The notes under the pieces: generated by a model
The model's database searches: none
Seen by the model: only the letters and a program-made list of their open reading frames with translations
What the model was told of the DNA's origin: nothing
Shown here: positions 1 to 41,010 of the stretch, in pieces
Layout: each line of letters begins with the position of its first letter
How positions within the stretch are numbered: position 1 is the first letter of the stretch
Program-made: the position numbers and the translations under genes
Source of the DNA: Thermoplasmata archaeon
Lineage (GTDB): Archaea > Thermoplasmatota > Thermoplasmata > Lutacidiplasmatales > UBA184
Length of the DNA: 41,010 bases
Reading direction: 5' to 3'
Assembly: GCA_021828085.1 (NCBI GenBank)
Contig: JAKATE010000002.1
Coordinates: 1 to 41,010, forward strand

Positions 1-600
1 GGGGGTCCGTCCCGCATCATGCTCTCGGTTCAACAACCGGGCTTCGGTCCTCCCCTCGTGGGGTTCCGGGCCTGTCGCTTCCCTGCATCGATGGAAAGGC
101 CCGAGTTGATTCGCGTCGCGTTCAATCCTCTGGGTTCTGGCGTCCAAGAACCCCAGCTACCTCGGACTCTGGCTTCGTTTCCCATCCCGGAGATTCAAGG
201 GACCTTGGCCCTCGTTCAGCATAGCCTGCCGAGAGATTTGGGCCCCTCGACGGTTCTGGTGGGTGAGGCTGGTATGACGCCTCCTATCAGGGAACGGCGT
301 GGGGTTCCCCCGGCAACCTGTCCATCGCATCGATGACTCCGCTTCCTCTCTCACGCTATCCGGCGGAGTCGTTCCCGGCCTTCGTCACCCCTCCTTCCCT
401 CTCGATGCTCGTTTGGGGATTTCGATCGGTCCTCCCCGGAGGTAGCCCGATCCACGAAGGCACTCTTCCGATGAAGCGTTGAACGAAGGGAAATGTCCCT
501 ATGAGGGGCCTCCAAGGGAGCGGATGGGCCGAGGCGGCGATCCCTTTGGCCCCTTCGGGCAGACGGCATCGCTTTCTCACACCTGTGGACCAGATAGAGT

Positions 601-2118
601 TCACCGGAACGAGGCAGGCCCCACCCCCAGGCGGCCGAGCAGCGCGGGGTCGGGCCCACCGTCCCTGGGCTCGGGGAGCTCCAGTCCCAGTGTTCGCGAG
701 AGCGTCGGGGCGAAGGAGAGAAGGCTCACGGGGGAGCCGAGCGGCCCGGGAGAGACCCCCGGTCCCACGACGGCGAGGAGCCCGGTCCTCCGGTGCGTCC
801 CCTTGCGACGGAAGTAGCTGGGACGCCGGGCCAGCAGCGTCCGGCTGTAGTTGAAATCCCCCCGGGTCTCCCAGGCGTAACCGTGCGAGACGAGGAGGAG
901 CAAGGGAGCGCGCGGGCCAAGAGGGCCTGAGTAGAGCTCCTCCGGGCGCAACCCGCGGAGCTCGGCGCGGGGCTCCCGACCGAGAGCGTCCAGGATCTCC
1001 CCTGCCAGCCGGTCCCGATCCTCCGCGGGGCCGCTCCGGTAGCGGTTCTCGAAGATCGCCTCGGGCGTCGGGAAGCTGAAGGCGCGCGTCCTCTCCCAGT
1101 CGATGTGGGGGGCGAACTCCCCGAAGGTCAGGTCCGTGCCACCGGCCACCGGAGGTCGCGAGGTCGGCGAAGCCCGACGGCCGCGCTCCACCCAGGCCAG
1201 CGGAGCCCGGAGCGGCACCAACCGGTCCGCCTGGGAGAGCATGCCGGTGAGCCGGGAGCGTCCGCGAGGGGCTCCGACCTTCAGAGCGAGGAACCCCTCC
1301 CGTTCGAGGAACCGGTTGGTGAAGAAGTAACCCTCCGCCGGCCCGAAGCCGTGGTCGGACAGGATCCAGGCCCAGCCTTCGCCCCGTCCCGAGTCGCGAA
1401 GGGCGATCAGGCGGGAGACCGTCCGGTCCAATCCCTCCCAGTACCGGTCCCACGGTGGCCCAGCGGCCACCACGGAAGCGAGCAGGTCCGGGTACCACTC
1501 GTGCTGGACGCGGTCGGTCTCGCTCAGGAGGACGAAGAGGAACTCCGGGTCCTCCCTGTCCGCGAGGAGCTCGGCGGCGGAGGCCTTCTGCGTGAGGGAG
1601 GAGACAGCCAGTCCCAGCCAGTCCTCCAGGGAGGAGCCGCCCCGCCCGGGGAGATCGAAGGCCCAGGGCCCCACCTCCTTCTCCAGCCGGGGGAGCAGCC
1701 CCGAGGGGGAGGCGACCGGCCGTCCTCCGGGAAACTCGAGCATCCCGGGAACAAAAACGCCGTGAACGACGGGGGGGGGAAGGACCGGGGCGTTGACGAC
1801 CGCCACCCGCGAACCGCGCCGGCTGAGGCGGTCCCAGATCGCCTCCCACGGCCGGTAATCCGTCACGCTCTCGAAGCGTCCGGGGGTGCTCGAGGGGGTG
1901 GTGAACCCCCAGCAGTCCAGCCGAGCCGGCGAGGCCCCGGTGAAGGCGCAGTACCAGGCGGGGAGGGTCACGGGGGGGTCGACGCTCTCCAGGCGCGCGG
2001 TCACAGCCCCCTCCAGGGCCTTCCGTGTCCGCGGGAGCCGGCCGTGCTCGAGCGCCGGGGAGAGGAGCTCCCACGTCCCCCCGTCCAGGCCGATGACCAC
2101 GGTCCGGGGTCGGGGCAT
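601..2118 (-). CDS. Alkaline phosphatase superfamily / type I phosphodiesterase-nucleotide pyrophosphatase family protein
   Basis: VVIGLDGGTW metal ligand motif, SVDPPVTLPAW nucleophile region, ETDRVQH, ILSDHGF and GTHRRTG. The ATG directly abuts the aCPSF1 stop codon. Confidence 0.85.
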   Translation of the reverse strand: MPRPRTVVIGLDGGTWELLSPALEHGRLPRTRKALEGAVTARLESVDPPVTLPAWYCAFTGASPARLDCWGFTTPSSTPGRFESVTDYRPWEAIWDRLSRRGSRVAVVNAPVLPPPVVHGVFVPGMLEFPGGRPVASPSGLLPRLEKEVGPWAFDLPGRGGSSLEDWLGLAVSSLTQKASAAELLADREDPEFLFVLLSETDRVQHEWYPDLLASVVAAGPPWDRYWEGLDRTVSRLIALRDSGRGEGWAWILSDHGFGPAEGYFFTNRFLEREGFLALKVGAPRGRSRLTGMLSQADRLVPLRAPLAWVERGRRASPTSRPPVAGGTDLTFGEFAPHIDWERTRAFSFPTPEAIFENRYRSGPAEDRDRLAGEILDALGREPRAELRGLRPEELYSGPLGPRAPLLLLVSHGYAWETRGDFNYSRTLLARRPSYFRRKGTHRRTGLLAVVGPGVSPGPLGSPVSLLSFAPTLSRTLGLELPEPRDGGPDPALLGRLGVGPASFR

Positions 2119-4023
2119 CTAGATCAGCCGGACCGTCTCCAGGTTGTACGGCGCCCGGGTCTCCACGTTGAAGCGCTTGTGGAGGCTCGAGGCGAGGTCG
2201 AGCGCCTTCTGCTCCTCGCCGTGGCAGACCATCACCCGCTGCGGCCTCGGCTCCACGGTGGCGAGGAAGTTCATCAGCTGGACCCGGTCGGAGTGGCCGG
2301 AGAAGCCCTCGCAGGTGCCCACCTCGAAGCGGACCGGGACCGTGGTGGTCCGTCCGCCGTCCATGACCGTGGCCTCCCTGAGGCCCCGCTGAAGCCGCCG
2401 TCCGAAGGTCCCCTCGGCCTGGTAGCCCGCGAAGGCCATGGCGTTCTTCTCGTCGGGGGCCCAGCCCTTGAAGTACTCCATGACCGGGCCGCCGCTCATC
2501 ATCCCGCTCGTCGCGAGCACGATGGAGGGAGAGCGGTCGTCGATGACGCTCATGCGTTTCTGGGAGGAGTCCACGCGCTGGAAGATGTCCGAGAGGAAGG
2601 GGTTGTCCCCCTGCTGGAAGATCTGCGTGCGCAGCTGGCTGTTGAGGTACTCCGGGTAAGCCGTGTGGATGCTCGTGGCCTCGAAGATCATCCCGTCGAG
2701 GTACACCGGCACCTTCGGGATCTTCCCGGCGCGCATGCGCTCCTCGAGCACCAGCATGACCTCCTGGCTTCTCCCCACGGCGAAGACGGGGATGAGCAGG
2801 TGCCCGCCGCGCTTGATGACCTTGTCCGCGAGCCGGTTCAGCCCCTCGGCGGCCTCCTGCCGGCTCGGCTGGACATCGCGGAACCCGCCGTAGGTGGACT
2901 CCATGACGAGGGTCTCCAGGCGGGGGAAGCGGTTCGTCGCCGGGTTGAACAGCCAGGTCCGCTCGAACTTCATGTCCCCCGAGTAGGCCATGTTGTAGTC
3001 GCCGTCCCCCAGGTGGAAGTGGACCATGGAGCTCCCGAGGATGTGGCCGGCGTTGTGGAGCGTGAGACGGACGTCGGGGGCGATGTCCGTGGTCTCCCCG
3101 TAGCGCAAGGGGATGCAGCGGCTGACCATCTCCCGCACGTGGCCGCTGTCGTAGAGGCTCCGCCGCGCCTCGGCGGCGGTGACCTTGATGGCGTCGAGCA
3201 AGAGCAGCGTCATCAGGTCCCTCGTGGGGGCGGTGCTGTAGATGGGACCGGTGTAGCCGTACTTGATGAGGGTCGGGATGAGGCCGCAGTGGTCGAGGTG
3301 GGCGTGGGTCACCACCACCGCGTCCAGGGCGTCGAGCGGCTGGATCTCGGGAGCGTTGAAGTAGGGGGTCCGGTCCGAGCCCGGGTCGATGCCGCAGTCG
3401 ATGAGGATGCGCGAGTTCTGCGTGGTGAGCAGGTGGGCGGAGCGCCCCACCTCCCGGTAGCCCCCGAGGGCCGTGCTGCGCGCCCAGATCTTCTCGGGGA
3501 GCCGGTCCCGGGCGATGCGCGTCCCCACGCGCTTGAGGAACTTGCGCCGGTCGTCGAAGACGTTGCGCATGTGGATGCGCACCTCCTCCACCGTCTTCGA
3601 GGGGATGGGAGGGGTGCGGACGACGGTGGGGACCCAGCCGATCTTCCGCTTGAGCTCGTTGAGCACGGCCGCCTGGCGGCCGATGGCCGCTCCGGGGTTG
3701 GCCGCCTCGATGGTGACCTCGCCGGTCTCCGGCTCGAAGAAGATCTGGTTGATCTCCGCGTCCACGGGGACGAGCTCCCGGATGGCCTTCTCGGCCTCCT
3801 TGGGGTCCACCAGGGCCGCCGGGTCCGAGCGCACCAGCACCCGCCGGTGCAGCCGCTGGGCCACCTGCCGGAGGAGCTCCCCGCCGGAGAGGAAGGCGTC
3901 CAACTGCTTGGTGTAGACCACCACGTGAGGGCCCTCCAGCTCGATGGAGGTGACCTCGATGCCTTCCGGTAGGACCTCGCGGAGGGCTTCTCGCGTCTGC
4001 TGTAACAGGCTCTCTACGCTCAT
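2119..4023 (-). CDS. fttA: Beta-CASP ribonuclease aCPSF1 / transcription termination factor FttA
   Basis: 634 aa with N-terminal KH domains, LGGYREVGRS, THAHLDH, AGHILGS, MESTYG and FSGHSD. Follows psmB, as is usual in archaea. Confidence 0.95.
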   Translation of the reverse strand: MSVESLLQQTREALREVLPEGIEVTSIELEGPHVVVYTKQLDAFLSGGELLRQVAQRLHRRVLVRSDPAALVDPKEAEKAIRELVPVDAEINQIFFEPETGEVTIEAANPGAAIGRQAAVLNELKRKIGWVPTVVRTPPIPSKTVEEVRIHMRNVFDDRRKFLKRVGTRIARDRLPEKIWARSTALGGYREVGRSAHLLTTQNSRILIDCGIDPGSDRTPYFNAPEIQPLDALDAVVVTHAHLDHCGLIPTLIKYGYTGPIYSTAPTRDLMTLLLLDAIKVTAAEARRSLYDSGHVREMVSRCIPLRYGETTDIAPDVRLTLHNAGHILGSSMVHFHLGDGDYNMAYSGDMKFERTWLFNPATNRFPRLETLVMESTYGGFRDVQPSRQEAAEGLNRLADKVIKRGGHLLIPVFAVGRSQEVMLVLEERMRAGKIPKVPVYLDGMIFEATSIHTAYPEYLNSQLRTQIFQQGDNPFLSDIFQRVDSSQKRMSVIDDRSPSIVLATSGMMSGGPVMEYFKGWAPDEKNAMAFAGYQAEGTFGRRLQRGLREATVMDGGRTTTVPVRFEVGTCEGFSGHSDRVQLMNFLATVEPRPQRVMVCHGEEQKALDLASSLHKRFNVETRAPYNLETVRLI

Positions 4024-4091
4024 GGACGAGAGGAATCGGCTTTGGGTCCGGCGCCCGGGGGCGCGGACCGCTCAGGAAGGGGTTCGGAAGT

Positions 4092-4763
4092 TCAGGCGAT
4101 CTTGAGCTTGGTGAGGCGCTTGCGGATCTCTTCCTCGGTGAGATCGTGGTACTCCTTCTCGGAGATCATCGCCACGAGGTAGCCGTCGCCGCTGTTGGAG
4201 TCGCGGCGCATGGCGCTGGTGAGCCCGCGGATGGCGAGGTCGGCCCCCTCGCTCAGGGAGAGCCCCTCCTCGAAGGCCTCCTCCAGCACCCCGTAGGCGA
4301 GGGCCTGCCCGCTCCCCACCGAGACGTACTTGTCCTCGATGTTCCCGCCGGCGGGGTCCACCGAGAAGATGTGGTTGCCCTTGGCGTCCACCCCGCCGAG
4401 GATGACCCAGGCGAGGTAGGGGTAGAGGCGGTTCCCGTTGAGGATGTTGGCGAGGAGCGTGCTGGCCCCCTCCACGCTGATGGGGGAGCCGCGACGGAGG
4501 CGGTAGAGGTTCACCTCGGCGCGAAGGTAGCGCACCAGCGTCTGCGCGTCGCCGACATAGCCGGCGATGGTCATGCCGATGTGCTCGTCGATCTTGAACA
4601 GCTTCTGGGTCTGCTTGTTGGCGATGAACCCACCGCCCAGGGTGGCCCGTCGCTCCGTCGCCAGGACAACGCCGTCCTTGCAGGCGATCCCCACGGTGGT
4701 GGTGCCCTTGAAGAGCTGTTCGGTCCCCGCGTGACCCAGCGGTCGGGGCTCTGCGCTGAACAT
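4092..4763 (-). CDS. psmB: Proteasome subunit beta
   Basis: Propeptide ending FKG|TTTVG (catalytic Thr), GSG and RDSNSGDG motifs. Confidence 0.97.
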   Translation of the reverse strand: MFSAEPRPLGHAGTEQLFKGTTTVGIACKDGVVLATERRATLGGGFIANKQTQKLFKIDEHIGMTIAGYVGDAQTLVRYLRAEVNLYRLRRGSPISVEGASTLLANILNGNRLYPYLAWVILGGVDAKGNHIFSVDPAGGNIEDKYVSVGSGQALAYGVLEEAFEEGLSLSEGADLAIRGLTSAMRRDSNSGDGYLVAMISEKEYHDLTEEEIRKRLTKLKIA

Positions 4764-4790
4764 GTGAACGCCCGGCGCGAGTTGAGCCCG

Positions 4791-4798
4791 CTATAAAA
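4791..4798 (-). promoter_or_regulatory. TATA box for psmB (probably a leaderless transcript)
   Basis: TTTTATAG on the minus strand about 28 nt upstream of the ATG, preceded by purine-rich AAAGAAGGG (BRE-like), in a very GC-rich background. Confidence 0.7.
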
Positions 4799-4879
4799 CC
4801 CTTCTTTGGGGTGCTCTCTCGGGGGAAACCCCCCCCGGACATTCCCTCCGCGGCCGCCTCACCGGTACTTCTGAACCGC

Positions 4880-4885
4880 TATAAT
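4880..4885 (+). promoter_or_regulatory. Probable TATA box for the sdh operon
   Basis: TATAAT about 28 nt upstream of the proposed start at 4913. Confidence 0.55.
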
Positions 4886-4912
4886 CCCCGTCCCCTCCCC
4901 CCGAGCCGGGGA

Positions 4913-6595
4913 ACGAAGACGCAGCGGTTCGAGGTGCTGGTAATCGGGGCGGGACTTGCCGGACAGCGTGCGGCGCTGGAGGCGGCCCGCGCGGGGCGCT
5001 CGGTGGGGCTGCTCTCCAAGCTCCACCCGCTGCGCTCGCACTCGTGCGCGGCCCAAGGCGGGATCAATGCCGCCATGGGGCCGAACGACTCGGTCCACGA
5101 CCACATCTACGACACGGTGAAGGGCTCCGACTATCTCGCCGACCAGGACGCCGTGGAGGTCCTCTGCCGCGAGGCCGGGCCGACGGTGATCGAGATGGAG
5201 CACTTCGGCACGGTGTTCAACCGGGCCCCGGACGGCTCGCTGGACCGCCGCGCGTTCGGGGGCGCCTCCTACAATCGGACCATCTTCGCCGCGGACCGGA
5301 CGGGGCTCGCCCTCCTCCAGGCGCTCTTCGAGGAGCTCGCCCGCGAGCACGGGGTCCGGGTCTTCGAGGAGTACTTCGCCCTCGAACTGGTCACCCGGGA
5401 CGGCCGCGCCCAGGGCGTGGTCGCGCTCGACCGGAAGACCGGCGCCCTCGAGAGCTTCTCCGCCGCTGCCGTGGTCATGGCGACCGGCCCCTTCGGCCGG
5501 ATGTACCCGAGGACCACGAACTCCTACGCGTCCACCGGCGACGGGTGCGCGCTCGCCTACCGCGCCGGCGCCGCCCTCAAGGACATGGAGATGGTGCAGT
5601 TCCACCCCACAGCCCTTCCCGGTTCCGGCATCCTCATCACGGAGGGGGCGCGCGGGGAGGGGGGCATACTGCGCAACGCCCGGGGGGAACGGTTCATGGA
5701 GCGCTACGCCCCCCATGCCAAGGACCTTGCCTCCCGGGACGTCGTCTCCCGGGCCATCGTGACCGAGGTCGCCGAGGGCCGGGGGTTCCCGGACGGCACC
5801 TGCCACTTAGAGCTCATGCACCTCGGCCGGGAGAAGGTCGAGACGAAGCTCCAGGAGATCGTCGACTTCTGCCGCAGCTTCGCCGGTGTGGATCCGGTGA
5901 CGGAACCGATCCCGGTCTACCCGGCGCAGCACTACATGATGGGCGGTATCTCCACCGATATCCGCGCCCAGACGACCCTTCCCGGGCTCTTCGCCGCGGG
6001 GGAGGCCGCGTGCGTCAGTGTGCACGGGGCGAACCGCCTGGGGGCGAACTCGCTGCTCGAGACGCTCGTCTTCGGGAAGATCGCCGGCCGCGAGGCGGCG
6101 GCGCAGGCCGCGAAGTCCCCCTCCGGGGGAGTGACCGCGGCCGATGAGGAGAGGGCGCGACAGCGGCTCCACGCGCTCTGGGACCGAAAGGAGGGAGAGG
6201 CCCCCGCCCGGATCCGTTCCGATCTCCAGACGACGATGGAGAGGAACGTGGGGATCTACCGCACCCCGGAGGCCCTCGCGACCGCCCTCCAGGACGTGCG
6301 CACCCTCCGGCAGCGCTACCAGCGCTGCTACGTCGCCGACAAATCCTCCGTCTACAACGTGAACCTCTTGGACGCCCTCGAGCTCGAGAACCTGCTCGAC
6401 CTGGCGGAGACCATCGTGACCGGTGCCCTCGACCGGACCGAGTCGCGCGGGGCCCACGTGCGCCGGGACTTCCCCCAGCGCAACGACGCCCAGTGGCTCA
6501 AGCACATCCTCCAGACCCGGGGCCCGGACGGCCCCGTGCGGAGCTACCTCCCGGTGACCATCACGAGCTACACCCCGAAAGAGAGGAGCTACTGA
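4913..6595 (+). CDS. sdhA: Succinate dehydrogenase/fumarate reductase flavoprotein subunit (start uncertain: ACG 4913, GTG 4934 or GTG 4811)
   Basis: VIGAGLAG FAD motif, RSHSCAAQGG covalent-FAD His, QFHPT, TEGARGEGG, HYMMGG, HGANRLGANSL and ESRGAH. Confidence 0.93.
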   Translation, partial: TKTQRFEVLVIGAGLAGQRAALEAARAGRSVGLLSKLHPLRSHSCAAQGGINAAMGPNDSVHDHIYDTVKGSDYLADQDAVEVLCREAGPTVIEMEHFGTVFNRAPDGSLDRRAFGGASYNRTIFAADRTGLALLQALFEELAREHGVRVFEEYFALELVTRDGRAQGVVALDRKTGALESFSAAAVVMATGPFGRMYPRTTNSYASTGDGCALAYRAGAALKDMEMVQFHPTALPGSGILITEGARGEGGILRNARGERFMERYAPHAKDLASRDVVSRAIVTEVAEGRGFPDGTCHLELMHLGREKVETKLQEIVDFCRSFAGVDPVTEPIPVYPAQHYMMGGISTDIRAQTTLPGLFAAGEAACVSVHGANRLGANSLLETLVFGKIAGREAAAQAAKSPSGGVTAADEERARQRLHALWDRKEGEAPARIRSDLQTTMERNVGIYRTPEALATALQDVRTLRQRYQRCYVADKSSVYNVNLLDALELENLLDLAETIVTGALDRTESRGAHVRRDFPQRNDAQWLKHILQTRGPDGPVRSYLPVTITSYTPKERSY

Positions 6596-6596
6596 A

Positions 6597-7661
6597 ATGG
6601 TGAGGATACCCCTGGAGGTCTTCCGCTACGCCCCCGGCAACGCTTCCTCGCGCTACGACCGCTTCGAGCTCGAGGCCGAGGAGCACACCCCCATCCTGAC
6701 CCTGCTGCTCAAGGTGCGCGACGAGATCGATCCCTCCCTCGCCGTGCGCTACTCCTGCCGCCAGGCGATCTGCGGCTCCTGCGCCGTCCGCATCAACGGA
6801 AAGAGCCGCCTGGCCTGCCGGACCCCCGTCGGTCCCGAGCTCGCGCGCCGCTCGAAGGTGGTCATCGACCCCATGGCCAACCAGCCGGTCCTCCGCGACC
6901 TGGTCGTGGACCAGAAGCCGTTCTGGGACCGCTACCACGCCATCCGGCCCCACCTGATCCCGGACCCGGCCCATCCGCTTCCCGAGGGACGGGAGAGCCC
7001 GATGACCCCGGAGCAGGTCTCCCAGTTCAAGGAGACGCCGCGCTGCATCGCCTGCGCCTCCTGCTACAGCGCCTGCCCGGCGGTCGGCAGCGACGAGGCT
7101 TTCCTCGGACCCATGGCCCTGGCCAAGCTCTACCGCTTCGCGGTGGACCCCCGCGACGGGGGCCTCCGCTCCCGTCTCGAGCAGGTGCAGAACCAGTCGC
7201 TCTGGCTCTGCCTGCGCTGCAACCTCTGCGTGGAAGCCTGCCCGAAGGACGTCCGCCCCGGCGAACGCATCGTCGACCTCAAACGGATGGCCAACCAGAC
7301 GCTGGGAGAACGTGAGGCGGGCAGCCGCCACGCGATCCGCTTCTCCTCGAACCTCCAGGCCTCGGGGCTGCTCAACGAACGCCGGCTGGCCATGGACTCG
7401 CTCGGGATGGGAGGCGTGATCCGGCAGCTCCCCAAGGCCATCACCATGATGCGCCACGGCCGCTCTCTCCGGGCGCCGTCGCCGATCGCGGGCCTCTCGG
7501 AGGTGCAAGCGATCTACCGGGCCCTGGACCGGCCGGAGGACCTCATGCACCGGGAGCGTCCCCCCTCCGGGGAGATCAAGGGACCCCGCGCCCCCACCCT
7601 TGCTCCCCACGCCCCGAAGGCCGAGCCGGAGGCAGCGGCCGCGGGAGGAGGGAAGCCATGA
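6597..7661 (+). CDS. sdhB: Succinate dehydrogenase/fumarate reductase iron-sulfur subunit with C-terminal extension
   Basis: SCRQAICGSC...LAC 2Fe-2S motif, plus CIACASCYSACP and CLRCNLCVEACP motifs. Confidence 0.92.
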   Translation: MVRIPLEVFRYAPGNASSRYDRFELEAEEHTPILTLLLKVRDEIDPSLAVRYSCRQAICGSCAVRINGKSRLACRTPVGPELARRSKVVIDPMANQPVLRDLVVDQKPFWDRYHAIRPHLIPDPAHPLPEGRESPMTPEQVSQFKETPRCIACASCYSACPAVGSDEAFLGPMALAKLYRFAVDPRDGGLRSRLEQVQNQSLWLCLRCNLCVEACPKDVRPGERIVDLKRMANQTLGEREAGSRHAIRFSSNLQASGLLNERRLAMDSLGMGGVIRQLPKAITMMRHGRSLRAPSPIAGLSEVQAIYRALDRPEDLMHRERPPSGEIKGPRAPTLAPHAPKAEPEAAAAGGGKP

Positions 7662-8554
7662 AGGTCGCCTACTACCCGGGCTGTGTCGCCCAGGAGTCGG
7701 GCAAGGAGCTCGACCTGGCGACCCGGCTCGTGGCCCCCCGCCTCGGGATCGAGCTCGTCGACTTCCCCAACTTCTCCTGCTGCGGGAGCGGCTTCGTCGA
7801 CGAGTCGAACCTGACGCTCAACGTGGCGCTCAACGCGCGCAACCTGGCCATCGCCGAGCGCGCCGGGCTCGAGCGGATCATGACCGTCTGTTCCACCTGC
7901 CAGGGGATGCTCGGACTGGCCCGGGGGACGCTCGCCTCGGACCCGGTCGTGCGCGGCCGGGTGGAGGGGGTGCTCGGTCCGCTGGGGCTGCGCTACGAGG
8001 GAAAGGCCGAGCCCAAGCACATGCTCCAGATGATCGTCGAGGACCTCGGGGGAGCCTCCCGCCTGACCAGCCTGGTCAAACGCCCCCTGCGCGGCCTCAA
8101 GGTGGGCGCCTTCTACGGCTGCCATCTCCTCCGACCGCACGACCACACCCGCTTCGACGACCCCGAGGACCCCACCTCCTTCGAGGAGGTCATCACCGCG
8201 CTGGGGGCCGAGCCGGTCGACTACCGCGGCCGCGTGATGTGCTGCGGGTTCCCCATCCAGTTCGTCAAACCCGCCACCGCCGAGCGCATCGCCGGGCGGC
8301 AGATCCTGGACGCCAAGCAGCACGGGGCCCACGCCATGGCCACCCCCTGCCCGCTCTGCCACATCTCCCTGGACACCTACCAGAAGGAGGCGGGCAGAGC
8401 GGTGGGCCAGGAGCTCTCCATGCCGGTGCTCCACTTCCCGCAGCTCCTGGGGCTCGCCTTCGGGTTCGACCCTGTCGCCCTGGGGCTCCCGCGGCACCTG
8501 GTGAGCACCGAGGGGCTGCTACGCCAGCTCGGCTCGGTCGCCGTGCCGGCCTGA
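7658..8554 (+). CDS. CCG-domain protein (SdhE / HdrB-like), putative non-heme anchor subunit
   Basis: YYPGC, SCCG, CSTC, FYGC, MCCG and CPLC give two CCG domains. ATGA overlap with sdhB. Confidence 0.88.
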   Translation: MKVAYYPGCVAQESGKELDLATRLVAPRLGIELVDFPNFSCCGSGFVDESNLTLNVALNARNLAIAERAGLERIMTVCSTCQGMLGLARGTLASDPVVRGRVEGVLGPLGLRYEGKAEPKHMLQMIVEDLGGASRLTSLVKRPLRGLKVGAFYGCHLLRPHDHTRFDDPEDPTSFEEVITALGAEPVDYRGRVMCCGFPIQFVKPATAERIAGRQILDAKQHGAHAMATPCPLCHISLDTYQKEAGRAVGQELSMPVLHFPQLLGLAFGFDPVALGLPRHLVSTEGLLRQLGSVAVPA

Positions 8555-8827
8555 GCCCTCCGGCACGGCCGGCGGCTCGGTCTTGCGGAGCACGTAGTAG
8601 TGGAGCCGGTCGCACTGGCGCTGGAAGTAGCCGCGCCCCTGCTCCCCGTAGGACTCCCGGAGCACCCGGGCGAGCTCCTGCGCGGAGAGCCCCGGGTCCA
8701 CCACGGGGGAGAACATGCAGGAGAAGACCAGGACGAGACGGCCCTCCATCTCGATACGGTCGGTCTCCGGTGCGCCGCAGAACGGGCAGCGGAGCGGCCC
8801 TTCGCCCGATACGGACCCGGCGGACAT
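8519..8827 (-). CDS. Small hypothetical Cys/His-containing protein (CPFC), 102 aa
   Basis: From ATG 8827 (MSAGSVSGEGPLRCPFCG) the ORF has globular-protein composition. The longer upstream ORF part is low-complexity. Confidence 0.6.
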   Translation of the reverse strand: MSAGSVSGEGPLRCPFCGAPETDRIEMEGRLVLVFSCMFSPVVDPGLSAQELARVLRESYGEQGRGYFQRQCDRLHYYVLRKTEPPAVPEGSGRHGDRAELA

Positions 8828-8963
8828 GAGGGGGGACGAGCCCGCGGCGCCCTTATCCCCTTCGCTCTGGGCACCCGAAGCCACCGAGGGGAAACGGGGA
8901 GGGCACCACGGGCCCCGCCCGGGCTCGGCAGGCTTATCAGCGTCCAGAGGGACCTTGGGAACT

Positions 8964-11900
8964 ATGGCTCCGGGAGGCCCCTCCCCGCGCCCCGACCCTC
9001 CCCTTCGTCCCGCGGGGGTCGCCCTCGCCCTCCTCGTGGTCCTCCTTCTCTCCTCCTTCGCCGGGGCTCGCCCTGCCGTCCTTCCCTCCCTCCTTGGGAG
9101 CCCTGCCCCACCCTCCACCGTGTCCGGTGCGGAGGTGAGCGGCCCGCTCGAGACCGTCACGCAGTCTCCCACCGCTCCCCTCCCAGGGGCGAAGGTCGTC
9201 GCGGACCCGGTGCCGCTCGCCGAGCGACTCCCGGTCCTGGTCACCCTGCGCTACCGGGACACTTCCGGCCTCACGACCCTGCTCGCCGGTCTCTCGAACC
9301 CCCTCTCCCCCCTCTACCATCACTACCTCACCGCGGCGGAGTTCGACGCAGAGTATTCCCCCTCCGCCACCTCCTACGCGTCCCTCCGGTCGTACCTCGC
9401 CGGCTTCGGGGCGACGGACTTCACCCCCTTCTCTGACCGGACCTCCCTCGGCTTCGTGGCTACGGCCTCGAGCCTGGAGGCGATGTTCCACGTCTCCTTC
9501 GTCGTCTACACGCGCGGGAGCGGAGACTTCCTCGCGACGTCGGGCCCGCCCCGGCTCCCCGCCTCGCTCGCCGCCGGGATCCTCCAGGTGGAGGGGCTGG
9601 ACACCGATCCGGCCCTGGGGGGAGAGGTGGTCTCGGGCCTGGCGCCCGGGCCCGCCGGTACGTCGTCCGCCCGCCCCGGGCTCTCCGGCTACCTCCCCCC
9701 GGTCACCGCCGGCGCCGTGCAGTACGAGTACGCCCCCGACTTCCAGGTGGCGTACGACGAGCTCGGTCTCTTCCAGCAGTCGGGCTTCCCCCGCAACGCC
9801 GTCATCGCCACCATCCTCTGGGCCGGGCAGTACACCGGACCGGGGGCCTCCAGCCCCTACGGGAACCTCACCAACGGGGAGGTCCTGCCGCCGTTCGTTC
9901 CCAGCGACGTGAGCAGCTTCTACAACGAGACGCTTCCACCGGGAGAGCCCGTCCCCATCGCCCGGGGCGTCCCCATCAACGGGGCCCCCGAGCCGGGTCC
10001 GCTCGCCTCGTGGGACGGGATCGGTGCCGCCTTCGAGAACACCCTCGACCTGGAGATGGCCGGCTCCACCGCCCCCGGGGCGAGGCTGTACAACGTCTAC
10101 GGCCCGACGAACAGCTTCCTCAACCTGGACGAGGCCTTCGCCACGGCGCTGAGCCCCCCTTCCAACGAGAGCGGGCTGCTCAACGTGAGCGTGATCTCGA
10201 ACTCCTGGGTGGGACAGGACGTCAACGACAGTTCCTGGTACAGCAGCCTCGAGCAGGCGCAGGCGCGGGGGATCACCGTCCTGGGCTGCTCGGGGGACTC
10301 GGGGGACAACGTGGCCAGCCCCAAGTGGTACGGCTCCCAGGTCTCCTACCCCGCGACGATGGCCTACAACGACTTTGGTACGGTGGCCGTCGGCGGCACG
10401 ACCGTCGGGCTGAGCCCGGCCCTCACGGTCGCCCAGAACATCGTCTGGAACATCTCCGCCGTGGGGGGGGCGGGGGAAGGACCCGCGGGCTCGGTGGGGG
10501 GCATCAGCCTCGCCATCCCCGAGCCTTCCTGGCAGCTCAACTCCTCCGCCAACGTCCTGCTCCAAGGGCGGGGCCGGGGGTGCCGGACCTCTCGGCGCTG
10601 GCGAACAACACCCTGATCACCCTGAGCCTCGAGGGCCACCAGTACCGGGCCACCAACGCCTCCTCGGGGCTGCCGTTCTACTACGCGTGGGGGACGAGCA
10701 TCGCCACCCCTCTCGTGGCCGGGCTCCTGGCCGACATCGACCACGTGCTCGCTTCACAAGCGCAGCCGGCGCTGGGGTTCATCGACCCGGCGCTCTACGC
10801 GCTGGCGGACGAGCAGTATGCCCCGCTGGAGAACTACTCCAGCAACGGCTACACCGTCACGGGGGCCTACAACAGCTCCCTTCCTACCCGGCCCCTCCTG
10901 CCCGTGGTCCAGGGACAGAATCTCGTCTACTCGGCCCGCTACGGCTACAGCCTGGTGGCCGGCTGGGGCTCGTTGCAGGCGTACAACTTCACCATGTACG
11001 AGATCGCCACCGGCGACCTCCCGGGCTCGCGCGGGGTCTTCGGGGTGGAGAACGTCCTCGACCTGAACGCCCTCAACGTCACCACCACCCTGCCCGGCTC
11101 GCGCGGGGGAGGGGTCAACCAGCAGTTCAACGCCTCCGTCCAGCAGAATCTCTTCCTGGCGGATCCCTTCGGTGCGCCGGTCTACTGGGTGCAGAACGTG
11201 ATCTACGTCACCTGGGTGCCCGGGGCGCCGGACGAGTTCGGCCTCACCTTCACCGGTTGGGTCGTCTACCCGTTCTACGGCCTCTACCCCACCGAGACCG
11301 TCTATGAGTACGCCGTCGGGGCCACCTACGTCCAGCGCCTCCCCGCGACGTTCGACGTGAGCACCAATCTCCTCCCGGGGACGGTCCCGGCGGTCGAGTT
11401 CTCGGTCGGCTCGAACTCGCTCACGCTGCCGGTACCGGGAGCGGCCTCGATCATCGGGAGCCTCATCTACCCGTACTCCTGGGACGGGCAGAACTACACC
11501 AACGGCCCGACGCCGAACAACCCGGGCCTGGGGGGCCTCGCCCCGCAGTTCAGCCTGGTGGGGGGACCGAGCTACGGGATCGGGAACTTCCGGAGCCCGA
11601 CCGCGGGGAGCGTGACCTCGCGCCTCCGCCCGTTCGACTCGAACACCTTCGTCAATGCCTCGGTCGCGACCTTCGGGACGAACGTCGACCAGACCGGCGA
11701 GCGCGCCTCGAACCTGAGCTGGACCGCGGGGGCCGGTGGTGCCTGGGACCTCAGCGCGTCCCCCGGTAGCACCCTCCAGGGCATCCTCTCCTACCTGCCC
11801 CCGTCGGCGATCTTCCCGGTGACCTTCCGGGAGACCGGCCTTCCCGCCGGCGCCCCCTGGTGGGTCAACATCACCGGGGTGGGCTCGTTCCAGGGCAGCG

Positions 11901-12721
11901 GCGCGGCGGTGGAGCTCTACATGCCCAATGGGACCTTCACCTACAGCGTCGCCATGGGCTCCTCGAGCTACCGGCCGGCCCCGGGGACCGGCAGCTTCAC
12001 CGTGGACGGTTCCCCGTTCGAGGCGGCCGTCGACTTCTCCCCCCAGACCTACCAGATCCGTTTCCTCGCGGTCGGCCTGCCCGCCACCGTGGGCTGGTGG
12101 CTGAACGGGACCGGCCCCCCGGTGCTCGTCCAGGGGGGATCGGTGACGCTGGACCTCAGGAACGGCACCTACCTCTACACCGCCGTTCCGGAGAACCGCT
12201 CCTGGAGGGCCTCGCCGAGCCAGGGGTACGTCGGGGTCCTGGGCGCCGATGTGAACGTCTCCGTCCCGTTCGTGCCGGTGCTCTTCCCCACCGTGTTCAC
12301 GGAGCGGGGGCTTCCCACGGGCTCGCTCTGGTCGGTGAACGTCTCGGGGACCTACGAGGCCCGGGGGAACACGACCGCCCTCACGATCGACCTCTCCAAC
12401 GGTAGCTATCGCTACCTCATCGCGGCGCCCTCGGGCTACACCCCCGCCCCGGTCAACGGCTCCCTCCGGATCGAGGGGGCGCCGGCGAACGTCAGCGTGA
12501 ACATGACGAAGAACCCGTCGGGGCCTTCCTTCCTCGGGAGGGCGCTGACCGACGTTCTCCTGGGGACCGGCGTTGCGCTGCTCCTCGTTCTCCTCGTGGT
12601 GGGAATGAGCCGGCGGCGTCGCCGTCGCCCGCCTCCCTCCCGACCGTGGTCCCCGCCCGGCCCGGGGATGCCCGAGCCGACCACGTCCTCTCCCGGGGAT
12701 CCCCCGGGGGGGACCGGTTGA
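8964..12721 (+). CDS. Membrane-anchored S53 (sedolisin/kumamolisin) peptidase fused to a thermopsin-like domain and surface repeats; split by a 1-nt frameshift at 10576-10580
   Basis: Signal peptide, pro-domain (YHHYLTAAEFDAEYSP), ENTLDLEM and SGDSG lie in the first frame. VPDLSALA, WGTSIATP, GWGS, YWVQNV and a C-terminal TM helix followed by RRRRRR lie in the second frame. Confidence 0.85.
11813..12507 (+). repeat. Three ~78-aa protein repeats (VTFxExGLPxGxxWxVN type) typical of Thermoplasmata surface proteins
   Basis: VTFRETGLPAGAPWWVN, IRFLAVGLPATVGWWLN and TVFTERGLPTGSLWSVN, each followed by an NG(T/S)(F/Y)xY motif. Confidence 0.75.
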
Positions 12722-12772
12722 GCTACCCTTCTCCTGACGGAGCGGGGCCCGTGCCGGCTCGTCCGGCGAGCG

Positions 12773-13006
12773 TCAGGCGAGGTCTCCGATCTCCCACGCC
12801 CAGCAGAGCGGGAGCTCCGGGCGTATCTCGATGCGTGGGGGGGCGCGTCCGGTCCCCCCGCAGGTGAGGCAGAGCGCCATCGTCTCCGACAGGCTCCGGG
12901 CCCCGCTATCATACTCCCAACGGCGTTCCACGCCCTCTCCCCGACAGAGGGGACAGGGGTCCGGCTCGTGGGTTTCGGTCTTCAGGTCCCTTCGAGGGGC
13001 GGCCAT
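12773..13006 (-). CDS. Small DnaJ-type zinc finger protein (2x CxxCxGxG)
   Basis: CPLCRGEG and CLTCGGTG. GGAGG SD-like site upstream and a TATA box at 13051-13057. Confidence 0.7.
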   Translation of the reverse strand: MAAPRRDLKTETHEPDPCPLCRGEGVERRWEYDSGARSLSETMALCLTCGGTGRAPPRIEIRPELPLCWAWEIGDLA

Positions 13007-13028
13007 GGCTGGTTTCCTCCGTGCTCTG

Positions 13029-13057
13029 CTAACACTAGGCGCGGGAGTGCTATTTAA
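13029..13057 (-). promoter_or_regulatory. TATA box (TTAAATA) overlapped by an imperfect inverted repeat TAACACT-N9-AGTGCTA
   Basis: Read directly from the sequence upstream of the zinc finger gene. Confidence 0.5.
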
Positions 13058-13101
13058 CGACCGCTTCCGAAGTAGCGGGAAGGGCCTGCTCGGAGACGGC
13101 T

Positions 13102-13344
13102 TCAGTCCAGGTAGCCGAGCGTCCGCAACCGCTGGGCGATCCGCTGCTCGTCCTCGGCGCTGAAAGGCTCGCCCGGGGCCGAGGTCCCCTCGACGAGGCG
13201 GGCCAGGACGAACTCGACGAACTCGTCGATGCTCCGGAACTCGCTCCCCCGGAGGCGCTCCTCGAGACGCCGGTAGAGCCCCTCCGGGAGGGTGAGCTTC
13301 CTGCGGGGGGTAGGGGGCCCTGGGGCCTGCTCCGCGGCGCTCAC
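13102..13344 (-). CDS. CopG/ribbon-helix-helix family protein
   Basis: KLTLPEGLYRRLEERL...FRSIDEFVEFVL RHH pattern and a C-terminal RLRTLGYLD. GTGA overlap with the tfb gene. Confidence 0.8.
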   Translation of the reverse strand: MSAAEQAPGPPTPRRKLTLPEGLYRRLEERLRGSEFRSIDEFVEFVLARLVEGTSAPGEPFSAEDEQRIAQRLRTLGYLD

Positions 13345-14294
13345 GGTCGGTTCGACAGGATCCGGCCGATGCGGCGGAAAGCGTGGCGCAGGGTCACGTC
13401 GGTCACCTGGGCCACCCGTGCGATGTCGCTCTGCCGGAGCGGCTCGCCGAGCTCCTGGCTGGCCAGATAGAGCGCGGCGCCGGCCAGCCCGTTCGGGGAG
13501 ACGCCCGACGTGTCCGGATCATCGGTCACCCGATCGAGCAGGTTGAGCGCCCGCGCCACGGTGCGGGAGGAGAGCTTGAGCTCCTCGGAGAAGCGGCGCA
13601 CGTAGGTGGTGAGGCCGACCGGCGGAAGGTCGAGGTTGAGCCCGCGCCTCAACGCCATGTAGGCCCGTCCGAACTCGGCCCGGGTGATCCCGGCGGCCTG
13701 GGAGACCTCGGACCACGTGCGGGGGAGCGAGTAGCGACGGCAGGCCGCGTAGACGCTGGCCGCGGCCGCCGAGGCGGCAGAGCGGCCTCGGAAGAGCTTC
13801 GCCGCCATTCCTTTGCCGAGTACCATGAGACCCGCCTGCTGGATGAGCGGAGGGAGGCCGAGCTGGAGGGAGATGCGGCGGAGGATCTCCTCCCCCTTGG
13901 CACTCCCCCCGGCGCCCGCGCGGAGCCGGCTCCCTTCCCGGGCCCTCCGACGGAGAAGACGGAAGGCCCGCTGCGCCGAGGGGGCGAGCAGCCGGCCCTG
14001 GGCGTCCCGATTGCCCGGGAACTGCGTCTCGGCCGATCGTCGGGGGGAGAAGGGGAGCTGGGCGGGGCCGTGGCCGGTCACCAGGATCCCCTTCGCGCTC
14101 TCCTTGACGGGAGCGGGGCCGAGATCGATCCGAGCGACCTCCAGGACGAGCCCGCAGACGCTGCAGACGACCTCGCCGGTCTGTACATCCTCGACGGGAC
14201 GGGGGCTGCCGCACGAGGAACAAACTCGCCCCGGCTCTTTCGGCTCCAATGGACCTACTGGGCCCGGGAAGGCCGCTTCGGGGAGGGGGCTCAT
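13341..14294 (-). CDS. tfb: Transcription initiation factor IIB paralog (divergent)
   Basis: Zn ribbon CSSC...GEVVCSVCGLV and two cyclin repeats (FRGRS...AASVYAACR; GVSPNGLAGAALYLA). Confidence 0.9.
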   Translation of the reverse strand: MSPLPEAAFPGPVGPLEPKEPGRVCSSCGSPRPVEDVQTGEVVCSVCGLVLEVARIDLGPAPVKESAKGILVTGHGPAQLPFSPRRSAETQFPGNRDAQGRLLAPSAQRAFRLLRRRAREGSRLRAGAGGSAKGEEILRRISLQLGLPPLIQQAGLMVLGKGMAAKLFRGRSAASAAAASVYAACRRYSLPRTWSEVSQAAGITRAEFGRAYMALRRGLNLDLPPVGLTTYVRRFSEELKLSSRTVARALNLLDRVTDDPDTSGVSPNGLAGAALYLASQELGEPLRQSDIARVAQVTDVTLRHAFRRIGRILSNRP

Positions 14295-14299
14295 CCCCC

Positions 14300-14839
14300 T
14301 TAAGACTTGGTGCGAACCGGTCGATCCCCCGGGGAGGGCGATACCCCGCGTCCCCGCCTCTCAGGGCCCTTCGGGTTCGGAGCAAGGGCAACCCGGCCCT
14401 GGGCCGGGCCCTGCTGCCAGGCGAGGAGCACGTACCGGAGGGAACTGAGCTCCCGGGACCTGGTGTACGCGAGCCAGTAGAGCGCGATCCCGAGCGCCGC
14501 GAGGAGCGTGACACCTCCGAAGACCAAGCCCCCCAGGCCAGGGGAGCCGGTCGCCCAACCGCTCAAGAGGAGGGCCAACGACCCGCTCACGGTGATGACC
14601 CCCAGGCCGAGGACCCGCCGGTGGAGCTGCGCCCGCGTGGCCCTCTCGATCTGGCGGGCGAGCTCGCCCCACAAGCGCGCTCCCGGGCCGTAGGAGCCGG
14701 GAAGTGCGGTCCCGCAGGCCCGGCACCGCTCGGCGGTCGCGGGGTTGCGGGAGAGGCAGTCCGCGCAGGGATTGCCCTGACCGCGGAGGGCCCTCTGCAC
14801 GCTCTCCAGCGAGGGGGAGGGACCGTCGGTCGCCGTCAT
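14300..14839 (-). CDS. Hypothetical membrane protein with N-terminal Zn ribbon and two TM helices
   Basis: CADC...NPATAERCRACG followed by two hydrophobic segments. ATG at 14839; the stop is 5 nt before the tfb start. Confidence 0.65.
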   Translation of the reverse strand: MTATDGPSPSLESVQRALRGQGNPCADCLSRNPATAERCRACGTALPGSYGPGARLWGELARQIERATRAQLHRRVLGLGVITVSGSLALLLSGWATGSPGLGGLVFGGVTLLAALGIALYWLAYTRSRELSSLRYVLLAWQQGPAQGRVALAPNPKGPERRGRGVSPSPGDRPVRTKS

Positions 14840-14885
14840 GCCGGACCCAAGGGTCCCTTCGGTACTTCCGGTCTCGCCCGTCCGG

Positions 14886-15839
14886 TCACTCCCACTCGAT
14901 CGTCGCCGGTGGCTTGTCGGTGAGGTCGAGCAGGACCCGGGTGATCCCACCGTGCGAGGCCCGGGTGATCCTCTCCGCGATCCGGCGCGCGATCTCGGGG
15001 GGGAGCGCCATGGCCGTCGCCGTCATGGCGTCCGTGGACTCCACGACGCGCACACTCGCCGCCAGCCCGTAGGTCCTCACATCCCCCTCGACACCGACGG
15101 TGCGGATCGGAAGGAGCGTGGCGAAGTACTGCCAGGGCCGCGCCAGCCGCCCCTCGTGGACCGCCTGGTCGATCTCCGCCTCCACCTCCGCGCAGGCGAC
15201 GCGGGCGAGCTCGACCCTTTCCGGCGTCACCTCCCCCACCACCCGGACCGCGAGCCCGGGGCCCGGGAAGGGTTGGCGCTCCCACTGCGGGATGCCCAGG
15301 TGACGGGCGACCTGGCGCACCTCGTCCTTGTAGAGGTCGCGTAACGGCTCGACGACGGAGAGCTTGAGGTCCTTGGGGAGCCCCCCCACGTTGTGATGGG
15401 TCTTGATCGTGTCGCGCAAGCTGCCTCCGCTCTCGATCCAGTCCGGGGCGATGGTCCCCTGGACGAGATGAGAGGCCCCGACCCTCCCCGCCTCCTCCTC
15501 GAAGAGTCGCACGAACGTCGCTCCGATCCGGCGGCGCTTCTCCTCGGGGTCGCTGACCCCCCGGAGCACGGAGAAGAACCGCTCCGCGCCCTTGAGGACG
15601 TGGAGTTCCACCCCTACCGAGGAGAGCAGGGCCTCGGTACGCTCGACCTCCCCCGCCCGGAGGAGCCCGGTGTCCACGAAGACGGCGCGCGCTCGATCCC
15701 CGAGGGCCCGCTGGGCGAGCACGGCCGCCACGGTGCTGTCGATCCCCCCCGAGGCCGCCACCACCGCCCGGTGGGGAGCGGGGAGCTGCTGACGGAGGTT
15801 CGCCAGCGCCTCCTTCTCGAAGGCGGCAGGGTCCTGCAC
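14886..15839 (-). CDS. guaAB: GMP synthase, ATP pyrophosphatase subunit B
   Basis: SGGIDS PP-loop, QGTIAPDWIES, IKTHHNV, PFPGPGLAVR and KPPATIEWE. Confidence 0.96.
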   Translation of the reverse strand: MQDPAAFEKEALANLRQQLPAPHRAVVAASGGIDSTVAAVLAQRALGDRARAVFVDTGLLRAGEVERTEALLSSVGVELHVLKGAERFFSVLRGVSDPEEKRRRIGATFVRLFEEEAGRVGASHLVQGTIAPDWIESGGSLRDTIKTHHNVGGLPKDLKLSVVEPLRDLYKDEVRQVARHLGIPQWERQPFPGPGLAVRVVGEVTPERVELARVACAEVEAEIDQAVHEGRLARPWQYFATLLPIRTVGVEGDVRTYGLAASVRVVESTDAMTATAMALPPEIARRIAERITRASHGGITRVLLDLTDKPPATIEWE

Positions 15840-15976
15840 GCGTCGGGCGAGGGAGTGGCTCGGTTAAGCCCTTCGCCCCGGTGACCGGGGCGGAGTCCTC
15901 GACGCCCGCAGGGTCTCCGCCGGGGGGCCGTCGCCTTTCTCCTTATGTCCCGGCCCCTTCCTTCCCGGCCCCGACC

Positions 15977-16702
15977 ATGCGATCCCCCTCCCCAACGGAC
16001 GGACCGTTGTCCATGCTCGGCATCACGGTCCGTCGGTCGTGGGTCACGGGGAGGTTCTTCCTGATCTACGCGTCCGGCATGTCCGCCTTCCTGGGGATCC
16101 TCCTCGCGATCTCCTCCGCCGCGAGCTTCGCGGCGAGCTATCCGCTGCTCCTCCCGATCTTCGGGGCGGTCGGTTCCATGGGGGCGCTCGCGGTCTTCTC
16201 CAGTGACCGGATCAAGGGGGTGCTCGAGTACCTCCTCGCCTACGGGGTCACGCCCCGGCGCCTCTTCGCGGACGTGCTCCTCTCCGGACTGGTGCTGGCC
16301 GCGGTCACGGTGGGGGTGGGAACGGGAGCCGGGCTCGGCGTCTACCTCGCCGAGGGGAACGCGCCCAATCTCTCCCTCGCCCTCCTCCTCGGCGGATACG
16401 GGATCCCGATGAGCTTCGCTTGCTCCGCCTTCGCGGCGACGATCGGGATGTACTGGACAGCGCTCTCCTCGCCGCGGCAGGGGATCAACAGCCCCGTCGG
16501 CCTCGCCCCCTTCCTGGGCATCCTCCCCTCGGTGGGGGTCCTGGTGGTGATCACCGCCCTCGCGGCTGCCGGAGCGCTCAGCTCGTTCGTCTTCCTCCTC
16601 GTCGTGGGGAGCGCCGTCGGGTTCGTGGCCGTCCTGGTGGGGGTCCTCCTCGGGCTGAGCTCGCGCCTGCTCCGCGAGGAGCGGCTGCTCTCCCCGGCCT
16701 AG
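15977..16702 (+). CDS. ABC-2 type transporter permease (start uncertain: 15881, 15977 or 16013)
   Basis: About six hydrophobic helices and a DRIKGVLEYLLAYG motif. Lies directly upstream of an ABC ATPase. Confidence 0.8.
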   Translation: MRSPSPTDGPLSMLGITVRRSWVTGRFFLIYASGMSAFLGILLAISSAASFAASYPLLLPIFGAVGSMGALAVFSSDRIKGVLEYLLAYGVTPRRLFADVLLSGLVLAAVTVGVGTGAGLGVYLAEGNAPNLSLALLLGGYGIPMSFACSAFAATIGMYWTALSSPRQGINSPVGLAPFLGILPSVGVLVVITALAAAGALSSFVFLLVVGSAVGFVAVLVGVLLGLSSRLLREERLLSPA

Positions 16703-16711
16703 GAGCGGAAG

Positions 16712-17602
16712 GTGGCGGCCAACCCCCTTCCCCCACACCCCGCGTCGAACAACGGCAGGAGCGCCATCGACTGCCGCTCGCTGAGCTCGGGCTACCAGGA
16801 CCATCCGGTCCTTCAGGACATCACCTTCTCCATCGACCGGCCGGCCGTCTACGTGGTCCTGGGACCCAACGGGGCCGGCAAGACCACGCTCTTCCGGACC
16901 CTTTCCGGCATCCTCCCGCCCACCCGGGGGGAGGTCCGGATCGACGGGGAACCGGTCCGCCGGCAGAGCTCGCGCAACCGCCTCCACTACCTCTCCCACC
17001 TCGACGGGATGCCGGACGGCCTCAAGGTGGGGGAAGCGCTCCACTTCTACGCCCGCGCCGAGCGGGCGGGGCCTGCGGACGTGGAGCGGGTGCTCGATCT
17101 CCTGGAGATCCGCCCGCTCCGGGACCAGTACCTCTCCCGGCTGAGCGCCGGGCAGCGCAAGCGCGTCTCCATCGCGCGGGTCTTCCTGCGCGAGCGGGAG
17201 ATCTACCTCCTCGACGAGCCGACGAGCAACCTCGACGCCAAGGCGGCGCGGGAGATCCGCGGCCGGATCCTCGAGCTCAGCCACGAGAAGATCGTGCTCT
17301 ACTCCTCCCACAACCTCTTCGAGGCGAGGGAGATCGGGGAGTACGTCCTCGCCCTGCGGGACGGTCGGCTCGCCCGCTTCGACCGGATCGAGAACCTGCG
17401 CACGAGCCGGTTCGTGGTGGGGCTGAAGCTCCTCGAGCCTTCGGCGCTCCTCGAAGGGTACCCCCGCGAGGGGGAGTACTATCTCCGCGAGCTCCCGGGC
17501 CCGGAGGAGGTGCCGACCCTGCTCCACTGGCTCGATACCCACGGGGTCCGCGTGCGCGAGGTCCGGGAGATGGGCAACCCTCTCGAGGACCTCTTCACCT
17601 AG
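16712..17602 (+). CDS. ABC transporter ATP-binding protein
   Basis: GPNGAGKT, LSAGQ, LLDEPT and SSH motifs. Confidence 0.95.
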   Translation: MAANPLPPHPASNNGRSAIDCRSLSSGYQDHPVLQDITFSIDRPAVYVVLGPNGAGKTTLFRTLSGILPPTRGEVRIDGEPVRRQSSRNRLHYLSHLDGMPDGLKVGEALHFYARAERAGPADVERVLDLLEIRPLRDQYLSRLSAGQRKRVSIARVFLREREIYLLDEPTSNLDAKAAREIRGRILELSHEKIVLYSSHNLFEAREIGEYVLALRDGRLARFDRIENLRTSRFVVGLKLLEPSALLEGYPREGEYYLRELPGPEEVPTLLHWLDTHGVRVREVREMGNPLEDLFT

Positions 17603-17644
17603 GGGACCGGCCGGTCCCACGGCAACGGGAGGCTCCGGGCCGGC

Positions 17645-19198
17645 TCAGACCATCGGGATGAGACGGACCTGGGGAGGGCCCTTCTCCGGGTCCTCGACGA
17701 TGGCGTAGAGCATCGTCCGGGGCCTCACCCCATAGAGGCACGGGGTGTTGTCGATGCTCACCAGCCGGAAGTACGTCTCCATCATGTTCACGATCTCCGC
17801 CGTGGAGGAGAGGCCCGGCTTGAGCAGCCCCAACCCCACGTCCCCCATGAGATTGGTCCTCTCCACCCCCATGAAGAGCGTCCGGATGGCGAGCTGGTCC
17901 CCCTGGAGGTACTCCAGGGTGTCGAAGCCCGTGTACTCCAGGTACGGCTGGGGGTCCTCCTCCCCCCGGACGGCGCGCTCGGCGCTCTGGAGGGCGCGCT
18001 GGGCGTCCTCCCGGCCGGCGCGGAGCATGGGGAGGATGTACGGGGCCTTGGGCTCGGCAGCGAAGTAATCCGTGATCCGGACCCGGTCGTCGAAAATCCG
18101 TGCCGGCACGTAGCGGATGAGCTGCTCTCGCAGCGATTCCGGGGCCTCGCCGCCGGAAAGGACCCCCAGGATCCCCCGCCCCTGGGCGAGGAAGTTCAGG
18201 AAGACCGGGGCGAAGAGGCGGTAGTAGTCCTCGATGGAGACGTTCACGTCGAGCTCGAAGCCGTTGTACGAGCCGCGCCGGAAGCCTCCCCCCAGCAGCG
18301 CATCGAAGTCCGGTATCCCCGTGGAGAAGTGCGTCGGGCTGTCACGGAGCGGCGTCCACGGCCGCGAGGGGGGCGCCAGGGCATCCCGTCGGGCCAGGGC
18401 CCCGAGGCCCAGCGCCCGGAAGCGACCGCCGGCGAGCGTGAGGGCGTAGCGGGGGCGGGGGATCGCCGTGGCCCGGAGCTTCTCCAGGCGCAGGTGGCGG
18501 ATCCGCCGCTCGTCGACCTCCTCCCGCGAGAGCGAGACCAGGCCGTCCACCAGGTACTCGATCCCGCCGGCCTCGGGCTTCTCCAGCACCATGACCACGT
18601 TCGTGTTGGAGTTCTCCGCCAGGTCCTTCTGCAGGGCCATGACCAGCTCCTCCATCTCGAGTCCGTACTTGTGCGTCACCCCCTCGAGGGAGTCGACGAC
18701 GAGGAGCGCCTTCTCGGGAAGGACGCGCTCGATGCGCTCGTACATGTGCTCGAGCTCGGGCATCCTCGAGCGCTGCAGCAGCGAGCCCAGCTGCGTCCGG
18801 TCCACGTGCCGGGGGCGGGTGCTCTCCTCCCCCAGGCTCCGGAGCAGGCTCCGCGCCTGGGCGACCTTCTCGCGCGCCTGGGGCGAGGCGGGGGGCGTGC
18901 CCTCGCGCTCCCCCTGGGCGAGGGACTCGAGGAAGATCTTCCCGGCGTCGTAGAGCCGGTTGCGCGACTCCACGGTCTTGAGCCAGGGGAACTGCCGTAG
19001 GAGCGCGTCGTCGGAGACCCGGGTGGAGAGGTAGAAGCTCCGCTCCTCCATCCCGAGCTTCTCGAGGATCTCGAGGCCGAGGGTGGTCTTGCCGGTCCCC
19101 GCCCCTCCCTTGATGATGACGCTCCGCCCCCCCGGTTGACCGAGGAAGCTCACCAGCTCGGGAGGGATCCCTGAGCCCTCCGATGTGGCCAGAACCAT
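17645..19198 (-). CDS. KaiC/RAD55-like two-domain ATPase (GvpD-like)
   Basis: GGAGTGKT, LVVDS, EYLVDGLV and LEKLRA in domain 1. Domain 2 begins STGIPDFDALLGGG but has no Walker A motif. Confidence 0.8.
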   Translation of the reverse strand: MVLATSEGSGIPPELVSFLGQPGGRSVIIKGGAGTGKTTLGLEILEKLGMEERSFYLSTRVSDDALLRQFPWLKTVESRNRLYDAGKIFLESLAQGEREGTPPASPQAREKVAQARSLLRSLGEESTRPRHVDRTQLGSLLQRSRMPELEHMYERIERVLPEKALLVVDSLEGVTHKYGLEMEELVMALQKDLAENSNTNVVMVLEKPEAGGIEYLVDGLVSLSREEVDERRIRHLRLEKLRATAIPRPRYALTLAGGRFRALGLGALARRDALAPPSRPWTPLRDSPTHFSTGIPDFDALLGGGFRRGSYNGFELDVNVSIEDYYRLFAPVFLNFLAQGRGILGVLSGGEAPESLREQLIRYVPARIFDDRVRITDYFAAEPKAPYILPMLRAGREDAQRALQSAERAVRGEEDPQPYLEYTGFDTLEYLQGDQLAIRTLFMGVERTNLMGDVGLGLLKPGLSSTAEIVNMMETYFRLVSIDNTPCLYGVRPRTMLYAIVEDPEKGPPQVRLIPMV

Positions 19199-19280
19199 CC
19201 GCGTCCGCGCTCCCGATGCTCTCCGAGGAAAGCAGGCGAAACCCGGCTTATATAATGACCGGAAAGTCGGTCCTTCCGCC

Positions 19281-21878
19281 TCAGCGCGTCGCCCGCGCTC
19301 GCTCTTCGAGGAGATCGCGGGCGGAGCTCAGCGCGTCCCGGAGCGCCTTTCCCGAGGGGCCCGAGCCGGTCGCCGCGCTCTCGCTCCCCCCTCCCTTCCC
19401 GCCCCACGCGGGAAGGACGGCGGCCAGCAGTTCCCGCGCGGGAAAGCGGTCCGGCGCGGAGGAGGCGATGAAGAGCCGCCCCGGGGCGCCCTCGGACTCC
19501 GCAGAGAGGATCGCCACCGTGTCGGGGGTGCGGGTGAGCTCCCGCGCGAGCTCCTGGAGCCGGGCGGCGTCGAGGGAGGTCTCTCCGCTGATGAGATGGA
19601 GCCCGCCGGGAGGACCCTCCAGGTCCCGGGCCCCCTCGCGCCGCAGGCGCTGGGCGATCTCGCGAACGTCCGCCCGGTCGCCGGCCCGGGCCCCCTTCTC
19701 GAGCGCGTGGAGGCGCTCCTTGAGCCGCTCCACCGCGGGGGGGATGCCCTCCACGGGGGCAGCGAGCAGACGGGAGGTCTCCTCGAGCACGCGGCCCTGC
19801 TCCTGCATGACCGTGAGGGAGCGCTCCCCGGAGACGAAGTTGAGCCGCACCATCCCGTCCTGGATCCGCTCGGAACCCAGGATCTTCACGAACCCCACCT
19901 CGCTCGTGTGGGTGCAGTGCGTCCCCCCGCAGGCCTCCACGTCGAAGCCGTCGATGTCCACGATGCGAAGCTCGCGGCCGGGAACCGCCCCGCCCTGGTA
20001 GAGGCCGAACCCCCAGCGCTCCTCGGCCCGGTTGCGCGCCTCGAAGAAGCTCAGGACGGGCCGGTCCTCCGCGACGAGCCGGTTGACCAACCGCTCGACG
20101 CGGGAGAGCTCCTCCGGCGAGAGCGAGGACCAGTGGGTGACGTCGAGCCGGGCCCCTTCGACCCCCTTGTACGCCCCGGCCTGCCAGACGTGCGGTCCGA
20201 GGATCTTGCGCAGCGCCCCGTTGATCAGATGCGTCGCCGTGTGGTGCTGCATCAGCTGGCGGCGCCGGGGACCGTCGACCCGGCCTTCCACGATGTCGCC
20301 GATGCCGAAGGGTGCGGGGGAGGTCAGGCGATGGAGGACGTGGGGACCGACGCGCGTCACCTCGGGAACGGCGATCCCCGCGATCTCCCCCCGGTCGGTG
20401 ACCTGGCCGCCCCCCGTCGGATAGAAGTACGTCCGGTCCAGCACGACCCAGGGGCCCTCGCTGAAGACCACCCGGGCGCTGAAGCGCAGCCGGTACGGGT
20501 CGAGCGGGTAGAGGACCTCGGTGGCCGGGATGCTGGAGGGGACCTTGGGAGCCTCCGCCCCTCCCTCCTCCCCGGTCGCGCCCCCTTCCGCGGGGATCGC
20601 TCGCTCATGGAGAGCGCTCACCCGGGAGAGGAAGTCCGCCGGGACCTCGAGCGGGGTCCCCAGCTCCTCCTGCACCATGTCCGGCGGGATGCCGAAGCTG
20701 TCGTAGAGGCCGATGAGGTCCTCGAGGCCGAGGCTCCGACCCTCCGAGCCCCGGCGGGAGGCCAGCCGGCGCACCTGCTGGCGTCCGCGTCCGAGCGCCT
20801 CCTCGAACCGCCGCTCCTCGAGCTCCAGGATCGTCTGGAGGCCCGCGACGTCCCCTTCCACCTCCGGGAAGCTCACGCGAAGCTCCCGGACGAGGACCTG
20901 GAAGAGCGAGGGGAGGGAGAGCTCCCCCGGATGGCGGCGGAGGACGCGGAGCATCCGGCGCAGGAGCATGCGCGCGAGGTACCCCTCGCGCACGTTCGAG
21001 GGGACCACCCCGTCGGTGAAGAGGAACAGGAAGTTCTTGCCGTGGTCGAGGAGGATGGCGCGCTCGGGGTCGGAGAAGGCCCCCGGGAGCTCGGCGATCA
21101 TGCGCGGGAAGATCGCCTCGTAGATCGTCGGCGTCCCCTTCGACATCCAGACGCCCCGCTCGAGCCCGTAGCCGGTGTCGACCACGGTCATGGGCATCCG
21201 CCGCCAGTCCCCCTCGCGCCCCTCGTACTCCATGAAGACGAGCGTCGCCACCTCGAGCCCGCGGATCCCCACCGAGAGGGACGGGCCCCGGTTGCCGCCC
21301 CCCTCCCAGGCCTCCTCCTTGTAGGTGATCTCCCCGTCGGGGACCCCCAGGTCCTCGTGGTAGAACTCCTGGCAGAGCTCCACGGTCCGGTCCTTGAAGT
21401 AGACCGGCTGGTCGGGGAGATTGAAGGCGTGGTGGGCCATCATCTCGAAGAAGGTCAGGTGCCGCCCGGTGACGCCCACGTTGTCGATGTCCACCATCCG
21501 CAGGCACGGCTGCGAGATGGTCAGCGGGTTCGCCGGGGGCGGGATCGCCCCCGAGGTGACCCACGGCTGGAAGTCGTAGATGGAGGCCTGCACCAGCAGC
21601 ACGTCGTTGCGCCAGCGCGGCACCACCGGGTAGCGCCTCAGCCGCTTGTGCCCGCGCTTCTCGAAGAAGCCAAGGAAGTGCTCCCGGAACTCGTCGAGCT
21701 CGAAGGGGCGGCGGAAAGGGGAGCTCCCCTGGAAGGAGTACGGCGTGCACGGCGTCTCGCCGCAGCGGGTGCGGTCCCCCCGGGACCAGAACGCCTCCCC
21801 GCAGGAGCTGCAGACCCGCCGCCTAAAGCCGAGCCGGGCCGGGAAGGCCTCCTCGTATTCGCGCGGGTCGAGCGTCAT
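19281..21878 (-). CDS. alaS: Alanine--tRNA ligase
   Basis: ASIYDFQP, QPCLR, FEMMAHH, DTGYGLER, editing motifs HHTATH and CGGTH, and a C-Ala GKGGGS motif. Confidence 0.97.
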   Translation of the reverse strand: MTLDPREYEEAFPARLGFRRRVCSSCGEAFWSRGDRTRCGETPCTPYSFQGSSPFRRPFELDEFREHFLGFFEKRGHKRLRRYPVVPRWRNDVLLVQASIYDFQPWVTSGAIPPPANPLTISQPCLRMVDIDNVGVTGRHLTFFEMMAHHAFNLPDQPVYFKDRTVELCQEFYHEDLGVPDGEITYKEEAWEGGGNRGPSLSVGIRGLEVATLVFMEYEGREGDWRRMPMTVVDTGYGLERGVWMSKGTPTIYEAIFPRMIAELPGAFSDPERAILLDHGKNFLFLFTDGVVPSNVREGYLARMLLRRMLRVLRRHPGELSLPSLFQVLVRELRVSFPEVEGDVAGLQTILELEERRFEEALGRGRQQVRRLASRRGSEGRSLGLEDLIGLYDSFGIPPDMVQEELGTPLEVPADFLSRVSALHERAIPAEGGATGEEGGAEAPKVPSSIPATEVLYPLDPYRLRFSARVVFSEGPWVVLDRTYFYPTGGGQVTDRGEIAGIAVPEVTRVGPHVLHRLTSPAPFGIGDIVEGRVDGPRRRQLMQHHTATHLINGALRKILGPHVWQAGAYKGVEGARLDVTHWSSLSPEELSRVERLVNRLVAEDRPVLSFFEARNRAEERWGFGLYQGGAVPGRELRIVDIDGFDVEACGGTHCTHTSEVGFVKILGSERIQDGMVRLNFVSGERSLTVMQEQGRVLEETSRLLAAPVEGIPPAVERLKERLHALEKGARAGDRADVREIAQRLRREGARDLEGPPGGLHLISGETSLDAARLQELARELTRTPDTVAILSAESEGAPGRLFIASSAPDRFPARELLAAVLPAWGGKGGGSESAATGSGPSGKALRDALSSARDLLEERARATR

Positions 21879-21906
21879 GGGGCCGAGGGGCTACCCTCCC
21901 AGCGAG

Positions 21907-22665
21907 TTAAGCGTTCGCGCCCGGCGAGGCGGGCCGCTCCGGGGCCCGACGGCCCCCGGTCTCACAGAGGTCGACCACCGGGCATTCCCCGCACCGGGGG
22001 CGACGCGGCTGGCAGATGTTCTGCCCGTGCTGGACGAGGAGCGGGTTGAGCGGCACCCAGAGCTCCCGGGGGACGATCCTCTCCAGGGCGGCCTCGGTCT
22101 CCCCGGGGGTCTCGGTGCGCACCGCCCCCAGGCGGTTGGCCAGGCGGTGCACGTGGGTATCGACCGGGATCGCCGGGATGCCGAAGCCGAAGACCAGCGT
22201 GCAATTGGCGGTCTTCGGGCCGACGCGGGGGAGGGCGAGGAGCGCCTCCCGCTCCCGCGGCACCTCCCCCGCGTGCCGCCGGACCAGGATCCGGGAGAGC
22301 TCCCGGAGGTCGCGGGCCTTGCTGGCGTAGAAGCCGATGGGGCGGAGGATCCGGCGCAGGCGGGGGAGCGGGGCCCTGGCCAGCCGAGCCGGGTCCGGGT
22401 ACTCGGAGAAGAGGGCTTCGGCCACGCGGTCCGTGGTCTCGTCGCGGGTGCGCTGGGAGAGGACGGTCGCCACCAGCACCTGGAAGGGCTCCTCGGCGTG
22501 GGCGTGGAGGTACGGGACCCTCCAGATCCCCACGCGGTAGAACTCCGCCAGCCGACGGAAGAGCTCGGCCCAAGGGATCGCCCGGGGAGGGTCCTGGGGG
22601 GGCCGGGGGCCCTTCCCTCCCCGGCTCCGGGGCGCAGCGCCTCTCCTCCTCCGGGGCGGGCTCAA
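21907..22665 (-). CDS. nth: Endonuclease III (HhH-GPD, 4Fe-4S)
   Basis: LSQRTRD, LPRVGPKTA, PVDTHVHR and C-x6-C-x2-C-x5-C. Start placed at the TTG overlapping the folC stop (TTGA). Confidence 0.92.
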   Translation of the reverse strand: MSPPRRRRGAAPRSRGGKGPRPPQDPPRAIPWAELFRRLAEFYRVGIWRVPYLHAHAEEPFQVLVATVLSQRTRDETTDRVAEALFSEYPDPARLARAPLPRLRRILRPIGFYASKARDLRELSRILVRRHAGEVPREREALLALPRVGPKTANCTLVFGFGIPAIPVDTHVHRLANRLGAVRTETPGETEAALERIVPRELWVPLNPLLVQHGQNICQPRRPRCGECPVVDLCETGGRRAPERPASPGANA

Positions 22666-24074
22666 GGGACCCTCCGCCGGGAACGGGGCCGGGGGGAGGA
22701 GATCGGGTCGGTGAGGTCGGGGCCCTCGTGGGGCACGCCCCGCACGACCTCGAGGACGGCCCCGGCGAGATAGACGCCGCCCGCGGCGAGGAGGAGCCCC
22801 CGCGGCCCCACGAGGCCGCGCCCCCAACGGACCGCCTCGGCGACGGAGGGGAGCGCGAAGACCCGGGGGAAATGCGCTCGGGCCTCGCGGCGAAGCAGCT
22901 CGGGATCGGCCGCCCGCTCGGAGGCGAGGGGGAAGACCGCCACGGTCTCCGCCACGGGCCGGAGGGCTGCCAGGTTCTCCCCCACCCGCTTGTCGCTCAG
23001 GGAGGAATAGAGCAGGACCGAGGAGGCGGCCTCCCGGTCCGGATGCAGCTCCCGGAGCGACGCGGCGACCTCCTTCGCGCTCTCGGGGGTGTGCGTGGCG
23101 TCGAGGTAGAAGAGCGGCGCGGAGGAGAGCCGCTCCAGCCGCCCCGGCCAGCGCACAGCTCCGAACCCCTCCTGATAGGCGCGCTCGGGAAGGGTGCGGC
23201 CGGTGACCTTCTGGAAGAGATCGAGGGCGGCCACCGCCACCGCCGCGTTCCTCGCCTGGAAGGTGCCGAGGAGGGGGAGCGAGAGCCCCCGGTGCGTCGC
23301 CTCGGGGGTCACGACATCGAGCGTCTGGCCTTCGAGGGCGCTCTCCCGGTGCTCGACCCGGACCTCCTTCCCCAGGACCCAGAGCGGGACCCCCAGCTTC
23401 GCCGCCTGGCGGCGCACCTCCTCCAATCCCTCCCCCTCCGTGACCCCCGTGACCGCCCAGGCGTCGCGGTGGAAGATCCCGGACTTCTCCCGGGCGATCT
23501 CCCGGAGGGTGGAGCCGAGGAGCTCGGTGTGCTCGAGCTCGAGGCTCGTGATCACGGTCACGGGCGCCTGAAGCACGTTCGTCGCGTCGAGCCTCCCGCC
23601 GATGCCCACCTCGATGGCCGCGGAGTCGGCGTGCCGGCGGGCGAAGTGGTCGAAGGCCCAGGCGGTCGTGACCTCGAAGTAGGTGGCCTCACGGAAGAGT
23701 TCCGATCCACGTTCCAGGGCGTCCATCGCCCGGCGGACGCGCGCGATCCCGCGCACCACCTCCGCCGGCGTCGCCGGCCTCCCGTCCACCTGGGCCCGTT
23801 CCCGGTAGCTGAGGAGATGCGGGGAGGTGTAGAGCCCGGTCCTCCTCCCCGCCGCCTGGAAGACCGAGGCGATGAGGGCGGAGACCGAGCCCTTCCCCTT
23901 GCTGCCGGTGACGTGGACGCTGGAGAAGCTCCGGTGCGGGTCCCCCAGCTCGCGGAGGAGGAGCGCGGTGAGCTCCGGCCCGGGCCGGGTCCCGAGGCGC
24001 TTGAGGCCCCAGAGGTAACGAAGCGTCGAGGCGTACTCGGGGGAGGGCCCGGGACGTCGGGGGGGCTCGGGCAC
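22662..24074 (-). CDS. folC: Folylpolyglutamate synthase / dihydrofolate synthase
   Basis: HVTGSKGKGS, YTSPHL, EVGIGGRLDATN and WPGRLE. Confidence 0.93.
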   Translation of the reverse strand: MPEPPRRPGPSPEYASTLRYLWGLKRLGTRPGPELTALLLRELGDPHRSFSSVHVTGSKGKGSVSALIASVFQAAGRRTGLYTSPHLLSYRERAQVDGRPATPAEVVRGIARVRRAMDALERGSELFREATYFEVTTAWAFDHFARRHADSAAIEVGIGGRLDATNVLQAPVTVITSLELEHTELLGSTLREIAREKSGIFHRDAWAVTGVTEGEGLEEVRRQAAKLGVPLWVLGKEVRVEHRESALEGQTLDVVTPEATHRGLSLPLLGTFQARNAAVAVAALDLFQKVTGRTLPERAYQEGFGAVRWPGRLERLSSAPLFYLDATHTPESAKEVAASLRELHPDREAASSVLLYSSLSDKRVGENLAALRPVAETVAVFPLASERAADPELLRREARAHFPRVFALPSVAEAVRWGRGLVGPRGLLLAAGGVYLAGAVLEVVRGVPHEGPDLTDPISSPRPRSRRRVP

Positions 24075-24086
24075 GTTCGGACCGTC

Positions 24087-25814
<1,728 letters not shown>

Positions 25815-25910
25815 GGGAACGCTGAGCGACAGGCACCTATAGAACCTCTCCCGGGGGCGGGCGGGGTTCCCGCTCCTCCTGCGACAGCAACCTCGGAAGC
25901 GCCCGACCGC

Positions 25911-26636
25911 TCAGGGTCCTGAGGGCCCCGGCGCGGGGCCCCGCGGCGCAGGCTTCGGGACGAGCTTCGCTCGCGTGATCGCCCAGCGGTGCGAGGCGCC
26001 CCGGGACTCCCGCCGGCTCTCCTCCACCTCGATCCTCTCTCGGAACGCTGGCGCGTCGGTCACGAAGGTCTCGTACTCCCCCCCCTCCCCGGCAACGTGG
26101 AAGGGGGTGGGGCCCTTTGCCCGGCGTTCGAACTCCTCGAGCAGGGGGAGGTCCAGGGTGTGTCCCGCGAGTTCGGCTTCGAGCGGCTCGCTGGCCACCT
26201 GAACGATCCGGATCTCGAGACCGCTCTGGATCTCCTCGCGCACGGCGCGGGCACCGTCCATCCGCCAGAGCGGGGCGAAGACCTCGAGCCCGAGCTCCTC
26301 TCCCACCCGCTGCAGGCGCGACCACTGGTAGGAAGAGCCGATGGCCCCCACCGTGACCCCGTCGAGACCCCTCGACCGCAGTGGGGCGAGGGCGCCCCGG
26401 AGCCCCTCGAGCTCCGCCTCCGGCCCCCGGCCCGCCACCGACACCGCGCGATGCGGTTTCCTCCATGCCTGTGCCTGGAGAGCGACCCAGGCGAGGTTGG
26501 GAGTGTGGAAGAGCCAGGCGTCCTCCTCCTGCGGTACCAGCGTCAGCGCCTCTTCGATGGTGAACCCGGTCGATTCGAGCAGGAGGGCGGCATGGAGGGA
26601 GTCCTTCCCTCCGGAGAGCAGGGCCGAGAGCCTCAC
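25911..26636 (-). CDS. Diphthine--ammonia ligase (Dph6) family ATP pyrophosphatase
   Basis: LLSGGKDS, APLW and GEGGEYETFV. The GTG start overlaps the purL stop (GTGA). Confidence 0.88.
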   Translation of the reverse strand: MRLSALLSGGKDSLHAALLLESTGFTIEEALTLVPQEEDAWLFHTPNLAWVALQAQAWRKPHRAVSVAGRGPEAELEGLRGALAPLRSRGLDGVTVGAIGSSYQWSRLQRVGEELGLEVFAPLWRMDGARAVREEIQSGLEIRIVQVASEPLEAELAGHTLDLPLLEEFERRAKGPTPFHVAGEGGEYETFVTDAPAFRERIEVEESRRESRGASHRWAITRAKLVPKPAPRGPAPGPSGP

Positions 26637-28984
26637 GGTCGGGCCGCGGGGAGAGGGCGCGGGTAGAAGCCCGCCTGCCAGCGGGGATAGAGACGCTCGA
26701 GGTCGAGCTCGGCCAGGCGGCGATCCCCCTCGGTCCAAAGCCCTCCCGCCTCCTCGACCCGCCCGATCCGGCGGAAGGGGAGCCCGCGGAGGACCCCGCG
26801 TAGCGCCTCCTCGTGGTCGGGGCGGACCTCCACCACCCATCGCGGACCCCCTTCCGCGAAGAGCTTCACCCAGCTCGGGATCCCTTCGCCACTGACCTGC
26901 TCCAGGTCGACGGAGAAGCCGAGCTTCCCCCCGAACGCCATCTCCACCAGCGTCTGGGAGAGCCCTCCCTCGGAGACGTCGTGCACCGCTTCGACGAGCC
27001 GCTCCTCGGAGGCTCGGAGGAGCCCCTCTCCGCAAGCCGGGAACGTCGCCCCGGGGAAGGCCGCGAAGCCTCCCCCCGGTCCGCCGAACCTCCTCTGGTA
27101 GCTCGAGCCGGTGAGCCCCCGCACCTCCGGCCCGAGGAGATAGAGGGCGTTCCCCGAACTCTTGAGGTCGCTACTCATCATCCGGGAGATGTCGGGAACC
27201 ACCCCTACCGTCAGGACGACGGGGGTGGGGGGGATGCTCGCACCGAGCCCTCCGTTGTAGAAGCTCACGTTCCCGGAGGGGACGCTGATCCCGAGAGAGG
27301 CACACGCACGGGCGATCCCCGCCACCCCCCGGTCGAAGTCCCCCAGGACCGTGGGGTCGTTGGGATTGCCGAAATTGAGGCAGTCCGTCAGCGAGTCCGG
27401 ACGGGCCCCCACGGCGTAGAGATTGGCGGCCGCCTCCTCCACGGAGGCGGAGCCGCCCCGCTCGGCGTCATAGGCACAGAGGAATGGCTGGCTCCCCACG
27501 GCCAGGGCGATCCCGAGGGCCTTGTTCGCGGAGACCTGGAGCACGGCCGCGTCGGCGTGGGTGGGGTGGTCCGGTCGGCCGGTGAGGGGCTTCCCTACGG
27601 TCCGCCCCTGGACCTCGTGGTCGTAGAGGCGCACGACGCCTTCCCGGCTCCAGCCGTTCTCGCTCAGGAGGAGCTCTTCGAGCGTCGCAGAGAGGTCGGA
27701 GGGAGCCGGCGGGAGGGGGTCCGGCGCACGGGGGGACGGGGGGGCCATGTCGAGCCGGGGAGGGGGGGGCTCCAGCCGGAAGGAGAGCGGGAGGTCGCCG
27801 AGCCTCTTGCCGCGGTAGAAGATCCGTTCCCGGTCCCCCTCGGTGACGGTCCCCACCACCGCCAGGGGGACCTCCCATCGCTTGAAGATGGCGCGAAGCC
27901 GAGGGAGGTTCGGAGGTTCCACGGCGAGGATCATCCTCTCCTGGCTCTCGGAGACCCAGATCTCCCAGGGCGCGAGCCCCGTCTCCCGGAGCGGCACACG
28001 CTCCAGATGGATCTCGGAGCCGAAGCCCCCGGCGTGCACGAGCTCCCCGGAAGCGCTGGAGAGCCCCCCTCCCCCGAGGTCCTTCATCCCGGCGATGAGC
28101 TTCTCGTCGGCCGCCTCGAGGCAGGCGTGGATGAGCGGTTCCTTCAGGATGGGGTTTCCCAACTGGACGGCCCCGCGCGACTCTTCCTCGCTCTTCGAGG
28201 AAAGCTCACGCGAGGCGAAGGCGACCCCGCCGATGCCATCGCGCCCGGTCAGGCCCCCGACGAGGACCAGATGCTGCCCCGCCCGGGACGCCCGGTTGGG
28301 CAGGAGACGGGAGCGCGGGAGGAGGCCGACGCAGGCGACGTTCACCAGCGGGTTCACGCGGTAGGCGCTGTCGAAGGTGAGGCTGCCCGCCACCGTGGGG
28401 ACCCCTACGCGGTTGCCGTAGTCGCGGATGCCCGCGACGACGTTCTGGAAGAGGTAGCGCGAGGGCTTGATGCCCGGGAGGGGCCGGGCCCGCCCGGGAT
28501 CGAGCGGGCCGAAGAAGAGCGGGTCGGCGAGGGCCACCGGCTTCCCTCCCATGGCGAGGACGTCACGCAGGATCCCCCCGATCCCGGTGGCGGCCCCCCC
28601 GTACGGTTCGATGGCGCTGGGGTGGTTGTGCGACTCGATCCTAAGGGCGTAGGCCCACTCCTCGTCGAGCGCGACGACCCCGGCATCGCCGCGGGCGAGC
28701 ACCCGGGGAGGGACCGGGAGGGGGCCGAAGTGACGGCTCAGGATCGGGCGCGACGACTTGTAGGAGCAGTGCTCGCTCCAGGACTGGGCGATCCCCGCGA
28801 GCTCGAGATCGCTGGGATCTCGCCCCTCGGCCCGGAAGTGTTCGGAGAGGGCCGCGAGCTCCTCGCCCGAGAATCCCAGGGAGCGCTCCTGGCTGAAGCG
28901 CGAGAGCTCCTCGGGGGAGAGGGAGCGGAAGCCCCCCGGCCGGGTCCGGCGGGTGCGGGGGACGGTGCTAGCGCCCCGAGCCAT
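26633..28984 (-). CDS. purL: Phosphoribosylformylglycinamidine synthase subunit PurL
   Basis: WSEHCSYKSS, ESHNHPS, DLGGGGL, SESQERM, DCLNFGNP, GNVSFYN and HDVSEGG. Confidence 0.97.
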   Translation of the reverse strand: MARGASTVPRTRRTRPGGFRSLSPEELSRFSQERSLGFSGEELAALSEHFRAEGRDPSDLELAGIAQSWSEHCSYKSSRPILSRHFGPLPVPPRVLARGDAGVVALDEEWAYALRIESHNHPSAIEPYGGAATGIGGILRDVLAMGGKPVALADPLFFGPLDPGRARPLPGIKPSRYLFQNVVAGIRDYGNRVGVPTVAGSLTFDSAYRVNPLVNVACVGLLPRSRLLPNRASRAGQHLVLVGGLTGRDGIGGVAFASRELSSKSEEESRGAVQLGNPILKEPLIHACLEAADEKLIAGMKDLGGGGLSSASGELVHAGGFGSEIHLERVPLRETGLAPWEIWVSESQERMILAVEPPNLPRLRAIFKRWEVPLAVVGTVTEGDRERIFYRGKRLGDLPLSFRLEPPPPRLDMAPPSPRAPDPLPPAPSDLSATLEELLLSENGWSREGVVRLYDHEVQGRTVGKPLTGRPDHPTHADAAVLQVSANKALGIALAVGSQPFLCAYDAERGGSASVEEAAANLYAVGARPDSLTDCLNFGNPNDPTVLGDFDRGVAGIARACASLGISVPSGNVSFYNGGLGASIPPTPVVLTVGVVPDISRMMSSDLKSSGNALYLLGPEVRGLTGSSYQRRFGGPGGGFAAFPGATFPACGEGLLRASEERLVEAVHDVSEGGLSQTLVEMAFGGKLGFSVDLEQVSGEGIPSWVKLFAEGGPRWVVEVRPDHEEALRGVLRGLPFRRIGRVEEAGGLWTEGDRRLAELDLERLYPRWQAGFYPRPLPAARP

Positions 28985-29264
28985 GCGCGCGCGGCCCCTT
29001 CCGCGGGCTTCCGATCGTCACCTGGTGGATCACGGGGTTCGCGAGGAGCTGCTCCACGGCCCGCTCGGCCTGCCGCCGGGCCTCCTGGGGAGTGAGGCCG
29101 GAATAGCGCAGGGTGTACCCCTTGGAGATCCCCACGCCCACGAGCCCACGGACCTTAAGGAGCCGGAGCGCCTTGAGCACCTCTCCGGCCTCGGCGTCGA
29201 CGACCCCCGGCTTCAACCTCACTCGGACCTCAAGGGAGAGGACGGGGGCTTCGCTTCGGACCAA
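28968..29264 (-). CDS. purS: FGAM synthase subunit PurS
   Basis: VRLKPGVVDAEA and LLANPVI. TTG start at 29264 with a GGAGG SD and TTTTAAA at 29298-29304. Confidence 0.9.
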   Translation of the reverse strand: MVRSEAPVLSLEVRVRLKPGVVDAEAGEVLKALRLLKVRGLVGVGISKGYTLRYSGLTPQEARRQAERAVEQLLANPVIHQVTIGSPRKGPRAHGSGR

Positions 29265-29297
29265 GGGCCTCCTGGGGGCGTCGGCACGAGGGAGGGG

Positions 29298-29339
29298 TTT
29301 AAAAGGGCGGAGCACGGAGATTTGGCAAAAGATTTAATA
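29298..29339. promoter_or_regulatory. Divergent promoter pair: TTTTAAA (minus, purS-purL) and TTTAATA with AAAAG BRE-like element (plus)
   Basis: AT-rich island between divergent genes. Confidence 0.65.
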
Positions 29340-29382
29340 GTGACCCTGGTTGGCTCGCCCGCCTCCGGGGGGGTCCCTGACG

Positions 29383-29556
29383 GTGGAAGAACTCATTCTG
29401 AGCGTCGAATTCCTGCGTTCCCGGGAGAAGGTCACGGCCCGGGTGGTCAGCGAGGCCGGCGGGGTCCGGGAGTACAGCTCCTCCCGCTCGGCGGACGTGA
29501 TCGAGCAGGTCGTCGACGATCTCCGGGAAGAGTTCGAGTCCGCGCCGCCGAGCTAG
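29383..29556 (+). CDS. Small acidic hypothetical protein (start GTG 29383 or TTG 29350)
   Basis: EELILSVEFLRS...VIEQVVDDLREEFES with typical codon usage, downstream of a TATA box. Confidence 0.7.
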   Translation: MEELILSVEFLRSREKVTARVVSEAGGVREYSSSRSADVIEQVVDDLREEFESAPPS

Positions 29557-29592
29557 GCCGTACCCGGGACGACCGGCCAAGATCGAAGTGCC

Positions 29593-29937
29593 ATGGGGAG
29601 GACGAGCGGGGGGAACCCGCCAGTGAGCGCCGCTGTGGAAGGGGCCTTCACGAAGGTTTGGGGAGAGGATGCCGTGGTGGCGCTCATCGCCCTCAAGGTG
29701 GAGACGGCAGAGGCCGACCACGTGGCCAGCGAGACCAGCAAGTTCTCCGAGGTCGAGGACGTCTTCCTGGTCACCGGGGACACCGACATCTTTCTCAAGG
29801 TCCGCTTCCCGCACTACGGGGAGCTCAAGGACTTCGTGCTCCACCGGCTCCCCGAGGTGAAGGGGATCCGGGAGAGCAAGACGCTCCTCGTCGTCACCGC
29901 CTACAAGGAGGCCGGCGAGCGCCGGGGGACCCCGTGA
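29593..29937 (+). CDS. Stand-alone Lrp/AsnC ligand-binding (RAM) domain protein
   Basis: VEDVFLVTGDTDIFLKV...GIRESKTLLV. No HTH domain. Confidence 0.88.
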   Translation: MGRTSGGNPPVSAAVEGAFTKVWGEDAVVALIALKVETAEADHVASETSKFSEVEDVFLVTGDTDIFLKVRFPHYGELKDFVLHRLPEVKGIRESKTLLVVTAYKEAGERRGTP

Positions 29938-30254
29938 GCAGCCCGAGCGCCTCCGGGGAGAGGGAGGGCGCGCTGGAGGCCTCCTTCGCCGGCCTTCCCC
30001 CGCTCGTGGAGAGCGCGCTTCACCGCGTCGCGCTCCTGCTCCATCAGCTCACCGAGGACGCCTCGCTCCCGCGGAACATCCGTCGCGGCGCGCAGGGGGC
30101 CCTCACCGAGCTGACGCGTCGGGGCGTGGCGGTGGACATGAAGGTCGCCGGCACCGTGGGGCTCCTCGACGAGCTCGCCAATGACGTGAACCTCCCCCAG
30201 CACGGGCGGACGGCCATCTGGGGGATCATCAGCCAGCTGGAGAGCCTGCGGTGA
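29934..30254 (+). CDS. UPF0147 family protein
   Basis: DASLPRNIRR, LDELANDVNLPQHGRTAIWGIISQLE. GTGA overlap with the preceding gene. Confidence 0.88.
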   Translation: MSSPSASGEREGALEASFAGLPPLVESALHRVALLLHQLTEDASLPRNIRRGAQGALTELTRRGVAVDMKVAGTVGLLDELANDVNLPQHGRTAIWGIISQLESLR

Positions 30255-30310
30255 GCGGACTCCCTATGCTCCGGGCCCCCCGCGGGCACGGAGGATCCCC
30301 CTGTTCCCAT

Positions 30311-30456
30311 GGGCCCGTAGCTCAGGCCGGTAGGTCGGAGGAGCGATCCTCCGGCCCGGTGAAGAGCACCCGGCTTTTAACCGGATGGTCCGGGGTTCGA
30401 ATGGCCGCAAGCCTCCCGAGGGGGAGCGAGGCGGCCCGAAGCTCCCCGCGGGCCCG
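30311..30456 (+). tRNA. tRNA-Lys(UUU) with two non-canonical introns (about 30333-30361 in the D-loop; 30402-30442 at 59/60 in the T-loop)
   Basis: Acceptor stem GGGCCCG/CGGGCCC with G73, D stem GCTC/GAGC, anticodon loop CTTTTAA (TTT at 30376-30378), T stem CGGGG/CCCCG with TTCGAA|T. CCA is not encoded. Confidence 0.93.
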
Positions 30457-30489
30457 TCTGCTGCGGCCCGCCGGGAAAGGGGGGACTCC

Positions 30490-30846
30490 GTGAGCCCCGC
30501 GAAGAGCCCCCCCGCGCGGCGTCGCGCGGCGAAGCCCAAGGCGGCCCCTCCGGAGCCGGCCAAGCCCTCCGGCCCCACCGCGCGGCACCAGCTGGTGCCG
30601 GCCCACGAGCTCCTGAGCGCCGAGGAGGGGGCCCGGGTGCTCGCCGACCTGGGGGTCCCGGTCGAGCGGCTCCCCAAGATCCTCCTCGACGATGCCGGTC
30701 TTCGCACCGATCCGAAGTTCTCCGAGCACGTGGAGAAGGACGGGCTCACGGGCCTCGTCGGCCGCCTCGTGCGCATCCATCGTCCCAGCCCTACCGCCGG
30801 CAGCTCGGTGGCCTACCGGGTCATCGTGGCCAGCGCGGAGGAATGA
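30490..30846 (+). CDS. rpoH: DNA-directed RNA polymerase subunit H (Rpo5)
   Basis: HQLVPAHELLS, LPKI and IHRPSPTAGSSVAYRVIV. Start moved to GTG 30490 because the longer ORF overlaps the tRNA. Confidence 0.92.
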   Translation: MSPAKSPPARRRAAKPKAAPPEPAKPSGPTARHQLVPAHELLSAEEGARVLADLGVPVERLPKILLDDAGLRTDPKFSEHVEKDGLTGLVGRLVRIHRPSPTAGSSVAYRVIVASAEE

Positions 30847-30852
30847 AGGTCC

Positions 30853-33800
30853 ATGAGAGAGATCGTCGACGCTTTCTTCCGCGAGCGCTCCATCGTGAAC
30901 CACCACCTCGCCAGCTTCAACGACTTCTTGCCCTCGGACGACAACCGCAACTCGCGCATGCAGCGCATCGTCGACGAGGCGCGGGTGAGCGAGGACTCCT
31001 CCGAGCGGGGGATCATCCGCCTGGACGTCCAGAAGACCAAGAGCTCCATCTTCGTGCGCGTCGGGCGCCGGCGCGACAAGAACGGCCAGGTCGACCCCCA
31101 CGAGCCGGGGACCATCAGCGTCGGGAGCCCCTTCGTGAAGGAGGCGGTGGGGAGCAAGCCCTCGGTGACGCCCATGGAGGCGCGCCTGAGGAACCTGACC
31201 TACCTCGCCCCCATCGAGCTCACCATCACCGTGGTGGAGAACGGCGTCGAGCGGGCCCCCGAGACCGTGCACATCGGCGACATCCCCGTGATGGTGAAGA
31301 GCCGGTTGTGCAGCCTGCACCGGGCCAACATCGAGAAGGCGAGCCAGTTCACCCTCTCCCCCGAGGAGTACCGGGCGAAGCTCGTGGAGTACGGGGAGGA
31401 CCCGCTGGACCCCGGCGGCTACTTCATCATCGGCGGCACCGAGCGGGTCATCATCTCCCTGGAGGACCTCGCCCCCAACCGGATCTTCGCCGAGTTCAAC
31501 GAGCGCTACGGCACCCCCGTGGAGAGCGCCAAGGTCTTCTCCCAGCGCGGCGGCTATCGGAGCCTCACGGTGGTGGAGAAGAAGAAGGACGGGATCCTGC
31601 AGGTCTCGGTCCCCTCGGCGAGCGGACAGATCCCCCTGGTCGTCCTGATGAAGGCGCTGGGGATGAAGAACGACGAGGAGATCTACCAGGCCGTCCTCGG
31701 CGAGCTCCTCCCGCTCAACGAGGCCTTCGTGGAGACCATGAAGCACCTCCTCAACGTGAACCTGGAGGAGTGCACGAGCAAGAAGACCTACCCTCCGGAG
31801 GGGATCCTCACCACGGAGGACGCCCTGCTCTACCTGGAGAAGAAGTTCGCCACGGGCCAGGCCAAGGAGTACCGGCAGCGCAAGGTCGACGGGATCCTCG
31901 ACCACTCGCTCCTTCCGCACCTGGGCGACACCGCCCAGGACCGCCTGAAGAAGGCCCTCTACCTGGGCCGGATCGCCCGGACGGTCCTCGAGCTCTACCT
32001 CGGCCAGCGCGGCGAGGATGACAAGGACCACTACGCGAACAAGCGCCTGAAGCTCGCCGGGGACCTCATGGAGGACCTTTTCCGGGTGGCCTTCACCCTC
32101 CTCCTGAAGGACCTGAAGTACCAGCTGGAGCGCTCCTTCACGCGCAAGAAGGACCTTCGGATCTCCTCGGCCATCCGGCCGGACCTGCTCACGCAGAGGC
32201 TCGTCCACGCCCTCGCCACCGGTAACTGGGTCGGAGGACGGGCCGGGGTGAGCCAGCTGCTCGACCGGACGAGCCACATGTCCACCATCTCCCACCTGCG
32301 CCGGGTGACGAGCCCGCTCACCCGGAGCCAGCCGCACTTCGAGGCGCGCGACCTGCACCCGACGCAGTTCGGGCGGCTCTGCCCGAACGAGACCCCCGAG
32401 GGGCAGAACTGCGGGCTCGTGAAGAACTACGCCCTCGCCGTGGACGTCAGCGAGGGGGCCGACGAGGAGGAGGTGGCCCTCCTCCTGCGCGACCTCAACA
32501 CCCGCGAGATCGGGCCGGAGGTCTTCCAGGAGGCGCCCAGCGGCAAGGGACGCCGCGCGGCCCGGGTCTTCGTCAACGGCAACCTGGTCGGTCTCCACTC
32601 GAACCCCGAGGAGCTCGTCCGCGAGCTGCGCGAGCGGCGCCGGAGCGGCACGCTCTCGCCCACCCTGGGGGACCGAATCTACGAGATCAACACCCGCTAC
32701 GACGCCGAGATGAACGAGGTCATCGTCAACTGCGACAGCGGTCGGCTGCGCCGCCCGCTCCTGGTGGTGCGCCAGGCCGCCCCCCGGGTGAGCCGGGAGG
32801 ACCTCGACGAGCTCTCCCGGGGGACGCTCTCCTTCGCCGACCTCATCCGGGGCGGCAAGGTGGAGTGGGTCGACGCCGAGGAGGAGGAGGATTCCCTCGT
32901 GGCCGTGGCCCCGTACGTCATCCCCGAACGCTGCCCGAAGTGCCACCGCTCGATCTCGCGGGGCGATCAGCGCTGGACGAACGTCGGGGACCGGGCCCCG
33001 GAGGCGAAGCTCTCCTGCCTGCGCTGCGGGGAGGACTACTCGGTCCCGCTCTCGCTCGGGAAGGATCACACCCATCTCGAGATCGACCCCAACCTGATGC
33101 TGGGGGTCTGCACGGGCCTCATCCCGTACCCGGAGCACAACTCCACCCCTCGCAACACCATGGGCTCGGGGATGGCCAAGCAGTCCCTGGGGGTGGAGTC
33201 GGTGAACTACCGGCGCCGCCCGGACACCCGAGGGCACCTGCTGCACTATCCCCAGGCCCCGCTGCTGCGCACCCAGACCATGCGCTACGTGCACTTCACC
33301 GAGAGGCCGGCCGGGCAGAACTTCGTCGTGGCCGTCATCTCCTACGAGGGGTACAACATGCAGGATGCGCTCATCCTGAACCGCTCGGCGGTGGACCGGG
33401 GGCTCGGGCGCTCCTCGTTCTTCAGGACCTACCGCTCGGAGGAGCGCAAGTACCCGGGAGGACAGGAGGACCGCTTCGAGATCCCCCGGCCCGACGTCGC
33501 TGGGGCGCGCGTCGACACCGCCTACCGGAGCCTGGGGGAGGATGGGCTCATCTTCCCCGAGATGCAGGTCGCCGAGGGGGACGTGCTCATCGGCAAGACC
33601 TCCCCCCCGCGCTTCCTGGAGGAGAAGACCGACCTGCTCACCCCCCAGAAGCGCCGGGAGACCTCCGTCACGGTCCGGGCCGGGGAGAGCGGCTGGGTCG
33701 ACTCCGTGGTCCTCACCGAGGGGGAGAACATCTCCAAGCTGGTCAAGGTCAAGGTGCGCAACGAGCGCATCCCCGAGCTGGGAGACAAGTTCGCCTCGCG

Positions 33801-34524
33801 CCACGGGCAGAAGGGGGTGGTGGGGCTCGTGGTCGCCCAGGAGGACATGCCCTTCAACCGGCACGGCATCTGTCCGGACCTCATCATCAACCCCCACGCC
33901 ATCCCCTCCCGGATGACGGTGGCCCACGTCCTCGAGATGCTCGGGGGCAAGGTGGGCTCGCTGGAGGGCCGGTTCATCGATGGGACCGCCTTCTCCGGGG
34001 AGCGGGAGGAGGCGCTGCGGGAGTCCCTCAAGGACCTCGGCCTCGCCCCCTCGGGGCGGGAGATCCTCTACGACGGCCGGACCGGCCGGCGGATGGAGGC
34101 GGAGATCTTCATGGGCGTGATCTACTACCAGAAGCTCCACCACATGGTGGCCGGGAAGCTCCACATGCGCTCCCGCGGCCCCGTGCAGATCCTCACCCGG
34201 CAGCCCACCGAGGGGCGGAGCCGGCAGGGGGGTCTTAGGTTCGGAGAGATGGAGCGCGACACGCTCATCGGGCACGGGGTGGCCATGGTCATCAAGGACC
34301 GGCTGCTCGACCAGTCCGACGGGACCACGCAGTACGTCTGCGGCAACCCGGCCTGCGGGCACATCGCCATCCCCGACCATCGGGCCGGGACGCTGCGCTG
34401 CCCGACGTGCGGGAACACCTCGTCCATCTACCAGGTGGAGATGAGCTACTCGTTCAAGCTCCTGCTGGACGAGCTCATGAGCCTCGGCGTGGTCATGCGG
34501 CTCAACCTCGAGGACATGAAGTAG
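30853..34524 (+). CDS. rpoB: DNA-directed RNA polymerase subunit B (Rpo2, unsplit)
   Basis: [39 protein letters not shown] and [11 protein letters not shown]. Confidence 0.98.
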
Positions 34525-34532
34525 GAGGGTCC

Positions 34533-37319
34533 ATGCCGAGCGGTCTCAGCAAGCGCATCAAGAGCCTCCAGTTCGCCTTCCTCTCCCCGGACGAGATCCG
34601 GAGGATGAGCGCGGTGAAGGTCATCACCGCGGACACCTACGACGACGACGGCTACCCCATCGAGATGGGCCTGATGGACCTCCACATGGGGGTCATCGAG
34701 CCGAACCTGCGCTGCCGCACCTGCGGCGGGCGCGTCAACGAGTGCCCCGGGCACTTCGGGATCATCGAGCTGGCCATGCCCGTGATCCACGTCGGCTACG
34801 CCAAGGAGATCAAGCGTCTCCTCCAGGTGACCTGCCGGGCCTGCGGCCGGAAGCTCCCCGAGTCGGGGAGCTCGCGGACGCCCGCGCTGGGGACCGAGGG
34901 GGAGCCCTTCGCCCCGAGCCGCCCCTCGCGGGAGGAGCGCGCCTGCCCGTTCTGCGGGGAGGTCCAGCAGAAGATCATCCTCGACAAGCCCACCACCTTC
35001 CGGGAGAACGGCCACAAGATCACCCCCAAGGAGGTCCGCGCGCGTCTCGAGCGGATCCCCGACGCGGACGTCATCGAGCTGGGGCTCGACCCCAAGTTCG
35101 GCCGGCCGGAGTGGCTGGTGCTCACCGTGCTGCCCGTCCCGCCGGTGGCGGTCCGGCCTTCCATCACCCTGGAGAGCGGGGAGCGATCCGAGGACGACCT
35201 CACCCACAAGCTCGTGGACGTGCTGAGGATCAACCAGCGTCTGCGCGAGAACCGCGACATGGGGGCCCCGCAGCTGGTGGTGGAGGACCTCTGGGAGCTC
35301 CTCCAGTACCACGTCACCACCTACTTCGACAACCAGACCAGCGGCATCCCGCCGGCGCGCCACCGCTCCGGCCGCCCGCTCAAGACCCTGGTCCAGCGGC
35401 TCAAGGGGAAGGATGGCCGCTTCCGCTCGAACCTTTCGGGAAAGCGCGTGAACTTCTCCGCCCGCACCGTCATCAGCCCGGACCCGCTGCTCTCCATCAA
35501 CGAGGTGGGCATCCCCGTGGAGGTGGCCCGGGCCCTCACGGTCCCGCTGGAGGTCACCCCCTTCAACCTGGAGGTGGCCCGGCAGCTGGTCGCCCACGGC
35601 CCCGCGCCCGCCCCGGTGAACGGTCGCTACGCGCCCGGGGTGAACTACCTGGTGCGCGAGGACGGACAGCGCATCAAGGTCATGGAGAAGAACGCCGAGA
35701 TGTGCTCGACGATGGTGAACCCCGGCTGCGTGGTCGAGCGCCAGCTCATCGACGGGGACATCGTGCTGTTCAACCGGCAGCCCTCGCTGCACCGGATGAG
35801 CATGATGGCCCACTTCGTCCGGATCCTGCCGTACAAGACGTTCCGGTTCAATCTCTGCGACTGCACGCCGTACAACGCCGACTTCGACGGCGACGAGATG
35901 AACCTGCACGTCCTGCAGAGCCAGGAGGCGCGCGCCGAGGCCAAGGTGATCATGCAGGTCCAGGAGCACGTGCTCTCCCCCCGTTTCGGGGGCCCCATCA
36001 TCGGGATGATCCACGACCACATCACGGCGTCCTTCCTGCTCACGCACCTCAACCCCCGCTTCGACCGCGGCGAGACGACCTACCTGCTCAGCAAGGTGGA
36101 CCTGCCGCTCCCGCCGCCCGCCGGGAAGGACAAGTCCGGGGAGTACTGGACGGGGAAGCAGCTGTTCAGCCTCACGCTCCCGAAGGACCTCTCGGTGGAG
36201 TTCCGCAGCTCCATCTGCAGCCACGGCTCCAACGCCGAGCCCAAGGCCCACGAGGGGGACGACTGCCTCGTGGTGGTGGAGAAGGGCGTGCTGGAGAGGG
36301 GGACCATCGACGCGAAGGCGATCTCGGCGGGCAAGGGGGTCATCCTGGACGCCATCGCCCGCAACGATGGGCCGGACGCGGCCCGGCGCTTCCTCGACCT
36401 GATGAGCCGGCTGTGCATCACCGCGATCAGCCTCAAAGGGCTCTCCACGGGGATCGACGACGAGGACGTCCCCGAGGAGGCGCGCCGGCAGATCGCCCGG
36501 GTCATGACCACGGCCCGGGAGGAGGTCGCCCGGCTCGTCGACTCCTACCACCGGGGCGAGATGGAGCAGATGCCCGGGCGGACGCTGGAAGAGACCCTCG
36601 AGGTGAACATCCGCTCGACGCTCTCGAAGGCCCGGGACCAGGCCGGCGACATCGCCGGGAAGTACCTGGGGCTCGACAACCCCGCCGTGATCCTCGCGAA
36701 GAGCGGGGCGCGGGGGACCATGCTGAACCTGACCCAGATGGCCGGGGCCGTGGGACAGCAGTCGGTGCGGGGGGAGCGGCTGCTCCGCGGCTACTACGAC
36801 CGGACGCTTCCGCACTTCCCCCGGGGCGACCTGGGGGCCGAGGCGCGCGGGTTCGTCTCGTCGAGCTACAAGAAGGGACTCTCCCCCACGGAGTACTTCT
36901 TCCACAGCATGGGAGGGCGCGAGGGGCTTGTCGACACGGCCGTGCGGACGAGCCGCTCCGGCTACATGCAGCGGCGGCTCATCAACGCCCTCGAGGACCT
37001 CCGGGTGGAGGAGGACGCCACCGTCCGCAACACGGCCGGGACCGTCATCCAGTACCGCTACGGCGAGGACAGCGTCGACCCCTCGCGCTCCGTGCAGGGG
37101 AAGGCGGTCATCGTCGACGAGGTGCTCCGGGAGGCGCTCGGGAAGCGCTACCGGCCCGAGGAGCTCCTGCGCGGCGAGGGGCTCGAGGGTACCACTCCCG
37201 TGGGGGAGGAGGAGCTCGACCTGCTCGCCGAGGCCCAGCTCGAGGAAGAGGCGGAGGAAGAGGAGATGGAGGAAGGCGGCGGCGAGGGCTCCGAGGGTCC
37301 CGAGACGGGGGGCGATTGA
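34533..37319 (+). CDS. rpoA1: DNA-directed RNA polymerase subunit A' (Rpo1N)
   Basis: CPGHFG, catalytic [11 protein letters not shown] and [14 protein letters not shown] 34533 with a GGAGG SD. Confidence 0.98.
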
Positions 37320-37321
37320 GC

Positions 37322-38641
37322 ATGCCCGAGACGAAGGCCCGCGCGGATCGCATCTGGGAGACGCTGGACAAGCACGCGCGCCAGGCCGGGGTGGAGCTGC
37401 CCGTGGGCGTCGCCCGCGAGATCACCCGGAAGCTCTCCCGGATGCGCGACCTCTCCCCCGAGGAGACGCGCAAGGTCGCCCAGGAGCTCATCCGCCGCGT
37501 GAAGCGCGTGCGCGTCGACCCCCACGAGTCCGTGGGGATCGTGGCGGCGCAGAGCATCGGCGAGCCGGGCACGCAGATGACCCTGAGGACCTTCCACTAC
37601 GCCGGCGTGGCGGAGATGAACGTGACGCTGGGGCTCCCCCGGCTCATCGAGCTGGTGGACGCCCGACGCGTCCCCTCCACGCCCATGATGACCGTCTACG
37701 TGAAGCCCGGGGTCCACAAGGAGCTCTCCCGCGTGGAGGTCATCGCCCTGGGGATCGAGGTCACCATGGCCCCCGACGTGGCCAGCATCGGGACCGTGGT
37801 GGAGGAGCTCAAGGTCGTGGTGAGCCCGAAGGCGGGGCTCCTGCAGGGCCGGCGGCTCAAGCGCGCGAACCTGGAGGATGCGCTCCGGGGGAACCTGGAC
37901 CAGAAGCGCTTCGTCCTCTCGGACGGCTCCGGGGCCGGCGAGTCGCGCACCTTCGAGATCCACCTGGCCGACCTCCCCCCGCCCAAGGGAGGGAAGGAGC
38001 CCGAGGAGGACATGCCCTTCAAGCGCCTCCTGGAGGCGGCCGAGACGGTCCGGCAGATCCGCGTGACGGGGATCCCGGGGATCAAGCGCGCGCTCATCAA
38101 GAAGGAGAAGGACGAGTACGTGATCTACACCGAGGGGTCGAACCTCTCCGAGGTGCTCAAGGTGGAGGGGGTCGACGCGACCCGGACCACCACGAACAGC
38201 ATCTTCGAGATCTACCGCACCCTGGGGGTGGAGGCGGCGCGGACGGCGCTCGTGCAGGAGGCCTCGCGGACGCTCGGCGAGCAGGGGCTCACGGTGGACA
38301 TCCGCCACATCATGCTCGTCTCCGACCTCATGACCAACGAGGGGGACATCCGGGCCATCGGGCGGCACGGGATCTCGGGGAAGAAGACCTCGGTCCTGGC
38401 CCGCGCGGCCTTCGAGATCACCGCGGCGCATCTGCTCAAGGCGGCCATCACCGGCGAGGTGGACGAGCTCAAGGGGGTCGCCGAGAACATCATCGTGGGC
38501 CAGCCCATCACCCTGGGGACGGGGGCCGTCAACCTCATCTACCGTCAGCCCCCGCCGGGGGTGAAACCGGCCCAGCCGCCGGCCCCGCCGAGCCCTCCGC
38601 CGGTCGCCGCGGTGGAGAGCGAGGGGACCCCGGCGGCCTAG
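37322..38641 (+). CDS. rpoA2: DNA-directed RNA polymerase subunit A'' (Rpo1C)
   Basis: [29 protein letters not shown] and SVLARAAFE. True start is ATG 37322. Confidence 0.97.
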
Positions 38642-38653
38642 GCGGGAGGGAAG

Positions 38654-38944
38654 ATGGACATCGCACACGCGCTCAAGGTCGCGCTCACCAGCGGAAAGGT
38701 CCGGGTCGGTCTCGCGGAGACCCTGGAGAGCCTGAAGGAGAAGCAGGCGAAGATCCTGATCGTCTCGAAGACCTGCCCGCATCCGACGTTGAGGGACTCC
38801 AAGCGGGTGGACGGCGTCCCCGTCTACCACTACGAGGGGAGTGCGCAGGAGCTCGGGGCGGCCTGCGGGAAGCCCTTCCCCATCTCCACGCTGGCCGTGG
38901 TGGACCCCGGCAGCAGCGCCATCCTCTCCCTCGAGACCGGCTGA
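38654..38944 (+). CDS. rpl30e: 50S ribosomal protein L30e
   Basis: ELGAACGKPF and VVDPGSSAIL motifs; conserved position after rpoA2. Confidence 0.93.
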   Translation: MDIAHALKVALTSGKVRVGLAETLESLKEKQAKILIVSKTCPHPTLRDSKRVDGVPVYHYEGSAQELGAACGKPFPISTLAVVDPGSSAILSLETG

Positions 38945-38978
38945 GCCCCGCGTCCGCCGAGCGAGCAACCCCTTCCCG

Positions 38979-39404
38979 ATGCCCGAGATCTCCTTCGACA
39001 ACACCCAGCTGGGCTACATCCGCCTCTTCGAGGGGCTCACCGGGGCCCGGGTGAAGGACTGCCTCGAGGCCGAGGACAAGATCGTCTTTGTCGTCGACCC
39101 CGGGGAGGTGCACCGGGCGGTGGGCCCGCACGGGGCCCTGATCGACCGGATCAAGACGCTCCTCAAGCGGGAGGTCCAGGTCGTGGAGTACTCCGACAAC
39201 AAGGAGGAGTTCCTGCGCAACCTCTTCTACCCCTTCTCGCCGAACAAGGTGGAGTTCTCCGAGAAGGGCGGGGGGCTCCACGTCACCGTGACGGTGGACC
39301 CCGCGTTCAAGGCGCGCGCCATCGGGACCAAGGGCAAGAACCTCAAGATCGTGCGCGCCGTGCTCCTCCGTCACACCGACGTGGTGTCGGTGAGCGTCGG
39401 ATAG
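38979..39404 (+). CDS. nusA: Archaeal NusA (two KH domains)
   Basis: FEGLTGARVKDC, AVGPHG, VVEYS and AIGTKGKN; operon position. Confidence 0.93.
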   Translation: MPEISFDNTQLGYIRLFEGLTGARVKDCLEAEDKIVFVVDPGEVHRAVGPHGALIDRIKTLLKREVQVVEYSDNKEEFLRNLFYPFSPNKVEFSEKGGGLHVTVTVDPAFKARAIGTKGKNLKIVRAVLLRHTDVVSVSVG

Positions 39405-39477
39405 GCACCGGGGCCGCGGGTTCCGGGCAACCGCTATTCCCCGGGAGGGCTCGCCCGTCCCCTCCGGGGAGCCTCCC

Positions 39478-39984
39478 ATGGAAAGTCTCGAGTTCGACCG
39501 GTTCCCGGCGCGGTCCCTTCTCGGCTGGGTGGTGGTGGGGTACCCGGACGAGGCGCTCGTACGGATCCTCGAGCCCGGTCGCGTCCACGAGTGGGGGGAT
39601 TCCCGGGGCGCGGGTAAGCACCCCGGCCAGAAGGTGCTCTTCCTGCAGACCGGCGGGCCGGTGCCCCGGTGGGTCGGGTGGGGAAGGGTCCTCGAGCCGG
39701 CGGAGAGCTGGAGGGTCCTCGGGACCCGCACGATCTGTGATGGGCGGTTCGACCCCCCGCTACCGGCCTGGGACCCCGTGAACCCTCGGCCCGCCGGAGG
39801 AGAGTGGGAGATCCGCTCTCTGGCGGCCACCCTCGGGCTGAGCTCGTTCCGCGAACGGACGCCCTACCTGGACAACGACGCCCGGGACCATCGGCTGACG
39901 GCGCGGGACTGTCACCGCCTGCTCGAGATGCAGCCGGCGCTCGCGCAGGCGTTCACCGGGAAGGAAGAGGCCGTCCCGGACTGA
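39478..39984 (+). CDS. Hypothetical protein, possible EVE/PUA-like domain
   Basis: Pattern W...W...PGQKVLFLQTG...VGWGRV...FDPPL...LT resembles an EVE domain. Confidence 0.55.
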   Translation: MESLEFDRFPARSLLGWVVVGYPDEALVRILEPGRVHEWGDSRGAGKHPGQKVLFLQTGGPVPRWVGWGRVLEPAESWRVLGTRTICDGRFDPPLPAWDPVNPRPAGGEWEIRSLAATLGLSSFRERTPYLDNDARDHRLTARDCHRLLEMQPALAQAFTGKEEAVPD

Positions 39985-40042
39985 GGCCCGGGGCGGGTCC
40001 CGTTCGCCACAACCGCCTTACCGCCCCGGGGCTCAGTGGGAC

Positions 40043-40423
40043 ATGGCCGAAGGGATCACGGTGGGCCTCCGCCTCACGCCAGGACTGCCGGAGGAAGGGT
40101 TCGTGGCCGAAGCGATCGGCAACCTGGTCGTGTACCGGGTCGAGAAGGAGCGCAAGGAGGGGCTCCAGTGGCAGGTGCTTCGCATCGTGGGATCCGGGGA
40201 CCACCACTACCGGCTGGTCGTGCGCCACCCGGAGCGCTCGCTCGACCTGGGACTGAGCCGCACGGTCGAGAAGGAGATCCTTGAGCTCTCCTCCCTCTCG
40301 CTCGAGCAGCTACGCGAGGAGTTCTCCCGGGCCCAGTCGGAGGGGCTTAAGGCGGTCCCACTCCGTGTCCTGCACGAGACGCCGGACTTCTGGAGCGACA
40401 ACTTCTGGGAATATTTCTACTGA
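40043..40423 (+). CDS. Hypothetical protein, 126 aa
   Basis: ATG start, GC3-rich codon usage, globular composition and an aromatic C-terminus (DFWSDNFWEYFY). Confidence 0.7.
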   Translation: MAEGITVGLRLTPGLPEEGFVAEAIGNLVVYRVEKERKEGLQWQVLRIVGSGDHHYRLVVRHPERSLDLGLSRTVEKEILELSSLSLEQLREEFSRAQSEGLKAVPLRVLHETPDFWSDNFWEYFY

Positions 40424-40742
40424 GGAACTCCGCCTCGCCCGAGGCTCTGTCCGCGGGGGGGTCGCAGAAGGAGAGCGCCGGTAGGAGGGGACCGCGGCGA
40501 AGGCGGGGGGGTCGCGGAGTGCGGGGGAAGGACTTTTTCCGGGAAACGGCGTGCCCTCCGGGAGCGGCCAACCTCCGAGTCCCTCCGACCGTCCGGCGCT
40601 CACCCTGGAGGGCTTCTCTGGCCGGGTCCGCGGGAGTCGCAGACCCTCGTGGGCTGCTCCGGACGTATGGTGGCCCCGGCCCGCGTGCCCGAGCCGCCCC
40701 CCGGTCGTCCCGGGAGGACGTCCACCTGCCGTACGAGAGCCA

Positions 40743-40749
40743 TTAAATA
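40743..40749 (+). promoter_or_regulatory. TATA box (TTAAATA) upstream of a structured non-coding region
   Basis: Consensus-like archaeal TATA box with no convincing ORF downstream. Confidence 0.6.
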
Positions 40750-40772
40750 GGCAAGCAGATTGGACGGCCTTA

Positions 40773-41010
40773 CCTCTGACCCCACCCCTCACGGGGTGGA
40801 GACGGAGGGGACGCCTTACGTTGCGTCGGGGATGCGTGAACCGACGAATCCATTAGGCGTCACAGATGGCCCGAGGGGGCATGGAGCGCCGAGAACCCCC
40901 CCGCGGAGACGCGGGGAGAACTCTCGATGCTGACGGAGAGAACCGACAACCGACGGGCTCCCGGGGCCCAACAGGGCCCCAGAGAGAGCCGATGACTGTA
41001 CGAACCACCC
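40773..41010 (+). ncRNA. Candidate structured RNA, possibly an rRNA 5' leader, truncated by the window end
   Basis: Series of hairpins beginning about 25 nt after the TATA box. Confidence 0.4.

What the first reader, a model, noticed from the sequence alone, without database searches (positions are those of the whole stretch)
30311..30456. tRNA-Lys(UUU) split by two non-canonical introns in a Thermoplasmata-like archaeon
Seen: removing two inserts restores a 76-nt cloverleaf. Intron 2 (30402-30442, 41 nt, position 59/60) forms a strict bulge-helix-bulge. It has outer helix CGGGG/CCCCG, central helix TTCG/CGAA, 3-nt bulges AAT and GCT, and inner helix GGCCGC/GCGGCC; cutting at AA|T and GC|T rebuilds the TTCGAAT loop. 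There is no intron at the canonical 37/38 site. Known: multi-intron tRNAs with non-canonical sites are characteristic of Thermoproteales and some DPANN, while Thermoplasma-type genomes mostly have single canonical introns. Inference: this lineage may carry many cryptic intron-split tRNAs that standard tools miss.
Basis: partly seen in the sequence, partly recalled or inferred. Interest (0 to 1): 0.85.

Follow-up and report, generated by a model that had tools for sequence, protein, structure and literature searches.

The report
Two-intron lysine tRNA gene, conserved
This is a real lysine tRNA gene interrupted by two short archaeal introns in unusual places, a layout shared by a large group of Thermoplasmata archaea that also hide similar introns in many other tRNA genes.

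Summary
Window 30311-30456 (+) is a 146-nt pre-tRNA-Lys(UUU). ARAGORN and Rfam find nothing there. Removing two inserts in silico gives a full tRNA-Lys(ttt) cloverleaf.

Intron 2 (30402-30442, 41 nt, position 59/60) is a strict bulge-helix-bulge, exactly as described. Intron 1 lies in the D-loop. Intron-less relatives place it at 20/21 (30332-30362, 31 nt). The mature tRNA is therefore 74 nt, not 76, and this motif is relaxed.

Both introns are conserved with compensatory changes in 122 distinct relatives' genes. The D-loop intron occurs in 135 of 401 genomes of the class. Some relatives lack one intron exactly at the predicted junction.

The genome holds no other tRNA-Lys(UUU). It holds at least 11 more tRNAs with 59/60 T-loop introns and one more with a D-loop intron (a reversed-genome control gave 0). 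Its splicing endonuclease is a two-unit, alpha'2-like protein without the crenarchaeal loop insert.

The mechanism is of a known kind. What is barely described is the lineage-wide pattern in Thermoplasmata and Methanomassiliicoccales. No RNA evidence of splicing was obtained. tRNAscan-SE in archaeal mode probably already finds these genes.

The parts
30311..30331 (+). Exon 1: acceptor 5' strand, U8-A9, D-stem 5' strand and D-loop up to nt 20 (21 nt).
   Evidence: Sequence. ARAGORN accepts the product after the cut (21,52). The boundary comes from comparison with intron-less relatives.
30332..30362 (+). Intron 1 (31 nt, D-loop 20/21), a relaxed BHB (BHL / HBh'-like). The 4-bp helix is nt16-18 GCCG with CGGU. 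The 5' bulge is G19-U20-A. The inner helix is about 10 bp and capped by GCGA. The 3' splice site GA|A21 lies in a 2x3 internal loop next to the D-stem. An alternative register (30333-30361, 29 nt) is not excluded.
   Evidence: Fold, helix statistics on 122 distinct relatives, intron-less D-loops in L152, L154 and L155.
30363..30401 (+). Exon 2 (39 nt): A21, D-stem 3' strand, anticodon arm (anticodon TTT at 30376-30378), variable loop, T-stem 5' strand and T-loop nt 54-59. Positions 27 and 43 form a C.A mismatch.
   Evidence: Sequence, ARAGORN.
30402..30442 (+). Intron 2 (41 nt, T-loop 59/60), a strict hBHBh'. The T-stem is the outer helix. The central helix is UUCG/CGAA. The bulges are AA|U and GC|U. 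The inner helix is GGCCGC/GCGGCC.
   Evidence: Sequence, fold. The central helix has 4 of 4 bp in 96 of 107 relatives' introns. Natural intron-less allele L015.
30443..30456 (+). Exon 3 (14 nt): U60, T-stem 3' strand, acceptor 3' strand and discriminator G73. No CCA is encoded.
   Evidence: Sequence, ARAGORN.
30490..30846 (+). rpoH (RNA polymerase subunit H, Rpb5 C-terminal domain). It is the conserved downstream neighbour of this tRNA.
   Evidence: Pfam PF01191, E = 3.7e-15. A homologous ORF follows the tRNA in all 30 relatives' loci examined.

Best explanation
This is the genome's only tRNA-Lys(UUU) gene. It is transcribed as a 146-nt precursor with three exons (21, 39 and 14 nt) and two protein-spliced archaeal introns.

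Intron 2 (41 nt, T-loop 59/60) folds with the T-stem and T-loop into a strict bulge-helix-bulge. Geometrically this mirrors a canonical 37/38 intron, moved from the anticodon arm to the T-arm.

Intron 1 (31 nt, D-loop 20/21) forms a 4-bp helix with D-loop nt 16-18. It has a clean 5' bulge and a long inner hairpin. Its 3' splice site sits in an internal loop next to the D-stem, which makes it a relaxed, BHL-like motif.

The genome's two-unit (alpha'2-like) splicing endonuclease would cut after the second base of each bulge. RtcB would then join the exons into a 74-nt tRNA, and CCA would be added afterwards.

Shown here: the sequence anatomy, restoration of the cloverleaf, conservation with covariation, natural intron-less alleles, and the presence of EndA and RtcB genes. 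Inferred: transcription, cleavage at these exact bonds and ligation.

The same T-loop intron type interrupts at least 11 other tRNA genes of this genome. The two-intron Lys(UUU) layout is shared by many Thermoplasmata families.
For: 1. ARAGORN calls tRNA-Lys(ttt) only after both inserts are removed.

2. The minimum-energy fold of the precursor is a cloverleaf with two BHB-like arms, z = -3.54.

3. Relatives:
- 38 of 41 relatives' genomes match, including 24 of 24 in the same family.
- Both inserts are present upstream of rpoH in same-family and same-order loci, including AT-rich ones.
- 149 loci gave 122 distinct two-insert-grammar genes. Of these, 107 carry intron 2, and 96 of those 107 have a perfect 4-bp central helix.

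4. Covariation:
- The nt17a pair is paired in 100% of 122 sequences against 55% in shuffles (AT 80, CG 37, TG 5).
- Intron-1 inner pair 3 is paired in 91% against 47%, with 5 pair types.
- Intron-2 inner pairs 2-4 are paired in 75-82% against 43-55%.
- Sliding the partner by 1-2 positions drops pairing to 0.34-0.62.

5. Natural alleles:
- L015 lacks intron 2 and reads TTCGAAT in its T-loop, while its genus-mates keep the intron.
- L152, L154 and L155 lack intron 1 and have the 9-nt D-loop AGCTAGGTA. That is exactly the product of 20/21 excision in intron-bearing relatives.

6. The D-loop-insert Lys(UUU) pattern occurs in 135 of 401 genomes of the class (97 of 259 high-quality genomes). The backwards control pattern gave 0 in every genome row.

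7. There is no second UUU-anticodon tRNA-like locus in the genome: 13 hairpins were screened and only C252 has a T-arm. The only other Lys tRNA is CUU.

8. EndA is a 374-aa protein with two PF02778+PF01974 units. RtcB is present at E = 8.6e-170.

9. Eleven more tRNAs have 30-34-nt 59/60 introns, against 0 in the reversed genome. tRNA-His with its intron matches full-length in 23 of 24 same-family genomes.
Against: No RNA evidence was obtained. No listed RNA run holds the stretch. The single metatranscriptome contig that was laid comes from a relative and still carries the start of intron 1.

Intron 1 is not a strict BHB:
- A14-G15 are unpaired between the D-stem and the central helix.
- The nt16 pair forms in only 70% of 122 relatives.
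- An alternative 29-nt register is equally foldable.

Published assays found that an alpha'2 enzyme (A. fulgidus) cut a relaxed D-loop HBh' intron poorly (PMC5829648, passages read). Another group states that homodimeric enzymes can cut BHL-like motifs (PMC8707768, passages read).

The window's gene has a C27.A43 mismatch, where relatives have U-A or C-G.

AAA codons are rare here: 0 AAA against 53 AAG in rpoB, and 2 AAA against 4 AAG in the upstream ORF as listed. Selection on this tRNA may therefore be weaker than usual.

The assembly is 92.8% complete with 6.2% contamination, so a second gene could be unassembled.
Confidence: 0.9

Rival explanations
1. Decaying pseudogene: a former tRNA-Lys gene disrupted by two insertions and no longer processed into a working tRNA.
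For: ARAGORN and Rfam do not recognise it. It has a C27.A43 mismatch. AAA codons are rare in the two ORFs counted. No RNA evidence was found.
Against: The layout is kept in 135 of 401 class genomes. Compensatory changes preserve both BHB motifs. The exons stay near-invariant while the intron sequences diverge. No other tRNA-Lys(UUU) exists in the assembly.
Confidence: 0.03
2. The inserts are retained in the mature RNA as extra arms of an expanded tRNA and are not spliced out.
For: No splicing data exist. The inserts form stable hairpins.
Against: The inserts sit between G19 and A21 and between nt 59 and 60. By established tRNA structure (recalled), the D-loop and T-loop must dock against each other there. 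The conserved features are precisely the 3-nt bulges and the 4-bp spacer that the endonuclease reads. Close relatives have exact intron-less versions.
Confidence: 0.03
3. Same gene and same splicing, but intron 1 is the 29-nt version (30333-30361, cuts UA|G and UG|A). This gives a 76-nt tRNA with an 11-nt D-loop.
For: The inner four pairs (nt17, 17a, 18, 19) are all formed in 115 of 122 relatives. The nt16-18 register is complete in 85 of 122. ARAGORN accepts the 76-nt product.
Against: Intron-less orthologues have the 9-nt D-loop that only the 20/21 register reproduces. The 29-nt register leaves the 3' bulge without a closing outer helix.
Confidence: 0.2

Closest known systems
ARMAN-2 (Ca. 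Micrarchaeum acidiphilum) pre-tRNA-Cys(GCA) with a 59/60 intron and pre-tRNA-Pro(GGG) with 53/54 and 59/60 introns (PMC3239211, passages read)
   Same: Same T-loop position 59/60. BHB motif built on the T-stem. More than one intron per gene. A large share of the genome's tRNA genes is disrupted.
   Different: ARMAN-2 uses a three-unit epsilon2 endonuclease with a specific loop. This genome has a two-unit protein with no such insert visible. The lineage is Thermoplasmata, not DPANN.
Methanopyrus kandleri pre-tRNA-Glu(UUC): relaxed HBh' intron in the D-loop at 20b/21 plus a canonical intron (PMC5829648, passages read)
   Same: A euryarchaeal tRNA with two introns, one of them a relaxed motif in the D-loop just before A21. 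The endonuclease lacks the crenarchaeal specific loop. The fused M. kandleri EndA (5x89) is the best solved match to this genome's EndA, E = 1.3e-38.
   Different: The second intron here is at 59/60, not 37/38. The M. kandleri enzyme is an (alpha-beta)2 heterotetramer, whereas here a single gene encodes both units. The layout here is conserved across many families.
Multi-intron tRNAs of Thermoproteales (as summarised in PMC4033280 and PMC8450103, passages read)
   Same: Several BHB introns per tRNA at non-canonical sites. A high share of interrupted genes.
   Different: Those lineages have (alpha-beta)2 endonucleases with the crenarchaeal loop. Intron positions are far more scattered there. 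In this genome nearly all non-canonical introns found sit at one site, 59/60.
Canonical 37/38 BHB introns of Euryarchaeota
   Same: Identical motif geometry. Intron 2 repeats the arrangement on a 5-bp stem and a 7-nt loop: 4 loop bases pair with the intron, then a 3-nt bulge follows, with cleavage after its second base.
   Different: Built on the T-arm instead of the anticodon arm. [quoted passage not shown]

Membership tests
Archaeal protein-spliced tRNA intron with strict hBHBh' motif | Two 3-nt bulges on opposite strands, separated by exactly 4 bp. | tested here: met
   Intron 2 meets it: AAU and GCU bulges around UUCG/CGAA. The central helix is 4 of 4 bp in 96 of 107 relatives. Intron 1 does not meet it strictly (see the BHL row).
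Archaeal protein-spliced tRNA intron with strict hBHBh' motif | Flanking outer (exon) and inner (intron) helices of at least 2 bp. | tested here: met
   Intron 2 has a 5-bp T-stem outside and a 6-bp GGCCGC/GCGGCC helix inside.
Archaeal protein-spliced tRNA intron with strict hBHBh' motif | Excision at the bulges restores a canonical cloverleaf. | tested here: met
   ARAGORN calls tRNA-Lys(ttt) of 74 or 76 nt after in-silico excision, and nothing before it.
Archaeal protein-spliced tRNA intron with strict hBHBh' motif | Splicing endonuclease and RtcB ligase encoded in the genome. | tested here: met
   EndA on C53 with two PF01974 matches. RtcB on C213, E = 8.6e-170.
Archaeal protein-spliced tRNA intron with strict hBHBh' motif | Spliced product and excised (circular) intron observed in RNA. 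| not testable with these tools
   No RNA run holding the locus was listed. The one contig laid was from a relative and unspliced at intron 1.
Relaxed BHB (BHL / HBh') intron | One intact 3-nt bulge plus a 4-bp helix, with the other splice site in a loop instead of a closed bulge. | tested here: met
   In intron 1 the 5' bulge is closed by the 4-bp helix and a roughly 10-bp inner helix. The 3' site lies in a 2x3 internal loop (A14-G15 opposite G-A-A21).
Lineages with broad-specificity endonuclease ((alpha-beta)2 with crenarchaeal loop, or epsilon2) | Separate alpha and beta subunits, or a three-unit protein, with a lysine-bearing loop insert in the catalytic unit. | tested here: not met
   There is one 374-aa gene with two units. 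It aligns along its whole length with A. fulgidus alpha'2. Around the 'GYG...LSL' stretch there is no insert, whereas the A. pernix alpha subunit has about 9 extra residues there relative to the query's first unit. The position of the loop in A. pernix is recalled, not read.

The most novel reading that the evidence does not exclude
A class-level euryarchaeal clade (Thermoplasmata, including Methanomassiliicoccales and Lutacidiplasmatales-like orders) has about a quarter of its tRNA genes interrupted at T-loop 59/60. Its tRNA-Lys(UUU) carries two, and in some members three, non-canonical introns. Yet its endonuclease is a two-unit, alpha'2-like protein without the known specificity loops. If so, this enzyme lineage evolved tolerance for relaxed motifs on its own: the D-loop BHL, and central helices with an A57.G mismatch. 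That would break the accepted link between endonuclease architecture and intron repertoire. The uniform 30-34-nt T-loop introns, half of them with a G[AG]ACC loop motif, would then have spread between tRNA genes as one intron family.
Probability: 0.3. Interest if true: 0.65.

Novelty: new member of a known kind. Interest (0 to 1): 0.5.

Why it matters
Reviews state that euryarchaeal tRNA genes carry at most one intron, at 37/38, and that alpha4 and alpha'2 endonucleases restrict them to that (PMC4090602, PMC4033280; passages read). Here a whole group of Thermoplasmata families keeps a two-intron tRNA-Lys(UUU), and this genome has about a dozen T-loop-intron tRNAs, alongside a two-unit endonuclease. 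This gives a natural, testable substrate-enzyme pair for asking what really sets endonuclease specificity.

There is also a practical point. tRNA counts for these MAGs made with ARAGORN, Rfam or bacterial-mode tools will wrongly report His, Asn, Lys(UUU), Gly(UCC), Ser, Gln and Ala tRNAs as missing. That affects genome-quality standards that count tRNAs.

Tried and rejected
Direct detection failed. ARAGORN on the window found 0 genes. Rfam at gathering threshold found 0, and at E <= 10 found only three chance matches, none of them tRNA. RF00005 on the whole genome gave 34 matches and missed this locus.

ARAGORN with introns allowed, run on the genome, gave 77 calls. Many have implausible introns of hundreds to thousands of bases. 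I used only the intron-less and short-intron calls.

The RpoH alignment could not seed search for related loci. I used a DNA pattern instead.

The first parsing script had an off-by-one error and parsed 0 of 149 loci; this was fixed. Ten of the 149 loci did not fit the two-insert grammar, because of a third insert or a truncated locus, and were left out of the 122-sequence statistics.

In the wider scan, many multi-cut 'hits' with inserts of 80-140 nt were treated as noise. C209 (the ARAGORN 96-nt 'Gly') and C224 ('Val') do not fold as tRNAs and were dropped. Upstream-extended versions of intact tRNAs (C133, C152 Leu, C12) were dropped.

The 29-nt register for intron 1 was considered and ranked second.

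RNA evidence: no RNA holder was listed. Three metatranscriptome runs of one study were laid. Only one 184-nt contig, from a relative, touched the stretch, and it showed no spliced joint.

The class tally is a lower bound. G033 (family f6, scored 0 of 46) has both inserts but a different anticodon stem, so the pattern missed it.

Literature: no paper held 'Methanomassiliicoccus' together with 'tRNA introns'. Searches found no description of non-canonical tRNA introns in Thermoplasmata. Marck & Grosjean 2003 and Sugahara 2007 are not held.

Full report
**What is there.** Window 30311-30456 (+) reads as the parts of a tRNA-Lys(UUU):
- acceptor stem GGGCCCG/CGGGCCC
- D-stem GCTC/GAGC
- an intact anticodon loop CTTTTAA
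- T-stem CGGGG/CCCCG
- discriminator G

Two inserts interrupt it. ARAGORN finds no tRNA in the window. Rfam finds nothing at gathering threshold and only chance matches at E <= 10. I removed the T-loop insert 30402-30442 and a D-loop insert in a script, by coordinates. ARAGORN then called tRNA-Lys(ttt) in all five 29-nt boundary variants (76 nt) and for a 31-nt cut (74 nt). The unconstrained fold of the 146 nt is a cloverleaf whose D-arm and T-arm are extended by bulged helices: -86.5 kcal/mol, z = -3.54, and 0 of 200 shuffles fold as well.

**Intron 2.** The arrangement copies a canonical 37/38 intron, moved to the T-arm. The 5-bp T-stem is the outer helix. T-loop nt 54-57 (UUCG) pair with CGAA at the intron's 3' end. 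The bulges AA|U and GC|U sit on opposite strands, 4 bp apart. A 6-bp helix lies inside. Cutting after the second bulge base restores TTCGAAT.

**Intron 1.** The fold shows a 5-bp helix (GCCGG/CCGGU) between a UAG bulge and a GAA stretch, so two registers are possible.
- In 122 distinct relatives' genes, the inner four pairs are complete in 115. The nt16-18 register is complete in 85.
- The deciding evidence is comparative. Three class-level relatives without this insert (L152, L154, L155) have the D-arm GCTC-AGCTAGGTA-GAGC. Intron-bearing relatives with the same flanks give exactly that product only if cut at 20/21.
- I therefore place intron 1 at 30332-30362 (31 nt). The mature tRNA is then 74 nt.
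- The motif is relaxed. The 5' bulge is well closed. The 3' site lies in a 2x3 internal loop beside the D-stem. This is the BHL / HBh' type.

**Is it more than chance?**
- The locus, always upstream of rpoH, matches in 38 of 41 relatives' genomes and in 24 of 24 of the same family.
- AT-rich members of the same order keep both inserts, with quite different intron sequences.
Most are titled Thermoplasmata, Methanomassiliicoccales, Methanomassiliicoccus sp. or Thermoplasmatota. Single records are titled Ca. Lutacidiplasmatales, Ca. Sysuiplasmataceae, Ca. Saliniplasma and Ca. Natronoplasma. A few are DPANN.
- Within the class the pattern hit 135 of 401 genomes (97 of 259 high-quality genomes). 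The backwards control pattern hit none. These counts include three unpublished genomes (G120, G315, G228). They are a lower bound, because G033 carries both inserts but escaped the pattern.
- Of the 122 distinct genes, 107 also have the 59/60 intron, and 96 of those have a perfect central helix.
- Pairing at fixed offsets from the exon borders far exceeds shuffles and slid controls, with many pair types. The nt17a pair is 100% paired against 55% in shuffles. Intron-1 inner pair 3 is 91% against 47%. Intron-2 inner pairs 2-4 are 75-82% against 43-55%.
- Exon sequence stays almost invariant while intron sequence drifts. This is the signature of spliced introns, not of decay.
- L015 lacks intron 2 and reads TTCGAAT, while four genus-mates keep the intron.

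**Is the gene needed?**
- The only other Lys tRNA found is CUU.
- A screen for UUU anticodon hairpins followed by a T-arm found only this locus.
- AAA is rare: 0 AAA against 53 AAG in rpoB, and 2 AAA against 4 AAG in the upstream ORF as listed.
- The assembly is 92.8% complete with 6.2% contamination.
- The window's copy has a C27.A43 mismatch, where relatives have U-A or C-G.

**The rest of the genome.** I anchored a scan on acceptor-stem and T-stem pairing plus a 59/60 BHB. It found 11 further tRNAs with one 30-34-nt T-loop intron:
- Ser-GCU
- Ser-GGA (two copies)
- Asp-GUC
- Ala-GGC (two copies)
- Gln-CUG
- Arg-UCU
- Asn-GUU
- Gly-UCC
- His-GUG

The same scan on the reversed genome gave 138 candidates and 0 tRNAs. 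ARAGORN or Rfam mis-called four of the eleven as short or partial tRNAs and missed the others. Their folds show the expected T-arm extension, with z from -1.96 to -4.26. Eight of the 11 have a UUCAAA T-loop and a central helix of 3 bp plus an A57.G mismatch, which is another relaxation. tRNA-Pro(UGG) on C229 has a 30-nt D-loop intron with a 4-bp GUAG/CUAC central helix. tRNA-His with its intron matches full-length in 23 of 24 same-family genomes. A relative's tRNA-Lys(CUU) also has a T-loop intron (L157).

**The enzymes.**
- EndA is one 374-aa ORF with two N-terminal-plus-catalytic units, that is an alpha'2-like architecture.
- Its best solved matches are the fused M. kandleri enzyme (5x89, 1.3e-38), the A. 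pernix alpha subunit, A. fulgidus alpha'2 (full length, 2.5e-22) and ARMAN-2 epsilon2 (1.7e-21).
- The T. acidophilum enzyme matches only over its last ~70 residues, 205-274 of 289 (1.2e-12).
- No insert like the crenarchaeal specific loop is visible in these alignments.
- RtcB is present.

**Comparison with what is known.**
- Position 59/60 and D-loop introns are known from ARMAN-2 (PMC3239211) and from M. kandleri tRNA-Glu 20b/21 (PMC5829648). Multi-intron tRNAs are known from Thermoproteales.
- Reviews list no Thermoplasmata among multi-intron lineages (PMC4033280). They say euryarchaeal tRNA genes have one canonical intron (PMC4090602).
- Whether alpha'2 enzymes cut relaxed motifs is disputed: PMC5829648 and PMC4033280 say no, PMC8707768 says yes.
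- The comparative-genomics paper on Methanomassiliicoccales does not mention tRNA introns (PMC4153887).
- A paper on Lutacidiplasmatales used tRNAscan-SE 2 -A and reported tRNAs for all 20 amino acids without mentioning introns (PMC9287336). That tool probably already finds these genes.
- For all these papers I read search listings and matched passages only. Supplements were closed.

**Verdict.** This is a genuine two-intron tRNA-Lys(UUU) gene of a known mechanistic kind. It lies in a lineage where the pattern is conserved, widespread and, as far as my searches reach, undescribed. Splicing itself remains inferred.

Noticed in passing
G000 contigs: L160-L170 (C27:3410-3525, C99:17694-17800, C140:1954-2056, C151:493-610, C152:11667-11773, C181:1342-1447, C211:3624-3728, C217:160-276, C223:8379-8484, C236:1717-1819, C249:7312-7416): Eleven further tRNA genes of this genome carry a 30-34-nt intron at T-loop 59/60. 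Eight of them have a central helix with an A57.G mismatch. ARAGORN and Rfam miss or truncate them.
   Followed up: yes
L171 (G000:C229:8992-9096): tRNA-Pro(UGG) has a 30-nt D-loop intron near nt 17/17a. Its 4-bp central helix GUAG/CUAC uses part of the D-stem. The site differs from the Lys D-loop intron.
   Followed up: partly
L050, L059, L063, L064, L075, L084, L126 (also L130, L147 from other lineages): Some Methanomassiliicoccales- or Thermoplasmata-titled MAGs have a third insert in tRNA-Lys(UUU), just 3' of the anticodon loop inside the anticodon stem. They would be three-intron genes.
   Followed up: no
T-loop introns of the 12 genes listed: Six of the 12 T-loop introns have G[AG]ACC in the apical loop at intron positions 9-13. 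The shuffle mean is 1.6 and P = 0.0045, but the motif was chosen after looking. It could mark a shared origin or a protein-binding site.
   Followed up: partly
L157 (G037:C8:8270-8610): In a class-level relative, tRNA-Lys(CUU) has a 21-nt T-loop 59/60 intron. In this genome the Lys(CUU) gene is intron-less.
   Followed up: no
G000 whole assembly: Several tRNAs occur twice with slightly different sequence: Cys-GCA, Glu-CUC, Thr-CGU, Trp-CCA, Ser-GGA and Ala-GGC. This fits the 6.2% contamination estimate, or two strains binned together.
   Followed up: no
window 28953-30254 (+): The long ORF upstream of the tRNA matches UPF0147 only in its last 80 residues. The real gene is probably much shorter, and the rest is a GC-rich spurious open frame.
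   Followed up: no
window 30201-30341, run X2: One metatranscriptome contig from a related organism runs from the upstream gene into the tRNA and continues into that relative's unspliced D-loop intron. It could be precursor RNA or DNA carry-over.
   Followed up: no
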